From Escherichia phage MN04, in the sequence record MT129654.1: 64,000 nucleotides of DNA. One strand, written 5' to 3'. The notes below the pieces were generated by a model. That model did no database searches. It had not been told where the DNA came from and was given only the letters and a program-made list of their open reading frames with translations. This document shows, one piece after another, positions 1 through 64,000 of this stretch. Every line of letters begins with the position of its first letter. The stretch's first letter is position 1. Both the position numbers and the translations under genes were made by a program.

Positions 1-27
1 TAGGTAAACTAAAAAGAGGAAAACATA

Positions 28-519
28 ATGAAAGTCTATGAACTCGAATTCCATGTACGTGATTCATCAGGCCAAACGCATCCTTATGATGCTACGGCGT
101 GTCTTATCTTTGTCGACAATGGTATGAATTCTATAACCCAGTTAGAAACACGATTAAAAGATATTAAGCTGCCAGAAAATATTCTGATGAAGGCTTACCA
201 TAACAAAAATGTTGATGTCGCTGAGGGATGCCCTTTTAGTGTGGCTCAAGCCTTGCATATCAAAGGCTATCGTTACCCGGCGGACCCGTATGCCGAAGGA
301 ACAATGGATATTTTCTATAAAGATAGAGATAGAATGGCTACTGAACGTCTTAAAGGTCGTACTTATCTGATTTCTACCGTCGAAGACCTGACGGAGGTAG
401 AATGTCAGATTTGGAAACACTTTGATATTGGTTTGCGTTTTACCCCGACCGAAGAAGCTATTCGTGATGCTAAGTTACGAGCTCGTATGTATGGTTATGG
501 TCCTATCGGTGGTTACTAA
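28..519 (+). CDS. Hypothetical early protein (occupies the position of the T4 mrh-region genes upstream of modB)
   Basis: 163-aa ORF with AG-rich SD (aaaagaggaaaac) before ATG; assignment by position only. Confidence 0.4.
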   Translation: MKVYELEFHVRDSSGQTHPYDATACLIFVDNGMNSITQLETRLKDIKLPENILMKAYHNKNVDVAEGCPFSVAQALHIKGYRYPADPYAEGTMDIFYKDRDRMATERLKGRTYLISTVEDLTEVECQIWKHFDIGLRFTPTEEAIRDAKLRARMYGYGPIGGY

Positions 520-707
520 TGGACTTATTTGATATGTTTGTCATTCCGGACCCTGAGCCTGAAACAACTCAGGAGCCGCCTGTTGACCTTGTCAACGAAC
601 TTGATATGATTATACAGAAGCACGGTTTTAAGTTGCCTAAAGATGCCCTGGCTGACCTTGCTTCTTACTATCAAGACCCTCCACCATGGGCACCTTGGGT
701 AAAATAA
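519..707 (+). CDS. Hypothetical small acidic protein
   Basis: 62-aa ORF, start overlaps previous stop (TAATG); no recognisable motif. Confidence 0.35.
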   Translation: MDLFDMFVIPDPEPETTQEPPVDLVNELDMIIQKHGFKLPKDALADLASYYQDPPPWAPWVK

Positions 708-940
708 TGAATTGGCTAACTAATATACCTACATCGGCATTAGATATCGACCGTAAACAAGCCCGTAAGGAAATCGAGCAAAAAAATATTCAGGCAAAAG
801 CTCCTAAGATTACGGCCAAGGCGCCGGAAATAAAAAGCTCTTATGAAACAAAAAGCTCTTATACTTCATATACCCAATCCCTAACAGGCCAAGCCGCTGA
901 CATTGCGGTGTTTGGCGTCCCACTCGGTGTGTTTAAGTAG
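686..940 (+). CDS. Hypothetical protein
   Basis: 84-aa ORF in six-frame track; start uncertain. Confidence 0.3.
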   Translation: MGTLGKIMNWLTNIPTSALDIDRKQARKEIEQKNIQAKAPKITAKAPEIKSSYETKSSYTSYTQSLTGQAADIAVFGVPLGVFK

Positions 941-968
941 TTTACACCTCCTCCCTTCATGTTATAAT
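940..968 (+). promoter_or_regulatory. T4-type early promoter (-35 GTTTAC, extended -10 TGTTATAAT)
   Basis: GTTTAC at 940-945, 17-nt spacer, TATAAT at 963-968; 25 nt upstream of the 993 ORF. Confidence 0.6.
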
Positions 969-992
969 GACCTCTAAATCACTGGAGGTCAT

Positions 993-1562
993 ATGAACAT
1001 CGAACAAAAATGTCTTTATCAAGACCGAATCAATTCCAAATTTTCAAAATCTGAACAAGCGTTGTTAGAGAAATGTCTGGATGCCAAAAAAGACCCTAAC
1101 TTCCATTACGACCTAGACAAACTGGTTCGTAAGCATGTCACTTCAGTGGTTCCGGTAGAGCTTTATCGTGGGATTACCACCAGAGAACTTGGGCAATTAG
1201 AGCTCCTTTCAGTAGGATGTCAATGGTCTCCTGGCCGGGTTACTTCTTTTAGTACACAATACTCTCAGGCTTGCCAGTTCGCAGGGTCATGGGAATATGG
1301 AACCAAAACCATTTTAAGTCTCAGGAATGCACCCTTCATTTTTGACTACTACAATCATGCTATCGACCTTGTTCTTGCAGGGAGTGCGGACGAACTTGAA
1401 ATAGATGAAACCCGTATTGACCTCTATGATATGGTCGAAACCGAATGTGAGTTCATGGTCTCTAGCCTATCACGATTTGAGATTGTTGAAATCGAAACTA
1501 TCAAAAGAGACCCATACGACATCGAGTACAAAATAATTCATTTAAAAATGTTGGATTTTTAG
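993..1562 (+). CDS. modB: Mono-ADP-ribosyltransferase, ModA/ModB family (ModB position by synteny)
   Basis: 189 aa; ART triad pattern LYRGI ... TSFST ... ECEFMV (R / S-x-S / E-x-E); tandem with a second ART upstream of srd-dda as in T4. Confidence 0.55.
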   Translation: MNIEQKCLYQDRINSKFSKSEQALLEKCLDAKKDPNFHYDLDKLVRKHVTSVVPVELYRGITTRELGQLELLSVGCQWSPGRVTSFSTQYSQACQFAGSWEYGTKTILSLRNAPFIFDYYNHAIDLVLAGSADELEIDETRIDLYDMVETECEFMVSSLSRFEIVEIETIKRDPYDIEYKIIHLKMLDF

Positions 1563-1616
1563 TTTACAGGCAAGGAAGCTTGTGGTACTATCTTTCTATC
1601 AACTGAGGAGAATAAT

Positions 1617-2231
1617 ATGTTATATCCAAGCCATAAATTAGCAGAATTTATCAACAATGCCAAATGCGACGATTTCCGTGAGAATACCCAGATAGAAATT
1701 GATGAGGTGTATTCTGATTTAGAACAGAGCACGCTCTGGCAGTGTATGGAAAATAAACCTGATTCTATCCAGGAAACTCTGAACAAAATTATTCGTAAGA
1801 ACCTGACTTCTGTAGTGCCTGATAAGCTCTATCGCGGTATATCTAAAAAGACCCTGAAGTATCTAGAGTCCACAATGTGTGTGGGTGCGGTAATTGAATT
1901 CGACCGCGTGATGAGCTTCTCTAAAGACTTCAACGTAGCAAGGAATTTCGCATCTTATAACTTCTACGGCACATTTAATATCTTTTGTATTAATGATGCG
2001 CCATTTGTGTACAATTATCAGGAAGAAATCTTTAAAATGTTATGTGCTGCGCCCCCTGAAGAGTTCCCAGGCGCATTTCCTGAATCTACACGTGTAGCAA
2101 ACTTACAATTAATTAATGATGAAGATGAGATGATGTTCCCTGCGGGAACTACGCTGCGCGTAGACTCTATTGAGAGAAATCCTAAATGGAATAATTACAC
2201 CATTTGGAATCTTTCCGTTCTTTCTTACTGA
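1617..2231 (+). CDS. modA: Mono-ADP-ribosyltransferase, ModA/ModB family (ModA position by synteny)
   Basis: 204 aa; LYRGIS ... MSFSKDF ... EDEMMFPAG triad pattern; tandem paralog of the preceding ORF. Confidence 0.55.
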   Translation: MLYPSHKLAEFINNAKCDDFRENTQIEIDEVYSDLEQSTLWQCMENKPDSIQETLNKIIRKNLTSVVPDKLYRGISKKTLKYLESTMCVGAVIEFDRVMSFSKDFNVARNFASYNFYGTFNIFCINDAPFVYNYQEEIFKMLCAAPPEEFPGAFPESTRVANLQLINDEDEMMFPAGTTLRVDSIERNPKWNNYTIWNLSVLSY

Positions 2232-2300
2232 ACCACCCGGTTTAATTGAAAGGCAAAGTCCTTGATTCATTATACTGTTGAAAATTTAAAGCAAAAAAGT

Positions 2301-2329
2301 GTTTACTTTATTAAGCAACATGATACTAT
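2301..2329 (+). promoter_or_regulatory. T4-type early promoter
   Basis: GTTTAC 2301-2306, 17-nt spacer, TACTAT 2324-2329 within conserved catgatactatagacctatcaa leader. Confidence 0.6.
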
Positions 2330-2368
2330 AGACCTATCAACTAATCGTCCGTAAGATGAGAAAATATC

Positions 2369-3118
2369 ATGCCTACTATTAAAACTAACGATGAATTTGA
2401 GTTAAAGGTTTACAACCGCCGCAAACACACCAAAGCTTCTGCTTATAAACGCGGTAAGGACTTCAATCTGTCCAGTAAGTATGTTCGTAGACTTCTCGAA
2501 CAAAAAGTGTGCGCTTATTCAGGCGAGTACTTTGATGAAAATTCAGTTAATGATAAGATTTCATTTGAACGTTTTAACAACGATATCGGTTATATTGAGG
2601 GTAATGTAATCCCAGTTAAAGTTAAGTATAACAGCTTACGTGCCGATTTGTCCCTTGATGAACTGAAACGTGCTCAGACTCGTTTAGCAGTTCGTATTTC
2701 AGGTAGTTCTAAAATGCCTAATAGTTTTAAAGTTACTCCTGATAACTATTATAAAATCCGTAAAATCGTTAAAAATATAAAAGATACCCAAAGAGGTCTT
2801 AAAAAACGTGAAAAACGTCTTAAAGACCTTATTAAATCGGGAGCTACTGATAAGACTCCTTCTGTTATCGCGGTTAAGGCCCGTATCCATGGTTCTAACG
2901 CTTCAATAGGTACTATGGAAAAAGGTCTTAAATCTTTAATTGGTGGGCCTGATTGGCGTGTTAAGTTTAAATTGTCTGAAGCAGAAACGCGTTACGATAT
3001 GTATGATAAAATTATTCAAGGTCTGGAGCGTTTAGAACACCTTTCTTTTATTGACAAATTGAAGTTGAAAAAAGGTCTTCCGCTGAATGCTTCAATTTTT
3101 TCACTGATTAGAGGTTAA
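2369..3118 (+). CDS. srd: Srd-like early protein (by size and position between modA and dda.1)
   Basis: 249 aa, same length class and position as T4 Srd; own early promoter; identity not checked by alignment. Confidence 0.4.
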   Translation: MPTIKTNDEFELKVYNRRKHTKASAYKRGKDFNLSSKYVRRLLEQKVCAYSGEYFDENSVNDKISFERFNNDIGYIEGNVIPVKVKYNSLRADLSLDELKRAQTRLAVRISGSSKMPNSFKVTPDNYYKIRKIVKNIKDTQRGLKKREKRLKDLIKSGATDKTPSVIAVKARIHGSNASIGTMEKGLKSLIGGPDWRVKFKLSEAETRYDMYDKIIQGLERLEHLSFIDKLKLKKGLPLNASIFSLIRG

Positions 3119-3122
3119 CGTG

Positions 3123-3419
3123 ATGTACTATGCATACGTATTAGTTCACAAGGACAAAGATGGGTATGAAATTCCATTAGAAGATGCCGGTGAAGTGACT
3201 TTGTATTCGACAAAGATTGGAGCCGACACTGCTTTAGAGGCTTATGAAATCTCAACAAAAAGATATCTTCGGCTTGGACGCCTTGAAACAGTGTGCACGC
3301 CAAGAAAGTGGTGGTTTGATAAGTGGGAAACTAAAACGGTTTTTCCTACCAAAGAACGGGCCCGAGAATTAAAATTGATTTTAGACACTTTATATGTTAA
3401 GCGAGTAAAATTGGCATGA
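3123..3419 (+). CDS. Hypothetical protein (dda.1 position)
   Basis: ATG at 3123 (track starts at GTG 3120); stop overlaps dda start. Confidence 0.4.
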   Translation: MYYAYVLVHKDKDGYEIPLEDAGEVTLYSTKIGADTALEAYEISTKRYLRLGRLETVCTPRKWWFDKWETKTVFPTKERARELKLILDTLYVKRVKLA

Positions 3420-4747
3420 TTACATTTGAAGACTTGAATATTGGGCAACGGACGGCCTTTAAAGAAATCATTGAAGCTATTAAACGACGTAAGGGCGAAT
3501 GGATTACATTGAATGGTCCTGCTGGTACAGGTAAAACGACCCTTACTAAATTTATCCTTGACCACTTAGTCAAGAATGGCGAACTCGGAGTTATTTTGAC
3601 CGCACCTACACACGCGGCCAAGAAGGTATTGTCGAAACTCGCAGGCCAAGAAGCATCGACAATCCACCGAATCTTAAAGATTAACCCGACTACATACGAA
3701 GACCAGGATATTTTTGAACAACGTGAAGCTCCTGACTTGAGCAAATGTAATGTTCTTGTGGTCGACGAAGGCTCAATGATTGACGGTAAGTTGTTTAAGA
3801 TTATCGAAGCTTCAGTTCCGCCATGGTGCACTGTACTGGGGATTGGCGACCGAGCTCAGTTACAACCTGTAGAACCAGGAAGTGATGGAAGTCCTCAGTT
3901 GTCTCCATTCTTTACCCATCCTAAAATTAAACAGCTACACCTTACTGAAGTAATGCGTAGTAATGCTCCTATCATTGAGGTTGCTACTGAAATCCGTAAT
4001 GGTGGATGGTTCCGAGATTGTATATTCGAAGGTCACGGTGTCCATGGTTTTAAATCTCAAACGGCTTTAAAAGATTTTATGATGAATTATTTTTCCATCG
4101 TAAAAGATGCTGATGCCTTGTTTGAGAACAGGATGTTTGCTTATACAAATAAATCAGTTGAAAAACTGAATAGCATTATTCGTAAAAAGCTTTATGAAAC
4201 CGATACGCCTTATATCAAGGGCGAAATCCTCGTGATGCAAGAGCCTTTTATTAAGGAACTTGAATACGACGGTAAGAAATTCTCTGAAACCATTTTTAAT
4301 AACGGCCAGATGGTTCGTATTTTAGATGTGAACCACACCTCATTGTTCTTGTCTGCCAAGGATGTAGGCACTCGCCAGATGATTAATTACTGGGACCTCC
4401 AGGTTGAATCTGTTGATGAGGATGACGAGTACTATGTAGAACACTTGAAAGTTATTGATGAGGCTTCAGTTGAGAAGTTCCATTATTTCTTGGCTAAGGT
4501 GGCTACTGAGTACAAGGCTATGCGTGGAACAGGTAAGAAACCTAAGTGGGCTGATTTCTGGAAAGCTAAGAGAATGTTCACTAAGGTTCGAGCTCTTCCG
4601 GTGAGCACTGTCCATAAATCACAGGGTCTTACTGTCCAAAACAGTTTCATCTATACTCCGTGCATGCACATGGCAGATGCCAATTTAGCTTCACAGCTGG
4701 CTTATGTTAGTATTACCCGTGCTCGCACTGATGCCTATTATGTTTGA
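3416..4747 (+). CDS. dda: Dda DNA helicase (SF1B)
   Basis: 443 aa; Walker A GPAGTGKTT; long stretches matching T4 Dda as remembered (LTAPTHAAKK, PWCT..GIGD, TPCMH); dda.1-dda-dexA synteny. Confidence 0.95.
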   Translation: MITFEDLNIGQRTAFKEIIEAIKRRKGEWITLNGPAGTGKTTLTKFILDHLVKNGELGVILTAPTHAAKKVLSKLAGQEASTIHRILKINPTTYEDQDIFEQREAPDLSKCNVLVVDEGSMIDGKLFKIIEASVPPWCTVLGIGDRAQLQPVEPGSDGSPQLSPFFTHPKIKQLHLTEVMRSNAPIIEVATEIRNGGWFRDCIFEGHGVHGFKSQTALKDFMMNYFSIVKDADALFENRMFAYTNKSVEKLNSIIRKKLYETDTPYIKGEILVMQEPFIKELEYDGKKFSETIFNNGQMVRILDVNHTSLFLSAKDVGTRQMINYWDLQVESVDEDDEYYVEHLKVIDEASVEKFHYFLAKVATEYKAMRGTGKKPKWADFWKAKRMFTKVRALPVSTVHKSQGLTVQNSFIYTPCMHMADANLASQLAYVSITRARTDAYYV

Positions 4748-4754
4748 GGAAAAT

Positions 4755-4994
4755 ATGATTAAAGTAACTAAAGACCAATTTTATAAGTTGAAATTCGAGA
4801 CGGAATATATTATTAAGGTCAACCCAGACGATACAAATATCCGTGGCAAGGCTCATAAGGTCTTGCATTCACTTAAAGAGATTGAAAGTGATTTTATTGC
4901 AGTGCAAAAACTGATGGACGACAATATCTCTTCGGTTTATATTGAAGACTATACTGTTGGCCAAATCCGAGACCTTATGAGGTACGTTAAATGA
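4755..4994 (+). CDS. Hypothetical protein (dexA.1/dexA.2 position)
   Basis: 79-aa ORF from ATG 4755 with SD ggagg-like (tgaggaaaat) upstream; stop overlaps dexA start. Confidence 0.4.
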   Translation: MIKVTKDQFYKLKFETEYIIKVNPDDTNIRGKAHKVLHSLKEIESDFIAVQKLMDDNISSVYIEDYTVGQIRDLMRYVK

Positions 4995-5665
4995 AAGATA
5001 TAATTATTGACTTCGAAACCTTTGCCACTACCCAAAATGCAGCAGTTATCGACCTCGCCGTAATTGCTTATGACCCTAATCCAGAGGTAGTAGAATCGTT
5101 TGAAGAGCTTACTCAACGCGGTCTTCGTATTAAATTTGATTTGGCTTCTCAACGCGATAAACGTCTGTTCTCTAAAAGCACATTGCAGTGGTGGAAAGAA
5201 CAAGGACCTGAAGCACGTAAAAACCTGGCTCCGTCCGAAATTGATGTGAGTACTTCTATCGGCATTGGTAATTTCCTGGAATACTGCCGTAAAAACGAAG
5301 TGGACCAATGGAAATCCCAGATGTGGTGCCGCGGAATGTCCTTTGACTTTCCGATCTTAGTCGACCTTATTCGTGATGCTTATCGTTCTGAAGGTGTTCC
5401 TGAGAACGAAATCGATACAACTAAGTTGGAACCGGTTAAATTCTGGAACCAACGTGATATCCGCACGGCCATTGAAGCCTATTCACTGACGCGTGGATTA
5501 AGCATGTGCCCTCTGCCTAACGGAACATTGAATGGCTTTGTAGCCCATGACTCTATCCATGACTGTGCTAAGGATATCTTGATGCTGAAATATGCCCAAC
5601 GATATGCTTTAAACCTGGAAGATGTTCCTGAGAATCCAGACCCATTAAGTGTAAAAAATCGATAA
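4991..5665 (+). CDS. dexA: Exonuclease A (DnaQ-like 3'-5' exonuclease)
   Basis: 224 aa; N-terminal MKDIIIDFETFATT exo motif I (D-x-E); size and position match T4 DexA. Confidence 0.85.
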   Translation: MKDIIIDFETFATTQNAAVIDLAVIAYDPNPEVVESFEELTQRGLRIKFDLASQRDKRLFSKSTLQWWKEQGPEARKNLAPSEIDVSTSIGIGNFLEYCRKNEVDQWKSQMWCRGMSFDFPILVDLIRDAYRSEGVPENEIDTTKLEPVKFWNQRDIRTAIEAYSLTRGLSMCPLPNGTLNGFVAHDSIHDCAKDILMLKYAQRYALNLEDVPENPDPLSVKNR

Positions 5666-5669
5666 AAGT

Positions 5670-5698
5670 GTTTACTTCTCCTCATGACATGATATTAT
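5670..5698 (+). promoter_or_regulatory. T4-type early promoter embedded in an 11-bp inverted repeat
   Basis: GTTTAC 5670-5675, TATTAT 5693-5698; arms ttctcctcatg (5676-5686) and catgaggagaa (5711-5721) bracket the -10 and the SD. Confidence 0.6.
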
Positions 5699-5725
5699 CT
5701 ACCCTATCAACATGAGGAGAACAAA

Positions 5726-6229
5726 ATGAAAATTTATCGAGTTGAGTCATCGTTCAGTATCTTAGATGATGGAAACGCTATCACAATACGACGAGACCTC
5801 TGTACTCAAATGACTCCGTATAGAAGTACAATGGACTCATGGAGTGAAGGCTGGTTATTGGAAGTAGGTTTCGACAGACCCAATTTTAAGCATCGTCATA
5901 CCATCAATAAAAATATTCCACTACCAAGTCAAGATAAGTTGCTGGTAGAAAATTCTAATAAAACCATTAGAACTAAGTGGAAACGGCCTGATTATGAAGA
6001 CTGTGATGATTATATTCCAGGTTGGTTTGTTAACCTCTACCATTTTGCTTTTGCCAGTGAGTATGATATGATGCGCTGGTTCACTCGTGAAGAGCGTAAA
6101 GAATTATCTTCTAAAGGATTCTATCTTGCCGTTTACGAAATACCTGAAGATGAGGTAGTCATTGGTGACCGCCAAGTAATGTTCCGCAAGTCCCATGCTG
6201 AACTCGTAGATTTTATTGAAATGAGATAA
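5726..6229 (+). CDS. Hypothetical early protein (MotB position by synteny)
   Basis: 167 aa, similar size to T4 MotB (162 aa); position dexA -> motB; no motif evidence. Confidence 0.4.
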   Translation: MKIYRVESSFSILDDGNAITIRRDLCTQMTPYRSTMDSWSEGWLLEVGFDRPNFKHRHTINKNIPLPSQDKLLVENSNKTIRTKWKRPDYEDCDDYIPGWFVNLYHFAFASEYDMMRWFTREERKELSSKGFYLAVYEIPEDEVVIGDRQVMFRKSHAELVDFIEMR

Positions 6230-6231
6230 TT

Positions 6232-6783
6232 ATGAAATTTAATTATAATCCCAAATACACACCGAACCCGGCGGCCAAATTGATTGATTTTGATGTTTTA
6301 AGCACTTATGCAGCCCCTATTGAACCATTAGAAATTAAGGAAACCACTATGACTACTCAGACTATCGAAATCGGTAAAACCTACAAACTGGTTGAACCTG
6401 AAATTAAAACTAAGGCCTTGATTTCTGGTTATAAAACTCTGACTGATGTTTTTGGCGAAGGCGAATTTATTGTTGAAGAATTCGCTAAAAGTGAGTGGTT
6501 TGACAAATCTTACGTCATCCACGGTCGCCGGTTAGATAATAACAAAATAGAGAAAAACCTGGTTTATGAAGATGAATTTGGGCTTTTCCGTGAAGTCGGA
6601 GTCGAACAAGACCCTACAGACCTGTTGTGTGCTGCTGTGGCTATCCGTCGTCCTTTTGATAATCCTATCTGTGGTTGGGTAACAGACCAGTGGATTGAAG
6701 ATGGTGTTGAACTCCTGAACGTTGTACATGCTGGTGATTTTAGCGTAGTACCTCGTAGTGCAGTGGTTAATGTATTGAATTAA
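6232..6783 (+). CDS. Hypothetical protein, paralog A of a tandem pair
   Basis: 183 aa; C-terminal block GWVTDQWIEDGVELLNVVHAGDFSVVP shared with the next ORF. Confidence 0.5.
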   Translation: MKFNYNPKYTPNPAAKLIDFDVLSTYAAPIEPLEIKETTMTTQTIEIGKTYKLVEPEIKTKALISGYKTLTDVFGEGEFIVEEFAKSEWFDKSYVIHGRRLDNNKIEKNLVYEDEFGLFREVGVEQDPTDLLCAAVAIRRPFDNPICGWVTDQWIEDGVELLNVVHAGDFSVVPRSAVVNVLN

Positions 6784-6785
6784 TA

Positions 6786-6814
6786 GTTTACTTTATCGAG
6801 AGCCATGTTATAAT
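6786..6814 (+). promoter_or_regulatory. T4-type early promoter with palindrome across the -10
   Basis: GTTTAC 6786-6791, TATAAT 6809-6814 centred in agagccatgttataatggctct. Confidence 0.6.
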
Positions 6815-6856
6815 GGCTCTTATGGATTATAATCCTTTAACCAAGAGAGAAAAATT

Positions 6857-7408
6857 ATGATTACTATCGGTGAAATTGTTCGTGTATCCAAAGAATCTCG
6901 CTCAAAAGCCGCAGGTCGTTTTGTTGAAGTTGCAGGTATTCGTACCAATTTAGTAGGTGGAATTAAAGAAGTTAAAGTGCGTATTATTCCTAAAAATGGC
7001 CAGACCGAAACCGAATTTGCTTATGTTCGCCCTAAATTTTTAAAATCGACTGAATTTACCGGATACATCGCTCCTGTAGTTGAAGAAGTTGAATCCCATG
7101 ATGGGTATGTATGTGAAAGCAATGATATTCGCGGCGTAGTAGCTCAAGACGTTGAAACTATTGACCAATCTCATGTCGGCGTTGATTTCAAATGGAAATT
7201 AGGTCGAGGAGTGTGTTTTAATACTCCTAAACCGTTCAAATATGTTGACGAACCTTTTGGTACTTACGAAACCAGTAGCATGTCTGGTTACATCACAGAC
7301 CAGTGGGTTGAAGGTGGCGTTAAGCTCTATAACATCGTGTTCCTTGGAACCTTTAAGGTTGTTCCTGAAAGCTTTATTGTTGAATATGCTAACATTCACC
7401 GTGCATAA
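6857..7408 (+). CDS. Hypothetical protein, paralog B of a tandem pair
   Basis: 183 aa; C-terminal block GYITDQWVEGGVKLYNIVFLGTFKVVP matches preceding ORF. Confidence 0.5.
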   Translation: MITIGEIVRVSKESRSKAAGRFVEVAGIRTNLVGGIKEVKVRIIPKNGQTETEFAYVRPKFLKSTEFTGYIAPVVEEVESHDGYVCESNDIRGVVAQDVETIDQSHVGVDFKWKLGRGVCFNTPKPFKYVDEPFGTYETSSMSGYITDQWVEGGVKLYNIVFLGTFKVVPESFIVEYANIHRA

Positions 7409-7569
7409 AGTTTAAAAAACAGTATACAATACGGTAGGGTAGTGATAAGATTACCCTATCAAAACAAATGAGTGAAATGGAGAATAAAAATGTTTGCACC
7501 TTATATTATGATTACAGTTATCGTTATCTGTCTGTATCTTTTAATTAAAGCTTGTTAAGGAGATTTAAA

Positions 7570-7791
7570 ATGACTACTAAAATCACTGCAAACTCGACTC
7601 GTGAAGAATTTGAAGATGTTCTGTTCAACCCTGATTTAATCGTGGTTCAAAAGGAACATTCTGATACGTTTTCTCATTTATCGTCGGTTTATGTATACGA
7701 AAATCAAGGTGATAAAAACCCTATGTATGCAGTGTTCCGTGAAATCACTGCTGAAGGCACCGACTTCTGGAAGGAAACTTACAATGCTTAA
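7570..7791 (+). CDS. Hypothetical small protein (cef position)
   Basis: 73-aa ORF from ATG 7570 with SD taaggag upstream; T4 Cef is 71 aa at the equivalent position. Confidence 0.35.
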   Translation: MTTKITANSTREEFEDVLFNPDLIVVQKEHSDTFSHLSSVYVYENQGDKNPMYAVFREITAEGTDFWKETYNA

Positions 7792-8287
7792 TCAAGAACT
7801 TGAATTTGAAAAAGGTAAATGGTACTATTTTAAAGATGACGCGGCAGAAGCTGAATTCCGTAAGCTGAATTCCCATAATATTAGGACTCCTAATAATTCT
7901 TCTATAGCAGATATTATTGTCAATTCTGAAGGTTTTTGCCCTGTTAGATTAGCGGCAGGTTATGTGATGAACGTGGACTTGGCTTATGGTGATAACATTG
8001 ATATGGTTTTATATCCAAGCGAGCGTAAATTCTTTACGGAAATGGTTGTAGTTGACAGTGAAGACGAATGGGCCGAAGATGGTTTTTCTGAAGAAGACCG
8101 GTCTGAACCGAGTGATTTCCCTTTGACTAAAATCACTATGGAAATGGGTTTAGTTGGCGGTGAAGACCAGTCTGAAGACGCAGCCCCATATGAACCGAGT
8201 GATTTCCCTTTGACTAAAATCACTATCTCCAATAATTCTGAAGCCTGGACTGTTTACCGGATGTTGAAAGCCCACTTTAAGGAATAA
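7784..8287 (+). CDS. Hypothetical acidic protein with internal tandem duplication (goF position)
   Basis: 167-aa ORF from ATG 7784; contains duplicated peptide EPSDFPLTKIT encoded by a perfect 35-bp direct repeat. Confidence 0.4.
   Translation: MLNQELEFEKGKWYYFKDDAAEAEFRKLNSHNIRTPNNSSIADIIVNSEGFCPVRLAAGYVMNVDLAYGDNIDMVLYPSERKFFTEMVVVDSEDEWAEDGFSEEDRSEPSDFPLTKITMEMGLVGGEDQSEDAAPYEPSDFPLTKITISNNSEAWTVYRMLKAHFKE
8105..8226 (+). repeat. Intragenic direct repeat (2 x 35 bp perfect, period 87 bp)
   Basis: gaaccgagtgatttccctttgactaaaatcactat at 8105-8139 and 8192-8226. Confidence 0.85.
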
Positions 8288-8288
8288 T

Positions 8289-8465
8289 ATGCCACTTTAT
8301 GATTACAAATGCCAATCCGAAGACTGTGCAAAAGAATACGAAAAAATCAAGAAAATCTCTGAAAGAGATAATGATGTTTGCCCTGATTGCCATCGGTTGG
8401 CTGTTCGGTTAGTTTCAGCTCCTAAACATGTTAACGGCGGGTTCTATGACCTGCTAACTAAGTGA
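8289..8465 (+). CDS. Small zinc-ribbon protein (CxxC ... CPxC)
   Basis: 58-aa ORF below track cutoff; YKCQSEDC ... CPDCHR, FmdB-like zinc-ribbon spacing. Confidence 0.5.
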   Translation: MPLYDYKCQSEDCAKEYEKIKKISERDNDVCPDCHRLAVRLVSAPKHVNGGFYDLLTK

Positions 8466-8471
8466 GAAATT

Positions 8472-8732
8472 ATGAAATATGTTAATCGTTCTATTGCAGC
8501 TCTTGTACTAGCAGTTTCGTTGGTTGGTTGTACTGATGCTGATAATGCCACCCGTGTATTGGATGCAAATGGCTACGAACAAATCCAAATCACAGGATAC
8601 AACTTATTTGGCTGTTCTGAAGATGATTTCCAACGTACAGGCTTTATTGCTGTAGGGCCGACAGGTAAAAGGGTTGAAGGAACAGTTTGTTCTGGGTTAT
8701 TCTTTAAAAAGTCAACCATTCGGTTTGATTAA
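8472..8732 (+). CDS. Putative lipoprotein
   Basis: 86 aa; signal peptide with lipobox LVGC (MKYVNRSIAALVLAVSLVGCTD). Confidence 0.5.
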   Translation: MKYVNRSIAALVLAVSLVGCTDADNATRVLDANGYEQIQITGYNLFGCSEDDFQRTGFIAVGPTGKRVEGTVCSGLFFKKSTIRFD

Positions 8733-8750
8733 GGGCTTCGGCCCTTTTAT
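8733..8750 (+). terminator. Rho-independent terminator
   Basis: gggcttcggccc hairpin followed by ttttat. Confidence 0.6.
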
Positions 8751-8798
8751 GCTTTAAGTGAAATGGGATAATATTCTCCTACTACATGAGGAAATAAC

Positions 8799-10616
8799 AT
8801 GATTAAGAATGAAATTAAAGTACTGTCCGACATTGAACATATCAAAAAACGTAGTGGGATGTATATTGGCTCAAGTGCTAATGAAGCTCACGGTCGATTC
8901 CTGTTTGGTAATTTTACCCAGGTGAACTATGTTCCAGGGCTAGTTAAATTAATTGACGAAATCATTGATAACTCTGTCGATGAAGCTATTCGTACCAATT
9001 TTAAATTTGCAAATAAAATCGATGTTCAAATTAAGAATAATCAGGTTTCAGTTTCTGATAATGGCCGTGGTATTCCTCAAGCAATGGTTACCGACCAAAA
9101 CGGTGAACAAATTCCGGGCCCTGTAGCTGCATGGACTATTCCAAAGGCCGGTGGTAACTTTGGAGATGACGCCGAGCGTAAAACAGGCGGCATGAACGGT
9201 GTTGGTAGTAGTTTAACTAATATCTTCTCTGTTTTGTTCACAGGCATCACCTCTGATGGTGAGAATGAGATTACTGTTAACTGTTCCAACGGAATGGAAA
9301 ACAAAGGTTGGTCTACTAAGAAATCTAAAGGTAAGGGTACTTCGGTTATATTCACCCCAGACTTTAACCATTTCGAAGAAAATAGTCTGTCCCAAATTTA
9401 TCTGGATATTACATTAGACCGTCTTCAAACACTGGCCGTAATTTATCCAGATATCCAATTTACTTTTAATGGTAAAAAAGTAGATGGCAACTTTAAAAAG
9501 TATGCTAAGCAATTTGGTGAAGACTTTGTAATCCAAGAAACCGATAATGTTTCGATGGCATTTACTCCTTCTCCGGACGGGTTCCGTCAACTGACGTATG
9601 TAAACAATATCCATACTAAGAACGGTGGTCACCACGTTGAATGTGTGTTTGATGATATCTGTGAGCACCTTCTGCCTGGTATTAAAAAGAAATATAAAGG
9701 AATCGAAGTAACTAAGGCTCGTGTTAAAGAATGCCTTACTATGGTAATGTTCATTCGTGATATGAGCAATATGCGTTTTGATTCGCAGACTAAAGAGCGA
9801 TTAACCTCTCCGTTTGGCGAGATTCGTAACCATATCCAAATTGATGCTAAGAAAATTGCAACGGCTATTCTTAAGGTCGATGGGTTGATTATGCCTATCG
9901 TCGAAGCCGCTTTAGCACGTAAACTCGCTGCCGAAAAAGCCGCCGAAACAAAAGCTGCTAAGAAAGCTTTGAAAGCCAAGGTCCATAAGCATATTAAAGC
10001 CAATATGTATGGCAAAGATGCTGATACGACTTTATTCCTTACGGAAGGTGATTCTGCAATGGGTCCTTTCATTGAAGTTCGTAATAAAGACCTCCAAGGT
10101 GGTTATCCGTTACGCGGAAAGGTTATGAATACCTGGGGTATGACTGCTGCTGATATCATGAAGAACAAAGAATTGTTTGATATCTGTGCAATCACTGGAC
10201 TGGTTATTGGTGAACCTGCAGATAAAACCAACTATCGTAATATCGCTATCATGACTGACGCCGATGTGGATGGTACTGGTTCGATTTATCCTTCGTTATT
10301 AGCTTTCTTTAGTCAGTGGCCGGAATTGTTTGAACAGGGACGAATTCGTTTCTGTAAGACTCCTGTAATCATTGCTCAGGTTGGTAAAGAACAGGAATGG
10401 TTCTATGATGTACCTAGTTATACCAAAGCTAAGGACTCTCTACCAAAACATTCCATTCGATATATTAAAGGTTTAGGTTCTCTTGAGAAAGCTGAATATC
10501 GTCGAATGATTCAAGACCCTAAATTTGATGTGGTTCAATTACCTGAAGATTGGAAAGAACAGTTCGAAATGCTCCTAGGGAATGACCCACAGCTGCGTAA
10601 GGCTTGGATGTCATAA
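8799..10616 (+). CDS. 39: DNA topoisomerase II large (ATPase) subunit, single fused 39/60-type ORF
   Basis: 605 aa; GHKL ATPase motif DNGRGIP, Toprim EGDSA; uninterrupted, unlike T4 where the C-terminal part is the separate gene 60. Confidence 0.9.
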   Translation: MIKNEIKVLSDIEHIKKRSGMYIGSSANEAHGRFLFGNFTQVNYVPGLVKLIDEIIDNSVDEAIRTNFKFANKIDVQIKNNQVSVSDNGRGIPQAMVTDQNGEQIPGPVAAWTIPKAGGNFGDDAERKTGGMNGVGSSLTNIFSVLFTGITSDGENEITVNCSNGMENKGWSTKKSKGKGTSVIFTPDFNHFEENSLSQIYLDITLDRLQTLAVIYPDIQFTFNGKKVDGNFKKYAKQFGEDFVIQETDNVSMAFTPSPDGFRQLTYVNNIHTKNGGHHVECVFDDICEHLLPGIKKKYKGIEVTKARVKECLTMVMFIRDMSNMRFDSQTKERLTSPFGEIRNHIQIDAKKIATAILKVDGLIMPIVEAALARKLAAEKAAETKAAKKALKAKVHKHIKANMYGKDADTTLFLTEGDSAMGPFIEVRNKDLQGGYPLRGKVMNTWGMTAADIMKNKELFDICAITGLVIGEPADKTNYRNIAIMTDADVDGTGSIYPSLLAFFSQWPELFEQGRIRFCKTPVIIAQVGKEQEWFYDVPSYTKAKDSLPKHSIRYIKGLGSLEKAEYRRMIQDPKFDVVQLPEDWKEQFEMLLGNDPQLRKAWMS

Positions 10617-10658
10617 TAAATACGTACGGTACATGAGTACCGTATAAAAGGAGACTTT

Positions 10659-10820
10659 ATGAGAAAGTACTGGGTTACGCTCGTCACAGGTGAATATGGT
10701 TATCTCTGGACAGATACACGTCCTCTTTTTGCAGAGTACGTTACTATCACAGTTGAAACATGGGACGGCGAAGTTTACCAAACCCGTGGTCAAGTTTATA
10801 GAGTCGATTCAAGCAACTAA
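10659..10820 (+). CDS. Hypothetical small protein
   Basis: 53-aa ORF below track cutoff, SD aaaggag before ATG, followed by terminator. Confidence 0.3.
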   Translation: MRKYWVTLVTGEYGYLWTDTRPLFAEYVTITVETWDGEVYQTRGQVYRVDSSN

Positions 10821-10824
10821 TTAA

Positions 10825-10846
10825 GGGCCGCAAGGCCCTTTTTTGG
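10825..10846 (+). terminator. Rho-independent terminator
   Basis: gggccgcaaggccc hairpin followed by tttttt. Confidence 0.7.
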
Positions 10847-10895
10847 GGTTTACAACAGATTAAAAGTGTGATACGATTCTCTAAGAGGTGAGAAT

Positions 10896-11219
10896 ATGAT
10901 TATGCAAGATAATAGTATAGTGAACACTGGCAACTTGGCTTTGTCTTTTATGGAGACCGCAATTCGCAATTGTAAAGACGAAGGAGTAGTGATTACAAGC
11001 GGCAAGGGACTAGAATATCTCAAGGCTGTAAAATCTATTGCCTTAAAGATTAAAGATAACCAGGCGCTCTCTCCTGTTGTCCAGGAAAAGGTTCTAGAGA
11101 TATTGTATCGCCACAGAGAGCACAAAAGTACAATGGGTTCTATGAGAAGAATTCTGGCTGAACTAGGTTCTACCAGAGAATATGTTCAACATGAGGTAGT
11201 TAAAAATGACAAACTTTAA
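10896..11219 (+). CDS. Hypothetical protein (rIIA.1 position)
   Basis: 107-aa ORF immediately upstream of rIIA. Confidence 0.4.
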   Translation: MIMQDNSIVNTGNLALSFMETAIRNCKDEGVVITSGKGLEYLKAVKSIALKIKDNQALSPVVQEKVLEILYRHREHKSTMGSMRRILAELGSTREYVQHEVVKNDKL

Positions 11220-11409
11220 AGTCAACATTGATTTGTTTGATAAAGCTGTCCACAAAGAATTCCGGCTAATCCAGAGATTTTTTGATATCAATGCAGCTGA
11301 AGATTTTAAAGAACGCTTTAAAGAAATCAGATATAAAATACTCAACGACATCGCTACTAAGGAAGAGCTCCTTGAAGTAGCAGATATTTTTAAACGTAAC
11401 CTGAATTGA
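11206..11409 (+). CDS. Hypothetical protein
   Basis: 67-aa ORF overlapping previous stop. Confidence 0.35.
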   Translation: MTNFKVNIDLFDKAVHKEFRLIQRFFDINAAEDFKERFKEIRYKILNDIATKEELLEVADIFKRNLN

Positions 11410-11416
11410 GAAAAAT

Positions 11417-13627
11417 ATGATTATTGAAACCGAAAAAGAACAAATCATTGGCAACGGCTCTAAGTCCACAGGATTTACTATCCAGGCTTCGCCTAAGGTC
11501 TTTAAAATTCTTTCATCAGACCTTTATAGTAATAAGGTACGTGCCGTAGTTCGTGAACTAATTACCAACATGATTGATGCTCATATTCTGAATGGTAATA
11601 AAGAACGTTGGAAAGTACAGGTTCCTGGTAAGCTCGACCCTCGCTTTGTGTGCCGTGATTTCGGCCCAGGTATGAGCGATTTCCAGATTCGTGGTGATGA
11701 AAACGAAACCGGTTTGTATAACTCTTATTTCGCATCATCTAAAACTGCTTCTAATGATTTCATCGGCGGCTTTGGCCTTGGTTCAAAATCTCCGTTCAGT
11801 TATACCGAAACGTTTAATATTACCTCATGGCACAATGGCGAAGTTCGCGGTTATGTAGCTTATATGGATGGTGATGGGCCGCAGATTAAACCTACTTTCG
11901 TAGAACCTATGCAGCCAGGTGATAAAACAGGTATCGAAATCACGGTTCCTGTCGATGAAGAAGATTTCCGTAAGTTTGAAACTGAAGTTCGATATATCAT
12001 GCGTCCGTTCATTGGACTTGGCGATGTTGACGGTGTTGAAGTTGATTATTTCCCTGAATTTGAAGACTACTATCCTGTAACCACTACAAATTATGGCAGC
12101 TTCGAACGTTCAGGACTTTATGCAGTTTATGGTGGTATTGTTTATCCATTGGATTCTGCTTATAATAAAGGCACATGGATGCGTACTCGCCATGATGTAG
12201 TTTATATTAAGTTCCCTATGGGTTCGCTGGATATTGCTCCGTCTCGTGAAGTGTTGTCTCTTGATAAACGTACGATGGAAAATATTGCAACCCGTATCGA
12301 AGCACTGGATGCAGTGGTCTTTAAAAACGATACACAAGAATGGGTTGAATCTGATAATCCACGCCATGTTTATCGCGACCTTTCTAACCTTGGTTACAGT
12401 GCTCGTGACTATCTTACCAAAAAAGGTGGGACTAGCCTGTTTACTACAGAAAAATTGACATATGAGAAATTATACCAACGTTACACACTTCAAAACGACC
12501 TTATTAATTTAGGTGTGGTTTACGAAATCGTTTCAGACCCACGTTTGAAACGAATTAAGCCGAGTGGTAATACTTCTTCGGTGGCAGGACTTAGTAGCCT
12601 ATTAGGCATTAATAATAAAGAAATCCATATTGTTTATGATGATGAAAAGGGTCGTGTGCCACTAGTTCGAGGACTTTGGGCTCTGGCAATGGACAACAGT
12701 GCTTCGGCTAAGAAAATTGTTAAAGAGAACAATATTCCTAAATACGGAACCGACCTTATTTTTGTCGACCCAAATTCAATGCTGCAAATGCAACAACTTG
12801 AAAAGGTTAAAGAACTTTTTAAAGGTGACACTATTCATTTTTATAAAGTCTCTGAACTGAATAAAATTGTTAAGCCATGGATTCCGGTTACTGTCCGTTC
12901 ATCAGAACCTCGTCCTAAAACACCAAGTGCTTATCGTTGGTTCATTAAAGACGGACGTTGGCAACAAGAGACCTTGTACTTAACTGCTGCAGAAGCAGAA
13001 GAAATTACAGGGTACGTATTGTTTGGTAGTCGTTCTGATATCATGGGAATGGACGAAGCTTATGGTATCTTTGACATCAACACCACTACCATGTGTCGTA
13101 TGGCTAATTTGATTGGTGCTACCGAATTCCATATCATTCGTCCTCAAATTGCCAAAAAGATTAAAAAGTTAGGCCAATGTGAATGCTTGATGGAAACCAC
13201 GTTAGAAGCTTATGCCCAAGCCTTAGACGAAGTAGATGTTGACGATTACCTTGGTAGTAACACCCGTGCAAGATATTATCTTGAAATCATTGCCAAGTTC
13301 CCTGAGCTAGGTTTCATGACCAAGTATTTCAGTGATAAGCCGGTGTCTGAAGCATATACTCGTCTGAGCAATTTCTATGATATATTCCGTTATATGAATT
13401 TCCATGGCTATATCACTGATGACAAGCTTTCAGTTATCAAGAAAATTTGTAACACGACGTTCTATACGTTAACCGAAAATGCTTCAAGTAACAATGATAA
13501 AATGACTATACAGTTTGAATCTGATTACCATTTAGTTTCGGACTACATGTATCGTCGTGGAACATCCATTACCGAGGCTTCTGTAGCTCAAATCGTTAAA
13601 TTCATGAAAGCCGTGGAAGCGGCTTAA
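11417..13627 (+). CDS. rIIA: rIIA rapid-lysis / RexAB-exclusion protein
   Basis: 736 aa; N-terminus MIIETEKEQIIGNGSKSTGFTIQASPKVFKILSSDLYSNKVRAVVRELITNMIDAH matches T4 RIIA as remembered; followed by rIIB. Confidence 0.92.
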   Translation: MIIETEKEQIIGNGSKSTGFTIQASPKVFKILSSDLYSNKVRAVVRELITNMIDAHILNGNKERWKVQVPGKLDPRFVCRDFGPGMSDFQIRGDENETGLYNSYFASSKTASNDFIGGFGLGSKSPFSYTETFNITSWHNGEVRGYVAYMDGDGPQIKPTFVEPMQPGDKTGIEITVPVDEEDFRKFETEVRYIMRPFIGLGDVDGVEVDYFPEFEDYYPVTTTNYGSFERSGLYAVYGGIVYPLDSAYNKGTWMRTRHDVVYIKFPMGSLDIAPSREVLSLDKRTMENIATRIEALDAVVFKNDTQEWVESDNPRHVYRDLSNLGYSARDYLTKKGGTSLFTTEKLTYEKLYQRYTLQNDLINLGVVYEIVSDPRLKRIKPSGNTSSVAGLSSLLGINNKEIHIVYDDEKGRVPLVRGLWALAMDNSASAKKIVKENNIPKYGTDLIFVDPNSMLQMQQLEKVKELFKGDTIHFYKVSELNKIVKPWIPVTVRSSEPRPKTPSAYRWFIKDGRWQQETLYLTAAEAEEITGYVLFGSRSDIMGMDEAYGIFDINTTTMCRMANLIGATEFHIIRPQIAKKIKKLGQCECLMETTLEAYAQALDEVDVDDYLGSNTRARYYLEIIAKFPELGFMTKYFSDKPVSEAYTRLSNFYDIFRYMNFHGYITDDKLSVIKKICNTTFYTLTENASSNNDKMTIQFESDYHLVSDYMYRRGTSITEASVAQIVKFMKAVEAA

Positions 13628-13641
13628 TCTAAGGAAATATT

Positions 13642-14610
13642 ATGTACAATATTAAATGTCTATCCGAATCTGAACAGGTTGAAATCGTTAAGTTATATAT
13701 TTCTGGTAATTATACCCAACAAGAACTAGCCGACTGGTATAGTGTATCAGTTGATACAATCCGCAGAGTTTTGAATAACCATAAAGAAGCAGGACAAGCA
13801 CAAGTGGTTATTACCGGAAATATTACGGTAACGGTTCCTAACGAGCCTCGTGTAGTTCCGGTTGAAGTTACTATTGGTGGCTCTCGTCCGGAAATTATCT
13901 GGAACGCCAGTTCTAAATTCGTATCCATCACTGAAGGTCGTACAGTATGGAATACTACTAATAAGAACAAACACTTTGATGCCATCGTACAGGCCCTTAA
14001 AGAATCCCGTTTTGATGATGCGATTAAACTGATTTCCATTAAAGAAGCTGTTAAGGCTTTCGTTAAAGGTAACGTTCGTATTGAAGGTGGACGTCTGGTT
14101 TATCAAGGTATCGAATTGCGTTCAGGGTTGATTGACCGTATTATCACCTCAATGGAAAATGGCGAAGATTTTGAATTCTACCTGCCGTTCCTTGAGAATC
14201 TGTTAGAAAACCCAAGCGAAAAAGCTGTACAGCGTCTGTTCGACTTCCTGGTCGCGAACGATATCAAAATCACTGAAGACGGCCACTTTATCGCATGGAA
14301 AGTTGTTAATTCCGATTACACCGACTGCCGTACTGGTACGTTTGATAACTCGCCAGGTAAGCCAGTTAAAATGCCTCGTTCGCGTGTAAATGATGACGAC
14401 GAAGTAACTTGTTCAAGTGGTCTGCACGTTTGCTCTCGTAGCTATATTGGTCATTTTGGTAACTCTAACTGTAAAGTAGTTTCATGCAAAGTTAACCCGC
14501 GTGATGTTGTTAGTATCCCAGTTGATTATGGTGATGCTAAAATGCGTGTATGTTATTATGAAGTTCTGGAAGACGTCACTGAACAGTTCGCAAACGAATA
14601 CAAATACTAA
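13642..14610 (+). CDS. rIIB: rIIB protein
   Basis: 322 aa directly downstream of rIIA; size and synteny as in T4 (312 aa). Confidence 0.85.
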   Translation: MYNIKCLSESEQVEIVKLYISGNYTQQELADWYSVSVDTIRRVLNNHKEAGQAQVVITGNITVTVPNEPRVVPVEVTIGGSRPEIIWNASSKFVSITEGRTVWNTTNKNKHFDAIVQALKESRFDDAIKLISIKEAVKAFVKGNVRIEGGRLVYQGIELRSGLIDRIITSMENGEDFEFYLPFLENLLENPSEKAVQRLFDFLVANDIKITEDGHFIAWKVVNSDYTDCRTGTFDNSPGKPVKMPRSRVNDDDEVTCSSGLHVCSRSYIGHFGNSNCKVVSCKVNPRDVVSIPVDYGDAKMRVCYYEVLEDVTEQFANEYKY

Positions 14611-14648
14611 ATCAATAAACGGAGGCTCCGGCCTCCTAAGAGGAAATT

Positions 14649-14846
14649 ATGTTAGATTACCAAGCACGTGTAATTGATGAATATGCCCAACTGGTCTTGA
14701 AAATTAATGCACTTGAAGAGTTTATTAAAGGCGTCGTTTTTGAAACTCTTGATATCCGTCAACAAGGGTTACTGATTGCACAACTGGATGCAATGGGTGC
14801 ATATGCTCATTGTTTAGAGGTTCGTATTTCTTATTTCGGTGAGTAA
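14649..14846 (+). CDS. Hypothetical protein
   Basis: 65-aa ORF; hairpin ggaggctccggcctcc at 14621-14636 overlaps its SD. Confidence 0.35.
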   Translation: MLDYQARVIDEYAQLVLKINALEEFIKGVVFETLDIRQQGLLIAQLDAMGAYAHCLEVRISYFGE

Positions 14847-14847
14847 A

Positions 14848-15165
14848 ATGATTAATTTCATGAACGTCGGCGACGAAGATATCAAAGATAGTTATCTCCA
14901 AGGTAATCATGTGGCCGATAAGGTTTATTGTGTGGATGTAATCAAATCTGATAAAGCTACAGGCCATCTTTTTGCAACAGATGTGATTTTCGATTCAGTT
15001 GAAAACCTTAAAAAATTAGACCACAGTAAATTGAGTGAAAACTCTCGTATCTATTTTGGTAATGTTCACGTCGAAGAATTGTATATTGGTGGTGATTATG
15101 AATCCGTCAAATCCGGGACTAGTTCGACTGTCGAAGATGCCGACATTTACCCTGAAGACATCTGA
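14848..15165 (+). CDS. Hypothetical protein (D-region)
   Basis: 105-aa ORF from ATG 14848; 3' end overlaps next ORF in another frame. Confidence 0.35.
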   Translation: MINFMNVGDEDIKDSYLQGNHVADKVYCVDVIKSDKATGHLFATDVIFDSVENLKKLDHSKLSENSRIYFGNVHVEELYIGGDYESVKSGTSSTVEDADIYPEDI

Positions 15166-15178
15166 TTTAACGGGTGAA

Positions 15179-15655
15179 ATGAAGGTCAAGATTAAGGATA
15201 CCGTATTGTATTCCTTAAGCCAGGACCCATCCCAAGATAAGAAAGAAGTATTGACTCGGTGTGTTATTGCAACGTATGCAGAGTACATGGTGGCTGATTG
15301 GTTGAAAGGATATGTCAACAGTGGTCTGGAAGACCATGACGACCCTTATACCTACGCCTGGGACGTTTTAGCCCATCCTATGTACTGTGGACTACGTGTA
15401 GAGGTCAAGACCCACCAATCTGATTCTAAGTGGATTTCCTGCACTACAGGATACTCAGGTGACTTCCCTTATGGAACAGGGATAAACCTAGGACCGCTCT
15501 TGAATCATAAAGTTGCAGACTGTATAATTATATTCGACACTTCAGTAAATGAGGCAGGCGACGTCCTGTTCACTCCTAAGTTCTCTGGTGACAGAGAATC
15601 CATCAAAAAGCTAGTCCGTAAGAGTAATTACAACGGCTGGTATCTCGCCTTATAA
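15179..15655 (+). CDS. Hypothetical protein (region where T4 has denB; identity unverified)
   Basis: 158-aa ORF from ATG 15179 (track ORF begins at GTG 15035 inside the previous ORF). Confidence 0.3.
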   Translation: MKVKIKDTVLYSLSQDPSQDKKEVLTRCVIATYAEYMVADWLKGYVNSGLEDHDDPYTYAWDVLAHPMYCGLRVEVKTHQSDSKWISCTTGYSGDFPYGTGINLGPLLNHKVADCIIIFDTSVNEAGDVLFTPKFSGDRESIKKLVRKSNYNGWYLAL

Positions 15656-15669
15656 TTTTAAAAATAAGT

Positions 15670-15699
15670 GTTTACATACACCATGGATGGTGTTACTAT
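15670..15699 (+). promoter_or_regulatory. T4-type early promoter
   Basis: GTTTAC 15670-15675, TACTAT 15694-15699; palindrome caccatggatggtg in spacer. Confidence 0.55.
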
Positions 15700-15730
15700 C
15701 TTCCTATCAACTACATGAGAGGAAAACAAA

Positions 15731-15991
15731 ATGGATATCAAATTATATTACGCTAAACACAAAGTTACGGGTAAAGTTGTTGCCGCAATGTACGATGCAT
15801 CAGGTGAAGATGTTATTACGGAATTATCCCTTTCTAATTGTAGATTTCTTCGTCCTTTGATAGCGTCAAAAAAAGATTTACAAAAACTTATCGACGGTAA
15901 ATTAGATAATGTCGATGATATAGATATCCATTATGAACTCCGCCATGCACTGAATGATGGGTTTATGGAAATAAAAGAGCTAGTATTATGA
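15731..15991 (+). CDS. Hypothetical protein
   Basis: 86-aa ORF with SD gagagg upstream. Confidence 0.4.
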   Translation: MDIKLYYAKHKVTGKVVAAMYDASGEDVITELSLSNCRFLRPLIASKKDLQKLIDGKLDNVDDIDIHYELRHALNDGFMEIKELVL

Positions 15992-16081
15992 GTAGCAAAA
16001 TGTGGTGCCTTATTTGGATAGCCTGTATCCCAGTGATTTGCGTATGTTTTAGTTTATTGTTGTGGAAATTGGCATAAATCA

Positions 16082-16110
16082 GTATACATCTCCATTAGAC
16101 ATGATATTAT
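16082..16110 (+). promoter_or_regulatory. Early promoter variant (GTATAC -35) embedded in an 11-bp inverted repeat
   Basis: GTATAC 16082-16087, TATTAT 16105-16110; arms atctccattag (16088-16098) / ctaatggagat (16122-16132). Confidence 0.5.
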
Positions 16111-16130
16111 AGACCTATCAACTAATGGAG

Positions 16131-16247
16131 ATGATTATGAAAAACTTACTTAAAGCAATTTGGAACATGTTTGTGTTATTGGTTGTATTGAGCATTTTCC
16201 CAATAGTTTTTATGATTGACCATGTACGTGTATTCTTTAACTTCTGA
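16131..16247 (+). CDS. Hypothetical small hydrophobic peptide
   Basis: 38-aa ORF (MIMKNLLKAIWNMFVLLVVLSIFPIVFMIDH...), predicted single TM helix. Confidence 0.3.
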   Translation: MIMKNLLKAIWNMFVLLVVLSIFPIVFMIDHVRVFFNF

Positions 16248-16257
16248 GGAAAATATT

Positions 16258-16404
16258 ATGGGTAATCGAATTTATAAAGTAAAGTTGCATGGTAAAGTGA
16301 TTACTACCGTTAGTTTTAATTTTTATATCAGCGCTGACTGCGCCCGCGATATCCTCATCGAGGAAGGATATAGCGAATACATCCAAATTGAAGAAGTTCT
16401 TTAA
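16258..16404 (+). CDS. Hypothetical small protein
   Basis: 48-aa ORF from ATG 16258 preceded by stereotyped leader ctgaggaaaatattatg. Confidence 0.3.
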   Translation: MGNRIYKVKLHGKVITTVSFNFYISADCARDILIEEGYSEYIQIEEVL

Positions 16405-16420
16405 TTCTGAGGAAAATATT

Positions 16421-16645
16421 ATGAAACTTTTTAAAGATATCGCAGTTGGTGAAAAATTTGTCTTAGGTAATGGTCAACAATTGATTCGCATTTCTCCTTT
16501 AATGGATAATAGTGAGCGGCCCATTCGTACTGAAAACTGTTTGGATTATCCTTTTTATCAAAAGCGTTTTGCTATTGAAAATAATACCGAGTGTTTCACG
16601 GTTGATGAACTGATGGAATTATCAGAAGAAGTCGACTCTGAATAA
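16421..16645 (+). CDS. Hypothetical small protein
   Basis: 74-aa ORF from ATG 16421 preceded by ctgaggaaaatattatg. Confidence 0.35.
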   Translation: MKLFKDIAVGEKFVLGNGQQLIRISPLMDNSERPIRTENCLDYPFYQKRFAIENNTECFTVDELMELSEEVDSE

Positions 16646-16659
16646 TTGAGGAAAATATT

Positions 16660-17004
16660 ATGTCTAAAGTATTTTTTGGTAATTCTAAAGTTATGTTCTT
16701 TGAGCAACTCAGTCTTAAAGAGGCATTGGCAGCCTTCAATCAAGAACTGGTTACTGGGTTAGATTCAAAAACTATGGCAAGTGCGGATTTCGTTTTCGTT
16801 CAAGACCCGGATACAGGGTTTTATCGATTCATCAAATTCCGTATGAGCATGGACCCTGACTATCGTAGTGCTTACTATGTGAGTTACGAAAATGTTATCG
16901 AAGAATTACGTGATACCTATGGACGTGCTTTGAACCCACTGAATAAGGTTTATAATGCGTCCTTTTATACGAGCGGATTTATTTTAGAACAGCTACAAAA
17001 ATAG
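16660..17004 (+). CDS. Hypothetical protein
   Basis: 114-aa ORF preceded by ttgaggaaaatattatg. Confidence 0.4.
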   Translation: MSKVFFGNSKVMFFEQLSLKEALAAFNQELVTGLDSKTMASADFVFVQDPDTGFYRFIKFRMSMDPDYRSAYYVSYENVIEELRDTYGRALNPLNKVYNASFYTSGFILEQLQK

Positions 17005-17032
17005 TTTACAACCTCGAGAATCATGTTATAAT
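17004..17032 (+). promoter_or_regulatory. T4-type early promoter
   Basis: GTTTAC 17004-17009, TATAAT 17027-17032 within near-palindrome cgagaatcatgttataatggttctcg. Confidence 0.6.
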
Positions 17033-17081
17033 GGTTCTCGTTGACTGGATAACAAAACATTAATCTACTGAGGAAATTGAT

Positions 17082-17531
17082 ATGAATACTTATATGACTC
17101 GCGGTAACGTTCTGTCTGCTGGTGCTACTACTGTTGCTTATGTTAAGAATGGCGAATACCAAAATGGTAAGCCTTCTAAAGAAATCTCAGCCCAGCCAGG
17201 CTTCTACTTCTTTGTTAAAGGTGAAGCAGATTCTCGTGTCGTAGCCGCTCGCTTTTATGTCGGCAACCAACGTTCAGCTCAAGGTCTTGATGGTATTGTG
17301 GCTAACATTCGTAAGAAACGTTCGCAATCAGCTCGTACTATGGCTGTGAATGGTGTAGTGTATGAAGTTCTTTATGTACCTGCTTCTAAAATGAAACCAC
17401 TGACTACAGGTTTTGGTAAGGGTCAAATTGCAATGGCTTTCACTCGCAACCATAGTTCCGACCTTCAGACCCTGGAAGAAATGAACCGCATGTTGGCTGA
17501 TAACTTTAAATTCGTTCTGCAGGCTTACTAA
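17082..17531 (+). CDS. ndd: Ndd nucleoid disruption protein
   Basis: 149 aa; C-terminal half (FYVGNQRS ... [17 protein letters not shown] ... [20 protein letters not shown]) matches T4 Ndd as remembered. Confidence 0.9.
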
Positions 17532-17608
17532 TGAGCAATTTCCATAACGAACATGTGATGCAGTTCTATCGTAACAATCTTAAAACTAAAGGCGTCTTCG
17601 GACGCTAA
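17531..17608 (+). CDS. stp: Stp peptide (suppressor of three-prime phosphatase; modulator of host PrrC/EcoprrI)
   Basis: 25-codon [28 protein letters not shown], matching the T4 Stp peptide as remembered; start overlaps ndd stop (TAATG). Confidence 0.75.
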
Positions 17609-17618
17609 TGAGGAAAAT

Positions 17619-17780
17619 ATGATTATCCTAGTTTTTATTGAACTTATTATGGCTATGGTTTGTTCAGTTTGCTTCTTTTTAGGTGTATGGACCCCTGGTC
17701 CGGTATTCTTAAGTTTTCTGTTTATTGGCTGGGTTCTTTCTACTTTTGTCGGTTTACTTAAGACGATTAAAAATGATTAA
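17619..17780 (+). CDS. Small membrane protein (Ac-like by position)
   Basis: 53-aa hydrophobic ORF preceded by gaggaaaatatg; position between stp and gene 52 as for T4 ac. Confidence 0.4.
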   Translation: MIILVFIELIMAMVCSVCFFLGVWTPGPVFLSFLFIGWVLSTFVGLLKTIKND

Positions 17781-17917
17781 GAAAATCTTGGGCTACTCGG
17801 TAGCCCTTGCTGCTTTATTGGTAGCACTGTATTATGGAGTAATATTCGGTCTTATCCAAGTTGTGCTTTTTATTTCCGATGTTATTATGGTTATTCATTC
17901 ACTAGTATGGTAAAATT

Positions 17918-19297
17918 ATGGCTGATGTAATTGATACCCTTTTTAAACAATCCTTAGATGTTTACGATGATGCTTTTACTCGTCGTGACTTAAAAAGCAT
18001 TATCGACAATGAAGCGCTGGCTTATGCAATGTATACTGTCGAAAACCGCGCCATTCCAAATATGATTGATGGCTTTAAACCTGTACAACGTTTTGTAGTT
18101 GCTCGTTGTCTTGATATGGCTCGTGGTAATAAAGAAAAATTCCACAAACTAGCTTCTATTGCAGGTGGTGTAGCCGACCTTGGATATCACCACGGTGAAG
18201 GTTCTGCTCAAGAAGCAGGTGCTCTGATGGCTAACACATGGAACAACAACTTCCCACTGTTGGATGGCCAAGGCAACTTTGGTTCTCGATTAGTTCAAAA
18301 GGCTGCAGCCTCTCGTTATATTTTTGCACGAATTGGAACTAATTTCGCAAAGGTTTATAAGGATACAGAATATGCTCCGGTTCATGCGGATGTCGAACAT
18401 AAGCCACCAGCTTTTTATCTGCCTATTATTCCTACTGTTCTTCTTAATGGTATTTCCGGTATTGCGACTGGTTATGCAACTAATATTCTTCCTCATAGTT
18501 TTGATTCTGTTAAGAAAGCTGTATTGCAGGTTCTTCAAGAAAAACGCGTAACCAAGCCTAAGGTGGCTTATCCGGAATTCCGTGGCGATGTGGTTGAGAT
18601 TGAACCAGGTAGTTATGAACTACGAGGCACGTATAAGTTCACATCTCGAACCCAAATGCATATCACAGAAATCCCGTACAAATACGACCGTGAAACGTAC
18701 GTGGCCAAGGTACTGGACCCTTTAGAAGACAAAGGGTATATCACGTATGATGACGACTGTGACGAGAATGGTTTCGGCTTCAAGGTTAAGATTCGTAAAG
18801 AATATGAATTGCCTACTGAAGAAAATAAGAAGCATGAAAAAATCATGAAGGACTTCGGGTTAATCGAACGTCGTTCGCAAAACCTGACCGTCATTAATGA
18901 GAAAGGTAAACTTAAGGTTTACGAAGATGTAGTTGAACTGATTCGTGATTTCGTTGAGGTCCGTAAGACCTTTGTACAAAAACGTATTGATGGTAAAATC
19001 ATCGAAACCGAAGAAGCTTTCAAACTGGCATTGGCTAAAGCTACATTCATTAAAGATGTTATTGATGGTGTGGTGGTTATCCAAGGTAAGACCCGTAAAG
19101 TTTTAACCGAAGAATTGGCCAGCAATAAAGTCTACGGTGAATACGCTGATAAACTCGTAGCAATGAATATTTTCCATATCACGTCCGATGAAGCTAAGAA
19201 ACTGGCTTTGGAAGCCAAGGCTAAGAAAGAAGAGCACCAATACTGGAAAACCACTGATGTTGTAACTGAGTATGTTAAAGATTTGGAGGCTCTATGA
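17918..19297 (+). CDS. 52: DNA topoisomerase II medium subunit (GyrA-like breakage-reunion)
   Basis: 459 aa; N-terminus DLKSIIDNEALAYAMYTVENRAIPNMIDGFKPVQRFV is the gyrase A-type segment remembered from T4 gp52. Confidence 0.9.
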   Translation: MADVIDTLFKQSLDVYDDAFTRRDLKSIIDNEALAYAMYTVENRAIPNMIDGFKPVQRFVVARCLDMARGNKEKFHKLASIAGGVADLGYHHGEGSAQEAGALMANTWNNNFPLLDGQGNFGSRLVQKAAASRYIFARIGTNFAKVYKDTEYAPVHADVEHKPPAFYLPIIPTVLLNGISGIATGYATNILPHSFDSVKKAVLQVLQEKRVTKPKVAYPEFRGDVVEIEPGSYELRGTYKFTSRTQMHITEIPYKYDRETYVAKVLDPLEDKGYITYDDDCDENGFGFKVKIRKEYELPTEENKKHEKIMKDFGLIERRSQNLTVINEKGKLKVYEDVVELIRDFVEVRKTFVQKRIDGKIIETEEAFKLALAKATFIKDVIDGVVVIQGKTRKVLTEELASNKVYGEYADKLVAMNIFHITSDEAKKLALEAKAKKEEHQYWKTTDVVTEYVKDLEAL

Positions 19298-19398
19298 GCC
19301 TTGGAGTCGAGTTCTTGTTACTCTGTATCTTTGCTGTTATCCTAGGCCTGGCGACAGGCTTAGCTATAGGTTTAATAGCAGCCCACTTTAAAAAGTAA

Positions 19399-19420
19399 GG
19401 AACCTTCGGGTTCCTTTTTG
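19399..19420 (+). terminator. Rho-independent terminator
   Basis: ggaaccttcgggttcc hairpin followed by tttttg. Confidence 0.7.
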
Positions 19421-19438
19421 GGTTTAGTGCAAAAAAGT

Positions 19439-19467
19439 GTTTACATCTGCTTTAAACATGATACTAT
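19439..19467 (+). promoter_or_regulatory. T4-type early promoter with overlapping MotA-box-like TGCTTTA (copy 1 of a 56-nt cassette)
   Basis: GTTTAC 19439-19444, tgcttta 19448-19454, TACTAT 19462-19467. Confidence 0.6.
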
Positions 19468-19515
19468 AGACCTATCAAATAAATGAACTGAAACAAACAA
19501 CCCGGAGATACAAAA

Positions 19516-19743
19516 ATGAAATTTAAAATCGAAAACGAAATCGTTAAAGCTAAAAATGCTCTGACTGCTAACAAACTGGTTGTAGATGGTATTGAATATG
19601 ATATCTGTGGAGTTCGTGAAGAAAAACCCGGTGTTCTGACTTTCTTCACAATGATTTTTAAATTTAAAGGTGACACAGAATTCAAACAGTTTGATTTTGC
19701 CCCTGAAGACGAAATCGAAGTTCGTAATCTGAACATTAAGTAA
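19516..19743 (+). CDS. Hypothetical protein flanked by duplicated promoter cassettes
   Basis: 75-aa ORF with SD ggag upstream. Confidence 0.45.
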   Translation: MKFKIENEIVKAKNALTANKLVVDGIEYDICGVREEKPGVLTFFTMIFKFKGDTEFKQFDFAPEDEIEVRNLNIK

Positions 19744-19782
19744 GTACTTTATTAGAGCTCTTGAAAAAGAGCTCAAAATAAA

Positions 19783-19811
19783 GTTTACTTCTGCTTTAAA
19801 CATGATACTAT
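19783..19811 (+). promoter_or_regulatory. T4-type early/middle promoter of motA (copy 2 of the 56-nt cassette)
   Basis: GTTTAC 19783-19788, tgcttta 19792-19798, TACTAT 19806-19811; 55/56 nt identical to 19439-19494. Confidence 0.6.
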
Positions 19812-19848
19812 AGACCTATCAAATAAATGAACTGAAACGGAGATTAAA

Positions 19849-20484
19849 ATGTCTAAAATTACTTATATCATCAAAGCTTCTGAAGACGCCCTGAATGAAA
19901 AAACCGCTTCAATCTTAGTACATATCATCAAGCATAACTTCATCACTTCAGGCGAAGTCCGTGAAGCCCTGAGTGAACAATTTAGTGCAGCGGTAGTTAA
20001 CTCTAACATTGGTGTATTGATTAAGAAAGGATTCATCGAAAAATCTGGTGATGGACTGGTGGCTACGGGTGAAGCAATGGACCTAGTTCAAAAAGCTGCT
20101 GACCTGTTCGCTTCTGAAAATGCTCCAGAGATGTTGGAAAAACGTAAAACTCGCAGTTCACGTGGTGTTACTCCTGAAATGGTAGTATTGGCTGGTGAAG
20201 TTAAATCTTTGTTAGAAGACCGAATCGAGATTCGTGAAATCGCTGAAAACCGTAGCAATCTTGAAGTTCGATTCGCTAAACGTACCAACGGTATTCGTCA
20301 AATCGAAGTCCGTCGTGACGGAATGATGCGTATCTTCGGTTATAATATGACCGATAAAGAAAAACAAGTGTTTACTTCCTTGAATCTTGATGTTAAGATT
20401 AAGACTGGTGGTAAGAATACTTATATCGACTTCCAAAACGTATCATCTGAAGTTATCAAAACCGTAACCAACGCAATTATCTGA
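19849..20484 (+). CDS. motA: MotA middle-transcription activator
   Basis: 211 aa, same length as T4 MotA; N-terminus MSKITYIIKAS ... VNSNIGVLIKKG ... EKSGDGL matches T4 MotA as remembered. Confidence 0.9.
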   Translation: MSKITYIIKASEDALNEKTASILVHIIKHNFITSGEVREALSEQFSAAVVNSNIGVLIKKGFIEKSGDGLVATGEAMDLVQKAADLFASENAPEMLEKRKTRSSRGVTPEMVVLAGEVKSLLEDRIEIREIAENRSNLEVRFAKRTNGIRQIEVRRDGMMRIFGYNMTDKEKQVFTSLNLDVKIKTGGKNTYIDFQNVSSEVIKTVTNAII

Positions 20485-20498
20485 CTGAGGAAATTATT

Positions 20499-20828
20499 AT
20501 GAACAAGCTGAATATTGTTAATGAACTTCGTCGTTGTGCAGAACCTACTCAAGAAGGTTGGGATATTTGGTACCATGGCGCTTATCTCGGCACTATTGTT
20601 AAGATTAAAGCAGGTAAATACTTAATCATCCGTGGTGGTTCTGAAGCTTCTATGGGAATTCGTAAGAACTTTATGGCAGCCATCAGCACCTTTGTTCCAG
20701 CTGCTTATGAAGTCTATAAAGCCGACTACAAAGAATACCAGGAATCACAACCGGTTATTCGTTCAATTGGTGTTAATAAAGCTCAACAGAAAACTTTATG
20801 GCAACGTGTTAAAGGATGGTTCAAATGA
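20499..20828 (+). CDS. Hypothetical protein
   Basis: 109-aa ORF preceded by ctgaggaaattattatg. Confidence 0.4.
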   Translation: MNKLNIVNELRRCAEPTQEGWDIWYHGAYLGTIVKIKAGKYLIIRGGSEASMGIRKNFMAAISTFVPAAYEVYKADYKEYQESQPVIRSIGVNKAQQKTLWQRVKGWFK

Positions 20829-21163
20829 TTCCGATGGAACTTAACTGGGACGGCGAAGGTCATTCCCTTAAATTGATTGAAGAACAGCGTAATGATTGGG
20901 ACGAGCGTGTAGCTTTAGTAAACGGTATTAAGAAAATTTACCAACTCAACCTTCATATTGACAATGTTCATCTTGAATTTGGTATGCAGTTATTGCGGTT
21001 TCTTGAGATTATTTTTATAGAAAAGGTAAACATAACTTCGCATGGTGCTGGCCAATCGGTTGTTATTAAATTATCATCCTATTATAAAGGTGATTTAATT
21101 GAAACAGCCACCAAAATTCAAGAATTTGCTAAAGATAACGGCCATAAGGTGATTTTCAAATGA
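20816..21163 (+). CDS. Hypothetical protein
   Basis: 115-aa ORF overlapping neighbours by a few nt (operon-like packing). Confidence 0.4.
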
Positions 21164-21648
21164 ATCCATTAAAAGGTAAAGAATTATCCTTTAAAGACCG
21201 TATGGCTTTATTAGATAAAGCTCTTTCTCGTGAAACACCTGAAAGCTTAGCAGCTAAATTACGAGCCTATGGTGATTACACTGAATATTCGGAAGAGGAT
21301 GTTTTGGAAGAGGTTCCTGAAATCTGTTGGCAGATTGCTCATTGGAACAACAATGAAAAATATCAGCGACGAATTGTGTGTGCAGCCAATCGCTTTAAGT
21401 TAAAAGACGGCGGGACTTTGGTTATTCCTGGCGCGCGTCATTATTCAAAAGATATGGCGGAAGTGCTTGACCAAGTAAGTGATAAACTTGTGTCAGAGCA
21501 TGTTTGCGGTGATGACCAAGGATTTATCGACCAATACTCAAATTATTGGACTCGCGAAGAAGCAATGATTATTGCAACATATGCTAATCAAGTTCGTATT
21601 GAACGTGGTGGTAGTGAAAAAGAACTTTACTCTGAGGACCTTTACTAA
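21160..21648 (+). CDS. Hypothetical protein
   Basis: 162-aa ORF; no motif recognised with confidence. Confidence 0.4.
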
Positions 21649-21929
21649 TGAATCTTAAACAACTCCAGATTGATGCAATCGAAGCCCATATCAACCATAT
21701 TAAACGTCTGAATGTTATGGTGGAAGATAATTGGGGAACTTATGTCAACCAACCGGCTTGGGATGCATTAGATCATGAATATATAAAGAATATTAGTTCT
21801 AAGACAATTCATGGGAATATGGAAGGGTTGAAGCCGTTCCTACGTGATATGTATATTGCAACTAATAAAGAAATTATCAGTTCTCTTGAATATCAATTAA
21901 GGAAATTACGTGAACAATCTTGTAGCTAA
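21648..21929 (+). CDS. Hypothetical protein (size and position compatible with T4 arn; unverified)
   Basis: 93-aa ORF upstream of asiA. Confidence 0.3.
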   Translation: MNLKQLQIDAIEAHINHIKRLNVMVEDNWGTYVNQPAWDALDHEYIKNISSKTIHGNMEGLKPFLRDMYIATNKEIISSLEYQLRKLREQSCS

Positions 21930-22162
21930 GCACGATTTCAATAAGGCTTCGGTCCATAAGGACAAGAAGAAAAATTTTAAAGAGTCCAAGCGTAAGCAGA
22001 AACATAAGGGTAAAGGGTATGAGTCATAACTTAGAGAATACCGTAACAGGTATGCGTACGCGTGAGCAGGAGTGCTTTGAGGAATTCCTAGGAGCTGATT
22101 TTAAGTTCCAGGAACCTATTGAAGAAATGTATCAGGAATATGTTAAAAAGAACGAAGAACAT

Positions 22163-22191
22163 GTTTACAATCCATAAGGATATGTTATTAT
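22163..22191 (+). promoter_or_regulatory. T4-type early promoter of asiA
   Basis: GTTTAC 22163-22168, TATTAT 22186-22191. Confidence 0.6.
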
Positions 22192-22232
22192 AGCCTTATC
22201 AGATAATGTCGTACTGAATTGAAGAGAATATT

Positions 22233-22508
22233 ATGACTAAAATTGAAATCGTTTCCGAAATTGCTACTATTGTTTCCATTTTGATTAAAACGGATTGTGA
22301 AGACATCATGCAACGCCGTGATGAGTTTATTGCCTTTTTGAATGAGTTGGGTATTCGTAATGAACATGGAAAGGAACTTAACGGTCTATCTTTTAATAAA
22401 CTCTTTAAGTCTTTAACTGAAGATGAACGTGATACTCTTATTGAGCAATTTAATGAAGGGTATGAAGATATACACCGTTATCTAATGATGTATACCTCCA
22501 ATTTTTAA
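22233..22508 (+). CDS. asiA: AsiA anti-sigma-70 factor
   Basis: 91 aa; IAFLNELGI ... LIEQFNEGYEDIHRYLMMYT matches T4 AsiA (90 aa) as remembered. Confidence 0.9.
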   Translation: MTKIEIVSEIATIVSILIKTDCEDIMQRRDEFIAFLNELGIRNEHGKELNGLSFNKLFKSLTEDERDTLIEQFNEGYEDIHRYLMMYTSNF

Positions 22509-23158
22509 CGAGTTCGACCTAATGTCCTCCCGGCCTGACCACACATAGACGAAAGTCTAGGAAATCCTAAATCCGGTTTGATGTCATACCAGTATAATGA
22601 TATCGAACCGGCATAGATGTTATCCAAATTAAAAAACGGACATGAAAACATATACGTGAAATGGGTTTTCTTCTTTGTAGGAAGGAACACAGTTTCTGTA
22701 CTTGATTCAAAATAATTCCCGTTAACTCCCGCCATATACTCCACTGACGTTTTGTCAATCGGAAATCCTCCCGTATTTTTTGCGTCTACCGTTTCCGGTA
22801 ATTTACCCTCATAAGCAACCATGTCCACAAAATAATTCATGTTGGTTGGTCTAAAAGAATATATTGCTGTGAAGTCTGCGCCTGAAGAAGAATGCACTAT
22901 TCGGAGCTGCTCGATAGCCGCAATTTTAAATCTATTGTCCTGGTCTTGTCTAATCATTTCAGTATAAGAGGCATAAGTTGTCTCTTTATAAAAGTTTAGA
23001 ATATATTCGCCTTTATACCAAACCAGTGCCATAAAGAACAATAATATTACGACTAGGACCCGGGAAAAAACTACTTTCCCGGAAGAAGTATCTTTAAAAA
23101 TTCTATCAAGAAGTCCAAAAAGTAGGTCTGATAATGAAAATCCTACTTTTGGTTCCAT
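22505..23158 (-). CDS. t: Holin T
   Basis: 217 aa; LLDRIFKD ... FSRVLVVILLFFMALVWYKG, single N-terminal TM helix and large periplasmic domain as in T4 T (218 aa). Confidence 0.9.
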   Translation of the reverse strand: MEPKVGFSLSDLLFGLLDRIFKDTSSGKVVFSRVLVVILLFFMALVWYKGEYILNFYKETTYASYTEMIRQDQDNRFKIAAIEQLRIVHSSSGADFTAIYSFRPTNMNYFVDMVAYEGKLPETVDAKNTGGFPIDKTSVEYMAGVNGNYFESSTETVFLPTKKKTHFTYMFSCPFFNLDNIYAGSISLYWYDIKPDLGFPRLSSMCGQAGRTLGRTR

Positions 23159-23176
23159 ACTTTTCTCCTTTAAAGA

Positions 23177-23184
23177 TATTTATA
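23177..23184 (-). promoter_or_regulatory. T4 late promoter TATAAATA (minus strand) upstream of t
   Basis: plus-strand tatttata at 23177-23184 = TATAAATA on the coding strand of t. Confidence 0.6.
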
Positions 23185-23200
23185 ATTTAATACTTTCGTA

Positions 23201-23974
23201 TTATAACCAAGAGCCGTAGATAGTGCCTGTAGCGCCCCATGATGGGGCGGAACCGAATACTGCTCTACCAGGAGCACCACCACCCGACCTGGATAAGTTT
23301 TTACCCCATCCATCTCCGCCCCAACCTCCAGCATCACCGCCATTGCCTCCGCCGAATTGGGAAGTGTAACCGGCGCCACCTGGACCATCATAACTAGCAT
23401 TGCCACCTGGCCAATTAACACCACCGCCGCCGAGACCAAATGGTCTGCCGCCACCGCCACCTGCTGTAGAATTTGCAGGCCAACTATTCTGTAATGATAC
23501 GGCACCGCCGCCACCACCACCGGAGGCTATCACACCATAATTCCAAATGCGAAGTCGCCCACCAATATCATTTTGGATTACGTCACCACCATTAGTGCCT
23601 GGGCTTCCATTTACGCTACCATTACCACCTCGGCCCCACATATGAACACCACCATGAATATTCAAAGTAACATATTCGTTAGGGGTATCACCGTACATAA
23701 AGAACAACGGAACATCTTTAGTATATGATACTAAGTTGCCTGTGATATTAAACACTATAGGAGCACCGCCGGCTTCAAAACAACGGTCTCTAAACCATTG
23801 CCCGTTAAAGTTATGGTCGGCCCCAAGCGTGTGAATTACTTCAACAGATCGACCTATCATATTACTCATCCAAAAAGGAACACCCATTCTTAATCTTACG
23901 GCTGCTCCTGCCATCCAAGGGTCTCCAGTTTGTACCCTTGCAGACCATCCTACCCACGGTCCTTCAACTGCCAT
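23201..23974 (-). CDS. 38: Long-tail-fibre tip adhesin gp38, T2-type with glycine-rich motifs
   Basis: 257 aa from ATG 23974 (track starts at upstream TTG); repeated poly-Gly blocks (GGGGGG, GGGGG, GGGG) separated by short variable segments; directly downstream of gp37. Confidence 0.85.
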
Positions 23975-24005
23975 ATAAACCTCCAAGGGGCCTAAGCCCC
24001 TCTTA

Positions 24006-27000
24006 TTATTTTAACAATGATTTAACTAAAGCTTTAAGTTCTTCAATCTCTGATTTCAATTCTGTTATTTCGGCAGTATGCTCATTGATTGCAGCTGTAT
24101 TTAAACCAATTACACCGTTATAGTTCAAACGAAGTAAAGCTTCACTATTAGGGTCACCTTCAACCAATTCAGGTAAAATAGCTTGAACTTCTTGGGCAAT
24201 TAAACCAGCATTAGGTTCCCATTTCTGATTACCTTCCTCATCTAGGCCTCGCTTCTGCATATAAGTGTAACCGTTAATTTTAGAAAGCTTCTGAGAAGCA
24301 TTTTCAAATTTAACAAGGTCTTTTTTAACGCGAATATCAGAACGAACATAAACATCACGGACATATGTAGAATAGGCATCACTTTGTTGGATTAAATGAC
24401 CAAAAGAAATAATAGCCCTTCCTGTTTCGGTCCACAAAGCACCGGTGGTATCCCAAAGACCTTGATGGATATGGTAAGAGCTAGACCAAGATGCAATATG
24501 CATACCATTGGCAACCATATTGATTCGGCCATCACCGCCGTGTGATAATCCTGTGTCATTATCACCAATAGCAATACTAGGAGAGCCTAATCCGTTAACA
24601 GTTCCAACACCAATGGCAGGAGTCTGGACTAAAGTCGGGGCGTAAAATAAACCGCTAGAGTGGAATTCGAAAATACCTACAGGACCGTCGCCACGCTCGG
24701 CATTACCTACTCGAATTATCGCTTGTCCCCATGCTTGTGGAGTACGACGCATGCCTAATTCAACAGAAGTAGTATAACCCTGACCACTAATTACAGATCG
24801 GCCTTTAATAATGGGATAATAACTGTCTTCACCCACACTACCAAACTCAAGGAAATAAGGTGCTTCTAAGCCCCATTGGTCACCCCATGCACCAGATTTA
24901 TGTGCAATCCAGTTGGAACCGTTCATATAAATACGGTCTCGGTTTACATTGAATACTGAAGCACCTTGTGGAGATAAAACAACCTCACCATTATGGGTGA
25001 TATTAATACCACCTTGGGATTGGAAGCTCCAGAAGGCTAAACCGTTATCAGCACCACCATTACCTACATACCAGTTATCAACACCACCTTTTTTACCCTT
25101 AACATAACCAGCTTCATCTGCCGGATAATCAATAACAATAGCGTCTGAATTGGTTTTAAGAGTTAAGCGGCCTGTCATTGTGTCCCCGCCTTTACCAACA
25201 CGAGTATTCACCGCTGCGTCAAGGTTAGTAGCACCGCTATACTTGTTCCAAATAGAACCTGCAATATTACCATCAGTATTCATGAAAGCTGTACCGGCAT
25301 ATAAGCGGTTCTGAGCCATGAAGTTACCTTCTTTGGTAAAGCGCCAATATTTTAATCCTGTAGCATCACCATCACCAAGCAAATCACCTTGAGCAACAAT
25401 TCGATATTCACTTGTAGCTCGGTCCATACCTTGAGTAACAGTTACGTTCGAATCAATATTTTTCTGCTTAGTAATAGGGTAAAATGCTTGAGTTGCAGCA
25501 TCGAGCGTTTGATATACCAGAGCTTTAGTCGTGTTCTGGTTGGCATAAGATGCACCGTTACTATTAGGGAATTCTAATGCACCATTACCCCTAAAATAAA
25601 CCTGGTCTGCTTCTAAGTTAGGGATTTTAACCCGACCGGTGTCTAACATAATACTTAATGGGCGTAATGGACCCAATCCGCCACTTTCACCAGCATTAAC
25701 ATTGGTTGGGATAATATGTAGCTGGTCTTCTGAATTTCGAAAAATAACACCATACTTATCATTCCAAATACGAAGACCACTAGCAGCGCGGACTTTAATT
25801 TCATTGGAAACATATAGATTGCGTTTTAAAGATGTATCTTGACTGACAGACAATCCTTCGACGATGTTCATCGTGCCGTTTAAATAAGATTCGACTTTAC
25901 CTGCCGTATTTCGTTGAATATAGTGCATCCAGCCGGTAGCATCAGATGTTTCCAATACGTTTTTACGAGAACCACCTACCGTATTAAAAGTGTCACCCCA
26001 ACCTTTGAGCTCTATATTATCAACTGAACTATATCCTGAGGTACTTCCTTTAAAAAGCACAGTGGAAGCGTTACCACGACCGTCAATATTAACCGAACCA
26101 CCACGGACTTCAACGTTACCAGGAGTAACCAACAACCCACCATCAGTGTTAACGTTTGTTACACCTTTACCACGGAAATAATGGTGGTATTTACCACTCT
26201 GATGATAACCTAAAAGAGTCTGCCCATCACCAAAGCCGTTTTTATCATTAGTAGTATTAACAATAACTAATGGATAGTTTTGAGCTGTAGGAAGAATTAA
26301 ATCAGAACCGTTGGTTGAATAACCCGCAACTAACTGTTTAAGGCTTGTAACTTCAGTCGGAGTTGTAAGTAAAGTATAAGCTCCATTATTAACTGTATGG
26401 AACTGGCCGTCTTGTTTCCATTTCAAACCTGTGTTATTGTCACCAAGAGCAATTGAAGCCGTCCCTAATTCAGAATATCCTTTAGGGCCACCTGGAAGAC
26501 CTACAGAAATAGAATGACCGGCTTTCAATCCACCTGCCCAGTTAAACGACAAAATATAAGTGTCTAAGCCATCTCCGGAATACCAGGCTATTCCGTCATT
26601 AACATTAACTTCGTGGAAAATACCTGCTCCTACAGCATTTCGCATAACACGGAGGTGGTTAATAGCCGTTTCGCTTTCTGCCAATGGAGTGTTATTTGAT
26701 AATGAAGATATATCGTAATCGCCGGCGGCTTTACCGTCGGTAATAACTTTATTAGTATAAATTATTGGAGATTTTACCGATGTTCCACCAGAAATAGATG
26801 GAGCATAAAATAAACCGTCACCGTTGAATGCAAAAATATTAGATGTTGAATTAGTGTAATCCTGAACACGAACATTTAAGATTTGCTTGGTATCCCCAGC
26901 ACGGTTTTGAGAATAAATTATGCCTCTTTCACGCGCATCAGCCAAATCCTGGAATCGAACGTGGGTAGTTCCTGCACCCCGTACAAGAACTTCACCGTTA

Positions 27001-27320
27001 TCTGTCATTAGGCGAGATTTTGCTGTGATATCACCATTTGCTGTTATACTTCCGGATGTCGTATAACTACCTGTTTGGGTAAAAGCACCCTTCAGGGCAT
27101 AATCGCCGGTCTGGTTGTAGTTACCGTTATGAATAACGTTTCCGTCGATATTACCACCTTTAGCAAAGCCAAGGTCGATAATCGCTCCAGTGTCATCTTT
27201 GGTAAATAACAAACGGTCTTTTAAGTTAATAGCCAGCTCGCCTTCAGCCAACTGCGCTGGCGTAGGACGTACACCAGCTACTTTACTTCTTTTAAATTGT
27301 ATCTGTTTTAAAGTAGCCAT
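24006..27320 (-). CDS. 37: Long tail fibre distal subunit gp37
   Basis: 1104 aa; N-terminus [43 protein letters not shown] matches T-even gp37. Confidence 0.92.
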
Positions 27321-27328
27321 AATGCCTC

Positions 27329-27976
27329 TTAATAATAACCAAAATCTTGAATAGAATCTTTTTGAACAATCTGGTCAAAGCGAGGAACGTGTCCTGCACC
27401 AGAGGCCGGATTCCGTGAAATAAAGTTAGGAGCCGCTAGCACTCCATCCATTATTTGCATGTCAGTATTATTTATTTGGACCTGTTTTGCGTTATCTACT
27501 AATGACAATCCAACTTGAGCTTTAGTAGGGGTGTTGCCTGGGCTGAATACGCGGCCTGATTCATCATATACTTGACGGAATAATGAATCACCCATTACGG
27601 TAAGACGTTTAGCCCCAACTGTTGTATTTGGGTCAAATATCATAAACGGAGTACCATCTTCCGTTTCATATCCAAAAGCACCTTTAATACGGAAAGAAGC
27701 TGTGAACGGAGCCCCGCCGGTTCTTGCTCCTAATTTAATACCATATCCATTAGTATCATTAAAGGTCAAACCTTTTTCAAAATACACGTTGTTCTTATAA
27801 TTACCGCCGTTAGCTTTTGAAACGAAATCGTTATCAACTGCTTGAGGTTTATTATACTCGGTGTAAACTTTATATGTTTTGTAAAGAAGGTCATTTGATA
27901 CAGGCGTTAAGGGGAAATTACCTTGGTGCCATAATACCGAACCTCCTGCTGTAGAACCTAATTTTAAATCTGCCAT
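27329..27976 (-). CDS. 36: Long tail fibre distal connector gp36
   Basis: 215 aa; MADLKLGSTAGGSVLWHQGNFPL ... HVPRFDQIVQKDSIQDFGYY matches T4 gp36 termini as remembered. Confidence 0.9.
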   Translation of the reverse strand: MADLKLGSTAGGSVLWHQGNFPLTPVSNDLLYKTYKVYTEYNKPQAVDNDFVSKANGGNYKNNVYFEKGLTFNDTNGYGIKLGARTGGAPFTASFRIKGAFGYETEDGTPFMIFDPNTTVGAKRLTVMGDSLFRQVYDESGRVFSPGNTPTKAQVGLSLVDNAKQVQINNTDMQIMDGVLAAPNFISRNPASGAGHVPRFDQIVQKDSIQDFGYY

Positions 27977-28033
27977 TTTGAGTTTCCTTTGGGAGTTATA
28001 GCCTTTTATATATATTTATGGCTGTAGAAAACG

Positions 28034-28056
28034 AAAAAAAGGAACCCGAAGGTTCC
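28034..28056 (-). terminator. Rho-independent terminator on minus strand after gene 35
   Basis: ggaacccgaaggttcc hairpin preceded on plus strand by aaaaaaa (T-run on minus strand). Confidence 0.6.
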
Positions 28057-29178
28057 TTAATATTTTTCTCTAAATTCAGCGACCCAAACCTGACCAGGTT
28101 TAGTGCCTGTTTTATCATATAGCTGGGCTATGGTAGTACCCATATTTTTAGTTTCCGTACCAAAGTTCATACGAATACCGTTAACACCAAATTCAGCAGG
28201 TTTTGGCTGAGGTTCTGATTCAGATATCTCACCGAACATAACATTTCGAACTCCGCCTTGGCCAGCCGAAGCTGTTTTTCTGGCATAAAGGGTAAAGTCT
28301 GTAGTACCTTCAGGAACCATTACTACCCGTTCAAACGTCATCCATGCACCAGCAGGAACGTTGGAAGGAACGTCCATATTAACTGTCCCAGTTAAAGCAC
28401 CTGAAGCATTAAAAAATCTAACAGACATCTGAGAAGTCCCGACGTCTTTTAAAGCCTGGTCGCACATCATTTGAAACTTAAGGTAAAAGAATTCACCTGG
28501 TTTCATATTATAATCTGTTAATGGGGTAGTAGGAGATTCGGTGGGAAATCGCTTAATTTCATCTCCCTCATTGCTTAGATAAGTGCTTTCGTCTTCAACA
28601 ATTCTGACAGGATATCCTGTACCACCGACGTCGCTGATATCATCAAATACCACTTCTAATGGAGTAGAAACATCTTCGACAAGCACCCCATCATTATAAA
28701 GCACATGTTCCATTACTATAGCATTCCTTCCCGAAACATAAAATGCTGAATAAGACGGCTCGAAGCGGTCTATTAGCCATTTAGATGGAAATGCGGTACT
28801 TCCTGCTGCATGGAACCAATCGATAAGTTTTTGTGAAGCATTTAATCTACCGGAAGATACTAAACAAACTATTCTATTGGCTGGTATAGAATTTATATAC
28901 GTTATAAAAGCTTCAGAAATAACATCAAAATCTTTTGTAAAACTATAAGTTTTGTTAGCCACTATTTTGGGTTCAGCACTAACATCGATTTCTATAAGGT
29001 TTAATCCATTTTGAAAATTTTGGGAACCGAAGTTCCCATCTTGAAATTTAACATATGCCTTTGTGGTAGACTTAGTACAACTACCCGCTATACTAAGTTT
29101 ATACCTTACGGCATTGTTTTCAGATAATGTAGGAACCTGGACATATCCTTGTCCAAATTCTGCCATAAATCTTTCCAT
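28057..29178 (-). CDS. 35: Long tail fibre hinge protein gp35
   Basis: 373 aa between gp34 and gp36; size and synteny as T4 gp35 (372 aa). Confidence 0.8.
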   Translation of the reverse strand: MERFMAEFGQGYVQVPTLSENNAVRYKLSIAGSCTKSTTKAYVKFQDGNFGSQNFQNGLNLIEIDVSAEPKIVANKTYSFTKDFDVISEAFITYINSIPANRIVCLVSSGRLNASQKLIDWFHAAGSTAFPSKWLIDRFEPSYSAFYVSGRNAIVMEHVLYNDGVLVEDVSTPLEVVFDDISDVGGTGYPVRIVEDESTYLSNEGDEIKRFPTESPTTPLTDYNMKPGEFFYLKFQMMCDQALKDVGTSQMSVRFFNASGALTGTVNMDVPSNVPAGAWMTFERVVMVPEGTTDFTLYARKTASAGQGGVRNVMFGEISESEPQPKPAEFGVNGIRMNFGTETKNMGTTIAQLYDKTGTKPGQVWVAEFREKY

Positions 29179-29186
29179 AATACCTC

Positions 29187-32100
29187 TTATTCAATCCACT
29201 CAAATTTAACGGATTTAGTGACCGGGTCAGGAATAATGCGAACGTTACCAATACGTAACCAATCAAGGATTGTAATGTTACCCATTGTAGCGTTATCAGC
29301 AGGCAATGCACCAACCTCTTCCGCAGAAGGAGGGTTATCTGCGGTATAGACCATAGAGAACGTAGTCCATGCGTTTTTATTTTTCTGCCAGGTGCGAGTA
29401 TAACGAATAGTACCACCATTCAATCCTGTAGGATAGCACACCCAATCCTGATAACATGAATCCAATGTATTACCAAACTGTGTTAACGTACCAGGATATT
29501 TAACTTCCTTATCACGAACAGAATAATCAAACCAAGTACCACGTAATTTCTGACCTGATGTACCGAGAACTTCGTCACCAAAACTACCGTCTTCGTTACG
29601 ATAACGAATAGCCGGGGAACTAAATGCACCCGTTTCTGTCAACCAACCAGAAGCATTCCATATCTCATCAGAAACACCTGCAGGTTTAGTTTGGACCGTA
29701 TCGATATTAACCTGACGTTTAGTTTTCATCGTCCAATAACCTGGGAACAGGTTAAATGTAGCCGAATCATTGATATCGACAGACCAGAAGCCAACTGTTT
29801 CTGCAGTAGGGGCCTGGGATGCTAATGTAGGTTTAACACCAACAGAGCGGACGTATTTTTGAGCAACCAAACCATTGTTTGCCGATACTTGCCCTGTAGA
29901 AACGATAGTACCTGAAGTAGTTACGTTTTGCAATGAAGACAGAGCAGAAGCATTTAGTGTGGTTGTAGAAACACCGTTAGAAGTGGTTATACCTGTGATA
30001 TTAGCATTCTTAGAAATACTAATGGAACCACTATTAACAGCAAAGTCACCAGTCGTATTAAAGGTCCAGTAGGAAGATTCTAAAGAACCCGGCGATGGAA
30101 GATAATGTATTTTAAAATCACGAGTTCCATCGTTTACAGTGCCTAAAGAGAATGTACCTTGCCCTAAACGTTGTTTAACAATAGGATGGAACTTGGCATC
30201 CGGGGTCGAATTTATCTCGGCAAAAATCGGAGCTAAAGTATCGCCTTGAGAGTTCCAAGTACCGGCACCTGACTGTGGTCCTACAAATTTAATAGATTTA
30301 CCTGAGCTAACAGATACATCATTTTTAAAAGTAGAATTCCCGGTTACTTCCAGAGAACCTAAAATAGTGTTGCCGGTAATATTAGCAGTACTAGAAGACA
30401 CCAGAGGAGCCGCCAGGTTCAATTGTTTGGTCAGGATTAAAGAACCATTAACCGTTTGGTCGACGTCTCTACGAATGAACTGAAGTGAATCCAGACCATC
30501 CAATTTCTCGGAGTTCACAGCCGTAGCATTTATAGGTAAAAAGTTCTGTAAAGTTTTATTCATCTCGTAAGATGAAACCGCATAACCTGTTTTAGGATAG
30601 TTGGCTGCATTCAGAACAGTATCGTCGTTCTCATAAAGGCCTGTACCTGAGTTAAATTTAACACCAGAACCGGTAACTTTATTTCCTGAGTAAGTCAAAG
30701 CACCTTCGGTCAATTTAACAAATCCACGACGAAGTGCAGTAGCTTCCCAAGTGGTTTCGGACTGTACTACATATTTTAAACCAGAAGGGCTTACAGCCAG
30801 AACTTTAGAAGTTCCTGCAGTGGTTTCGGTATTCGTTGCAACACGAATAATACCTTCAGAACTTTCAGTAGATTTTTTAGAGTGTAATTTCAAAGGAGTG
30901 ATGATGGTTTTGTCATCAGTGCCAACATTGACTTCGGTCTGGGTAGCCAGACGAGCGGTACCACGTTGGGTCTCATTTGCTTCTCTAATATCTAGTGTAT
31001 AATGGTTCCATAAGGTTCCTGATTCAATCAAACCGCTGGCTGCTGAGACAGAAGTTCTAGCAGTATCATTAAGTCTTGTTTTAATTTTCAACGGAGTTGA
31101 AATAACATTATCTAACGTACCAGCATCAAATTCTGCTTGGGTTGCAATTCTAGCAATACCAGTCAATCCTTCCGTAGCTTTCCTGTCATTTAACGTTTTA
31201 GGCGTTACCGCACGAGTATAATCTGTTCCAGTATCGGTCTCTACTTGCGTAGCAATTTCAATTAACCCTGTACGAGTATCAAGAGCCACACGGGCATGCA
31301 ACGTTTCAGGAGAAACCGCACTGTTAGCAAATCCGCTAGCAGACTGTCCAGTATTAACTTCTGACTGGGTAGAAAGATATACTGTACCTTGTTGGGCTTG
31401 AGTAGCTTTATATTGGTCAAGTGCTTTAGGAGAAATAACCAAATTGCCTACGTTCTTATTATAAACGTTAGTACCTACAGTGTCCCTAGCAGTCGCAGGA
31501 GTGGTGTCCACCGTAGAGGTATATTTTACAATACCTGAAAGACTTTCAGTGCCCTGGCGCGTCTGTAGCTTCTTAGGAGTAATAATGGTGGTATCGTCAA
31601 CACCAGCATCAGTTTCCTGTTGCGTAGCAATTTCAGCTACACCACGACGAGTTTCGGTTGCAGTACGTTCGTTTAATTTCTTAGGAGAAATAATCAAATC
31701 GTCCTGGAATGCGAAGGTTGTGTCCTGGTTCACCTGAGCAGTAGTAGCAATACGAGCAATACCACGACGAGTTTCAGTGGCAACACGATTGGCTAAAGTC
31801 TGCGGAGTAATTGCAAGTTCTTTTTCAGGATTATTTTCATGGTCGACGTTTGCCTGGGTCTGAGACGCAAGGGCAATAACACCTAGACGAGCACGAGTTA
31901 AATCATCCTTAGAATCAACACGTTCTACCGTAGGAACGTTCTGAGCAACAACCCAATATTTACCACCTGTAGTGGTGTCTTCGATATAACTCAGTTCAAT
32001 AACCGGGGTATAACTTATATTACCATTAAAGGTCAATACATCATTCAACACCCATTCAGTATCTGGTGGATATTCAGAACGTTTAGGGAACTGGAGCAAT

Positions 32101-33236
32101 TGAACCGAAGAAGCAATTTTATCACCTACAGCGGCCTTAATATTTACTGTCTGTGCTTTACGAAGATAGTTCAATGCGATTTTAATAGTATCGCCTTGTG
32201 CTACGCTAGTAGGTAAAGTGATGTTAATAGTTTGTGGAGTTGTGTTATTAGGACCAAAAACAATAATACTTTCGTTAGCCAAAAGTTCTACGTCATCACG
32301 AATAACACGCAGACGAGTTTGACGGTCACCGTCCCAAACATACCACATTTTTTCAACAGAGTTATAAACAAAGAATCCATCACCAGAGGTACGGAATTCC
32401 ATGCTATGCTGGCCAGGCTTACCTAATGAAGATGACGCATCAAACGTTTCAACTACTAAATGGAACTTACTTCCAAGACCATCGATATCAACGGTTTTAA
32501 CCATATCACCTTGGTTTGCATACTTAGGAAGAGTAAATTTAATTACTGCACCTGAAGTATAACGACGTAAAACGTTATCACCTGCTTGAGCTTGGAACTG
32601 TGCAGTATTGGGCTCTACGCGAATACCACGTTCTTCGTTACCTGCTTCCCAGAAATGCCAAAGGCGGTTAGCAAAGATAAGCATGTTATAAGAAAAAGGC
32701 TTCGTAATTAAGGTCTCAGTAAACTGATTACCAAAACGAACAATTTTCTGGTTACCGCCACCAGGAGCAGAACTAGATTGGACCTTTATTTCGTTATAAC
32801 CAACACGTCCACCGATATCTTTAATTACAACGGTATCGCCATCAGTAGGGTTCGGAGGCAGGGTAAATGTAGTAAAGCTAGCAGCAGAATCCACAGCAAT
32901 ATATTCACCGGAAGCCAGCTGGCGTGTAGGAGATGCTACGGTAATCCATTTAGGGTCAGTACGGGTAGCAGTCCAATAACCAGGTACAAAGGCTCCTGCT
33001 GGAGCATTGATATCACGTTGAGCAACCCAAATACGTTGGTCATGGATTACTGCAAACCCTTTCTTATATCCGCGCGTCTCGTCGTACGCCTGGATGGTGT
33101 TCTCATCTATAAAGAATTCAACGTTGACGCCATCATCTAATACATTGTAATCGGCTTTGGCAACATTGATAACTTTCTCGCCCGCAGCATCGAGTCCGGA
33201 TGTAGCACGGAATGCAGGTTTTAAAATATCAGCCAT
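29187..33236 (-). CDS. 34: Long tail fibre proximal subunit gp34
   Basis: 1349 aa, head of the 34-35-36-37-38 block, divergent from rnh as in T4. Confidence 0.88.
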   Translation of the reverse strand: MADILKPAFRATSGLDAAGEKVINVAKADYNVLDDGVNVEFFIDENTIQAYDETRGYKKGFAVIHDQRIWVAQRDINAPAGAFVPGYWTATRTDPKWITVASPTRQLASGEYIAVDSAASFTTFTLPPNPTDGDTVVIKDIGGRVGYNEIKVQSSSAPGGGNQKIVRFGNQFTETLITKPFSYNMLIFANRLWHFWEAGNEERGIRVEPNTAQFQAQAGDNVLRRYTSGAVIKFTLPKYANQGDMVKTVDIDGLGSKFHLVVETFDASSSLGKPGQHSMEFRTSGDGFFVYNSVEKMWYVWDGDRQTRLRVIRDDVELLANESIIVFGPNNTTPQTINITLPTSVAQGDTIKIALNYLRKAQTVNIKAAVGDKIASSVQLLQFPKRSEYPPDTEWVLNDVLTFNGNISYTPVIELSYIEDTTTGGKYWVVAQNVPTVERVDSKDDLTRARLGVIALASQTQANVDHENNPEKELAITPQTLANRVATETRRGIARIATTAQVNQDTTFAFQDDLIISPKKLNERTATETRRGVAEIATQQETDAGVDDTTIITPKKLQTRQGTESLSGIVKYTSTVDTTPATARDTVGTNVYNKNVGNLVISPKALDQYKATQAQQGTVYLSTQSEVNTGQSASGFANSAVSPETLHARVALDTRTGLIEIATQVETDTGTDYTRAVTPKTLNDRKATEGLTGIARIATQAEFDAGTLDNVISTPLKIKTRLNDTARTSVSAASGLIESGTLWNHYTLDIREANETQRGTARLATQTEVNVGTDDKTIITPLKLHSKKSTESSEGIIRVATNTETTAGTSKVLAVSPSGLKYVVQSETTWEATALRRGFVKLTEGALTYSGNKVTGSGVKFNSGTGLYENDDTVLNAANYPKTGYAVSSYEMNKTLQNFLPINATAVNSEKLDGLDSLQFIRRDVDQTVNGSLILTKQLNLAAPLVSSSTANITGNTILGSLEVTGNSTFKNDVSVSSGKSIKFVGPQSGAGTWNSQGDTLAPIFAEINSTPDAKFHPIVKQRLGQGTFSLGTVNDGTRDFKIHYLPSPGSLESSYWTFNTTGDFAVNSGSISISKNANITGITTSNGVSTTTLNASALSSLQNVTTSGTIVSTGQVSANNGLVAQKYVRSVGVKPTLASQAPTAETVGFWSVDINDSATFNLFPGYWTMKTKRQVNIDTVQTKPAGVSDEIWNASGWLTETGAFSSPAIRYRNEDGSFGDEVLGTSGQKLRGTWFDYSVRDKEVKYPGTLTQFGNTLDSCYQDWVCYPTGLNGGTIRYTRTWQKNKNAWTTFSMVYTADNPPSAEEVGALPADNATMGNITILDWLRIGNVRIIPDPVTKSVKFEWIE

Positions 33237-33268
33237 TTTATTTCCTTTTCGTTTTCAGGGTATAGAAC

Positions 33269-33276
33269 TATTTATA
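33269..33276 (-). promoter_or_regulatory. T4 late promoter TATAAATA (minus strand) for gene 34
   Basis: plus-strand tatttata at 33269-33276. Confidence 0.65.
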
Positions 33277-33283
33277 GCAAAGT

Positions 33284-33312
33284 GTTTACTTCTTCCAGGG
33301 CCATGATATAAT
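33284..33312 (+). promoter_or_regulatory. T4-type early promoter of rnh, divergent from the gene 34 late promoter
   Basis: GTTTAC 33284-33289, TATAAT 33307-33312. Confidence 0.6.
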
Positions 33313-33343
33313 AACCTTCTACACTAATTGGACAGAGGTTCAT

Positions 33344-34291
33344 ATGAACGATTTAGATTTTTTACTTCCTGAAGAAGACCAACAAAAAGATGGATTTTTA
33401 CTCCTGGATTTCAGCCAAATCATTATGGCGGCAGCCTTCCAAGAATTTGGTGAAAACGCTGGATTTCCTAAAGTAACAACAGCAATGCTTCGACATCTCG
33501 TCTTGAATTCAATCAAGAAAAACATTAAAGACTTTAAAAAACAAGGTTACAACCAACTAATCATTTGTGTTGATAACTCTAAATCAGGTTATTGGCGTCG
33601 TCGTTATTCTTCTTATTATAAGAAAAACCGTGCTAAGGCACGTGACGAATCACCATTTGATTGGGAAGGCTTATTCACTGCAATGCATATTATTGTGGAT
33701 GAGCTTGAACAAAACATGCCTTATATTGTTATGAATATCGACACAATCGAGGCCGATGACCATATTGCTGTATTGACTCGCATCCTTACGGCTTTAGGTC
33801 ATCCTGTTATGATTGGCTCTTCTGATGGTGACTTTACCCAACTTCATAAATTCCCTGGTGTAAAACAATGGTCTCCAATGCAGAAAAAATTCGTCAAAAC
33901 AAAATCTGGTGATGCTCTGCTTGATTGTGTGACCAAGGTTGTTAAAGGTGACCGCAAGGATAACGTTGCAAGTATTAAAGTTCGTGGTGATTATTGGTTG
34001 ACAATGGTTGAAGGTGAACGTACTCCTAGCACTCGTGCTAAGGAACTTGAAGCAATTGCTCTGAATTATTATGACCATGATATAATTAAAACACTTCTTA
34101 CTGAGGAACAATATGAACGTTTCTGTGAAAACCAAATCTTAATTGATATGGACTTTATTCCAGATGATATTGTTGCTTTAATTACTGAAAGATATAATAC
34201 GTATAACAAACCTTCGAAATCTAAAGTTTATCCTTATTTCGTTAAATCAGGTTTGTCTAAACTAACTGCTACAGTAGCTGATTTTTATTAA
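33344..34291 (+). CDS. rnh: RNase H (5'-3' exonuclease, FEN-1 family)
   Basis: 315 aa; CVDNSKSGYWRR ... YKKNR ... SSDGDFTQLHK ... VKQWSPM matches T4 RNase H as remembered. Confidence 0.9.
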   Translation: MNDLDFLLPEEDQQKDGFLLLDFSQIIMAAAFQEFGENAGFPKVTTAMLRHLVLNSIKKNIKDFKKQGYNQLIICVDNSKSGYWRRRYSSYYKKNRAKARDESPFDWEGLFTAMHIIVDELEQNMPYIVMNIDTIEADDHIAVLTRILTALGHPVMIGSSDGDFTQLHKFPGVKQWSPMQKKFVKTKSGDALLDCVTKVVKGDRKDNVASIKVRGDYWLTMVEGERTPSTRAKELEAIALNYYDHDIIKTLLTEEQYERFCENQILIDMDFIPDDIVALITERYNTYNKPSKSKVYPYFVKSGLSKLTATVADFY

Positions 34292-34301
34292 GGTGAATAT
34301 A

Positions 34302-34571
34302 ATGGCTAAAGAAAAAGTGAAAGTTGAATTCAACCAAGAAGAACATGGTAATACCCTGGCCCAGTTGATTAAAACTGCTTCCGATACTAAATTAAAAATG
34401 GAAGCATATGGTGACGAAATTAAAGATATCAAAGACCGTGCTAAGACTGAACTTGGTGTAGACGGTAAAATGTTTAACCAGCTGTTCTCCTTGTATCATA
34501 AAGGCACTCGTGAACGTTTCGAAGACGAAAAAACTGAAGTGGTAGAACTGTATGACACAATCTTTGAATGA
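34302..34571 (+). CDS. dsbA: DsbA, dsDNA-binding late-transcription accessory protein
   Basis: 89 aa from ATG 34302 (track starts at GTG 34293), same length as T4 DsbA; position rnh -> dsbA -> 33. Confidence 0.6.
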   Translation: MAKEKVKVEFNQEEHGNTLAQLIKTASDTKLKMEAYGDEIKDIKDRAKTELGVDGKMFNQLFSLYHKGTRERFEDEKTEVVELYDTIFE

Positions 34572-34854
34572 TTTTGATGGAGCGGTTAATACCGCTTCTG
34601 AACCTGTCCATGTATTGGTAAACAAACAACAGAATGGCCTTGATATTGAGGCCTTTGTTGAGGCTGAAGGGTGTAGTTACCTCGAAGCGGCTACCGCATG
34701 GTTGGAAGAGAACAGCATCCCTGAAGGTAACTTTGCTCGTTATTTGCCTGCAGGAATTATTGATAAAATTATGAACGAGGCCATTGATGATAACTTGCTT
34801 CGTCCTTCAATGGCACGAACGCAAAAAACTAATACTCTGGATTTCTTGTTATGA
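34552..34854 (+). CDS. 33: gp33 late-transcription co-activator
   Basis: 100-aa acidic ORF between dsbA and 59 (synteny). Confidence 0.6.
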   Translation: MTQSLNDFDGAVNTASEPVHVLVNKQQNGLDIEAFVEAEGCSYLEAATAWLEENSIPEGNFARYLPAGIIDKIMNEAIDDNLLRPSMARTQKTNTLDFLL

Positions 34855-35504
34855 TTAAGATTCGCATGCCACCAAACAATAACCGTATGGTGAATGGCAA
34901 GAGCGTATATTCACTATACTTAATGCTCAAACATCACTTCAATGCCAAATACGACGTTATAAAATATAACTGGGTCATGCGAATCTCCGATACGGCTTAC
35001 CAAAAACGTCGTGACAAATATTTCTTCGAGAAATTGAGTGATAAATACACTTTGAAAGAGCTTGCTCTTATCTTCATGAGTAACTTGGTGGCTAACCAAG
35101 ACGCATGGATTGGCGACATCAGTGATGCTGACGCCTTAGTCTTTTACCGAGAATATATCGGTAGACTTAAAAGAATAAAACAAGTTTTTGAGGACGATAT
35201 CAAAAACATCTATTATTTCAGTAAGAAAGTGGAAGTTCAAGCGCTTTCTGAAATTTTTGATTATAATAAAAAAGTTAATTCGAGCTATATTTTTAAGCTC
35301 CTTCAATCGAATGTGATTTCATTCGAAACGTTTATTTTGCTTGATTCATTTATGGACATAATAAATAAACATGATGAACAGACTAACGATTTAGTGTGGT
35401 CTAAGTATTCGACTAAATTAAATGCTTATAAGAAAATCCTTATAATCGATAATTTAGAAGCTCGTAAATTGTTCATTGAAACTATCAAATCTTGCAAGTT
35501 TTAA
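34851..35504 (+). CDS. 59: gp59 helicase loader
   Basis: 217 aa; KYDVIKYNWVMR ... IFMSNLVANQDAWIGDISDADALVFYREYIGRLK matches T4 gp59 (217 aa) as remembered. Confidence 0.92.
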   Translation: MIKIRMPPNNNRMVNGKSVYSLYLMLKHHFNAKYDVIKYNWVMRISDTAYQKRRDKYFFEKLSDKYTLKELALIFMSNLVANQDAWIGDISDADALVFYREYIGRLKRIKQVFEDDIKNIYYFSKKVEVQALSEIFDYNKKVNSSYIFKLLQSNVISFETFILLDSFMDIINKHDEQTNDLVWSKYSTKLNAYKKILIIDNLEARKLFIETIKSCKF

Positions 35505-35529
35505 TGCTTCAAATCAACTGTGTTAATAT
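35505..35529 (+). promoter_or_regulatory. MotA-dependent middle promoter of gene 32
   Basis: MotA box tgcttca 35505-35511, 12-nt spacer, -10 TAATAT 35524-35529. Confidence 0.55.
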
Positions 35530-35593
35530 ACTAACTCAATCTGTTAAAAACTGTCAATAAAATACAACTGCTAAATCTGCTAAGGTAAATAAT

Positions 35594-36499
35594 ATGTTTA
35601 AACGTAAAGACCCTTCCCAACTGGCTGCTCAACTGTCTGCAATGAAAGGTGGTTCTTCTTTCTCTTCCGATGATAAAGCTGAATGGAAATTGAAAGATGA
35701 CAATGGTGTTGGTACTGCGGTAATTCGTTTCCTACCTTCGAAAAACGAAGAAAATCCATCTCCATTCGTTAAGCTCGTTAACCACGGCTTTAAGAAAAAT
35801 GGTCAATGGTACATTGAAAACTGTACGTCTACTCACGGTGATTTCGATTCTTGTCCTGTATGTAAATACATGAACCAGAACGATACATATAATACTAATA
35901 ACGCCGAATACAAACTGATGAAACGTAAAACTTCCTTCTGGGCTAACATCCTTGTTATTAAGGATAGTGCAGTGCCTGCTAACGAAGGTAAAGTGTTTAA
36001 ATTCCGTTTCGGTCAGAAAATTATGGATAAAATCAACCAGATGGTTGAAGTTGATACTGATATTGGTGAAGTGCCGGTTGACGTAACATGTCCGTTTGAT
36101 GGTGCTAACTTCGTACTGAAATCTAAGAAAGTTGGCGACTTCAAAAACTACGACGATTCCAAATTCATGGGTCAGTCTGAAATTCCTAACATCAATGATG
36201 AAGCTTACCAAGCTAAATTGATGGAAGAAATGCACGACCTTTCTAAACTGCTCGAGTTCAAATCCTTTGAAACTAACGAAGCCAAGTTTAAGAAAGTTGT
36301 TGGTACTGCTGCTCTTGGTGGTGCTGCCGCTAAAGCTTCTGCAGCTGCTGATAAGATTGGTGATGACCTGGACGCATTCAGTGCAGACCTTGATGCATAT
36401 GATTCCAAACCGTCTACACCGGCCCGTTCCACTACTCCTGAACCATCAGTAAGTCCTTCTGATGACGATGGTCTGGACGACCTGTTAGCTGGTCTATAA
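35594..36499 (+). CDS. 32: gp32 single-stranded DNA-binding protein
   Basis: 301 aa; [10 protein letters not shown], zinc site [14 protein letters not shown], acidic C-terminus [12 protein letters not shown]; matches T4 gp32 as remembered. Confidence 0.95.
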
Positions 36500-36515
36500 G
36501 TTATTGATTTATAAT

Positions 36516-36542
36516 GGGAAGACTTCGGTCTTCCCTTTTTGG
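36516..36542 (+). terminator. Rho-independent terminator after gene 32
   Basis: gggaagacttcggtcttccc hairpin followed by tttttgg. Confidence 0.75.
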
Positions 36543-36551
36543 CATTTAATG

Positions 36552-36580
36552 GTTTACAATGCCTTTAAACATGATACTAT
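36552..36580 (+). promoter_or_regulatory. T4-type early promoter
   Basis: GTTTAC 36552-36557, TACTAT 36575-36580. Confidence 0.6.
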
Positions 36581-36609
36581 AGTCCTATCAACTACATGAG
36601 GAAATAAAA

Positions 36610-36981
36610 ATGGAAATTGGTAAATTTTACGTATTAGACCCTGCTGCCAAAAAACAATTCATCGCTGGTAGTCCTGATGATAATTATAATTCGTGCATAG
36701 TAAGATTGTTGGAACAACATGGCAATTCCTTCAAAGTCCTGGATATGAGTTATATTGAAGGTGATTATTTTGTTGAAAAAGTTGAAATGAAAGATGGCAC
36801 CATCCTGAATAGTATGGGCGGTGCTGATGAGTACTTTGAACTCGGTGAATGGGAATTCTGTCACTTCCTGGAAGTTGATGGCGATGCTCCTGCCGTTGAT
36901 ACCCAAACTATCCATGTACAGGTAAACCACAAAAATGCGGCAGAAGTTGTTGCCTTGATTAAAGCTACCTTTGGAATTTAA
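36610..36981 (+). CDS. Hypothetical protein, paralog A of a tandem pair
   Basis: 123 aa; MEIGKFYVL ... EYFELGEWEFCHFLEVDGD shared architecture with next ORF. Confidence 0.5.
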   Translation: MEIGKFYVLDPAAKKQFIAGSPDDNYNSCIVRLLEQHGNSFKVLDMSYIEGDYFVEKVEMKDGTILNSMGGADEYFELGEWEFCHFLEVDGDAPAVDTQTIHVQVNHKNAAEVVALIKATFGI

Positions 36982-36983
36982 AA

Positions 36984-37367
36984 ATGAAAATTGGTAAAAA
37001 ATACGAACTTCGCCCTGAGTGTATCAAAGCTTTTATTAATATCACCCCTATCAATAATAATGATATGGTCGATATTATCCAAGAAAACGGCGGGTGGTTT
37101 GAAGTAAAGGATACAATGACCACAGATGGGGATAAATTTGTAACTAAAATCAAATGTGCTAATGGCAAGATTTTTAGTGCAGATGGAACACTAGAGGAAT
37201 ATTTTGAATTGCATGAAGATGAGTTCTATTGCTTCCGTGAATATGATGGACAAGATGAAGTTGACAAACCTGTTACTAAGACCGGCGTGACCCAAATCCA
37301 TTGCATTGTCACTGAACAGAACGTCGACCAAATTATTGAACTTTTGCAAAAAACTTTTAAGGCCTAA
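36984..37367 (+). CDS. Hypothetical protein, paralog B of a tandem pair
   Basis: 127 aa; MKIGKKYEL ... EYFELHEDEFYCFREYDGQ. Confidence 0.5.
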   Translation: MKIGKKYELRPECIKAFINITPINNNDMVDIIQENGGWFEVKDTMTTDGDKFVTKIKCANGKIFSADGTLEEYFELHEDEFYCFREYDGQDEVDKPVTKTGVTQIHCIVTEQNVDQIIELLQKTFKA

Positions 37368-37368
37368 C

Positions 37369-37629
37369 ATGACTAAAGATGATTTCCTGGATGCAGTAGA
37401 AAAAGCCAGTGAGAAATTTGAAGTGATGGGTGTACGAGTTCATAAAGACCGAAATTACGGCCTCGATATCCAAACGTATTCGTTATGGCTTGTAGGCGAA
37501 CATAGTCTTGTAACCACCTTAGTTATGGGTGTTGATGCTCAACCCTTACTGGTTAAATTCAGAAGTATGGAAAAAGCTACCAAAGAAATGATTAAACTTG
37601 GTAAATGGCTTGATAAAATTCAAAAATAA
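37369..37629 (+). CDS. Hypothetical protein
   Basis: 86-aa ORF from ATG 37369 (track begins at upstream TTG). Confidence 0.4.
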   Translation: MTKDDFLDAVEKASEKFEVMGVRVHKDRNYGLDIQTYSLWLVGEHSLVTTLVMGVDAQPLLVKFRSMEKATKEMIKLGKWLDKIQK

Positions 37630-37631
37630 AT

Positions 37632-37660
37632 GTTTACAAGGTCTATAGGCATGATACTAT
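37632..37660 (+). promoter_or_regulatory. T4-type early promoter
   Basis: GTTTAC 37632-37637, TACTAT 37655-37660, flanked by palindrome aggtctatag / ctatagacct. Confidence 0.6.
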
Positions 37661-37692
37661 AGACCTATCAACTAACGAGTGAGGAAAATAAA

Positions 37693-37920
37693 ATGGCTAA
37701 GGTTAATATTGATATCGTTGATTTTGAATACACTTACGAAGTTATCCGTAATCGTTATCCTTCTTTGACTATGACTTATATCAAAGACACACAATTCTGT
37801 AGTATGCAAATTGAAGTCCAAGGTCCTCTTGAAGACCTTACCCGCTTTATGGCTGATGAATATTGCGATGGTATGCATGCTGAAGACGCTGAATTTTATA
37901 TGGGCTTAATTCAAAAATAA
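37693..37920 (+). CDS. Hypothetical protein
   Basis: 75-aa ORF with SD gtgaggaaaat. Confidence 0.45.
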
Positions 37921-37922
37921 GT

Positions 37923-37952
37923 GTTTACCTAAGGCTATGGTAGTGATACTAT
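37923..37952 (+). promoter_or_regulatory. T4-type early promoter
   Basis: GTTTAC 37923-37928, TACTAT 37947-37952, palindrome aaggctat / atagcctt. Confidence 0.55.
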
Positions 37953-37978
37953 AGCCTTATCAATTTGAGGAGAATAAA

Positions 37979-38218
37979 ATGAAATTACAACGTGAATCAA
38001 TTAAAGATTCTGAAGTTAAAGGCAAATGGTACTTCACAATCCAAGGTAACAATCCGGAAGCTCTGGAAAAAGCCGAACAAGCTTTGTGTGAAATGGGCTG
38101 GAAAGATGAGTGTGATGGATGTCCTCTTTATGAAGATGGTAGCTCATCTGGTTTCTGGATTCACCATTCCGATGTTGATCAATTTAAAGCTGACTGGAAA
38201 GTCGCTAAGAAAGCATGA
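37979..38218 (+). CDS. Hypothetical protein
   Basis: 79-aa ORF, SD gaggag. Confidence 0.45.
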   Translation: MKLQRESIKDSEVKGKWYFTIQGNNPEALEKAEQALCEMGWKDECDGCPLYEDGSSSGFWIHHSDVDQFKADWKVAKKA

Positions 38219-38228
38219 GGAAAATATA

Positions 38229-38473
38229 ATGCAAATTACTATAAATTTAAAAGAGTTTACTGGTACTGAAGCAGAATTAGATAGACTTTATAATAATACA
38301 GCATATGACGAATCCTTTTGGGTCAGGGACCGTTATGAAAACCTCCATAAGGTGTCTTTGGCCTGGGAGCAAGGCCGTGGTAATAATTATCGTTTTGTTA
38401 AGGGTGATATTTCCTATTATAACCATCATGACATCATTTGGCCAAACGATATCACACATGTTGAGGTGCTATA

Positions 38474-38474
<1 letters not shown>
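38229..38474 (+). CDS. Hypothetical protein
   Basis: 81-aa ORF from ATG 38229 preceded by catgaggaaaatataatg. Confidence 0.4.
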
Positions 38475-39595
<1,121 letters not shown>

Positions 39596-39596
<1 letters not shown>

Positions 39597-40459
39597 TGAA
39601 ACAATACCAATTTTTAATTAAAGATATCCTGGAAAATGGCTACGAAACCGACGACCGTACCGGCACCGGTACAATTGCACTGTTCGGTACTAAATTACGT
39701 TTTGATTTAACTAAAGGCTTTCCTGCAGTAACAACTAAAAAATTAGCATGGAAAGCCTGTATTGCTGAGCTCCTTTGGTTCCTTTCAGGTTCAACTAACG
39801 TTAACGACCTTCGTTTCCGTACTCACGGTTCATTAATTGACGGTAAAACTATTTGGGACGAGAATTATGAAAATCAGGCCAAAGATTTAGGTTATCATAG
39901 CGGTGAACTCGGTCCTGTATATGGGAAACAATGGCGAGATTTTGGTGGTGTCGACCAGGTTGTAGAAATCATCGACCGTATTAAAAAGATGCCTAATGAC
40001 CGACGTCAAATCGTATCTGCATGGAACCCGGCTGAAATCAACCAGATGGCTCTTCCACCATGTCATTGTTTTTATCAGTTCAACGTTCGTAACGGCCATC
40101 TTGACCTCCAGTGGTACCAACGTTCGGTTGACGTGTTCTTAGGATTGCCATTTAATATCGCCTCTTACGCCGCTCTTGTGCATATTGTAGCTAAGATGTG
40201 TAATCTTATTCCGGGTGATTTAGTGTTCTCAGGCGGCAATACGCACATCTATTCTAACCACGTTGAACAATGCCAAGAAGTATTGCGGCGTGAACCTAAA
40301 GAGCTTTGTGAACTGGAAATACGGTATTGGCATAAAGATTTCCATGAGTGGACAACAGAACAACAGTTGGCTTGGGTTACCGGAATGATGTATCCTGAAG
40401 ACTTCGTTCTTAAAGGTTACGAATCACACCCTACTATTAAGGCTAAAATGGCTGTATGA
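39596..40459 (+). CDS. td: Thymidylate synthase, uninterrupted (no group I intron)
   Basis: 287 aa from ATG 39596 (MKQYQ...); active-site region ALPPCHCFYQF; continuous ORF, whereas T4 td carries an intron. Confidence 0.95.
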
Positions 40460-40520
40460 AAATTCAAATAATCTGTACTCTATTTTTGGTTATTATGGTC
40501 GGACTGAATTTGGTGCTATA

Positions 40521-40814
40521 ATGAGAGTCTGTAGAGTTGTTAACAAGTATAAAGAAGATTTTGATGTCAATATCCAGCGTGGAACTATGTGGGGTAATCC
40601 ATTTAAAGACGGTACCCGCGAGGAAAACATCAAGAACTTTAAAGAATACTTTATTGCTAAAATAAAATCGGGTGAAATTAAAAGAGAACATCTTGAAACC
40701 CTTAGAGGTATGCGAATAGCGTGTACCTGTAAACCTAAGGACTGTCATGGGGATGTGATAGCCCTGGTTGTTAACAAACTTTTCAAAGATACGTTCTCAT
40801 TAGAAGACCTATAA
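40521..40814 (+). CDS. Hypothetical Cys/His-containing small protein
   Basis: 97 aa; GNPF motif and CTCKPKDCHGD; unassigned. Confidence 0.4.
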   Translation: MRVCRVVNKYKEDFDVNIQRGTMWGNPFKDGTREENIKNFKEYFIAKIKSGEIKREHLETLRGMRIACTCKPKDCHGDVIALVVNKLFKDTFSLEDL

Positions 40815-40880
40815 ATATCAGTCCATGCTTAACAGGTTCTATGATAGAATAATTGTAGAACCTAACATATTGAGGAAATT

Positions 40881-43136
40881 ATGCAAGTACAAAAGAGTAG
40901 TGGTGTATCCCAAGATTTTGACGCACAAAAAATTATTAAAGTTCTGACTTGGGGCTGTGAAGGAACCCAAATCGACCCCTATGAATTATACGAAGAAATC
41001 AAAACCCACCTTCGTGATGGTATGACTACCAAAGATATCCAAAATCTGACTGTTAAGGTAGCGGCCAACCTTATCTCGGTTGAAGAGCCTGACTATCAGT
41101 ATGTTGCTGCAAAGCAATTGATGTTTGCACTGCGTAAAGAAGTTTATGGCCAGTTCGAACCACGTAGTTTTATCGACCATATTTCCTATTGTGTTAACGA
41201 AGGTAAATATGACCCTGAATTGTTGTCTCGTTATTCTGCAGAAGAAATTACTTTCTTAGAATCTCATATCAAGCATGAACGCGATTTCGAATTGACTTAT
41301 GCTGGCGCAATGCAGCTGAAAGAGAAATATCTGGTTAAAGATAAAACAACCGGTAAAATCTACGAAACTCCTCAGTTCGCTATCATGTGTATTGGTATGG
41401 CCTTACACCAAGACGAGCCGGGTAACCGTTTAGCACATATTATTCGTTTTTATGACGCTGTAAGTACTCGTCAGGTTTCGTTGCCTACTCCTATTATGGC
41501 TGGTGCACGTACTCCAACCCGTCAATTTAGTTCTTGTGTTGTTATTGAAGCAGGTGACTCACTGAAATCTATTAACAAAACTGCAAACTCAATAATTGAA
41601 TACATTTCTAAACGTGCAGGTATTGGTATCAACGTTGGTATGATTCGTGCTGAAGGTTCTCGTATTGGCATGGGTGAAGTCAAACATACTGGTGTTATTC
41701 CGTTCTGGAAACATTTCCAGACTGCTGTTAAATCATGTTCACAAGGTGGAATCCGTGGCGGCGCTGCTACTGCTTATTATCCTATTTGGCATTTGGAAGT
41801 TGAAAATCTGCTCGTTCTGAAAAACAACAAAGGTGTCGATGAAAACCGTATTCGTCATATGGACTACGGAATCCAGTTGAATGACCTTATGATGGGACGT
41901 TTCGGTAAAAATGATTACATTACCCTGTTTAGTCCTCATGAAATGGGTGGTGAGCTTTATTATTCTTATTTTGAAGACCAAGAACGTTTCCGTGAATTGT
42001 ATGAAGCGGCTGAAAAAGACTCTAGTATTCGTAAGAAACGTATTAAAGCACGCGACCTCTTCGAATTGTTTATGACCGAACGTTCAGGCACTGCACGAAT
42101 TTATCCTCAGTTTGTTGATAACACTAACAACTTCACACCATTTATTCGTGAAAAGGCTCCTATTCGCCAGAGTAACCTGTGTTGTGAAATTGCTATCCCG
42201 ACTACCGATGTTAACAGTCCTGATGCTGAAATCGGGTTGTGTACTCTGTCTGCATTCGTATTGGATAACTTTGATTGGCAAGACCAAGACAAAATCAACG
42301 AACTTGCTGAAGTACAGGTACGTGCACTTGATAACTTGTTAGACTACCAAGATTATCCTGTTCCTGAAGCTTTGAAGGCTAAGAAACGTCGTAACCTTGG
42401 CGTGGGTGTTACTAACTACGCAGCATGGCTGGCAAGCAACTTTGCTTCTTATGAAGACGCAAACGATTTAACTCACGAACTGTTTGAGAGATTACAGTAT
42501 GGACTTATCCGAGCATCAATCAAGTTGGCCGAAGAAAAAGGACCTTGCGAGTATTATTCAGACACTAAATGGTCTCGAGGCGAGCTTCCTATCGACTGGT
42601 ACAATAAAAAGATTGACCAAATCGCAGCCCCAAACTATGTTTGTGACTGGTCGTCGTTGCGGGAAGACTTGGCTAAACATGGCATCCGTAATAGCACATT
42701 ATCAGCACTTATGCCATGCGAGTCAAGCAGCCAGGTTTCCAACTCTACCAACGGTATCGAACCTCCGCGTGGTCCAGTAAGTATTAAAGAATCTAAAGAA
42801 GGTAACTTCCGACAGGTAGTTCCTAATGTAGAACATAACCAAGGCCTTTATGATTATGCTTGGAGCCTCGCTAAGAAAGGTAATAAACCTTATCTTACCC
42901 AAGTAGCAATTATGTTGAAATGGGTTTGCCAATCAGCATCAGCGAATACGTATTACGACCCTCAGAATTATGAGAAAGGAAAAGTTCCTATGTCAGTAAT
43001 GCTTGATGACCTGTTATATTTCTGGTACTTTGGTGGTAAGAACCTTTACTATCATAACACCCGTGATGGCTCTGGTACTGACGATTATGAAATCGAAACT
43101 CCTAAAGCCGATGATTGCGCAGCTTGTAAGCTTTAA
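40881..43136 (+). CDS. nrdA: Ribonucleotide reductase large subunit
   Basis: 751 aa; class Ia RNR size and T4 synteny td -> nrdA -> nrdB. Confidence 0.92.
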   Translation: MQVQKSSGVSQDFDAQKIIKVLTWGCEGTQIDPYELYEEIKTHLRDGMTTKDIQNLTVKVAANLISVEEPDYQYVAAKQLMFALRKEVYGQFEPRSFIDHISYCVNEGKYDPELLSRYSAEEITFLESHIKHERDFELTYAGAMQLKEKYLVKDKTTGKIYETPQFAIMCIGMALHQDEPGNRLAHIIRFYDAVSTRQVSLPTPIMAGARTPTRQFSSCVVIEAGDSLKSINKTANSIIEYISKRAGIGINVGMIRAEGSRIGMGEVKHTGVIPFWKHFQTAVKSCSQGGIRGGAATAYYPIWHLEVENLLVLKNNKGVDENRIRHMDYGIQLNDLMMGRFGKNDYITLFSPHEMGGELYYSYFEDQERFRELYEAAEKDSSIRKKRIKARDLFELFMTERSGTARIYPQFVDNTNNFTPFIREKAPIRQSNLCCEIAIPTTDVNSPDAEIGLCTLSAFVLDNFDWQDQDKINELAEVQVRALDNLLDYQDYPVPEALKAKKRRNLGVGVTNYAAWLASNFASYEDANDLTHELFERLQYGLIRASIKLAEEKGPCEYYSDTKWSRGELPIDWYNKKIDQIAAPNYVCDWSSLREDLAKHGIRNSTLSALMPCESSSQVSNSTNGIEPPRGPVSIKESKEGNFRQVVPNVEHNQGLYDYAWSLAKKGNKPYLTQVAIMLKWVCQSASANTYYDPQNYEKGKVPMSVMLDDLLYFWYFGGKNLYYHNTRDGSGTDDYEIETPKADDCAACKL

Positions 43137-43189
43137 TAAAATCTGATTATAATTGACTCATGGATGAGTCACTAACAAATGAGAATAAC

Positions 43190-44329
43190 ATGTCTACAGT
43201 TTTTAATACTACCCCAGTTGATGTTTTAGTCGAACCGATGTTCTTTGGTTCAGGATTGGGTATTGCTCGTTACGATATCCAACGTCATAAAGTATTCGAA
43301 GAGCTTTGTGAAAAGCAGTTGAGTTTCTTCTGGCGTCCAGAGGAAGTTAACTTGATGATGGATGCTGCCCAGTTTAATAAGCTTCCACAATTCCAACAAA
43401 ATATTTTTACCAATAACCTGAAGTATCAATCACTTCTGGATAGTATCCAGGGACGTGCGCCGTCTGCTGCACTCCAAGCCTTGATTTCAGACCCTAGCCT
43501 TGATACTTGGGTGGCTACATGGACCTTTAGTGAAACCATTCACTCTCGTTCGTATACCCATATCATGCGTAACCTTTATACAGACCCATCTAAGGTATTT
43601 GATGAAATTCTGTTAGATGAAGCTATCATGAAACGTGCTGAATCTATTGGTCGTTATTATGATGATGTTATTGAGAAAACCAGACTTTACCAGAATGCCT
43701 TAGAAGAATATCATGAGTTTAGCGAAGGCGTAAAACAGGCCAAATACGAACTAATGCGCTCTCTTTACCTCTGCCTGCATGTAATCAATGCATTGGAAGC
43801 TATTCGTTTTTACGTATCTTTCGCATGCACCTTTAACTTCCATAAGAATATGGAAATCATGGAAGGTAATGCTAAGATTATGAAGTTCATTGCACGTGAT
43901 GAACAGCTTCACCTTAAAGGCACCCAATATATTATTCGTCAACTCCAGCTTGGTACTGATGGTGATGAATGGGTTAAAATTGCTCAAGAGTGCGAACAAG
44001 AAGCAGTTGATATTTTCATGGAAGTTAACCGACAAGAAAAAGAGTGGGCTGCGCACCTGTTCAAAGACGGTACTTGCCCTGGATTAAATACTCAGAACAT
44101 GGGTGCTTTTGTCGATTACCTGACAGTTTCTCGTATGAAGCAATGTGGCTTACCATGTCCTATTACTGATGCTCCTACTCGCCATCCATATCCTTGGATT
44201 CGCGAATACCTGAACTCTGATGCTGTACAGGCTGCTCCTCAGGAAGTGGAAATCAGTTCTTACCTTGTAGCACAAATTGATAATGATGTCGATGAAAAAG
44301 TAATGGCGTCATACAAGAAATATTTTTAA
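43190..44329 (+). CDS. nrdB: Ribonucleotide reductase small subunit, uninterrupted (no group I intron)
   Basis: ATG 43190 (MSTVFNT..., track starts at upstream ATG 43160); di-iron/tyrosyl radical protein class; continuous ORF. Confidence 0.92.
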   Translation: MSTVFNTTPVDVLVEPMFFGSGLGIARYDIQRHKVFEELCEKQLSFFWRPEEVNLMMDAAQFNKLPQFQQNIFTNNLKYQSLLDSIQGRAPSAALQALISDPSLDTWVATWTFSETIHSRSYTHIMRNLYTDPSKVFDEILLDEAIMKRAESIGRYYDDVIEKTRLYQNALEEYHEFSEGVKQAKYELMRSLYLCLHVINALEAIRFYVSFACTFNFHKNMEIMEGNAKIMKFIARDEQLHLKGTQYIIRQLQLGTDGDEWVKIAQECEQEAVDIFMEVNRQEKEWAAHLFKDGTCPGLNTQNMGAFVDYLTVSRMKQCGLPCPITDAPTRHPYPWIREYLNSDAVQAAPQEVEISSYLVAQIDNDVDEKVMASYKKYF

Positions 44330-44356
44330 GGAATGGGGCTTCGGCCCCTTATTGCT

Positions 44357-44770
44357 ATGAAAGAAATCGCAGATGAATTTAGCTTTATCAAGTACGTTAC
44401 ACTGGAGCTCCAAACAGATGCTACTATAGCCCCTATCACGGTTCCAAACAAACAAAATGTCATATATGCTATAGCGGTTGATGATATACTAGTCTACATC
44501 GGGAAGACTAAAAATCTTCGTAAGCGCATCAACTACTACCGAACAGCTATTAATCGTAAGGACCAAACGTCGGATTCGACCAAGTCCATTCTGATTCATG
44601 AAGCATTAATGGCTGGTAAAAAGGTAGAGTTCTATGCTAGACAGTGCTTTAATCTGTCGATGACTAACGAACTTGGAACTATGTCAGTTGAGACCATGTC
44701 TCTTGAAGAGCCAATGTTCATAAAGAAATTTAATCCACCTTGGAATACCCAACATAGGATAAAGCAATGA
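44357..44770 (+). CDS. denA: Endonuclease II (GIY-YIG family)
   Basis: ATG 44357 (MKEIADEF...); VIYAIAVDDILVYIGKTKNLRKRINYYRTAINRKD GIY-YIG core matching T4 EndoII as remembered. Confidence 0.85.
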   Translation: MKEIADEFSFIKYVTLELQTDATIAPITVPNKQNVIYAIAVDDILVYIGKTKNLRKRINYYRTAINRKDQTSDSTKSILIHEALMAGKKVEFYARQCFNLSMTNELGTMSVETMSLEEPMFIKKFNPPWNTQHRIKQ

Positions 44771-45915
44771 TTGAATTATATGATAACTTGATGACTTTGG
44801 TTAAAAACTCGACTAAATCTAAGTTCTTCTTTAAAGACTTCCAGAGTGCTCTAGGAGTCAACTATCGCATCTTTAGTTATAACTATGCATCGTACAGCGA
44901 TTGGTTGGAAGACGGCGCGCTAGAGTGCCGAGGCATTATGTTTGAAATGGACGAGAACGGTCCTGTACGTATCGCTGCTCGTCCTATGCAAAAGTTCTTT
45001 AATCTCGATGAAAATCCATTGACTATTGGTTTGGATTTATCACAAGAAAATATCGACCTCGTAATGGCTAAGGAAGATGGTTCCTTGATTTCTACTTTCA
45101 TGGACAGACAATATCTTTCTGTTAAATCTAAAGGCTCTATCCATTCGTCGATGGTACATGATTCTTTACGTTTCCTTCGACTCCCTGAAAACGAGGCCTT
45201 CGCTGCTCGTTTAGAAGAAATTACTAAAGCAGGCTATACATGTAACCTCGAGTATGTTTCGCCTACTAACCGTATTGTGCTGGCTTACCAAGAAACAAAC
45301 CTTATCTTACTGAACGTTCGTAATAACGAAACGGGTGAGTATATCCCTTACGCTGAACTGTTTAAAGATGGCGCTCTGCGTAAGCATTTGGTTAAAAGCT
45401 ATGAACTCGCCGAAGGTGATTTTGTTGACAATATCCGTAAACAAGAGGGTATTGAAGGCTTTATCTTTGTACTTAAAGATGGCACGTTCTTTAAACTCAA
45501 AACCGCTTGGTATAGCGCACTGCATCATACCAAAGATTCCATTAACAATAACGAACGTTTATTTGAAGTTGTAGTGGCTGGTGGAACCGATGACCTCCGA
45601 GGTTTGTTCAGCACTGATTCATTTGCTATCGAGAAAATCAATGCATTTGAACGTACCCATTTAGACTACTTAGAACAGTCCTTGGCTTTGTTAGAAGCAG
45701 CATATTCCCAGCTCAAAGGCCGCGACCGTAAAGACTACGCTGTTACTGGTCAGTTAATCCTCAAAGACTTCCCAGGGCTGTTCTCTATTCTTATGCAGGC
45801 GTACGTAGACGGTATTAATTATGATACGGTCGTGGACCAGATTAACTCTGTGTTCTTGAAAAATCATAAGGCCCAAATCCCTGAAAAATATTTGAAAGAA
45901 ATTGTAATAGAGTAG
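44767..45915 (+). CDS. rnlA: RNA ligase 1
   Basis: 382 aa; YRIFSYNYASYSDW, adenylation site KEDGSL; matches T4 gp63 as remembered. Confidence 0.9.
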   Translation: MIELYDNLMTLVKNSTKSKFFFKDFQSALGVNYRIFSYNYASYSDWLEDGALECRGIMFEMDENGPVRIAARPMQKFFNLDENPLTIGLDLSQENIDLVMAKEDGSLISTFMDRQYLSVKSKGSIHSSMVHDSLRFLRLPENEAFAARLEEITKAGYTCNLEYVSPTNRIVLAYQETNLILLNVRNNETGEYIPYAELFKDGALRKHLVKSYELAEGDFVDNIRKQEGIEGFIFVLKDGTFFKLKTAWYSALHHTKDSINNNERLFEVVVAGGTDDLRGLFSTDSFAIEKINAFERTHLDYLEQSLALLEAAYSQLKGRDRKDYAVTGQLILKDFPGLFSILMQAYVDGINYDTVVDQINSVFLKNHKAQIPEKYLKEIVIE

Positions 45916-45943
45916 TTTACATCTCCTCATGATGTGTTAGTAT
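45915..45943 (+). promoter_or_regulatory. T4-type early promoter embedded in a 9-bp inverted repeat
   Basis: GTTTAC 45915-45920, TAGTAT 45938-45943; arms tctcctcat (45922-45930) / atgaggaga (45958-45966). Confidence 0.55.
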
Positions 45944-45973
45944 AGACTTACCAACTAATGAGGAGAAAACAAA

Positions 45974-46474
45974 ATGAATATGCAAATGATTACCAACGAA
46001 ATGGTTGTTAAAGCTTTTGGTGACTCTACTGACGGTATCCAAGTTTTTAAAGGTTCTCGTGCAGTAGGTTATCTAACCGATCTTCGTGTTACTTTAGCTA
46101 AAAATGCTAAAAAGAAAATTAAGCAAAAAGAATACTCTACCCGTTATGCAGAAGAAAAGCGTGAAGCCATGCCCGAAGCTGTTAACTCTATGGTTGAGTT
46201 TCTCCAAAACAACCTTTCTAAGTATGATGCTGAGGTATTCATTAATATTAGCCAACCTAATGTCAAAATCGCAGGAATCACTTTCTATTTGATTTGCGAC
46301 CCATTAAGCGATAAGTTTAATCGCCTTGGCATTTCGAGCCCTTACCATACCGCTGAAGAATTGTGCGTGATGTTCGAAACGTATAAAATCCAGTGTGAAA
46401 ACCCTAAAACGGTTCTTATCAACTCCCTGTCACGTGATGACATCATCGAGATTATTACTAAATGTCTAAATTAA
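45974..46474 (+). CDS. Hypothetical protein (Alc position by synteny; T4 Alc is 167 aa)
   Basis: 166-aa ORF immediately downstream of rnlA. Confidence 0.45.
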   Translation: MNMQMITNEMVVKAFGDSTDGIQVFKGSRAVGYLTDLRVTLAKNAKKKIKQKEYSTRYAEEKREAMPEAVNSMVEFLQNNLSKYDAEVFINISQPNVKIAGITFYLICDPLSDKFNRLGISSPYHTAEELCVMFETYKIQCENPKTVLINSLSRDDIIEIITKCLN

Positions 46475-46815
46475 GTATTTACCTTTTAGCTGGAGCCATT
46501 GCAGTAGGTGCTTACGGTTTTATTTCGTATCAATCGAGCCGTATTGATACATTAACCGAAGAACTGAAAACAACCCAGCAAACGGCTAAACAGAACGCTG
46601 AAGCTGTAGAGGACCTTCGTGGTCAATACTCTGATATTGAATTCCGTACTACTGAAATGAATGCCCGAATGGATAAAATTAAGGCAGAAAATGAAAAGCT
46701 CCGTAAAGATTCGAAGAAGGCGCACGTGGTGGCAAGTAAGCCAGGATTGGTCGAAAAACAAATCAACAAGTCCTTCGATTCCTTTACCCAAGACTTCAGG
46801 AGCATCACAGAATGA
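46462..46815 (+). CDS. Hypothetical membrane-anchored coiled-coil protein
   Basis: 117 aa; N-terminal TM segment then charged helical region. Confidence 0.4.
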   Translation: MSKLSIYLLAGAIAVGAYGFISYQSSRIDTLTEELKTTQQTAKQNAEAVEDLRGQYSDIEFRTTEMNARMDKIKAENEKLRKDSKKAHVVASKPGLVEKQINKSFDSFTQDFRSITE

Positions 46816-47102
46816 TTAAATTGACTGCTGTAATGTTATCTATTGGCTTGTTAGTTGGGTGTGCCCAGGATGTTCCTGTAGCGCCTAAACAACAACTCCA
46901 CCCTTCATGGCCGCAACCTATTGCCGAACATAATGTTAAATGGCAGGTTAAGGTAATCGACGGTAAGGCCTGGGTTGGTATGCCATTTGAAGACTCGCAA
47001 GAACACCGAATTTGGTTGAACGACGTAAAAAGATATGTACAAGACCAGAAATCTATGTTATGTTATTATCGTTCTGGACTAAAAGAGGAGAAGTGCAAAT
47101 GA
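46812..47102 (+). CDS. Putative lipoprotein
   Basis: 96 aa; signal peptide with lipobox LVGC (MIKLTAVMLSIGLLVGCAQD). Confidence 0.45.
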   Translation: MIKLTAVMLSIGLLVGCAQDVPVAPKQQLHPSWPQPIAEHNVKWQVKVIDGKAWVGMPFEDSQEHRIWLNDVKRYVQDQKSMLCYYRSGLKEEKCK

Positions 47103-47205
47103 TTGAAGCCTGTATCGATGGGTGGGATGTTTTTAAATTCGGTGCTGCATGTTTTTGCTTTGGCATCGTGTTCAGCCTGTGTATGAATGGTATTTTTGGG
47201 AAGTA

Positions 47206-47235
47206 GTTTACAAACTCTTGGGAGCAGAGTATAAT
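47206..47235 (+). promoter_or_regulatory. T4-type early promoter
   Basis: GTTTAC 47206-47211, 18-nt spacer, TATAAT 47230-47235. Confidence 0.55.
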
Positions 47236-47269
47236 GCTCCTACGGATTATAAAAATTGAGGAAATTATT

Positions 47270-47748
47270 ATGACTTTACGTGATAACAGTTTTGTAGCTA
47301 AGCCTGAATACATTTCAGGTGTTAAATCGCCCGCATTACAAAAGCTCCTAAAACTAGGGTCCTGTGCAAGTACACCACTTGAAAAGAAGGCAACTTTCGA
47401 TTTTGCTTGGGCTATTGTGGACGGTATTGATGTAGTAAGACAGGTAACTTTTTATGCTCCAGGGTCTATTGAGCCTTCGCAGATTATTAATTTGAATGGA
47501 AGTAATTATATTACCATCCAACAGTGGTATCGTATGATGCGCCCAGTTTGGGAATACCCTGAATTCATTGAAGAGTACAATGAAAAAGAACGTATTCGTG
47601 AATTGGTGAAAAGTTTTGAATACGCGGCTAAACGCCATGGCCAAATGCAATCCGCAGTAACTCTCGGCGATGTTCCTGAAAGTGTTGCTTATGAATCCGG
47701 TAAAACCCTTAAAACCTGCCGTGAAGAACTTTATAAGGAGCTTGGTGT

Positions 47749-47752
<4 letters not shown>
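47270..47752 (+). CDS. Hypothetical protein
   Basis: 160-aa ORF from ATG 47270 preceded by ttgaggaaattattatg. Confidence 0.45.
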
Positions 47753-48952
<1,200 letters not shown>

Positions 48953-48953
<1 letters not shown>

Positions 48954-49150
48954 TGAATAATATCGAAAAGATTTTTCGTACAATCGAAGAAATTGAAAAA
49001 CGTAAATGCTTTTTCTTCGGCGTGTGGCCTTTAACTGATGGACGTATTGGCCTGGATGTTATGGACTATAGAGATGAAGACAGGGTCGATGGTGGTATTT
49101 TTAAATCAGCGCCAGAACTCCTTGCCTTCTTGGAAAAACATTATGTATAA
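48953..49150 (+). CDS. Hypothetical small protein
   Basis: 65-aa ORF from ATG 48953. Confidence 0.35.
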
Positions 49151-49358
49151 CAAACACCATGAAGTTGAAGAAGAAGCTTATAAAGAGCTTCAGAAACTGG
49201 TAGGGCTTAATATGTCTCCTACCCTCATTAACTCTCTAGCAGCTCTCCGTAACGATTTGAATGAACGTTACAAAGGTGAGTACTATGTTGAGTTCGTTCC
49301 TCTGACTGAAGTCGTTGACCGGTTTATTGTTAACGTGAAGGTCCATACAGTACACTGA
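49143..49358 (+). CDS. Hypothetical small protein
   Basis: 71-aa ORF from ATG 49143 (ATGTATAA overlap with previous stop). Confidence 0.35.
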   Translation: MYNKHHEVEEEAYKELQKLVGLNMSPTLINSLAALRNDLNERYKGEYYVEFVPLTEVVDRFIVNVKVHTVH

Positions 49359-49365
49359 GGTAATT

Positions 49366-49644
49366 ATGTTCCCTACTTATTCTGAAATTGTTAAAGTAGT
49401 TTTTAGTCAGATTGTATCTGATTACCTATACGAACCTGTCGACACGTCGATTGAATTAAAAGTGCACGGACGTTTGTCTGCTATTCTGGAAATCATGTTC
49501 CCAGATGCAGTTGATGCAATCACTGTCCAACTCACGACTGGTGCAGCATTTGCAATTGTTCCATTTAAAATTGATGACCACATTTTGGCTATTTCATGCA
49601 AAATGGACTTCCAGAAACAAACGGTAGTTGTCGAAGCAATTTAA
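49366..49644 (+). CDS. Hypothetical protein
   Basis: 92-aa ORF. Confidence 0.4.
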   Translation: MFPTYSEIVKVVFSQIVSDYLYEPVDTSIELKVHGRLSAILEIMFPDAVDAITVQLTTGAAFAIVPFKIDDHILAISCKMDFQKQTVVVEAI

Positions 49645-49646
49645 GT

Positions 49647-49676
49647 GTTTACATCATGGTAGGACTGTGGTATAGT
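49647..49676 (+). promoter_or_regulatory. T4-type early promoter
   Basis: GTTTAC 49647-49652, TATAGT 49671-49676, palindrome ggtaggact / agtcctacc. Confidence 0.55.
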
Positions 49677-49706
49677 AGTCCTACCGAAACAAATGAGGAA
49701 ATCGAA

Positions 49707-50261
49707 ATGAGCAAGTTCTTTGAAGAGCGTAAGTTTTATAAGTTCGGTAGTGAATACACTAAAAACAAATTCACTAATAACGGCGCTTATGGCCTCAATA
49801 CAGCTTTTGCCAAGTATGTAGGTATGAATCCGTTTGAAGTTGAAATTGATTACCATAATGGGCGTGAACGTGTAAGCCGAATTCGTGTATATGACGAGAT
49901 GATGTTTGTCGACCCTAGCAAAATCACAGGTAATCCTGATGATGCAAATGCTGTTCTTTTTAATTCCTCAGGCTTTTTTGGCCATGAATTCGATTACTTT
50001 ATTGAAGTGGTACGTCCACTGGCCTCGGTGAGTATTCCTGAAAATGGTGGACCTAAACAGGTAAAAGCCACTGCGGATTGGAAAGTGCTTATCGTTAAAA
50101 ATGGTAAGATTGAAGTTCATTCTCGCCATAACACAAAGGAACAAGCCGATCGTCAGGCTGAAGAGCTTTTGACCAGTTCGTTCCAACAAGTGTGTTATAT
50201 TGTTAAAGGCGACGTTATTCAAGCTACCACTACCAAACAACTTAAGTTGGAGACCATCTAA
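49707..50261 (+). CDS. Hypothetical protein
   Basis: 184-aa ORF from ATG 49707 with SD gaggaaat. Confidence 0.45.
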   Translation: MSKFFEERKFYKFGSEYTKNKFTNNGAYGLNTAFAKYVGMNPFEVEIDYHNGRERVSRIRVYDEMMFVDPSKITGNPDDANAVLFNSSGFFGHEFDYFIEVVRPLASVSIPENGGPKQVKATADWKVLIVKNGKIEVHSRHNTKEQADRQAEELLTSSFQQVCYIVKGDVIQATTTKQLKLETI

Positions 50262-50494
50262 TGCTGAGCGAACAACCTATTACTGTAGAGCAGTTTCAAG
50301 TTAAAGTTAAAGAATTTGCTCAGGCCCTGATTAATAAGGTTTCTGTACGTTTTCCTGATGCGACTCTGCGAGTAATCCAGGAATCACCACGTGCGGTATT
50401 GGTTATCGTTAATCCTAAAAATGGCGGCCAGATTACCCAGTTAAAACTTGGTTCTGATGGTCTGGTCGAAGCGCAGCGAGTGTTCGTAGAATGA
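50261..50494 (+). CDS. Hypothetical protein
   Basis: 77-aa ORF. Confidence 0.4.
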   Translation: MLSEQPITVEQFQVKVKEFAQALINKVSVRFPDATLRVIQESPRAVLVIVNPKNGGQITQLKLGSDGLVEAQRVFVE

Positions 50495-51036
50495 AAGCAA
50501 GCACATACCTTCAGATTGCCTATCTGATTTCTCAGGAATCAAAATGTTGTTCATGGAAAGTGGGCGCGGTTATTGAAAAGAATGGCCGCATTATTTCTAC
50601 AGGGTATAATGGTTCTCCGTCTGGCGGTGTTAACTGTTGTGACCATGCAGTGGAACAGGACTGGACTCGTGTTGTGTATGACCCAGCACGAATGACCCAT
50701 AAATCGATTCTTCTTAAAGAACATCGTATGGCTCATGCCGCATGGTCATCCAAAAATGAAATCCATGCCGAACTGAATGCTATCCTGTTCGCAGCTCGTA
50801 CAGGAAGTTCTATTGACGGCGCTACGATGTATGTGACACTGTCCCCGTGTGCAGATTGTGCTAAGTCTATTGCGCAGTCCGGAATTAAAACTCTGGTTTA
50901 TGCTGAACTCTATGACCGAAATCCTGAAGGATGGGATGATATCCTCCGTGAATCAGGCATCGAAGTTATCCAGTATAACCGTACTGGTCTCCGTTCTCTG
51001 AACTGGGAATCAATTCAAAACTATTGTGGTGAATAA
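50491..51036 (+). CDS. cd: dCMP deaminase
   Basis: 181 aa; cytidine/dCMP deaminase zinc motifs HAELNA and PCADC. Confidence 0.9.
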   Translation: MKASTYLQIAYLISQESKCCSWKVGAVIEKNGRIISTGYNGSPSGGVNCCDHAVEQDWTRVVYDPARMTHKSILLKEHRMAHAAWSSKNEIHAELNAILFAARTGSSIDGATMYVTLSPCADCAKSIAQSGIKTLVYAELYDRNPEGWDDILRESGIEVIQYNRTGLRSLNWESIQNYCGE

Positions 51037-51269
51037 TGAAATTTCGATTAGTGAAGTTTTCAGGTCTGAATTCAAAAGGTGAAAGCTTAGTAGCCTATTC
51101 GGTAGAATACAAAAAGTACTTTTTCTCTCGATGGAAATCGTACTATAAATCTGAGTGGGTCTATGCCAACATGAAATACAAAACGGTGCCTATTCTTGAT
51201 AATTGCCATAGCCTACTAAGAGCTCTAAAAGAGCGTAATGCAACCACTATTAAAACTATTCTGGAATAA
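51036..51269 (+). CDS. Hypothetical protein
   Basis: 77-aa ORF. Confidence 0.4.
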   Translation: MKFRLVKFSGLNSKGESLVAYSVEYKKYFFSRWKSYYKSEWVYANMKYKTVPILDNCHSLLRALKERNATTIKTILE

Positions 51270-51271
51270 TT

Positions 51272-51571
51272 ATGATTTTAACTGAACAAGAAACTATTCG
51301 ACTCCGTGAAAAAGCCAAGACTATTCTGTCTGTAGGTACTCACGAAGTTCTGTTTGAAAAGGCGGATGGTAGCGTTCGTCGTATGACTTGTACTCGCGAC
51401 CTGGACCTTCTCCCGTATAAAGAAATTCAAGCACCGGGCCCAGAAGCTAATAAAGAACCGGTTAATTATATTCGTGTATTTGATACCAAGGTTAATGACT
51501 GGCGTTCATTCCGTTTCGATAAACTGATTTCTATTAATGGGCTTCAGACTGAAACTCTGCTTGTCCTGTAA
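51272..51571 (+). CDS. Hypothetical protein
   Basis: 99-aa ORF upstream of gene 31. Confidence 0.4.
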   Translation: MILTEQETIRLREKAKTILSVGTHEVLFEKADGSVRRMTCTRDLDLLPYKEIQAPGPEANKEPVNYIRVFDTKVNDWRSFRFDKLISINGLQTETLLVL

Positions 51572-51629
51572 TATGCTTTAAGAATAGCGTGTTATTATTA
51601 ATCTATCAACAAAACAACATGGATTAAAT

Positions 51630-51953
51630 ATGGAACTTCCTATTAAAGCGGTCGGAGAATATGTTATTCTCGTTTCCGAACCAAAACAAGCTGGTGATGA
51701 AGAAACTACTGCATCTGGTATCGTTATTGGCAAACTTCATCAAGGTGAAATCCCTGAACTTTGTGAAATTTATTCTGTAGGACCTGATGTCCCTGAAGGT
51801 TTTTGTGAAGTAGGTGATTTGACTCCACTTCCTGTTGGTAAGATTGCTAACGTGCCACATCCTTTAGTTGCATTGGGTATTAAACAGCCTAAAGAAATTA
51901 AACAGAAATTCGTTACCTGTCACTATAAAGCTATTCCGTGTCTTTATAAGTGA
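51630..51953 (+). CDS. 31: gp31 co-chaperonin (GroES analogue)
   Basis: 107 aa; [12 protein letters not shown] ... [10 protein letters not shown] ... [15 protein letters not shown] matches T4 gp31 as remembered. Confidence 0.88.
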
Positions 51954-51961
51954 TATAAATA
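51954..51961 (+). promoter_or_regulatory. T4 late promoter TATAAATA upstream of rIII
   Basis: tataaata at 51954-51961, immediately after gene 31 stop. Confidence 0.6.
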
Positions 51962-52099
51962 ATAATATGGATTGGCTGCCGGACTAGTTAGTTAACCGGA
52001 GAATCCTAAGCGGTGGACTACAACTGAGAGACTTGCCGAAAGGAAGTGAAATTCAGAAGAACATGTCCACCAATCTTTATCTCGAATCGAGAATTTAAA

Positions 52100-52348
52100 A
52101 TGAACAAACATCTGAATCACGCTCTTGAACTGCAACGCAACGCTTGGAACAACGGTCACGAAAACTACGGCGCATCTATTGATGTTGAAGCCGAAGCACT
52201 GGAAATCCTGCGTTATTTCAAACATCTTAATCCGGCTCAGGCTACTCTGGCTGCTGAATTGGAAGCAAAAGATGAACTGAAATATGCTAAGCCTTTGGCT
52301 TCAGCAGCTCGTAAAGCAGTACGTCATTTTATTATTACCCTGAAGTAA
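52100..52348 (+). CDS. rIII: rIII lysis-inhibition accessory protein
   Basis: 82 aa from ATG 52100; MNKHLNHALELQRNAWNNGHENYGASIDVEAEALEILRYFKHLNPAQ matches T4 RIII as remembered. Confidence 0.9.
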   Translation: MNKHLNHALELQRNAWNNGHENYGASIDVEAEALEILRYFKHLNPAQATLAAELEAKDELKYAKPLASAARKAVRHFIITLK

Positions 52349-52702
52349 AATCGAGGAGCCGTCGAACTGTCTGATTAATGATTTGCGAATCATTATAGTT
52401 TTAAGACCCCCGGCAGTTTTACGGTGTACCTCTTGAATGGTATTTTATAGCGGCAAGTGCATGCTACCCCGAGGTGATGGCCAATCGGGAGTACGCCTCA
52501 AGGCCTATATATCCATCAGTATATATCTTATCCTCGAGAAATCGAACCCGGAACCTTTAAGCTAACGGTGTGCAACAGATAAGAGCTATGATGACGAGGT
52601 TTACGGTTATCCTGTCGTTAAATATCTAAAACCTATGTTCCCCTTGAGGGCTTGCGCAGGCAATGCCAATAAGTCCTGCATCCTAATTTAAGAGATTTAA
52701 AA
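52349..52702. other. ORF-free, comparatively GC-rich intergenic island of unknown function
   Basis: about 350 bp with no ORF of 60 codons or more on either strand; several inverted repeats (taatgatt/aatcatta, cctcaagg/ccttgagg, gcagg/cctgc). Confidence 0.5.
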
Positions 52703-52864
52703 ATGGCTAAGAAAGAAGTTAAAGTAGTTGACGGAACCTCTAAACGCGCTGGTTACAAGCGTGCGTCTAACAAGCGTATCAATCAGGTAGTTGATAAGCT
52801 TCAAGCTCGTGCTCGTGCAGTATTGCGTGCAGATGCTGCTTGCTTCGGTAAAGTTATTGCATAA
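52703..52864 (+). CDS. Hypothetical small basic protein
   Basis: 53-aa ORF below track cutoff (MAKKEVKVVDGTSKRAGYKR...), followed by strong terminator. Confidence 0.4.
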   Translation: MAKKEVKVVDGTSKRAGYKRASNKRINQVVDKLQARARAVLRADAACFGKVIA

Positions 52865-52869
52865 GTTAT

Positions 52870-52897
52870 GGGACTCTTCGGAGTCCCATTTTTGTTT
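52870..52897 (+). terminator. Rho-independent terminator
   Basis: gggactcttcggagtccc hairpin followed by atttttgtttc. Confidence 0.75.
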
Positions 52898-52915
52898 CTA
52901 AATCTTTAAAAAAGG

Positions 52916-52944
52916 GTATACATCTCCAGTAGGCATGATACTAT
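52916..52944 (+). promoter_or_regulatory. Early promoter variant (GTATAC -35) with inverted repeat spanning the leader
   Basis: GTATAC 52916-52921, TACTAT 52939-52944; arms tctccagt / actggaga. Confidence 0.5.
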
Positions 52945-52985
52945 AGACATGTACCAAATAATACGAAAACAAACTGGAGAATAAA

Positions 52986-53318
52986 ATGAAAACTGTAAAC
53001 CTGAATGCATCTGTTAAAGCTAAATGTTTCAACGGTGAATATCAAGAAACCATGTGGGTCCTGACTGCAGTTGAAGGTGATATCATCGAAGTTGAAACAA
53101 CTGAAGGTATGGGTACTGATTTCACATTTACCATCGAGCTTCACAACTTCTTTACAGGTTGGATTTATGAACTGAAAACTGTAATTACTGGTCGTATTGA
53201 AGAAAACAAAATTGGTGAATTCTATTACGTTAATGCCCGTACACGTGCTGAACGTCTGATTGCTCAGATGAAAAAAGTTGGTAAACTTGATATGAAAAAT
53301 TGGAATGTTGTGAAATAA
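52986..53318 (+). CDS. Hypothetical protein
   Basis: 110-aa ORF. Confidence 0.45.
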   Translation: MKTVNLNASVKAKCFNGEYQETMWVLTAVEGDIIEVETTEGMGTDFTFTIELHNFFTGWIYELKTVITGRIEENKIGEFYYVNARTRAERLIAQMKKVGKLDMKNWNVVK

Positions 53319-53321
53319 ATG

Positions 53322-53350
53322 TTTTACTTTGGTACAGGTTGTGTTATTAT
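53322..53350 (+). promoter_or_regulatory. T4-type early promoter with palindrome across the -10
   Basis: TTTTAC 53322-53327, TATTAT 53345-53350 inside ggtacaggt ... acctgtacc. Confidence 0.5.
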
Positions 53351-53391
53351 AGACCTGTACCAAATAATACGAAAACAAACTGGAGAATAAA

Positions 53392-53757
53392 ATGAACTAC
53401 ATCAACTTCGAACGTAAATATGTTTCTAACGGTATCGCTGGTTCTTCTGAAGTTATTTGTCTGTGGAAACACAACAACGGCACAGTGTGCGAAATCGAAC
53501 AGTGCATGACTCCTAACTACGTTTATATGCGCTTTGAAAATGGTATCACGGTTTCAATCACTATGGAAGGTTCTACTTTTAAAATCGCTTTGGATGATGA
53601 TTTCCGTCAACGTGATTTAGGTACCCATCCTTGCTGGAACGGTGATAATCGTAAGCTTCTGGTTAAAACCTGGATTCGTCACATCCTGAGCAACCGTGCT
53701 AAACCTGAACACCTGGAAGCAATCTTTGATGTAGTTCTGAATGAATTTGATATCTAA
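53392..53757 (+). CDS. Hypothetical protein
   Basis: 121-aa ORF with leader identical to that of the 52986 ORF. Confidence 0.45.
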   Translation: MNYINFERKYVSNGIAGSSEVICLWKHNNGTVCEIEQCMTPNYVYMRFENGITVSITMEGSTFKIALDDDFRQRDLGTHPCWNGDNRKLLVKTWIRHILSNRAKPEHLEAIFDVVLNEFDI

Positions 53758-53798
53758 TCTTAAAAATGGAGGCTTCTGCCTCCTTTGAGGAAAATATT

Positions 53799-54086
53799 AT
53801 GTTTATGACCACTTATTTCGATACTCGTAAAAATTTCTGTGAAGTTGTCTTCTCTAAGGCAGGTAAAGATGTTCCTGCTGACAAACAGCCTACTCGTGAA
53901 TCCATTAAGGCCTATGCTGATGTGGTTTGTCCAGTAGAATTCCGTACAGTCAATGGTCGTGACACCCTAGCAATCACTAAGCTCAACCGCGATATTAACA
54001 TCGACCCAAGTGTCGCCCGCGAAGTCAATACTTCTGACATCTACGGCGGTAATGTTAAATCACATGGATTCCAGATGAGGTTCTAA
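53799..54086 (+). CDS. Hypothetical protein
   Basis: 95-aa ORF from ATG 53799 preceded by ttgaggaaaatattatg. Confidence 0.4.
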   Translation: MFMTTYFDTRKNFCEVVFSKAGKDVPADKQPTRESIKAYADVVCPVEFRTVNGRDTLAITKLNRDINIDPSVAREVNTSDIYGGNVKSHGFQMRF

Positions 54087-54280
54087 TGCAACTATTCTTA
54101 TCACAAACCGTTCAGTTAAAAGGTGTAGGTATTCCTGGTATGATTTCAAAGGTTTTACCTGCTTTTAAATTGGGTAATGCTACTATTAAAGAAGCCTACA
54201 CGGTCCTATGGGTCGATGGCACTGAAGACGTTCGCATGGGTTCTGAATTGTCTGTAATCAAATGTTTGAAGCGAGGATAA
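54086..54280 (+). CDS. Hypothetical small protein
   Basis: 64-aa ORF. Confidence 0.35.
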   Translation: MQLFLSQTVQLKGVGIPGMISKVLPAFKLGNATIKEAYTVLWVDGTEDVRMGSELSVIKCLKRG

Positions 54281-54281
54281 T

Positions 54282-54497
54282 ATGGTCAAGAAACTGATTC
54301 AGAAATTGTTAGGTACGGAAATGGTTGAAGTGACTTATCGTGTGACTGATGTTTCTCCTCATACGGCGGACCATTTAGAACCTTATATCATGACAATTAA
54401 AATGCCTAAACATGACGGTGGTTTATCCATTGAAGACCGACTGCCGGGTTATGGTTATTGGGCTGATGTTGAAATTATAAGTGTCAAAGATGTCTGA
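54282..54497 (+). CDS. Hypothetical small protein
   Basis: 71-aa ORF. Confidence 0.35.
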   Translation: MVKKLIQKLLGTEMVEVTYRVTDVSPHTADHLEPYIMTIKMPKHDGGLSIEDRLPGYGYWADVEIISVKDV

Positions 54498-54948
54498 GTT
54501 AGAAATTAGAAGTAACTTTCCGTGGCCATCATGTGCATTAAGTAACTTTGCTAAATGGCCTTTCGTTATGGATGGTATCCAATTTGGTGGACTTGAAGGA
54601 TTCCTCCAAGGATGTAAGGTGAAAAATGTTGAACAACAAAGACGTATATTTAGGATGTCCGGGTTGGACGCGCAAAAAGCTGGACGAGCTTATGCTAGGG
54701 CTCAGGACCGTGGCACGTTGTTCTGGCTTGGAACCCCGTTTTCAAGATATTCCGAAGCGTGGAAAGAGCTTTACGAAAGTGCGTATTTTGAAGCAGCGCT
54801 CCAGAACAAAGGATTCCGAGAAGCTTTACAAGCCACTAAAGGTAAGGTTTTAAAGCATTCAATGGCAAGCCACCTCAAAGAATGTGATACAATACTAACT
54901 GAAAAAGAGTTTATCGACATCCTAAACAAATTGAGAGATTTATTATGA
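54481..54948 (+). CDS. NADAR / YbiA-like domain protein (candidate ADP-ribose-processing enzyme)
   Basis: 155 aa; SNFAKWPFVMDGIQF resembles the YbiA/NADAR signature SNFAAWP..VDG; identified by motif recall only. Confidence 0.45.
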   Translation: MSKMSELEIRSNFPWPSCALSNFAKWPFVMDGIQFGGLEGFLQGCKVKNVEQQRRIFRMSGLDAQKAGRAYARAQDRGTLFWLGTPFSRYSEAWKELYESAYFEAALQNKGFREALQATKGKVLKHSMASHLKECDTILTEKEFIDILNKLRDLL

Positions 54949-55583
54949 AACCAGTTATCTTAACAGATATCGATGGAGTATGTTTAAGTTGGCAGTCCGG
55001 CTTGCCTTATTTCGCACAGAAATATAATTTGCCTTTAGAACATATTTTGAATATGATTCAGGACGAACGTTTCTTATCTCCAGGTGAACTGTTTAATTGT
55101 GACGACGAATTAGGCGCACGTTTAATTGAGAAATATAATCAGTCGGATTTTATTCGTTATCTGTCCCCTTACATGGACGCATTAAAACACATCAACAAGC
55201 TCAAAAAAGACTTCGATTTTGTAGCCGTGACTGCGCTAGGCGACTCAATTGATGCCCTGCTGAATAGACAATTCAATTTGAATGCTTTGTTCCCTGGCGC
55301 ATTCAAGGAGATTCTGATGTGTGGTCATTCAGAATCAAAAGAAGACCTGTTCATAAGAGCTAAAAATACGTACGGCAAACGCATTAAGTTTTATGTTGAC
55401 GATTTGGCTCACCACTGTGATGCTGCATCTAATATTCTCATGGATATCCAAGTTTATTGGTTAGCCCGTGGTGAACGCGACTTTAAACCTAATTTAGCCG
55501 TAAAGGTTAATTCATGGGACGATATCGCAGCAATCGAATCCCTTCGTAATAATGCAGCCGTTGAATGGATTGCACGAGGTTAA
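54945..55583 (+). CDS. HAD-superfamily hydrolase (nucleotidase-like)
   Basis: 212 aa; N-terminal HAD motif I ILTDIDGV and C-terminal YVDD acidic motif. Confidence 0.5.
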   Translation: MKPVILTDIDGVCLSWQSGLPYFAQKYNLPLEHILNMIQDERFLSPGELFNCDDELGARLIEKYNQSDFIRYLSPYMDALKHINKLKKDFDFVAVTALGDSIDALLNRQFNLNALFPGAFKEILMCGHSESKEDLFIRAKNTYGKRIKFYVDDLAHHCDAASNILMDIQVYWLARGERDFKPNLAVKVNSWDDIAAIESLRNNAAVEWIARG

Positions 55584-55584
55584 T

Positions 55585-55848
55585 ATGTTTGTTGTTCATA
55601 CTATTACTGATGGAATCCCTAAATCCCATGATTATGGAAACTTTAGACAATTCCTTCGATTGAATCCTGTATATTTCCAAGCCAAAGATGAAGATATCTT
55701 TATCCAATGTGTTCGGCGTGGATTTATGTATGTTACTGAATATGATATTAAAGATAAGCGTATTATATCGTATCACAAAACTTTAAATGAGCTTTTAGAT
55801 GAAGTAGCTTATAATAGAAGTACACAAACTGTAAGGACGGTAAAATGA
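55585..55848 (+). CDS. Hypothetical protein
   Basis: 87-aa ORF from ATG 55585. Confidence 0.4.
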   Translation: MFVVHTITDGIPKSHDYGNFRQFLRLNPVYFQAKDEDIFIQCVRRGFMYVTEYDIKDKRIISYHKTLNELLDEVAYNRSTQTVRTVK

Positions 55849-57368
55849 TTTTAGATATTTTAAACGAAATTGCTTCTATTGATTCTACTAAAGCTAAAGA
55901 AGCTATTATTGCTCGTGAAAAGGATAACGAGCTTCTGAAACGTGTATATCGTATGGCTTATACCCGTCGTTTGAACTATGGTATTAAAAAGTGGCCAGAA
56001 CCTGGATTTACGTCTCAATCCTTTGGTATGATTACACTTGAAGACCTTCTTGATTTCGCTGAGTTCACATTAGCCACCCGTAAGATTACGGGTAATGCTG
56101 CTATTGAAGAGCTTGCTCAAATTATTGCTGATGCTAAGGGTCCTGACGCTGAGGTATTACGTCGCGTAATGATGCGTGACCTTGAATGTGGTGCATCGAT
56201 TTCTATTGCTAACAAGGTTTGGAAAGGTTTAATCCCTGAACAACCTCAAATGTTGGCTAGTTCTTATGATGAAGATTTGATTAAGAAAAATATTAAATGG
56301 CCTGCGTTCGCCCAATTAAAAGCTGACGGCGCCCGTTGTTTTGCTGAAGTTCGTAACGATGGCGTAACATTCCTTACTCGTGGTGGTAATGAATACCAAG
56401 GGCTTAATCTTTTGGCGGCTGAATTAATGGCCATGACCGAAGAAGCTCGACAGCGCCATCCTAATGGTGTTATGATTGATGGCGAATTAGTTTACCACAC
56501 TCCTAAAGTAGAACCTAAAGCATCTAATGATTTGTTTAGTATGTTTGATGAGGAACTTCCTGAATTAAGTAAAGCCAAGGAATTCCAAACCGTAGCCGAT
56601 CGTTCTACTTCAAACGGGTTGGCTAACAAGGCTCTTCAAGGAACTATTACTCCAACCGAAGCAGCAGGTATGGTGTTACAGGCGTGGGATTATGTCCCAT
56701 TGGATGTCGTATATTCCGAAGGTAAAATTAAAGGCGATAAGTATGATGTACGCTTTGCAGCCTTAGAACTTATGGTTGCTCATAATGTCGTATTGCATGG
56801 TACAACGCGTGTTGAAGCTATCGAAAACCAATGGGTTAATAATCTTGACGAAGCTAAAGTCGTTTATAAGAAATATGTCGACCAAGGCCTGGAAGGTATT
56901 ATCCTTAAGAACATGGACTCCTACTGGGAAAACCGCCGTTCTAAGAATCTTATCAAGTTCAAAGAAGTAATCGATATCGCTTTAGAAGTGGTAGGTTATT
57001 ATGAACACTCGAAGGACCCAAACAAACTTGGTGGTGTCGAGCTAGTATCACGGTGTCGTCGAATTACATCTGACTGTGGTTCAGGCTTTAAAGATACTAC
57101 CCATAAGAAAGATAAATCAGGTAAAAAGGTATTGATTCCATTAGAAGACCGTCCTGATTTAGACCGTGAACTTCTTATGAAACAAGCCCGTGAAGGTAAA
57201 TTGATTGGACGTATTGCTGACTGTGAATGTAATGGTTGGGTTCATTCTAAAGGACGTACTGATACTGTAGGTATTTTCCTTCCAATTATTAAAGGTTGGC
57301 GTTTCGATAAAACAGAAGCTGATACATTTGAAGATGTATTTGGTGATTGGTCTCAAACTGGACTATAA
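55845..57368 (+). CDS. 30: ATP-dependent DNA ligase
   Basis: 507 aa; adenylation motif KADGAR; N-terminus MILDILNEIASIDSTKAK and motif-VI region matching T4 ligase as remembered. Confidence 0.93.
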   Translation: MILDILNEIASIDSTKAKEAIIAREKDNELLKRVYRMAYTRRLNYGIKKWPEPGFTSQSFGMITLEDLLDFAEFTLATRKITGNAAIEELAQIIADAKGPDAEVLRRVMMRDLECGASISIANKVWKGLIPEQPQMLASSYDEDLIKKNIKWPAFAQLKADGARCFAEVRNDGVTFLTRGGNEYQGLNLLAAELMAMTEEARQRHPNGVMIDGELVYHTPKVEPKASNDLFSMFDEELPELSKAKEFQTVADRSTSNGLANKALQGTITPTEAAGMVLQAWDYVPLDVVYSEGKIKGDKYDVRFAALELMVAHNVVLHGTTRVEAIENQWVNNLDEAKVVYKKYVDQGLEGIILKNMDSYWENRRSKNLIKFKEVIDIALEVVGYYEHSKDPNKLGGVELVSRCRRITSDCGSGFKDTTHKKDKSGKKVLIPLEDRPDLDRELLMKQAREGKLIGRIADCECNGWVHSKGRTDTVGIFLPIIKGWRFDKTEADTFEDVFGDWSQTGL

Positions 57369-57369
57369 T

Positions 57370-57540
57370 ATGAAAGCTTATTTAGAAACAATTGTTGTAA
57401 CAAACGCAAATAACACTGCGGCCTCTCAAATCATCCTAGAGTTTGAGGATGAAATAGCTTTTGCCGATTTTAAAGACGTGTTTGACGGCTATGAAAAAGG
57501 CCCGACATTCGAAGTATATCGTACGTTGCTACCACTTTAA
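57370..57540 (+). CDS. Hypothetical small protein
   Basis: 56-aa ORF from ATG 57370. Confidence 0.3.
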   Translation: MKAYLETIVVTNANNTAASQIILEFEDEIAFADFKDVFDGYEKGPTFEVYRTLLPL

Positions 57541-57558
57541 GGCCTTCGGGCCTTTTAT
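57539..57558 (+). terminator. Rho-independent terminator
   Basis: aaggccttcgggcctt hairpin followed by ttat. Confidence 0.6.
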
Positions 57559-57590
57559 GGCATAAATACGGTTATTAAAGAGGAATTATT

Positions 57591-59678
57591 ATGACCGAAC
57601 AATTAAATGAAGTGTTTGAGTCCGAAGGCACCCTGCCTACTGTAAACTTAAACCCAAAACTTAAAGTACCCCAGATTTGGAAGATTGGCGACGCCGAATC
57701 CCAATTAGTTGCTCGTATGGTATCTTATGCCTCTGAAGGCGATGCTATTAAACAGGTTAAATTAGGTGATAAATATGCCCACGTTATTTTGATGAGTTTA
57801 TCAGCTAAAGGTACTCCAGCCGAACTTAAAGGTGGATTAGGCCCTACTCCTATTGATGCTATTAATACCATTTTCGACGTAGTATTCGAACAAGTTAAAA
57901 AGCTTCGTATGGATGCTGTGATGTTCCGTTTTCCAACCAAGAAAATGAAAGGACAAGGACCTATTGTCCAACGGATTATCCAACGTTTGGTAGCACAGAA
58001 AACCGGTGGACGTTTTAAAGTAGTTCCAGCCATGTACCAATTTACCGGTAAACATACTTATATCCTAGTAGTTCGTAAACAAGCTGATATCGAAGATATC
58101 AAAGGTATGCCTGGAATTAATGCCGAATTATATACTAAGGTAGATTCTGATGTTGGTGAAGTTTATATTTCTAAAAAAGAAGGCGCTCAGGTTACTAAAG
58201 AAACCGCTATTGCCGGCAGTATTGCTAAAGTTGAAGAACGTCGCACTGATAAAATGGTTATAACCAAGACTAAGATTTCTCGTCGTGCGATTGCGGCAAG
58301 CCAGTCATTAGAAGCAGACCGTAATGAAGGTGAATTATTTCAGAAATATGAACAAACTGCCAATGAGTTCAGTGCGCCTGCTACGGCGGAATTAATTCCA
58401 CAAGCAGCCGAAGTTGAATTATCATTATCATCCGAAACAGCTAAGGATAAGCTGGCTACGGCTATTGATTTTAAAATTTATAATACTATGGATGATTCAT
58501 TTAAATTTGCGGATGAAGTTTCTTACGGTGATAAAATTAACTCTTCTTTAGAAAAATTTGTCAAAAAAATTAAAAATGAAAAAACCACGTCAGTTAAAGC
58601 TTTAGCCGCCTTTGTTGAAGCTGCTAATGAAATCGCAGAATCTATTAAAAGTGATTGGTTTGAAGATTATAGAAAAGACAATTTCCATTTGGAAAAAGAG
58701 ATATTGAATGAAAACAGTGAAAGAGTATGGAAACAACGTAAGTCTTCATTCTTGTCTAAGATAATGTATACATACGCTATAGAATCAACTAGAGAAATTC
58801 TTAATATAACAACATCTCGAGACCCTAAACAATATACACTTGCAGAAAAACGAGCTATCAGAGAATACGCCTCTTCAGCTTATATTGATATTAACAATGT
58901 CCTTCTTGGCCGTTATAAACCGGGCTTTTATGAAGTTTTGGACGAAAGCGAAGTTAAACGTGCTATTGATGGAATGGATTCTGCCTTTAAAAATGGTGAC
59001 CGTTTACCTGAAGGAATAATGGTTTATAGAGCACAATCTTTGCGCGCGCCTATCTACGAAGCATTAGTTAAAAATAAGGTATTCTATTTTAGAAACTATG
59101 TTTCAACCTCATTGGCTCCAATCATTTTTGGTGGCTTTAAAGAGAATGCGGCTATTGGTCTTGCTTCCGATGATGTTCGAAAAGAATTAAACATTGATAA
59201 TAATGACGAAGGCGTTACCATCTCTGCTAGTCAAGTGCGTACACATATGTATGCGCCGGATCAAATCCGTGTTGATGTTGGCTGGGCTATTAGTGGCGCT
59301 CATAAGGTTAACGTGATTTATCCTGGCCAATTAAGCATGCATGCCAACGAAAAGGAAATAATTTTACCACGCGGGCTACTTGTAAAAATAGATAAAATCG
59401 TGGATGCATCAGCCAATACTGGTTCTGGGGCGGTTTCTAACAATAAATTTATTCAAGCTGAAGTTATGACATCAGATGAGCTTCAAGAATCTGTAGTGTA
59501 TGATGGTGACGTACTAATGGAAACCGGTGAGTTGGTCGTATACCAAGATGACTTCGATACTTCCGAAAGCCCTGTATCTTTTGATTCATTTGTTAAATCT
59601 ACACGGTTTGACGTACTGCCTCTTTTGGCTTCATGCATAGACCTCTATGGCATACCAGAAAAATTCATCCAAGGGTAA
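57591..59678 (+). CDS. alt: Alt-type ADP-ribosyltransferase (virion-injected), copy 1
   Basis: 695 aa (T4 Alt 682 aa); C-terminal ART pattern MVYRAQ ... YVSTSL ... EKEIILPRG; position downstream of ligase as in T4. Confidence 0.8.
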   Translation: MTEQLNEVFESEGTLPTVNLNPKLKVPQIWKIGDAESQLVARMVSYASEGDAIKQVKLGDKYAHVILMSLSAKGTPAELKGGLGPTPIDAINTIFDVVFEQVKKLRMDAVMFRFPTKKMKGQGPIVQRIIQRLVAQKTGGRFKVVPAMYQFTGKHTYILVVRKQADIEDIKGMPGINAELYTKVDSDVGEVYISKKEGAQVTKETAIAGSIAKVEERRTDKMVITKTKISRRAIAASQSLEADRNEGELFQKYEQTANEFSAPATAELIPQAAEVELSLSSETAKDKLATAIDFKIYNTMDDSFKFADEVSYGDKINSSLEKFVKKIKNEKTTSVKALAAFVEAANEIAESIKSDWFEDYRKDNFHLEKEILNENSERVWKQRKSSFLSKIMYTYAIESTREILNITTSRDPKQYTLAEKRAIREYASSAYIDINNVLLGRYKPGFYEVLDESEVKRAIDGMDSAFKNGDRLPEGIMVYRAQSLRAPIYEALVKNKVFYFRNYVSTSLAPIIFGGFKENAAIGLASDDVRKELNIDNNDEGVTISASQVRTHMYAPDQIRVDVGWAISGAHKVNVIYPGQLSMHANEKEIILPRGLLVKIDKIVDASANTGSGAVSNNKFIQAEVMTSDELQESVVYDGDVLMETGELVVYQDDFDTSESPVSFDSFVKSTRFDVLPLLASCIDLYGIPEKFIQG

Positions 59679-59681
59679 ATA

Positions 59682-61805
59682 ATGGAAAATTTAAACGAAG
59701 TTTTTGATAGTGATTCCGCTAAAAACTATCCAGTAACAAATCTTAAGCCGGGCTCCGGTATCCCACAGATTTTCTCTATCCAAGCACCAGGTAACGATAA
59801 CCTGGTTGCTCGTATGGTATCTTATGCGTCTCAAGGAGACGCTATTAAAATGGTTAAGCCAGGCGACAAATATGTCCATGTTATTTTAATGAGTTTGTCG
59901 AGCAAGGGTGCTCCAGCCGAACTCAAAGGTGGTCTTGGTTCCGACCCACTTGGTGCATTGAATACTATTTTTGATACGATATACGAACAAGTAAATAAAC
60001 TTAAAATGGATGCGGTTTTGTTCCGTTTCCCTACCAAGAAAATGAAAGGTAAGGGCCCTACTGTTCAGCGTGTATTAGCTCGTTTGGCGATGGCACGTAC
60101 CGGTGGTAAGTTTAAAGTTGTCGATGATATGTTCCAGTTTAGTGGTAAACATACATACGTTCTTTTAGCACGTCGTGGCACTAATATCGAAGATATCAAG
60201 GGTATGCCTGAAATTGATGCGGACCTTTATACCAAGGTTGAGTCTAAAGTCGGTGAAGTTTATGTTTCTAAGAAAACCGGCCAGGCCGTAAGTAAGGTCG
60301 AAGCCGTAGCGGCATCTATTGCACAGGTTGAAGAGAAACGTACCGATAAGGCTGTTATCTCTCGTACTAAAATTTCCCGTCGTATGGCTGCAGCAGCGCA
60401 GTATTCTACTGCCGAACCTGAAACTTTATCACCTAAAGAATTGCAGGTTTATAACGAGTTTGAAGCTTCTGTCCCTGTTCACTCGGCCGAAGGCCCTGAG
60501 AACGAAGGTATTGAGCAGATTAGTCAGAACTTTAAAAAAGGTGCTATTACTAAAATGCGTCAGGCCTCTCAGTTTAAATCTAAGAGTGAGGACCTTGCCA
60601 ACTTTAGATACACCATTGCTCTCACGCACGCTTTAATGACTGATAGTAAATTTAAACTAAATTATGCTAATAGAGATAAACAAGGGTTTGAAATTTACTC
60701 TAATAATATGGCATTTTTTAATACGGAAGTCGATAGACTTTTAAGTGGCCTTTCTCAAATCAATACTACCAATAGTCTGGATATTATTAAGAGAATTGTT
60801 AATAACCTGAGTGCCCGTTTTCAGGGGTCTCCTTCAGAGAAAGCATCCCGAATTGCTTTCGCTATGGAAGCCGTTTATAAACTGATTAACGATTCTATTA
60901 GCGATGCATATGCTTATTCAGGCGAGCTCATTAAACCTAAGGGCTTGACCAAAGACGAAAGTAATGCCATTATTGAATATTGTGCGGCTGAATATGCTCC
61001 TATGAACTTATTCCTTTTAGGTAAACCTGAATCCGAAAACAATACAACAGCTATTAAATTGATTAAGGATTTAGACTCAGCATTTACCAAGGGTATTAAA
61101 CTTCCTAAGGGTACTATTTTGTATCGTGGTCAGGATTTACCATACAAAATTCTGCGCCATAATATTGATAACAAAACATTTTACTTTAAGAACTTTGTGT
61201 CCGCTTCATTAAAGCCTAATATCTTTGGCGAATTTGGTAAAAATTATATGGCCCTCGACAACCAAGCAGTTTTTGTTGGCGATGAAGGTTCTTTATCCTC
61301 CGCTGATGAGTTGTTTAAATTAGCCAGTGGTAGTTCATCTGATGTAGGCGAAGTTGATGATGAAGAGGTAGAATGGGAAGAAGACGAGTTCGGTAATCCA
61401 ATTGCACCTGAAGGCCCTGCAGACAGGATTGCTGAAATCGGTATGGTTATTCGAGGTGCTGAAGCAGTTAAAGTTATCGCTCCTGGTGACCTTACAGAAT
61501 ATTCCGAAGAAGCAGAAATTATCCTTCCGCGAGGATTATTGTTGAAGGTTGATAAAGTAGCGGCTTTTGCTATGAATGATAGAGTATCTCACAAATACCT
61601 TATGGAAGCTACAGTGACATCTCCTTCAGAACTCAGTGGGTCCGTTTACGATGGTGACCATCTGATGGAAACCGGTGAAGTTAAATTGATGAATGGGTTT
61701 AAAGAATTCCTAGTTTCAGAATCTGTTTCAGAAAGTAATGAGGCTATGGAAATCCTTGCTGCATCTTTGGACATCTCTTCTTTACCAAATAAATTCAAAA
61801 TGTAG
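59682..61805 (+). CDS. Alt-type ADP-ribosyltransferase, copy 2 (tandem paralog)
   Basis: 707 aa; N-terminal ~230 aa near-collinear with copy 1; C-terminal ILYRGQ ... FVSASL ... EAEIILPRG. Confidence 0.75.
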   Translation: MENLNEVFDSDSAKNYPVTNLKPGSGIPQIFSIQAPGNDNLVARMVSYASQGDAIKMVKPGDKYVHVILMSLSSKGAPAELKGGLGSDPLGALNTIFDTIYEQVNKLKMDAVLFRFPTKKMKGKGPTVQRVLARLAMARTGGKFKVVDDMFQFSGKHTYVLLARRGTNIEDIKGMPEIDADLYTKVESKVGEVYVSKKTGQAVSKVEAVAASIAQVEEKRTDKAVISRTKISRRMAAAAQYSTAEPETLSPKELQVYNEFEASVPVHSAEGPENEGIEQISQNFKKGAITKMRQASQFKSKSEDLANFRYTIALTHALMTDSKFKLNYANRDKQGFEIYSNNMAFFNTEVDRLLSGLSQINTTNSLDIIKRIVNNLSARFQGSPSEKASRIAFAMEAVYKLINDSISDAYAYSGELIKPKGLTKDESNAIIEYCAAEYAPMNLFLLGKPESENNTTAIKLIKDLDSAFTKGIKLPKGTILYRGQDLPYKILRHNIDNKTFYFKNFVSASLKPNIFGEFGKNYMALDNQAVFVGDEGSLSSADELFKLASGSSSDVGEVDDEEVEWEEDEFGNPIAPEGPADRIAEIGMVIRGAEAVKVIAPGDLTEYSEEAEIILPRGLLLKVDKVAAFAMNDRVSHKYLMEATVTSPSELSGSVYDGDHLMETGEVKLMNGFKEFLVSESVSESNEAMEILAASLDISSLPNKFKM

Positions 61806-61834
61806 TTTACAACACCACAAGGATGTGGTACTAT
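61805..61834 (+). promoter_or_regulatory. T4-type early promoter
   Basis: GTTTAC 61805-61810, TACTAT 61829-61834, hairpin ccacaaggatgtgg in spacer. Confidence 0.55.
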
Positions 61835-61862
61835 TACCTTACACAAACATGAGGAGAACATT

Positions 61863-62153
61863 ATGAAATCTACATTCCGCTTTAACGGTCAAGAACTGGT
61901 AGTTGAAAACGTTATCCCTGCTTCTGAAGAGTTCGACAGTGCAGTCGGTAATGAATTACGTCGAGTTTTCGGCGAAGACAAACAGTTCGACTTACGCCCG
62001 GTTGAAAATTTTTCACAACCTGAACAAACTGAAAATATCTTTAATGGTGTAGTAACCGGTCAGCTTGAATCTGAAGCTCCTATTTCTATTACGGTCTTTG
62101 TTAAAAAGCAGCCATTAATGACCGCAGCAGGTTTTATCTCGTTCCGTAAATAA
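61863..62153 (+). CDS. Hypothetical protein
   Basis: 96-aa ORF with SD gaggag, followed by terminator. Confidence 0.45.
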   Translation: MKSTFRFNGQELVVENVIPASEEFDSAVGNELRRVFGEDKQFDLRPVENFSQPEQTENIFNGVVTGQLESEAPISITVFVKKQPLMTAAGFISFRK

Positions 62154-62162
62154 ACCCCTAAA

Positions 62163-62187
62163 GGAGAGCGTAAGCTCTCCTTTTTTG
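62163..62187 (+). terminator. Rho-independent terminator
   Basis: ggagagcgtaagctctcc hairpin followed by tttttt. Confidence 0.75.
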
Positions 62188-63141
62188 TTATAACAACCTG
62201 GATATTCCATTATTAATAGCACGCCCACCAAATGTATTAACCAATCCGGTCAATCCACTAGAAGCTCCTGAAAGTCGGCTTAATTTAGCTACAGAAGCAC
62301 TTAATGAGTTACTCTCACTTATACCTGCTACGCCTTTAAGGACTTTATCTTCCAGCCATTCATAAGCAGCTTGTTTACCAACTGCACCTGTCTGCACACT
62401 TCTATAAGCAAATGTAACATCAAACGAAGCAATTTGGTTATCACCATCATAGGATAATTCCGGCGATGAAACACTAACAGGAACACATCCATTAAGCATT
62501 ACCACCGTATGTGGCAATCCATTACGAGAATGAAGGTTGACTTGGATGTCAGCTTCAACATCTTCAGGCAATGCTCTTAATTGTGTAATAGGGTCTTGGA
62601 CACTATTGACCCAATCATTAAAAGCACGGTAGTTGGCAGCTTCAGAATCCATACGGAAGCTTAATACCAATGGGGAATATTCTCTTCCGGTAATTTTGAT
62701 ATTAGGCGAGTTGTGGTTCAAATCCATTTCATAGTTCAAAGTATTATCCGGAATTTTAACGGCATGGACTAAAAGACCTGCCGTAGGATAAGCCATATTG
62801 AAAAAATCCATAAGATAAGTCCCGACTTCAAACTCACCTAGTAAGCTCTGCACAACCCTGGATGACATAGCTCCAATCAGATATTTACTTATGCCGGACT
62901 TACGAATCAACTTCTGAGTGCCCGCTGTCACTAATGTCGTAACACCTTGGGTTAAATCTCCTTGGGTAATTCCAAACAAATCGGTATTCAACGGGATATT
63001 GTTAAATAAAGCTCCACCGAACTGGTCGAGGAGCGCTTGGGATTTAGAAGAAGGAACTGTAGCAAATACTACACTAAACAGGTTATTCCTTTGTAGGTCA
63101 ATATTAATTGCCTGGTTTTGAAATTCTTGTAAAGTATACAT
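62188..63141 (-). CDS. 54: Baseplate tail-tube initiator gp54
   Basis: 317 aa (T4 gp54 320 aa), minus strand, immediately downstream of gp48 with ATGA overlap. Confidence 0.75.
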   Translation of the reverse strand: MYTLQEFQNQAINIDLQRNNLFSVVFATVPSSKSQALLDQFGGALFNNIPLNTDLFGITQGDLTQGVTTLVTAGTQKLIRKSGISKYLIGAMSSRVVQSLLGEFEVGTYLMDFFNMAYPTAGLLVHAVKIPDNTLNYEMDLNHNSPNIKITGREYSPLVLSFRMDSEAANYRAFNDWVNSVQDPITQLRALPEDVEADIQVNLHSRNGLPHTVVMLNGCVPVSVSSPELSYDGDNQIASFDVTFAYRSVQTGAVGKQAAYEWLEDKVLKGVAGISESNSLSASVAKLSRLSGASSGLTGLVNTFGGRAINNGISRLL

Positions 63142-64000
63142 TAGAATCCTTCCGTATAAAGTGAGCCGCGGTTCAAAGTAATGATTTCACGGAAAGTAAC
63201 TTCTAAACTAAACGTGGATGGTAAGTTAGGAGCAATAGCCAAACCATTAAAATGTCCGTCGGGAGTTTTATCAAATCGTATACTTTGGATTTGGCACGGT
63301 CCGAAAATATCTTCACGTCCGTCATATGAACTTGTATTACCAAAGTTTCGAATATACCAAATAGTTGGGTTACTTACCACAATAACATTAGAAAGGAAAC
63401 TTGTGATACCTTCTCCTAATAGCTTGCCGTCAAAGTTATCAATAGCTTCTTTTTTAAACGTAGAACGGTACCATGTATCAATCTTCTCTTTTAATTCGCC
63501 GGCAAAGGCAGAGTTGCCTGTTTCACCATAAGAATAGTAATTAAAGATTTCGTATATTTTAATAATCTGAATAAGGTCTTGGGCGTTTCTAGGGGTCATT
63601 TCCCAAGTGAATACCTTAGTACGGTTATCCGGTCCTGCATACATACTACGTGCGGTAGTGTATATTTGCTCACCGGAATCGGCCATTACACCGTTAGTTA
63701 CAGATTCCAATGCGCCAAATACAGCAGTACTGGCAACGTTACTCAAAATACCTGTAGCAGTACCACCACCTTTAGTAATTAATGATTCGCCTACATCATT
63801 AAATTTATGCGTAACCGAATCAACATCAGATTTGGAACGAGGGAGCAAAATATTGGCTAAAGCCTGGCTATCAAATTTAACTCCTTTAGAGTTGTTACTA
63901 AACAAGTTTTTAACAGCACTGAACCCTCCAGTATTACCGGTAAGTTTACCTGCAGCTTTTGAAAACTTTTTGGTCATTTGGCTCGAGCGGTCGTTACGTA
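63141..64000 (-). CDS. 48: Baseplate tail-tube junction protein gp48 (5' end probably beyond the window)
   Basis: at least 278 aa; reading frame stays open upstream of the first ATG to the window edge; T4 gp48 is 364 aa. Confidence 0.65.
   Translation of the reverse strand, partial: RNDRSSQMTKKFSKAAGKLTGNTGGFSAVKNLFSNNSKGVKFDSQALANILLPRSKSDVDSVTHKFNDVGESLITKGGGTATGILSNVASTAVFGALESVTNGVMADSGEQIYTTARSMYAGPDNRTKVFTWEMTPRNAQDLIQIIKIYEIFNYYSYGETGNSAFAGELKEKIDTWYRSTFKKEAIDNFDGKLLGEGITSFLSNVIVVSNPTIWYIRNFGNTSSYDGREDIFGPCQIQSIRFDKTPDGHFNGLAIAPNLPSTFSLEVTFREIITLNRGSLYTEGF

Follow-up and report, generated by a model that had tools for sequence, protein, structure and literature searches.

Gene 38 of Escherichia phage MN04 very probably encodes a T2-type gp38 adhesin with conserved glycine-rich blocks

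Introduction

The gp38 proteins of phages T2 and T6 recognize FadL and Tsx, respectively, as their receptors. In gp38 proteins of this type, conserved glycine-rich motifs (GRM) alternate with hypervariable segments (HVS), a layout set out by Trojet et al. 2011 (PMC3157838). In the S16 structure, tryptophan prongs dock gp38 onto gp37, the distal subunit of the long tail fiber (PMC6851490). The gp38 of PP01 has been described as recognizing its receptor, OmpC, through five loops, of which loop E was found to be the main loop for OmpC specificity; the same study showed that models computed without restraints may place the adhesin at a wrong site on the porin (PP01 paper). In T4, on the other hand, the protein named gp38 is not a virion component, and it is gp37 that bears the receptor-binding tip (PMC6851490).

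For several phages whose gp38 belongs to the subtype discussed here, the receptor has been established by experiment. RB51 uses OmpF, as found by RB-TnSeq and mutagenesis, and the single substitution Q206L turns RB51 from OmpF to OmpW, while L206Q turns RB68 back (bioRxiv 10.64898/2026.04.02.716166). For Bas47, OmpF was identified by complemented knockout (PMC8594841), and for fPS-2 and fPS-90 the receptor was shown with complemented mutants to be Yersinia OmpF plus the LPS core (PMC7917993). FL33 and FL34 also use OmpF, the plating of FL31 fell by only about 1 log when ompF was mutated, and the phylogeny of the gp38 C-terminal part was reported to predict the receptor (PMC12032242).

We describe here gene 38 of Escherichia phage MN04 (MT129654.1) within a stretch of 64,000 nucleotides, referred to below as the window. 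Its sequence, its family and structure, its modular evolution and the logic of its receptor choice have all been published or made public before; what we provide is an analysis of how this locus compares with its described relatives.

Results

Gene 38 and its surroundings

The initial annotation had placed a gp38 of about 257 aa at positions 23,201 to 23,974. Both values are exact, and we add that the gene lies on the minus strand, with its ATG at 23974 and a TAA stop at 23201-23203, as read from the list of open reading frames and the translation (Table 1). The program-made list itself runs the frame further up to a TTG at 23986. Since this TTG overlaps the hairpin and Shine-Dalgarno region upstream of the gene, and since all homologs begin with MAV, we take the ATG at 23974 as the start. 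The product is identical over 257 aa to GenBank QIN95996.1, which is named "hypothetical protein MN04_00207" of Escherichia phage MN04 and for which UniRef carries the name "Receptor-recognizing protein gp38". The genes follow each other in the order 34-35-36-37-38-t, with asiA coming next on the opposite strand, and the order 36-37-38-t-asiA is common to the window, JS10, RB51, RB69, T2, T6 and S16.

The short spacer between genes 37 and 38 holds a hairpin, AGGGGC-UUAG-GCCCCU at 23986-24001 (RNAfold, -13.2 kcal/mol), whose stem is kept with compensatory changes in 11 relatives. A sequence scan found no T4-type late promoter TATAAATA between the two genes, so that gene 38 is most likely transcribed with the late transcript of gene 37. 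Between the stop codon of gene 38 and the holin gene t, the late promoter TATAAATA does occur (23177-23184, minus strand), and it was present in all relatives checked. When the region was scanned for sigma-70 promoters, sites were no more numerous than in shuffled sequence.

Table 1. Positions of gene 38, its predicted domains and loops, and the adjoining part of the long tail fiber locus (residues are those of the protein named in each row)
Feature	Residues (aa)	Nucleotides in the window	Strand	Basis
Gene 38, very probably the receptor-recognizing adhesin	257 aa	23201..23974, including stop	minus	ORF and translation, Pfam, PDB matches
gp38 N-terminal attachment domain, three short helices, predicted to dock on the gp37 trimer tip	1-44	23843..23974	minus	PF21721, AF2, alignment
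gp38 central beta-helix domain, first part	45-113	23636..23842	minus	AF2 strands; family entropy 0.74 bits
gp38 polyglycine (PGII) sandwich with variable loops	114-236	23267..23635	minus	Gly 35-42%, near-invariant blocks, AF2
Loop A (HVS1), SVNGSP	120-125	23600..23617	minus	aligns with PP01 loop A W119-I124; 1.81 bits over 120-128
Loop B (HVS2)	161-170	23465..23494	minus	aligns with PP01 loop B Q161-V170; 2.0 bits over 158-171
Loop C, GGVNW	184-188	23411..23425	minus	aligns with PP01 loop C N184-W189
Loop D (HVS3), YTSQF	203-207	23354..23368	minus	aligns with PP01 loop D N204-Y209
Loop E (HVS4), DGWGKNL	221-227	23294..23314	minus	aligns with PP01 loop E N225-S231, approximate owing to indels
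gp38 C-terminal strands, return to and close the beta-helix	237-257	23204..23266	minus	AF2 strands 239-241, 245-248, 251-253
Gene 37-38 spacer, 31 nt		23975..24005	minus	hairpin, Shine-Dalgarno GGAGG, then AUG
Gene 37, distal long-tail-fiber subunit, trimer predicted to bear gp38	1104 aa	24006..27320	minus	ORF, Pfam, JS10 synteny
gp37 intramolecular chaperone domain	994-1104	24009..24341	minus	Peptidase_S74 PF13884 at aa 994-1053, 2.5e-12

Family, fold and domain layout

The protein matches the Pfam family GP38 (PF05268) over aa 45-257 at 1.7e-81 (273.7 bits, cut-off 25) and the family Gp38_N (PF21721) over aa 1-40 at 3e-19 (69.2 bits, cut-off 25). Among the sequences of the PDB it matches the receptor-binding domain of PP01 gp38 (9V85, 6.3e-74) and, over its full length, the gp38 of S16 (6F45_D, 2.3e-48). 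An AF2 model built with a multiple sequence alignment of 77 sequences reached a pLDDT of 92.3 and a pTM of 0.82, and supersedes a single-sequence model that was unusable (pLDDT 30.7, pTM 0.19). Searched against the PDB with Foldseek, the model returned 9V85 (TM 0.92, RMSD 1.3 A) and 6F45_D (TM 0.83-0.86) and no other credible match (next E>2). Because family members supplied the alignment behind the model, its match to the crystal structures was to be expected and does not constitute independent evidence.

In the N-terminal domain of the model, helices span residues 8-16, 21-27 and 36-39, and each is just preceded by one of three tryptophans (W7, W20 and W35) that are invariant in a reference alignment of 10 sequences. 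The first part of the beta-helix domain has strands at 46-50, 53-56, 73-77, 81-83, 91-93, 102-106 and 111-113, with pLDDT values of 93-97. The PGII sandwich, into which strands of the beta-helix intrude at about aa 131-150, is modeled at pLDDT 88-98, and the model superposes on the 9V85 receptor-binding domain with the RMSD and TM score given above. The C-terminal strands carry a motif conserved in the reference alignment, consisting of G241, P244, W246, G250, I252 and G254.

Glycine composition and conserved blocks

Glycine accounts for 66 residues of gp38, or 25.7%. Among the 43 open reading frames of the window with at least 150 aa the median is 6.3%, and the frame second to gp38 reaches 12.7%. 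Residues 111-257 contain 35% glycine, and residues 148-236 as much as 42%. The glycines are encoded mostly by GGT and GGC, which accounts for the G+C content of 50.1% in gene 38 against 39.5% in the window. They form runs of six (152-157), five (172-176), four (182-185) and, twice, three residues (208-210 and 231-233), in addition to ten GG pairs. The number of runs of at least three glycines is not unusual for such a composition, being matched in 3504 of 20000 residue shuffles, and thus the notion of glycine "blocks" rests on conservation and not on run statistics; the longest run was matched in 955 of 20000 shuffles. The signal in gp38 that is not due to chance is its glycine composition, the concentration of glycine toward the C terminus, and conservation.

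To profile this conservation, homologous gp38 sequences were taken from 25 loci in phage records and in contigs of IMG/VR, and 24 distinct ones were aligned; the IMG/VR scan yielded 18 loci, a number sufficient for an entropy profile and too small for a census of subtypes. Over the 24 homologs, the glycine blocks (GRGGNG at 114-119, the six-glycine run at 152-157, and 172-185) have a column entropy of 0.04-0.5 bits, as against 1.5-2.3 bits in segments 120-128, 158-171, 186-198, 203-207 and 221-230, and nearly all insertions and deletions fall in the variable segments and the poly-glycine run. An alignment of 77 sequences from a large protein database has the same invariant glycine columns. The several poly-glycine blocks split by short variable segments, which the initial annotation had described for this one protein, are therefore borne out by column entropy across the family, in keeping with the GRM/HVS layout mentioned above. 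Within its own subtype, the segments between the glycines are strongly conserved, with identities of 92-99%.

The gp37 partner

Pfam finds Gp34_trimer, gp37_trimer and Peptidase_S74 in the gp37 of the window. The Collar (PF07484) and Phage_fiber (PF03335) tip domains, both of which are matched by T4 gp37, are absent from it. Instead, the protein ends in Peptidase_S74, and its last 195 aa match the S16 gp37 fragment 6F45_A at 2e-46. This architecture upholds the expectation that gp38, and not the tip of gp37, acts as the receptor binder here. A cleavage-type motif, DVYVR^SDIRVKK (DVYVR^SD being aa 989-995), aligns with that of S16, RDVYVR^SDIRVKKD of the window standing against RDLNVS^SDRRIKKD. 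Gp37 is thus predicted to cleave itself after Arg993, which would free a domain of 111 aa and expose the docking face for gp38; comparable gp37 cleavage sites have been published (PMC7917993).

Relatives and modules

The designation "T2-type" is right as the name of a class, yet T2 itself is not a close relative. Alignment with the gp38 of T2, T6 and other T2-type phages, which had been proposed as a check, put the protein closest to the subtype of RB69, RB51 and JS10 (87-99%), with 50% identity to T2 and 63% to T6. Judged from a subset of member records, the genera in which the subtype occurs number at least four, namely Tequatrovirus, Mosigvirus, Dhakavirus and Gaprivervirus.

Identity to individual relatives is not uniform along the protein. 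For fPS-2, identity amounts to 57% over the attachment domain but to 93% over the loop domain. For JS98, a phage of the same genus, it reaches 96% over the beta-helix part and 67% over the loop domain, and for QL01 it drops from 82% over the attachment domain to 59% over the loop domain. The three modules of gp38 have separate histories, and the values for fPS-2 show that modules have been exchanged. At the codon level, 82 synonymous and 17 non-synonymous differences separate the window gene from that of RB69, and 12 and 2, respectively, from that of JS10. Change within the subtype is thus mostly synonymous, indicating that the "hypervariable" segments vary between subtypes and are under purifying selection within one, which agrees with the cassette-exchange picture (PMC3157838).

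Distal loops

The five loops listed in Table 1 were mapped through an HMMER alignment to PP01 9V85, so that their limits rest on sequence alignment and not on model coordinates. A numbering offset (chain residue minus 199) reproduces all residues given in the PP01 paper (W119, Y159, K168, Y169, G208, Y209, A228 and Y230). Loop D is the segment of highest entropy, at 2.32 bits over the 24 homologs. The pLDDT of the C-terminal domain dips five times, in the 10-residue blocks starting at 121, 161, 181, 201 and 221, and these dips coincide with the five mapped loops. The proposal that the segments between the glycine blocks are specificity loops hence holds for the five distal loops defined by the PP01 mapping, but does not extend to the other turns between glycines, such as 177-181 (RPFGL) and 214-215, which are conserved and, judging from the alternating topology, would face the beta-helix.

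Loops C and D, the latter including Gln206 (codon CAA, 23357-23359), are identical to those of RB51, RB69, Bas47, fPS-2 and fPS-90. The remaining loops differ from those of RB51, Bas47 and fPS-2 at seven positions (window residue first): S120T and S124N in loop A; P166A, A167P and S169A in loop B; and K225N and N226H in loop E. Outside the distal loops, the differences from the same three proteins are G197A, A243S and L257I. Asn226 aligns with Tyr230 of PP01, a residue that cross-links to the porin.

Receptor

Phage records were ranked by the specificity domain only (aa 105-257), over which 74 records are at least 90% identical to gp38 of the window. Among these are RB51, RB68, RB69, FL31, AlbertHofmann (Bas47), AugustSocin, ChristianSchoenbein, fPS-2 and fPS-90. 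Identity in this domain is 92.2-93.5% to RB51, RB69, Bas47, fPS-2 and fPS-90, 92.8% to FL31, and 50-67% to other subtypes. The protein retains Gln206, the residue on which the switch between OmpF and OmpW turns in RB51 and RB68. As its loops place this gp38 in the RB51/RB69/Bas47/fPS-2 subtype, OmpF is the best-supported receptor and, judged from sequence, probably the primary one. No receptor data for MN04, JS10, JS98 or any Dhakavirus were found in the literature.

Discussion

We conclude that gene 38 encodes a monomeric adhesin at the distal tip of the long tail fiber, with a probability that we put at about 0.93; no evidence against the adhesin assignment was found. By homology to S16, T2 and PP01, the following mechanism can be proposed. 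Gp37 would trimerize with the help of its own C-terminal intramolecular chaperone domain, which would then cut itself off after Arg993 and leave a flat tip with three symmetric hydrophobic pockets. One gp38 would plug into this tip via its three-helix N-terminal domain, using Trp7, Trp20 and Trp35, and would thereby become part of the virion. The rest of gp38 forms a beta-helix, two excursions from which build a polyglycine-II helix lattice out of the conserved glycine blocks. This rigid scaffold, free of side chains, displays the five short loops at its far end, where they may contact an outer-membrane porin on its extracellular side, through the loops exposed there, and thereby determine host range. 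The analysis thus establishes the family, the fold and domain layout, the architecture of the gp37 partner, the synteny and the subtype; cleavage, docking, presence in the virion and the choice of receptor are inferred.

That gp38 might instead, as in T4, assist the assembly of gp37 as a chaperone without entering the virion is extremely improbable. What speaks for such a function is the product name "distal long tail fiber assembly catalyst", inherited in the GenBank records of JS10, RB69, IME281 and others, and nothing besides. Because Pfam holds no model for T4 gp38, the comparison rests on direct BLASTP, which rules out a T4-type gp38: the best hit had E=1.1 over 14 residues. T4 gp38, which as the initial annotation had said is the smaller protein (183 aa vs 257 aa), matches neither PF05268 nor PF21721, and notes in the T4 and RB69 records themselves call the "gp38" of the T2 subfamily unrelated and the adhesin. 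In addition, the fold is that of the S16 and PP01 adhesins, and the gp37 of the window has an intramolecular chaperone domain in place of the T4 tip domains. The original reading of the gene as a T2-type adhesin and not a chaperone thus stands, on both Pfam families, the homology to PP01 and S16 and a fold match exclusive to these two; no closer relation to T4 gp38 emerged. A milder proposal, compatible with the adhesin role, is that gp38 would also be needed in assembly, for maturation of the gp37 tip. The inferred co-transcription of genes 37 and 38 and their tight coupling through the 31-nt spacer would fit such a dual role. However, gp37 has an intramolecular chaperone domain of its own, and amber mutants in gene 38 of T6 are reported to form virions of normal morphology and to be defective in adsorption only (PMC3157838). 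We therefore regard the dual role as quite improbable.

With the adhesin reading retained, the identity of the receptor leaves more room for alternatives. OmpF is uncertain given the seven differences in loops A, B and E, the switchability of the subtype by one residue, and the dominance of loop E in PP01. In the MN04/JS10 variant, the changes in these loops might direct the adhesin to a primary receptor other than the K-12-type OmpF; the candidates would be OmpW, OmpC and a divergent allele of OmpF, or LPS as an additional contributor. All seven substitutions lie in mapped distal loops and set the protein apart from every experimentally validated OmpF binder; one residue change suffices to take RB51 from OmpF to OmpW; at the position of PP01 Tyr230, in the loop that is decisive in PP01, the window gp38 has Asn226; and the dependence of FL31 on OmpF is weak. 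On the other hand, the specificity domain is 92-94% identical to those of OmpF binders, with loops C and D and Gln206 unchanged, and the published phylogeny of gp38 C-terminal parts predicts the receptor (PMC12032242). Most of the substitutions are conservative (S/T, S/N, S/A and a swap of P and A), and JS10 was propagated on E. coli K-12, a host that expresses OmpF. A receptor other than K-12-type OmpF is therefore a tentative alternative to OmpF, and one that we consider somewhat unlikely. The narrower idea that the MN04/JS10 allele is a naturally retargeted OmpF-type adhesin, whose substitutions in loops A, B and E, Lys225 and Asn226 among them, would make it bind another porin or a divergent allele of OmpF, is more doubtful still. 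If true, it would be the second natural receptor switch by a few residues in this subtype, after the Q206L of RB68.

We consider the annotation settled in that the receptor-binding protein of this phage is, very probably, gp38 and not the tip of gp37. The public labels for this protein, "hypothetical protein" in MN04 and "assembly catalyst" in JS10, RB69 and others, are accordingly uninformative or wrong. OmpF, together with the retained Gln206, constitutes a testable receptor prediction, and the seven loop residues that set the Dhakavirus allele apart from the characterized OmpF binders may be useful for predicting host range and for designing cocktails. Our analysis raises no new biological question; its yield is the correct annotation of a member of a well-studied family.

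Compared with known systems, the gp38 of JS10 (ACL78468.1, Dhakavirus) is the closest in the phage collection, with 99.2% identity in protein and 97.9% in DNA. The gene order is the same, and the 22-kb neighborhood is 95.5% identical. Only K225N in loop E and A243S distinguish the two proteins, along with 12 synonymous codon changes, and the public name of the product is "hypothetical protein" in MN04, whereas JS10 carries "distal long tail fiber assembly catalyst". RB51, RB69, Bas47, fPS-2/fPS-90 and FL31 follow with an overall identity of 87-93%, which rises to 92-94% over the specificity domain, and share the glycine blocks, loops C and D, and Gln206.

Further away, PP01 gp38 (9V85), which recognizes the OmpC of E. 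coli O157, is 64% identical over 218 columns and shares the beta-helix, the PGII sandwich and the five loops. It differs in all five loop sequences, in its receptor, in the length of loop E, and by insertions of 1-2 residues in or beside loops C and D. S16 gp38 (6F45), which binds Salmonella OmpC, has the same three-domain plan, the three conserved tryptophans and a homologous gp37 tip and chaperone domain, whereas its identity is 43-49%, depending on the alignment, its loop B is shorter by a 5-residue deletion, and its other loops differ. The gp38 proteins of T2 (50%) and T6 (63%) belong to the same family and have the same gene position and GRM/HVS layout, but their loop sequences are unrelated to those of the window. 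With T4 gp38, finally, the protein shares only the number of its gene and a location flanked by gene 37 and t, and the sequence is unrelated.

Putative expression signals and overlapping reading frames around gene 38

The short spacer between genes 37 and 38 (23975-24005) encodes a stable RNA hairpin that separates the stop codon of gene 37 from the Shine-Dalgarno sequence of the adhesin gene, with a folding energy of -13.2 kcal/mol (39 nt folded). The hairpin is kept as a structure, with compensatory changes in its stem, in JS10, RB51, RB69, FL31, Bas47 and UPEC01, and likewise in T2, T6, fPS-2, S16 and JS98. Its tetraloop is of the UNCG type in most relatives and UUAG in the window and in JS10. 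Given that the same sequence read on the + strand has a terminator-like score, the hairpin could have a second role in that sense, as a stop for antisense early transcription.

Beyond the other end of gene 38, a T4-type late promoter consensus precedes the holin gene t, and the motif stands in the same place in every relative checked; in the T2 and T6 spacers it occurs only in a shortened form, AATAAATA. Across the whole window the motif is not enriched, with 5 occurrences counted against 6.9 expected by chance, and thus the case for a late promoter here is one of position and conservation rather than of enrichment.

Several open reading frames, 51-116 aa long, run across gene 38 in frames other than its own. 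We rejected these as genes and regard them as by-products of the GGN-rich, stop-poor sequence.

Features in and around gene 38 (window coordinates)
Feature	Position	Strand	Remarks
Late promoter consensus TATAAATA	23177-23184	minus	between stop of gene 38 and start of holin t
Hairpin AGGGGC-UUAG-GCCCCU	23986-24001	minus (mRNA)	gene 37 stop upstream, gene 38 Shine-Dalgarno downstream
Overlapping ORF	23170-23520	minus, other frame	ORF list
Overlapping ORF	23239-23397	+	ORF list
Overlapping ORF	23573-23728	+	ORF list

Codon 206 and product names in public records

In RB51, an A-to-T change at the second base of the Gln206 codon of gp38 switches the receptor from OmpF to OmpW (bioRxiv 10.64898/2026.04.02.716166). 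The equivalent codon 208 of Yersinia phage fPS-2 (LR215722.1) was deposited as CNA, its ambiguous second base being the very nucleotide changed in RB51; the ambiguity could stem from a mixed population at the site of the receptor switch. For RB68, codon 206 reads CAA (Gln) in the GenBank record (KM607004.1), where gp38 is identical to that of RB51, whereas the RB68 stock of the same preprint is reported to carry Leu206, with T at gene position 617; either the stocks or the records differ.

Many homolog records, among them those of JS10, RB69, IME281, EcWhh-1, vB_EcoM_005, UPEC01, ECP52, wV7 and Bp7, name the adhesin gp38 a "distal long tail fiber assembly catalyst" or an "assembly chaperone", carrying over the label of the unrelated gp38 of T4. 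In the MN04 record the product is a "hypothetical protein".

Wider window

No tRNA genes were found by ARAGORN in the window (1-64000), and the T-even tRNA cluster, if present in this phage, lies outside it. Compared with JS10 (L001, 4441-5037), the stretch that lies between arn.2 and asiA (21929-22233) is about 300 bp shorter, and contains one small ORF (52 aa, 22019-22177) where three are annotated in JS10; the two phages thus differ here by a small indel that affects hypothetical early genes.

Follow-up and report, generated by a model that had tools for sequence, protein, structure and literature searches.

Gene content of the gene 32–frd interval

The window analysed here is a stretch of 64,000 nucleotides from Escherichia phage MN04 (MT129654.1). 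In its variable gene 32–frd interval lies a three-gene module, frd.2a–frd.2b–X86, of the type found in the Dhakaviruses JS98 and JS10. frd.2a and frd.2b encode acidic proteins of ~14 kDa each and are located 3' of gene 32 and 5' of frd.3, frd.1 and frd; the third gene, an 86-aa ORF here called X86, belongs to PHROG 4423. The first-pass annotation had placed two ORFs with a 2-nt gap at these positions, within the accessory region that separates gene 32 from frd; both the coordinates and the location proved exact. The genes and the signals around them are as follows.

36516..36543, + strand: gene 32 intrinsic terminator, GGGAAGAC-TTCG-GTCTTCCC with a T run after it; supplies the stem-loop of a cassette like the PeSLs (promoter-early stem-loops)
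36547..36594, + strand: early-promoter cassette, copy 1, with TTTACA-16-TACTAT and an upstream TG at 36553-36580 (sigma70 promoter scan)
36598..36602, + strand: Shine-Dalgarno of frd.2a, GAGGA, read from the sequence
36605..36643, + strand: direct repeat D2, copy 1, comprising the RBS spacer and first frd.2a codons (TAAAAATGGAAATTGGTAAA...); marks the left edge of the 2a indel
36610..36981, + strand: frd.2a, 123 aa, pI 4.5; Frd.2 family (Pfam PF03197), a type
36979..37017, + strand: direct repeat D2, copy 2, comprising the frd.2a stop, the 2-nt A-run spacer and first frd.2b codons; right boundary of the indel
36984..37367, + strand: frd.2b, 127 aa, pI 4.7; b-type member of the Frd.2 family
37369..37629, + strand: X86, 86-aa ORF (PHROG 4423), last gene of the module
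37627..37674, + strand: early-promoter cassette, copy 2, serving frd.3, with its promoter at 37633-37660; right bound of the module

The genes are tightly packed: frd.2a and frd.2b are joined as TAA-AA-ATG, and X86 starts 1 nt past the frd.2b stop (TAAcATG). Read-through or fusion of frd.2a and frd.2b was ruled out by their different frames and the TAA stop between them. An antisense ORF at 36634-36930 (98 aa) was taken as spurious, since it lies wholly within frd.2a.

frd.2a and frd.2b are paralogues of the Frd.2 family

Both genes belong to the Frd.2 family (PF03197, PHROG 622), in which they are old paralogues; their relationship, first proposed from short motifs, was confirmed by alignment and profile searches. 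BLASTP of frd.2a against frd.2b gave 47/127 identities (37%) over the full length with E=1e-23, and an all-against-all BLASTP of the window ORFs also found the pair (E=3e-21). Pfam PF03197 (FRD2, gathering score 29) was matched with 113 bits by frd.2a and 132.7 bits by frd.2b, spanning model positions 1-95 of 96, and PHROG 622 with E=2e-31 and 1e-39, respectively. The motifs quoted in the first-pass annotation, MEIGKFYVL and MKIGKKYEL at the starts and EYFEL..E.EF..F.E internally, are real and fall on invariant or nearly invariant family columns (G4, K5 and Y7; Y73, F74, E75, L76, E78, E80, F81, F84 and E86). FRD2 was the only Pfam family retained for either protein at E<=1, a P-II match with E=0.21 being discarded as noise. 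At E<=1, a search of the locus against Rfam yielded a group I intron as its sole match, rejected at 15.5 bits against a threshold of 50.

The names frd.2a and frd.2b are present in the records of JS98, JS10 and SP18, so the pair is a known and annotated feature. Other labels borne by family members, 'putative peptidase inhibitor' in phage Nami and 'endonuclease VII' in phage P8, could not be substantiated.

The Frd.2 family is narrow. An exhaustive profile search of 1.84 billion representatives returned 55 clusters at E<=1e-3, and the matches were almost all proteins of 112-138 aa. Several very long proteins, with many short matched stretches, were also among the 55 clusters; these were assumed to be compositional. 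Word-indexed homologue searches recovered close relatives only (20, 32 and 59 proteins). By tblastn against 50,697 phage records, at least two Frd.2-family copies were found in about 80. Copy number ranges from 1 to 3 per genome. Acidity is a constant property, with a pI of 4.1-4.7 and 21-31 D+E versus 9-15 K+R in 18/18 members examined.

When the Frd.2 HMM was applied to the six-frame ORFs of the window, it matched frd.2a, frd.2b and, weakly, one further site at 6220-6780 (E=0.0099). By hhalign, the Frd.2 profile showed no significant match to the window's ORFs at the GoF position (probability 0.5%) or the MotB.1 position (15%). These ORFs are linked to Frd.2 only by the broader PHROG 622 model, the PHROG that contains both goF and frd.2 of T4.

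Expression signals of the module

The gene 32 terminator, which precedes the module, forms a hairpin at 36516-36535 with an 8-bp GC-rich stem; the 101-nt stretch has a folding z score of -3.2 against shuffled controls (RNA fold), and the terminator is invariant in dhabil, IME341 and WG01. It is followed by the sigma70 match at 36553-36580, and the + strand scan gave no further match before 37633. The first-pass annotation had placed both genes behind a single early promoter, and one match 5' of the pair with none up to 37633 fits that reading at the level of sequence. GTTTAC with an extended -10 is reportedly the T4 early-promoter pattern, as described by Miller et al. 2003. The context of the frd.2a Shine-Dalgarno, tGAGGAAAtaaaaATG, recurs at frd.3 (repeat family D4) and 5' of frd.2 genes in other phages.

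The promoter cassette is repeated on the far side of the module. Repeat D1, a 48-nt direct repeat (36547-36594 versus 37627-37674, 83% identical), flanks frd.2a–frd.2b–X86, and its second copy contains a perfect 10-bp hairpin at 37639-37666, between the -35 and the -10 (z=-3.8, RNA fold). From this layout we infer that the sigma70 early promoter at 36553-36580 would drive co-transcription of frd.2a, frd.2b and X86 right after infection, and that their translation may be coupled across the 2-nt and 1-nt gaps.

frd.2a is bounded by a repeated gene-start motif

When the window was aligned with dhabil, IME341 and WG01, frd.2a stood out as a clean 374-bp indel. Its ends coincide with the D2 repeat, whose 39-nt copies are 77% identical, spaced by exactly 374 nt, and made up of the RBS spacer and first codons (TAAAAATGRAAATTGGTAAA...). 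The left end falls in the RBS/start region just 3' of the promoter cassette, and the right end at the frd.2b start, where there is no PeSL. A start-region motif of ~20 nt (RBS spacer plus M-E/K-I-G-K codons) is common to all family members. The 70 nt 5' of frd.2a in the window precede frd.2b in the single b-copy loci of dhabil and IME341, with one mismatch. The a/b spacer measures 4 nt in JS10 versus 2 nt in the window, an A-run length polymorphism. A hybrid start of 2a in the window (MEIGK versus mostly METGK in a-type genes) was weighed as a clue to the direction of the event and judged too weak, as other a-type genes also have MEIGK or MKIGK.

The arrangement of copies varies among relatives. 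The Dhakaviruses dhabil, IME08 and WG01 have the b-type gene only; JS98, JS10 and the window have the order a–b–X, and IME341 has b–X–frd.3–a. In Gapriverviruses the a-type gene follows either frd.3 or the b-type gene. In both IME341 and the Gapriverviruses the a-type gene has its own, different early promoter, with a hairpin. Gelderlandvirus UTK0003 has an a-then-b tandem, in which, unlike in the window, a 21-nt spacer carrying a separate RBS forms the junction. In Dhakavirus, Gaprivervirus and RB51, X86 lies directly 3' of whichever frd.2-type gene comes last, with 92-100% amino acid identity. Each copy is dispensable in some relatives.

Divergence of the a and b lineages

frd.2a and frd.2b share 39% amino acid and 51% nucleotide identity, and their dS is saturated (1.7; pairwise Nei-Gojobori). 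Megablast with frd.2a DNA hit 62 records at one place each, and frd.2b was never matched. Orthologues of either copy are considerably closer, at 60-92% identity versus the 51% at nucleotide level between the neighbours. The nearest relatives of frd.2a are Gaprivervirus genes (85-92%, or 77-92% when related unclassified phages are included), followed by the first Gelderlandvirus copy (64-66%); to Tequatrovirus frd.2 it is only about 31-35% identical (tblastn). frd.2b is 61-64% identical to T4 Frd.2 over the full length, depending on the aligner, 52-62% to the lone frd.2 gene carried by many Tequatroviruses, T4-type phages included (tblastn), and 62% to the second Gelderlandvirus copy.

A neighbour-joining (NJ) tree was built from Frd.2-family ORFs taken by the family HMM from 16 loci. 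One clade, a, contained 2a of the window and of JS10, the second IME341 gene, SP18, UPEC07, VR25, pEC-M719 and the first UTK0003 gene. The b clade contained the Dhakavirus genes (2b of the window and of JS10, dhabil, IME341, IME08 and WG01) with T4, along with the first gene of SP18, UPEC07 and pEC-M719 and the second UTK0003 gene. Further types were represented by RB51, two genes in ATK47, three in Vequintavirinae phage A7_1, CIP9 and JD18. A comparison with the T4 gene 32–frd interval, proposed at the outset, places the single T4 frd.2 in the frd.2b clade, at a different site, after frd.3. Since closer relatives of each copy are found in other genera, the a and b lineages split before those genera did, and the duplication is older than them. 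The a lineage circulates among Dhaka-, Gapriver- and Gelderlandviruses, and frd.2b shares the lineage of T4 frd.2.

Synonymous divergence differs sharply between the backbone and parts of the interval. Between the window and Gapriverviruses, dS was 1.2-1.4 for gp32, above 2 for frd and 2.6-2.8 for 2b, compared with 0.33-0.46 for 2a, 0.33-0.40 for frd.3 and 0.22-0.26 for a 113-aa ORF at 38474-38815. Within Dhakavirus (window versus IME341) it was 0.12 for gp32 and 0.40 for 2a. Against the Gelderlandvirus a–b tandem the values were 1.56 and 1.09, with 1.32 for gp32. The mismatch between 2a and gp32 places 2a off the backbone phylogeny, which suggests lateral exchange of accessory cassettes carrying it.

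Purifying selection maintains both copies, and neither resembles a decaying duplicate: dN/dS versus orthologues was 0.09-0.16 for frd.2a and 0.10-0.28 for frd.2b, as simple pairwise Nei-Gojobori estimates.

Predicted fold

AlphaFold2 models of both proteins, built with a 35-sequence alignment, had pLDDT values of 87.8 (2a) and 85.2 (2b), above 90 over most of the barrel. Both are predicted to follow the order b1-a1-a2-b2-b3-b4-(a)-b5, after which an acidic linker of low confidence leads to a conserved strand and helix at the C terminus. The models thus describe an acidic, five-stranded SH3/Tudor/LSm-like barrel with a two-helix insert, a variable linker and a strand-helix unit.

In a Foldseek search of BFVD, the 2b model gave 54 matches at E<=1e-3, all from phages, including GoF (E=4.8e-6) and T4 MotB.1 (E=1e-4); these compare prediction with prediction. 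Against the PDB, neither model had a match at E<=0.001, the best being YorP (0.15) and FABP (0.25), and a search of PDB sequences with the family profile returned noise only. The fold class consequently rests on the predicted models and their weak PDB neighbours, mostly protein-binding barrels (the UvrD/PcrA and 53BP1 Tudor domains, chromo domains, FeoA and YorP). Hfq, Sm and LSm proteins were absent from the top 50 Foldseek PDB matches of either model, and neither protein had an LSM, Hfq or Sm match in Pfam at E<=1. [quoted passage not shown] 2025 (PMC12152347), and our models independently reproduce that assignment at the level of predicted structure.

Origin of the tandem

How the two genes came to be neighbours can be read in several ways. 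The first-pass annotation had proposed a local duplication, and its premise of true paralogy stands. The adjacency on one strand, similar length, 2-nt spacing and common start motif would all suit a tandem duplication that arose recently in the JS98/JS10 lineage, with very fast divergence afterwards. That origin is nevertheless very improbable: the paralogues are ancient, with saturated dS and no megablast-level DNA similarity between them, their orthologues in other genera are far closer than the neighbouring copy, and 2a occurs elsewhere, with its own promoter, in IME341 and the Gapriverviruses. An ancestral a–b tandem that was simply retained has more in its favour. On that account, 2a was lost by deletion between the D2 repeats in dhabil, IME08 and WG01 and rearranged in Gapriverviruses, with no insertion in the JS98 lineage. 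Such a deletion would yield the exact dhabil structure, the a-then-b order also occurs in Gelderlandvirus UTK0003, where the divergence is like that of gp32, and retention with losses accounts for part of the data equally well. Against it, the dS of 2a is about the same within Dhakavirus (0.40) as to Gaprivervirus (0.33-0.46), where gp32 rises from 0.12 to 1.2-1.4; the Gelderlandvirus junction differs in its spacer and RBS; and 2a of the window uses the promoter that serves 2b elsewhere. We regard retention as possible but rather doubtful.

We lean instead towards cassette shuffling, in which 2a would have come to separate frd.2b from its resident promoter/RBS, the 2a unit being gained or lost by recombination across the ~20-nt start-region motif. 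Taken as a whole, the explanation that old a and b paralogues were brought together by cassette shuffling, are co-expressed early and serve as binding proteins in host takeover is the one we judge somewhat probable.

Possible role of the pair

For the last part of this explanation, we propose that Frd.2a and Frd.2b may be non-catalytic modules that dock on a host or phage protein of transcription or RNA turnover during takeover, with the two diverged copies providing two specificities or pairing as a hetero-oligomer. The proposal draws on the early promoter, small size, acidity, non-catalytic barrel with protein-binding neighbours, deep types and 1-3 copies per genome. The lack of any catalytic family among the Pfam matches at E<=1 favours a binding module over an enzyme. 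Such a role, with a transcription or RNA-turnover target and distinct specificities or mutual pairing, is put forward tentatively, as an idea we would sooner doubt than assert; the partner and pathway are a guess by analogy with the GoF(D25Y) phenotype.

T4 phages with amber mutations in frd.2 plate normally (PMC12152347). In the CRISPRi-ART screen of T4, frd.2, which is widely conserved among the early genes of T4-type phages, was the sole function-unassigned gene scored 'Fit', on a marginal call (0.83, p=0.027, versus 3.29 for gene 32), and among the guides listed no individual frd.2 guide was called Fit. An RNA reporter responded little to GoF and MotB.1 in their wild-type form; stabilisation of RNA was confined to the gain-of-function GoF(D25Y).

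The hypothesis of Kim et al. 2025 is that the proteins are LSm/Hfq-like RNA chaperones, forming rings or hetero-rings that bind host or phage RNA directly and alter its stability. The predicted five-stranded bent barrel speaks for it, as does the structural relationship to GoF, a protein whose D25Y form stabilises gene 41 mRNA. The strong acidity (pI 4.1-4.7) argues against direct RNA binding, however, no Hfq or Sm protein was among the top 50 Foldseek PDB matches or the Pfam matches at E<=1, and the GoF effect is described as a gain of function, wild-type GoF and MotB.1 leaving the reporter nearly unchanged; we therefore consider a chaperone role quite unlikely. An anti-defence function is somewhat less so, though still unlikely in our estimate. 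The proteins would act as acidic decoys or inhibitors of host immunity proteins; in favour of this, they are early, small, acidic and dispensable, and an arms race could explain their several deep types and variable copy number, with 1-3 copies per genome, at least two in about 80 records and frequent lateral exchange. Evolution within each type is conservative rather than diversifying, however (dN/dS about 0.1-0.2), and a literature search turned up no published anti-defence phenotype.

A bolder version of the binding role, which we offer as a long shot, is that Frd.2a, Frd.2b and the unusually conserved X86 form one early hetero-oligomeric complex of paralogous barrels, comparable to eukaryotic LSm rings, that acts on host RNA turnover, transcription or defence. 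If so, an arms race over target specificity would have left its traces in the deep types, 1-3 copies and cross-genus exchange. More practically, a two-copy locus with separate, selected types is a handy system in which to test for different targets. The locus is also a small, clean case of T4-type accessory reshuffling by way of very short homologous stretches at the starts of genes and at promoter cassettes; apart from these uses it is ordinary and already annotated.

Comparison with known systems

The GoF/MotB.1/Frd.2 family of Kim et al. 2025 (PMC12152347) resembles the Frd.2a and Frd.2b models in its predicted architecture of N-terminal barrel, linker and C-terminal unit. The link claimed for that family with bona fide Sm/Hfq proteins was not reproduced by Foldseek.

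The promoter cassettes recall the PeSLs defined in RB49/phi1 (PMC2839356), cassettes in which a terminator and an early promoter, together with very short homologies, lead to modular shuffling in the hyperplastic regions of T4-type phages (Arbiol et al. 2010, PMC2839356). As in those cassettes, a terminator hairpin stands beside a predicted strong early promoter and repeats flank a small non-essential module in a hyperplastic region with gene content that varies between close relatives. The 2a indel differs in being bounded by the RBS/first-codon motif of the paralogues rather than by two PeSLs.

T4 has one frd.2 copy, located after frd.3 and without the 86-aa ORF. Its product is like that of frd.2b in size, acidity, early expression, position in the gene 32–frd interval and clade, whereas it is only 33% identical to that of frd.2a, which belongs to a separate clade.

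The window belongs to a Dhakavirus, and its closest counterparts are JS10 (EU863409) and JS98 (EF469154) of that genus, in which the 1.3-kb locus is 99.2% and 98.0% identical at the DNA level, respectively; the window differs slightly from both and is identical to neither. The frd.2a/frd.2b labels of SP18 are swapped relative to those of JS98. The JS10 record labels both genes 'Frd.2 conserved hypothetical protein', and the encoded proteins are 100% (Frd.2a) and 99.2% (Frd.2b) identical to those of the window. In the JS10 record td follows frd. The gene order 32–2a–2b–86-aa ORF–frd.3–frd.1–frd is common to JS10, JS98 and the window.

Exchange of frd.2b and the a/b junction

Pairwise Nei-Gojobori estimates were used to compare frd.2b, the downstream member of the tandem pair that follows gene 32, with its neighbors. 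Between the window (36984-37367) and the related phage dhabil (2711-3094, within the compared locus), dS for frd.2b was 0.41, while the flanking genes gave values of 0.02 (gp32), 0.10 (the 86-aa ORF) and 0.10 (frd.3). Since frd.2b is far more diverged than its flanks, we conclude that the b gene, too, was exchanged or replaced within the genus. At the a/b junction (36979-36983 in the window, compared with 3080-3086 of the JS10 locus), the two genes are separated by an A run whose length varies, 2 nt in the window and 4 nt in JS10, and this length difference is the only indel at the junction between the two phages. Gene names clash between records: in SP18, the gene named 'frd.2a' is of the T4-like b type, and that named 'frd.2b' is of the JS98 2a type.

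Variant architectures and spread of the Frd.2 family

Frd.2-family genes in other phages (coordinates within the compared locus)
SP18, 2073-2435 and 2501-2866: Frd.2-family genes
VR25, 2178-2435: 85-aa protein, the Frd.2 N-terminal barrel alone
pEC-M719-6WT.2, 2501-2932: longer a-type gene, 143 aa
Mosigvirus ATK47, 2501-2860: unannotated Frd.2-family ORF
Escherichia phage A7_1 (Vequintavirinae), 1742-2116, 2128-2487 and 2498-2875: three Frd.2-family genes in tandem

The VR25 protein matched positions 1-87 of the family HMM (E=2e-16) and gave a Foldseek TM of 0.93 over the target; its gene lies immediately 5' of the full-length a-type gene. In pEC-M719-6WT.2, the C-terminal segment of the a-type protein was matched twice by the family HMM (positions 91-121 repeated), which suggests that the linker and C-terminal unit were duplicated within this gene. 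The ATK47 ORF (family HMM E=7.5e-31) follows the terminator of gene 32 and precedes the frd.2 gene annotated in that phage, and thus ATK47 also carries a tandem pair, with one member absent from the annotation. The three genes of A7_1, a phage outside Straboviridae, indicate that the family has spread past the T4-like phages and multiplied independently there.

The 86-aa ORF and further paralogues in the window

Features of the window
993-1559 and 1617-2228: tandem paralogue pair
6232-6783: 183-aa ORF just 5' of motB, the T4 motB.1 position
7784-8287: goF-position ORF, between cef (7552-7791) and gene 39
37369-37629: 86-aa ORF, PHROG 4423
57591-59675 and 59682-61802: tandem pair encoding large proteins, 695 and 707 aa

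The 86-aa ORF always lies directly 3' of the last frd.2-type gene, with a gap of 1 nt, whether the preceding gene is of the b type (Dhakavirus), a type (Gaprivervirus) or RB51 type (RB51). Its amino acid identity between genera is 92-100%, compared with 64-74% for gp32 in the same genera. Its product may act together with Frd.2; alternatively, the ORF may be a cassette that spread recently.

The products of 993-1559 and 1617-2228 share 31.5% identity over 184 aligned aa (E=9e-25), and each is similar to PHROG 832, 'RNA polymerase ADP-ribosylase', in the C-terminal part of that family. The first-pass annotation had called the frd.2 genes a second tandem pair, and this may be the 'first' that it implied. 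The 695- and 707-aa proteins are 41% identical over 734 columns; both contain the ADP-ribosyltransferase domain PF03496 and are therefore Alt-like paralogues.

Two further ORFs occupy the positions of T4 goF and motB.1, whose products share the predicted barrel fold of Frd.2. The goF-position ORF matched PHROG 622, the same PHROG as Frd.2 (E=5.6e-24), has a Frd.2-like C-terminus, and contains an internal direct repeat in which EPSDFPLTKIT is present twice. The 183-aa ORF contains a weak Frd.2/GoF-like segment that includes IEIGKTYKL (PHROG 622, E=5e-4), and its C-terminal ~40 aa share 47.5% identity with the end of the MotB protein (6857-7408), likewise at the C-terminus.

Follow-up and report, generated by a model that had tools for sequence, protein, structure and literature searches.

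An uninterrupted thymidylate synthase gene with an empty td intron site in a Dhakavirus phage

In the td gene of phage T4 (protein NP_049848, crystal structure 1TIS), a group I intron of 1,017 nt with the endonuclease I-TevI interrupts the coding sequence after codon 183. The annotated T4 record, in which td is joined from two pieces and the I-TevI ORF lies within the intervening sequence, confirmed this premise of an earlier note on the DNA described here. The intron covers nt 550-1566 and starts TAATTGAGGCC. Its endonuclease recognises ~38 bp (PMC5009752; PMC2988022). The cleavage motif is CNNNG, natively CAACG, with C1 and G5 as critical bases (PMC5009752). The cuts lie 23 and 25 nt upstream of where the intron inserts; I-TevI binds a 20-bp region centred on the insertion site, and many substitutions in the homing site are tolerated (PMC2988022). 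T2, a classical T-even phage, carries a natural td allele without the intron (AY310907). The JS98 and JS10 genomes have no homing endonuclease genes, and intron-borne endonucleases were confined to the T-even cluster in a 2010 review (PMC2993671). The td genes of the Dhakavirus phages JS98/JS10, UP19, KIT01 and IME08 have no intron and lie in the order frd, 68-aa ORF, td, nrdA.1, nrdA and nrdB.

The locus analysed here resembles these Dhakavirus loci in the gene, in its neighbours and in the lack of an intron. It lies within a stretch of DNA of 64 kb, termed the window. The nucleotide identity of its td with the Dhakavirus td genes is 91.5-93.7%. Over the td region, the window is 94-95.6% identical to UP19, KIT01, JS10 and JS98. 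Collinearity with JS98 extends over the whole window, whose source is a JS98-type (Dhakavirus) T4-like phage. It represents a distinct strain, since no record in the phage collection exceeds 95.6% identity over the td region. The T4 gene encodes an orthologous enzyme with Cys156 in the same frd/nrdA/nrdB cluster. The T4 locus differs by a direct overlap of frd and td and by nrdA.2 between td and nrdA.1, whereas the window has an additional small ORF, orf68, and lacks nrdA.2. The T2 allele shares the motif CAACG at the same position with the window; it is ~95% identical to the T4 exons, in contrast to ~77-79% for the window. The features of the region are compiled in Table 1.

Table 1. Features of the td region; positions refer to the window.
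Feature	Position	Strand	Evidence
frd, dihydrofolate reductase	38812..39393	+	PF00186, E 4.6e-19; JS98 annotation
orf68, 68 aa, between frd and td	39390..39596	+	phrog_9550 (unknown function), E 1.4e-43
td, ThyA-type thymidylate synthase, uninterrupted	39596..40459	+	ORF and translation, PF00303, phrog_160, 1TIS, T4 TD alignment
Active-site motif ALPPCHCFYQF, residues 152-162	40049..40081	+	Sequence; aligned to ALPPCHMFYQF of T4 thymidylate synthase (1TIS)
CAACG, I-TevI cleavage motif	40118..40122	+	-27 to -23 from the insertion site, native distance
Equivalent of the ~38-bp I-TevI homing site (motif, spacer, primary binding region)	40118..40157	+	30/40 identical to T4
Empty intron insertion site, codons 183/184, TTAGGA/TTGCCA	40144..40145	+	tblastn exon mapping; base-level alignment with spliced T4 td
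nrdA.1 homologue (DUF4326), not an endonuclease	40521..40814	+	PF14216, E 7.9e-22; 65% identical to T4 NrdA.1 (tblastn)
nrdA, ribonucleotide reductase large subunit	40881..43136	+	ORF; collinear JS98 annotation
nrdB, ribonucleotide reductase small subunit, uninterrupted	43190..44329	+	tblastn against the T4 locus

The td ORF runs from an ATG to a TGA stop codon (40457-40459) and has 864 nt, that is, 287 codons and the stop. A program-made ORF list opens the gene four codons earlier, with a TTG at 39584. The ATG was chosen as start because it gives the N-terminus of T4 TD (MKQYQ...) and shares bases with the stop of the upstream ORF (TAATG). The product matches the Pfam profile PF00303 (Thymidylat_synt) over its entire length (positions 1-266 of 266) with 328.7 bits, well above the curated cut-off of 24.3, and an E-value of 3e-98. 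The match to phrog_160, thymidylate synthase, has an E-value of 4.8e-126. The sequence of the T4 crystal structure aligns from end to end (residues 1-287 to 1-286, E 4.4e-165), and in a global alignment with T4 TD 235 of 287 residues (82%) are identical. The bacterial enzyme of E. coli, ThyA (1AOB/2TSC), belongs to the same family and, by sequence, to the same fold class (E ~1e-74, full length).

Hallmarks of the ThyA family (EC 2.1.1.45) are a catalytic cysteine in a P-C-H context, arginines for dUMP binding, and the motifs YQRS-D...N and TH-Y. The window TD carries the nucleophile Cys156 in ALPPCH, encoded by TGT at 40061-40063. In this motif and in DRTGTGT, YGKQWR, DRRQIVSAWNP, YQRSVDVFLGLPFNIASY, YQRSVDVFLGLPFN and GGNTHIY, the window TD does not differ from T4 thymidylate synthase. 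The earlier note had described td as a continuous 287-codon ORF with the active-site region intact; both statements hold, and its coordinates were correct. The enzyme, presumably a homodimer as is typical of the family, would methylate dUMP to dTMP with methylene-tetrahydrofolate, with Cys156 as nucleophile. We infer this activity from the catalytic motifs, which are completely conserved, and from the differences from T4 near the active-site region, which are purely synonymous. A decaying, non-functional copy that only appears intact is hardly conceivable: no evidence for this reading was found in td, the profile match is full-length, the catalytic motifs are those of T4, there is no frameshift or stop, the synonymous differences around the active site indicate purifying selection, and td is in one piece in all relatives (43/43).

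A segment near the C-terminus of TD, located on the surface, is highly divergent even from JS98. It comprises residues ~241-270 (window ~40316-40405) and reads EIRYWHKDFHEWTTEQQLAWVTGMMYPEDF in the window and EINLPEEFILWDTKTQLSWVDSMKPSDF in JS98, the window being two codons longer. The first 720 nt of td are ~95-96% identical to JS98. In a printed alignment, part of the segment corresponds to a 13-residue insert that is missing from the bacterial thymidylate synthase 7TA9. Relative to 7TA9, the phage enzymes have extra segments after residue ~75 and, with these 13 residues, after residue ~250.

The gene lies in a conserved nucleotide-precursor cluster with the order gp32 ... frd, orf68, td, nrdA.1, nrdA and nrdB. 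Dihydrofolate reductase recycles the folate cofactor and is the partner of td in the thymidylate cycle. The stop codon of frd overlaps the start of orf68 (ATGA). This overlap and that of orf68 with td indicate a likely translational coupling of frd, orf68 and td, which may form one transcription unit. A scan for promoter and terminator consensus sequences between 38400 and 41000 yielded counts at or below the expectation from shuffled sequences. The small ORF is 97% identical to the translated, unannotated gap between frd and td of JS98 and is also present in IME341. It is missing from T4, T2 and ECO07P3. T4 and ECO07P3 have no gap at this position, frd directly overlapping td, and the gap of T2 is occupied by an unrelated ORF of ~120 aa. 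WG01, QL01 and Bp7 apparently lack orf68 as well, their matches beginning ~205 nt into the query. The junction between frd and td is thus a variable insertion slot. A remnant of an endonuclease was considered for orf68 and rejected: it had no Pfam match even at E<=10 and no similarity to I-TevI, I-TevIII or MobE, and its only PHROG match is of unknown function.

Downstream of td, a spacer of only 61 nt (40460-40520) precedes nrdA.1. A homologue of nrdA.2 was not found in the window; the best tblastn match had an E-value of 0.073 and was on the wrong strand. The spacer between nrdA and nrdB has only ~50 nt, without an equivalent of mobE or nrdB.1. For nrdB, the program-made ORF opens at 43160; the start that resembles T4 and JS98 (MSTVF...) is at 43190. 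In tblastn, the T4 nrdB intron falls between the matches of NrdB residues 1-212 and 214-379, and the window nrdB is continuous there.

The td intron site itself is empty. In a tblastn search of the window TD against T4 td, residues 1-183 matched T4 nt 1-549 and residues 184-287 matched nt 1567-1875. The base-level alignment with the T4 td exons is collinear, and no extra bases are present between 40144 and 40145. The window td is only 3 nt longer than the spliced T4 td, due to a one-codon indel near the C-terminus, which leaves no room for an intron. A search with the Rfam family Intron_gpI in permissive mode gave no match in 38800-44400 even at E<=10. In the same mode, the T4 td intron as positive control was detected with 40.3 bits and an E-value of 2.5e-8. 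Homologues of I-TevI, I-TevIII and MobE were not detected by tblastn in the whole window, the best E-value being 0.73. None of the three parts of the T-even element, insertion, ribozyme core and GIY-YIG ORF, was found. Exon alignment, permissive Rfam scan and tblastn thus support the view of the earlier note that td contains neither an intron nor an endonuclease ORF.

The default Rfam scan was discarded as evidence. At the gathering threshold, it gave no match in the window, but also none in the T4 locus with its two group I introns. Both the td and the nrdB intron (T4 136000-148000) are missed; the td intron, with 40.3 bits, falls short of the cut-off of 50. Negatives of the default Rfam scan cannot exclude ORF-carrying introns in phages.

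The distribution of the intron was surveyed in one GenBank-derived phage collection. All 43 closest td genes, with 87-94% identity, are single uninterrupted pieces. Similarity to td was present in 1,419 phage records, and 771 of these hold at least 80% of td in one piece. Sequence of the T4 intron occurs in 260 records (most of the intron in 197). The intron-bearing td records examined, T4, ECO07P3 and CJY920, are all Tequatrovirus. With the one-piece genes outnumbering the intron-positive records and T2 lacking the intron, an intron-less td is the rule: most phages have this state, T4 being the exception. The stretches of the window without JS98 counterpart have at most 721 nt. They lie in the distal tail-fibre gene, in a few short intergenic replacements and at the window end beyond the compared JS98 stretch, and none of them leaves space for an unnoticed endonuclease gene close to td. 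Relative to JS98, the window has no insertion of the size of an endonuclease gene.

These observations are best explained by a functional td of a Dhakavirus phage that is uninterrupted since its lineage never fixed the td intron and I-TevI, and this reading is almost certainly correct. Intron and endonuclease would spread only by homing during co-infection. The locus would then be an empty, naive insertion site, neither lost nor unusual. We infer that the site was never invaded; an ancient precise loss with a decayed footprint would look alike. The finding of an intron-less td is correct but ordinary, as a documented state of the JS98 lineage: this lineage was published without homing endonuclease genes, and intron-less td genes are common. 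Annotation of the gene as the thymidylate synthase gene td of a Dhakavirus phage is correct, with little significance beyond that. It fits the published picture of the td/I-TevI element as a sporadic parasite of T-even phages.

The site may nevertheless have become a poor substrate for I-TevI by synonymous divergence, so that the intron would be barred even during co-infection. This is unlikely, although 10 of the 40 positions of the homing site differ from T4, namely -22, -19, -16, -13, -10, -4, -1, +1, +3 and +6 relative to the insertion site. All these differences are synonymous, and the encoded peptide YQRSVDVFLGLPFNI is the same as in T4. Around the insertion site, 16 of 21 positions are identical; the five differences fall inside the 20-bp region that is bound by the DNA-binding domain (PMC2988022). 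The bases TTTAATA at +7 to +13 are kept, and I-TevI is generally tolerant of changes in its homing site. The cleavage motif is intact at the native distance. The predicted nicks are between 40121 and 40122 on the top strand and between 40119 and 40120 on the bottom strand.

The sequence of the spacer between motif and binding region affects I-TevI activity, and the natural td spacer of RB32 is cut less well (PMC4065259), which would favour a resistant allele. The window spacer is identical to T4 at 10 of 15 positions and differs at spacer positions 1, 4, 7, 10 and 13. The sensitive spacer positions 2, 6 and 8 and C3 (PMC4065259) are unchanged. Motif and 15-bp spacer together are 15/20 (75%) identical to T4. 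In a TALE-fusion assay with the I-TevI nuclease and linker, natural td variants with 53-87% identity to T4 were cut no less well than T4 (PMC4065259), and the window lies inside this range. In this sequence comparison, the cleavage motif is correctly placed and the spacer is compatible with the linker. Resistance is further opposed by mosaic genes of the ECO07P3 type, in which Dhakavirus-type and intron-bearing alleles recombine beside the cut site. The empty td site is plausibly a naive, cleavable homing target of I-TevI. As a natural divergent substrate with CAACG, it could be used to study how much target drift I-TevI tolerates, and it could show whether the td intron can cross from Tequatrovirus to Dhakavirus. 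The homing-site stretch is the same as in JS98 except for one base. The Dhakavirus IME341 has CAGCG at the position of the cleavage motif, in contrast to CAACG in the window and JS98; thus, the motif is polymorphic within Dhakavirus.

A secondary loss is very improbable. An ancestor with the td intron would have lost it precisely, by recombining with an intron-less allele or with cDNA made from spliced mRNA. Such a sequence of invasion, decay and precise loss is predicted by the homing cycle model (PMC5009752), and decayed td introns without ORF do occur, for instance the 254-nt intron of CJY920, together with partial introns in the collection. However, an intron or a remnant was present in none of the 43 closest Dhakavirus-type td genes, and JS98-type genomes have no homing endonuclease genes at all (PMC2993671). 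The flanking exon also has no T-even-like co-conversion tract: the identity of window and T4 beside the empty site is 0.73-0.77, the same as elsewhere in td. The lack of such a tract speaks against an intron that was once acquired and later lost, and for a site that never contained it.

A mosaic td with an intron is present in three Tequatrovirus genomes, ECO07P1, ECO07P3 and CJY920. Its nt 1-492 resemble Dhakavirus, and from nt 501 onward it is of the T-even type. Two of the three carry the full 1,016-nt intron with I-TevI, and CJY920 has the ORF-less 254-nt version. For the first 480 nt of the mosaic gene, the nearest relatives are only Dhakavirus: IME341 with 96.5%, C6 with 96.0% and IME08 with 95.2% identity. 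The identity of the mosaic exon 1 with T4 is only ~75%. Where T4 and IME341 differ, ECO07P3 follows the Dhakavirus type at almost every such site up to nt 492. From nt 501, it is T-even-like at most sites, and at nearly all with T2 as the T-even reference. The frd gene immediately upstream of the ECO07P3 td is 95.7% identical to T4. The distance from the breakpoint to the I-TevI cleavage motif downstream of it is 22-31 nt. An apparent swap of a 3' segment in the td of CUA3 was rejected as an artefact of a run of N in the record.

The mosaic gene looks as if two alleles, a JS98-type one without the intron and a T-even one with it, had recombined in nature, and ordinary recombination may also have produced it. 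Co-conversion of exon I is known during homing of the td intron (PMC2988022), and the breakpoint beside the I-TevI cut site fits such an event. It is tempting, if rather doubtful, to suppose that the window td is a live, cleavable I-TevI target and that T-even and JS98-type td genes are exchanged in nature via repair initiated by I-TevI. Exchange across phage genera linked to homing endonucleases was not convincingly shown as of the 2010 review (PMC2993671). If the supposition is true, the mosaic td would be natural evidence for such an exchange; this concerns other genomes and not the window.

Elsewhere in the window, a segment of 318 nt without a JS98 match (47264-47581) is a small replaced segment. 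By collinearity, it is located in or beside the stretch between orf217 and pseT.2 of JS98, which has no annotation. Sizeable stretches that lack a match in JS98 are limited to 24211-24787 and 25203-25872, both in the distal long-tail-fibre region. By collinearity with JS98, the gene is gp37; the flanking stretch 19737-24210 is only 85% identical. The divergence from JS98 in this region is probably a divergence in receptor binding.

Follow-up and report, generated by a model that had tools for sequence, protein, structure and literature searches.

An uninterrupted nrdA-nrdB junction without T4-type homing elements in a JS98-like Escherichia phage

Analysis of a 64,000-nt stretch of Escherichia phage MN04 (MT129654.1; hereafter the window, with all features described here on its + strand) reveals an nrdA-nrdB locus of the plain JS98-like type, which was in all probability never occupied by a homing element and whose spacer appears to hold the signals for nrdB expression and nothing else, a reading to which we assign a probability of about 93%. 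Under this reading, neither a homing endonuclease gene nor a group I intron would have entered the lineage of the phage at nrdA-nrdB.

The two genes encode the large subunit and the small subunit of the class Ia ribonucleotide reductase of a T4-like phage. nrdA (40881..43136) is an uninterrupted ORF of 751 aa in which Pfam recognizes the ATP-cone (PF03477), all-alpha (PF00317) and barrel (PF02867) domains (Ribonuc_red_lgN, Ribonuc_red_lgC; E-values from 4e-14 to 1e-132), and its product shares 99.7% amino acid identity with that of JS98 and 88.1% with that of T4. It ends in a double stop, TAATAA (43134-43139), and is directly followed on the same strand, after a gap of 53 nt, by nrdB (43190..44329), also uninterrupted, whose 379-aa product is a ferritin-like small chain (Ribonuc_red_sm, PF00268; E 2e-38), 99.7% identical to JS98 NrdB and 85.1% identical to T4 NrdB with its exons joined. 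A reading made earlier from the sequence alone had put the gap at 23 or 53 nt depending on the nrdB start, and the ORF listing and the sequence agree with both values (starts at 43160 and 43190, respectively). The real start is 43190 (MSTVFNT...), the position equivalent to the one at which T4, T2 and JS98 nrdB begin. We rejected the ATG at 43160, which has no Shine-Dalgarno sequence, lies inside the loop region of a hairpin described below and is ACG in phage Bp7; the relatives all start with MSTVF.

The same sequence-only reading described nrdB as uninterrupted and set it against T4, said to carry mobE between the two genes and an I-TevIII-containing intron in nrdB. Both descriptions hold: nrdB is one continuous ORF to 44329, and the alignment of the window to T4 nrdA and nrdB is contiguous and gapless across the points at which mobE/nrdB.1 and the nrdB intron are inserted. 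T4 shares the homologous nrdA and nrdB genes and the flanking nrdA.1, td, denA and rnlA, but differs in an insert of ~700 nt (mobE and nrdB.1) that begins at the nrdA stop and in a group I intron of 598 nt that follows nrdB nt 664 (codons ...SFAC) and holds a truncated I-TevIII. We sought degenerate endonuclease ORFs, which would contradict an element-free locus, and found none in the window by a method that recovers the mobE remnant of phage Marfa (blastn E 3e-24, tblastn E 3e-9) as a positive control. No HNH (+ NUMOD3) ORF lies between nrdA and nrdB in the mere 53 nt available; T4 MobE, NrdB.1 and full-length T6 MobE gave nothing better than E 0.87 in tblastn against the whole window; and a query set of I-TevI, I-TevIII (the T4 fragment and the full-length Bp7 protein), SegG, a MobA fragment, gp60.1, MobE and NrdB.1 reached a best tblastn value in the window of E 0.29. 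The T4 intron, the Bp7 intron and the T4 nrdA-nrdB insert likewise gave no meaningful blastn match in the window. Rfam in E-value mode, which recovered both T4 introns as controls (E 9e-8 and 2e-6), detected no group I intron in 38500-46000; this mode replaced the gathering thresholds, at which the window was empty but uninformatively so, since the genuine T4 and Bp7 introns were missed as well. Pfam identified no nuclease domains in the ORFs of stretches with no alignment to JS98 or in the other unnamed ORFs. A regular-expression scan of all stop-to-stop ORFs for GIY-YIG and HNH motifs also returned nothing and was discarded as too strict, having missed DenA too.

Comparison with named phages places the window in Dhakavirus; its identity to JS98 is 98.1% at this locus, and the two are colinear throughout the 64 kb without any insertion specific to the window. 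JS98 has the order nrdA.1-nrdA-nrdB-denA-rnlA with no annotated endonuclease gene, and JS98 and JS10 share the spacer except for 1 nt and have no homing elements; they differ from the window in ~2% nucleotide divergence, in the window's one additional A in the run of As that follows the nrdA stop, and in TGT in place of TGC at +2 of the intron site. For homing endonuclease genes both phages carry the entry 'None' (PMC2993671 Table 5), and they served the MobE paper as comparators without mobE (PMC2790892 Methods, Fig. 8). The element-free state of JS98-type phages is therefore already published, and our result confirms that the phage belongs to this group, previously described as having neither homing endonuclease genes nor introns. 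T2, experimentally characterized as the recipient of mobE and the nrdB intron from T4, also has uninterrupted nrdA and nrdB genes and a short spacer (~51 nt) with the same hairpin after TATAAT, but it belongs to another genus, its nrdB is 82% identical in nucleotides, its NrdB has 392 aa owing to a variable insert and its promoter lies nearer the nrdA stop. In an even sample of database matches, the junction is uninterrupted in 38 of 53 informative T4-like phages (~72%) and nrdB is intron-less in 38 of 42 (~90%), and the uninterrupted arrangement is therefore the norm; nearly all Dhakavirus records among the top matches share it. T4, an unusually element-rich reference, is the unusual genome here rather than the phage of the window, and the contrast that the sequence-only reading implied is misleading in this respect. 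A split nrdA in phage 04086, considered as a possible mobile element, proved to be a 168-nt tandem duplication plus 1 nt and is probably an assembly or sequencing problem.

The spacer and the end of nrdA hold three elements that may direct nrdB expression. A promoter-like element overlaps the nrdA stop (43124..43153; TTGTAA at 43124-43129, an 18-nt spacer and TATAAT at 43148-43153) and scores 10/12 in a consensus scan, in a region where such matches number 14 against 12.0 expected from shuffles. It may alternatively be read as a MotA-box-like AAGCTTTA (43128-43135) followed after 12 nt by the -10 hexamer, and the arrangement of AAGCTTTA, 11-12 nt and TATAAT recurs in Mosigvirus, Jiaodavirus, Gelderlandvirus and Karamvirus. 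We read it as a putative promoter. Directly 3' of the -10 hexamer lies a predicted hairpin (TGACTCA-TGGA-TGAGTCA, 43154..43171), which contains the non-functional ATG at 43160. Among eight distinct sequences from seven genera, a set of only that size and aligned by anchoring on the loop, 89% of the stem is paired and 4 of the 7 pairs show compensatory changes, a score reached by 0 of 500 shuffles and far above that of every slid control; the folding energy alone is unremarkable (z -1.24). The third element is a Shine-Dalgarno-like GAGA (43181..43184), conserved in Dhakaviruses, 5 nt upstream of the nrdB ATG. Transcription of nrdB is probably dual, by read-through from nrdA and from an internal promoter, as in T4 and T2. 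Given such an internal promoter, the transcript that it starts would have the hairpin at its 5' end or close to it. In T4 the hairpin is missing and the insert contains the nrdB promoter (PMC2790892). The conserved hairpin offers a small, testable regulatory lead.

This combination of a sigma-70-like promoter, an adjacent stem-loop and a Shine-Dalgarno sequence in a short intergenic spacer matches, in its sequence features, the layout of the promoter-early stem-loop (PeSL) cassettes of RB49/phi1-type phages, one subclass of which has the stem-loop downstream of the -10 (PMC2839356). The window hairpin differs in lacking the GGGG...CCCC motif typical of PeSLs, and it does not belong to a repeated family of cassettes flanking variable ORFs, for its motif occurs once in the 64-kb window even with 3 mismatches allowed. 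Some relatives carry extra genes right after the hairpin: fDHCT2 has a Dam methylase there, and Serratia phage 92A1 and Enterobacter phage UFV01 have small ORFs; the fDHCT2 insert, in a further difference from PeSLs, is not flanked by a second copy of the hairpin. It is conceivable, if doubtful, that the promoter and hairpin at the nrdA stop form a conserved regulatory cassette of at least seven T4-like genera, one that may stabilize or gate the internal nrdB transcript and could in addition be a favored point of entry for foreign genes, given that the extra genes of these relatives follow the hairpin, whereas mobE displaces it. The 'empty' junction would in that case amount to a defined insertion platform that can be reused, and to more than a gap.

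The sequence-only reading extended its claim to td, to gene 39 and to the window as a whole, and here too the evidence bears it out: td, the fused gene 39/60, the 59-32 junction and nrdA-nrdB all lack the homing elements known from T4. td (39584/39596-40459) is a single full-length ORF with Pfam coverage of 1-266/266. Its equivalent of the I-TevI homing site (40109..40170, with the insertion point between 40144 and 40145) matches the T4 intron-less sequence at 47 of 62 nt, with identical amino acids and the CAACG cleavage motif retained; blastn-short with the T4 site found nothing, owing to the synonymous divergence, and the site was placed by Smith-Waterman alignment. Gene 39 is a single ORF of 605 aa (8799..10616), a fusion of 39 with 60 that encodes the topoisomerase II large subunit unsplit, without mobA, 60.1 or the bypass element, and in whose product residues 1-474 correspond to T4 gp39 1-473 and residues 474-605 to T4 gp60 28-159. 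Genes 59 and 32 lie 89 nt apart, without segG.

These loci had been called empty target sites, a description that stands insofar as the targeted coding sequences are present and needs amending insofar as they differ synonymously from the characterized substrates. Alignment places the equivalent of the MobE target in nrdB at 43311..43345, where nrdB nt 122-126 hold the positions nicked. Codon 42 is AAG (43313-43315) as in T2, the FFWRPEE-coding block spans 43325-43345 and nt 121-132 are identical to those of T2, whereas codon 42 of T4 is CGG. The MobE nick sites, and AAG at codon 42 in all mobE-less phages, were reported previously (PMC2790892), and by the AAG/FFWRPEE definition of that study the window nrdB is, judged on its sequence, a MobE-susceptible allele. 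The equivalent of the I-TevIII site and intron insertion point (43811..43849) was located by mapping the T4 and Bp7 exon junctions onto the window; the insertion point falls between 43826 and 43827, where TTCGCAT meets GCACC, and the enzyme makes its cuts 14 and 16 bp upstream of it (PMC1865063). Differences from the T4 intron-less substrate occur only at -14, -5, -2, +2 and +23, all synonymous. A check of the conserved homing-site sequences, as suggested with the original claim, finds a T2-like MobE stretch and a near-T4 I-TevIII site. nrdB keeps the stretches that T4 MobE nicks and I-TevIII cleaves, and because it does, the locus would be a potential recipient for these elements when an element-bearing phage infects the same cell. 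Bp7, itself a Dhakavirus, carries a T4-type nrdB intron at the identical position, and the nrdB site can therefore be invaded. In Bp7, T4-type alleles occur only across nt 564-636 of nrdB, just upstream of the insertion point, a short T4-like tract that reads as a co-conversion signature; the comparison provides a natural example of cross-genus intron homing with its co-conversion tract mapped. In practical terms, homing experiments with MobE, I-TevIII, I-TevI, MobA and SegG would find a clean recipient in this phage.

Two other accounts of the empty sites deserve weighing. The synonymous differences could make the locus refractory to MobE, I-TevIII or I-TevI, leaving it immune and not merely unoccupied, which we consider improbable even though the I-TevIII site departs from the T4 intron-less substrate at a cleavage position (-14) as well as at -5, -2 and +2, the I-TevI substrate is mismatched at 15 of 62 positions (7 around the insertion site), and polymorphisms near the nick site have been proposed to protect mobE-bearing genomes (PMC2790892). 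Codon 42, however, is the AAG of all mobE-less phages, nt 121-132 are those of the experimentally nicked T2 sequence, and the region of the intron site is 84-94% identical to T4 against 80% for nrdB as a whole, with no excess divergence at the target; Bp7 was invaded at exactly the same site, and such enzymes tolerate sequence variation (PMC2988022). The absence of remnants in the window by tblastn and blastn and the presence of Dhakavirus-type alleles around the insertion point, where the invaded Bp7 has T4-type alleles, speak in turn against secondary loss, in which the lineage would once have had mobE, the nrdB intron or both and later shed them without a scar in a precise event, such as recombination with a relative lacking the elements. 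So do the empty arrangement of nearly all Dhakavirus records among the top matches and the promoter-plus-hairpin layout, which is kept as in other element-free genera and displaced by mobE in T4 and T6. Precise loss would be compatible with the sequence, mobE does degenerate or become deleted in nature, as the Marfa remnant illustrates, and the I-TevIII of T4 is itself truncated, but we regard such a history as highly improbable and favor a junction that was never occupied.

Beyond nrdB, a terminator scan identified a terminator-like hairpin, GGGGC-UUCG-GCCCC with a U-rich tail (44335..44356), between nrdB and denA, the true start of which is likely at 44357. T4 and T2 have GGGCC-GCAA-GGCCC and a U-run at the same place after nrdB.

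The nrdA-nrdB junction of phage MN04 lacks mobE, and its nrdB is uninterrupted. On the + strand, nrdA (40881-43136) is a 751-aa ORF with a double stop, TAATAA (43134-43139), encoding the large subunit of a class Ia ribonucleotide reductase (Pfam ATP-cone, all-alpha and barrel domains; barrel E 1e-132); nrdB, also on the + strand and encoding the class Ia small subunit (Pfam, E 2e-38), ends at 44329 and has possible starts at 43160 and 43190. Because the ORF table, the raw sequence and Pfam agree, the gene coordinates and the spacing of 23 to 53 nt put forward by the sequence-only reading are exact. Judged by homology, the true nrdB start is 43190, as the homologous ATG opens NrdB with MSTVFNT in T4, T2 and JS98, which makes the spacer 53 nt. 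The ATG at 43160 was considered and rejected as a start: it has no Shine-Dalgarno sequence and falls within a hairpin, and the sister phage Bp7 has ACG in its place. The T4 record runs nrdA, mobE from the nrdA stop, nrdB.1 and nrdB, the last interrupted after its nt 664 by a 598-nt intron with a truncated I-TevIII. Aligned to T4, the window matches nrdA to the stop codon and then nrdB from its start, unbroken across the T4 splice junction, and the ORFs and this alignment bear out the original description of both phages.

Searches for decayed elements were equally negative. Queried by tblastn against the whole window, the T4 proteins MobE, NrdB.1, I-TevI, SegG and gp60.1, the T4 I-TevIII and MobA fragments, and the full-length I-TevIII of Bp7 and MobE of T6 gave no match better than E 0.29, with nrdA.1 as a control at E 2e-42; in blastn, the T4 td and nrdB introns, the Bp7 intron and the T4 nrdA-nrdB insert gave only chance matches in the window. 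The 168-nt nrdA-nrdB spacer of Klebsiella phage Marfa served as a positive control, matching the T4 insert at E 3e-24 and the C-terminus of T6 MobE at E 3e-9. At gathering thresholds Rfam reported nothing in the window, a result that carries no weight because the genuine T4 and Bp7 introns were also missed; its E-value mode recovered both T4 introns (E 9e-8 and 2e-6) and reported nothing at E up to 1 within 38500-46000. Degenerate endonuclease ORF remnants, which would have spoken against an empty locus, were thus found by neither tblastn nor blastn, under conditions in which the Marfa control works.

The Marfa spacer (about 300-485 of its comparison sequence, L019) still holds ~25 nt from the start and ~100 nt from the end of a mobE/nrdB.1-type gene and is a naturally occurring example in which a free-standing homing endonuclease gene has decayed. 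MobE of T6 (L017, 387-1028) is a single 213-aa protein with HNH and NUMOD3 domains; since its C-terminal third corresponds to T4 NrdB.1, T4 mobE (141 aa) and nrdB.1 (83 aa) look like two parts of a single ancestral gene.

The wider claim, that the window is free of T4 homing elements, also held: all five that T4 carries in the region syntenic with the window (mobA, segG, I-TevI, mobE and I-TevIII) are absent. Here td is a single ORF spanning the whole thymidylate synthase model (Pfam) and aligns over the splice junction of T4 td; the equivalent of the insertion point falls between 40144 and 40145. Gene 39 (8799-10616) is a single 605-aa ORF, residues 1-474 matching T4 gp39 and 474-605 matching T4 gp60, with no mobA, 60.1 or bypass element, and the 89 nt between genes 59 and 32 hold no segG. 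Pfam found no nuclease domain in a set of ten unnamed ORFs that takes in the ones lying where the window and JS98 fail to align. Between the fused gene 39 and rIIA.1/rIIA, in the place of T4 gene 60, 60.1 and mobA, is a 107-aa DUF7367 ORF (10896-11219); a 172-aa ORF with no Pfam match (47234-47752), partly in a ~320-nt stretch not aligning to JS98, lies between the pseT.2 and orf217 homologues; and a 68-aa ORF with no Pfam match (39390-39596) fills the frd-td gap and overlaps both genes, whereas frd and td overlap directly in T4. The JS98 record has nothing annotated at any of the three positions.

By sequence comparison, equivalents of the MobE, I-TevIII and I-TevI sites all appear to be present, consistent with the empty target sites originally proposed. 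In T2 nrdB, the MobE nicks fall in the non-coding strand at nt 122-126; T2 and all mobE-less phages have AAG as codon 42, mobE-bearing ones have CGG, CGA, AAA or AAG, and MobE is proposed to bind the neighboring FFWRPEE-coding block (Wilson and Edgell, PMC2790892). Codon 42 of the window nrdB is AAG (43313-43315), nt 121-132 are identical to T2, and FFWRPEE is encoded at 43325-43345. The nrdB intron insertion point falls between 43826 and 43827 (TTCGCAT before, GCACC after), homologous to the T4 junction; around it the I-TevIII site differs from the T4 intron-less substrate only at -14, -5, -2, +2 and +23, all synonymous third positions. The I-TevI site is identical to the T4 intron-less site at 47 of 62 nt, encodes the same amino acids and keeps the CAACG cleavage motif.

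That these sites are resistant alleles is not favored, as the MobE site is T2-like and the nrdB intron site has been invaded in Bp7, itself a Dhakavirus. The Bp7 intron (1,088 nt; L003, 4866-5953) encodes a full-length 268-aa HNH I-TevIII (Pfam HNH_3); its position corresponds exactly to the insertion point in the window, and its splice junctions are identical to those of T4. Judged by the sites that set T4 apart from five mutually agreeing Dhakaviruses, Bp7 nrdB carries Dhakavirus alleles almost everywhere. The T4-type alleles form a block at nt 564-636, which lies immediately upstream of the insertion point and covers the cleavage site; on the downstream side, the first informative site (nt 684) has the Dhakavirus allele once more. 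Such a footprint is what homing from a Tequatrovirus-type donor would be expected to leave when the co-conversion tract is short, and the intron looks like a natural cross-genus homing event. Exon 1 of Bp7 nrdB is frameshifted in the deposited record. Secondary loss of elements once present in the MN04 lineage is likewise disfavored: no scar is left, the sites are surrounded by Dhakavirus-type alleles, and the empty state is near-universal in Dhakavirus.

The empty state is not unusual. In an even sample of 60 rows from the 1,144 records matching the junction, nrdA and nrdB were contiguous in 38 of 53 informative records, with inserts in the remaining 15, about half of which are annotated homing endonucleases (among them those of T6 and RB59); sampled in a similar way at the intron site, nrdB was intron-less in 38 of 42 informative records. 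Megablast of 40500-44800 against GenBank phages placed JS98 first (98.1% identity, full length), followed by JS10 and ~30 further Dhakavirus genomes, and the window is colinear with JS98 throughout, crossing the ends of the JS98 record, with poor alignment only in tail-fibre genes and a few ~300-nt replacements. Both NrdA and NrdB share 99.7% identity with their JS98 counterparts, against 88% and 85%, respectively, with those of T4. JS98 and JS10 were scored as having zero homing endonuclease genes versus 15 in T4 (Petrov et al. 2010, PMC2993671, Table 5) and were among the genomes compared as mobE-bearing versus mobE-lacking (Wilson and Edgell, PMC2790892), so that the empty state is already published for JS98-type phages. 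The observation is therefore confirmed and its interpretation factually right, and the finding, being common and published, is ordinary.

The 53-nt spacer contains a sigma-70-like match (TTGTAA, 18 nt, TATAAT; 10/12), which reads equally well as a MotA-box-like element, AAGCTTTA, made up of the final nrdA codons and the stop, then 12 nt and the -10 hexamer; the same layout occurs in Mosigvirus, Jiaodavirus, Gelderlandvirus and Karamvirus. Immediately after the TATAAT box is a 7-bp hairpin with a YGGA loop (43154-43171). Across seven genera of T4-like phages, represented by eight distinct sequences, the stem changes but stays paired (89% of cells paired), with both-side changes at 4 of 7 pairs; the observed score was reached by 0 of 500 shuffles, and every slid register scored far lower. 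These data point to a hairpin conserved with compensatory stem changes, a covariation that is suggestive rather than proven because the sample is small and the alignment anchored on the loop. T4 and T6, in which mobE begins at the nrdA stop, have no such hairpin. Its position suggests the 5'-terminal stem-loop of an internal nrdB transcript or an attenuator of nrdA read-through. It is similar to PeSL elements of the subclass whose stem-loop follows the -10 (PMC2839356), but unlike PeSL it does not belong to a repeated family within the window, where it occurs once; a limited look at the literature found no published description. In phage fDHCT2 (L004, 4181-4984), an insert directly follows the hairpin, with the 7-nt TAACAAA repeated at both insert ends.

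A second hairpin, GGGGC-UUCG-GCCCC with a U-rich tail, follows the nrdB stop (44335-44356), where T4 and T2 instead have GGGCC-GCAA-GGCCC and a U-run. Given this hairpin, denA likely starts at 44357 (MKEIADEF), and the 145-aa denA ORF from 44333, as annotated in JS98, probably over-extends into it. The sister Dhakaviruses IME281 (L006, 5803-6453) and 04086 (L005) carry a ~645-nt insert between denA and rnlA with a 216-aa ORF whose N-terminus is GIY-YIG-like by eye (HYIYKIT...YYIGKRS; no Pfam match); the window has no insert at that point (44754/44756), and its rnlA start (44767) overlaps the denA end (44770). In 04086, the split of nrdA (L005, about 3210-3546) comes from 168 nt duplicated in tandem plus 1 nt, corresponding to window 42209-42376, and is probably an error of assembly or sequencing and not a true feature of the phage.
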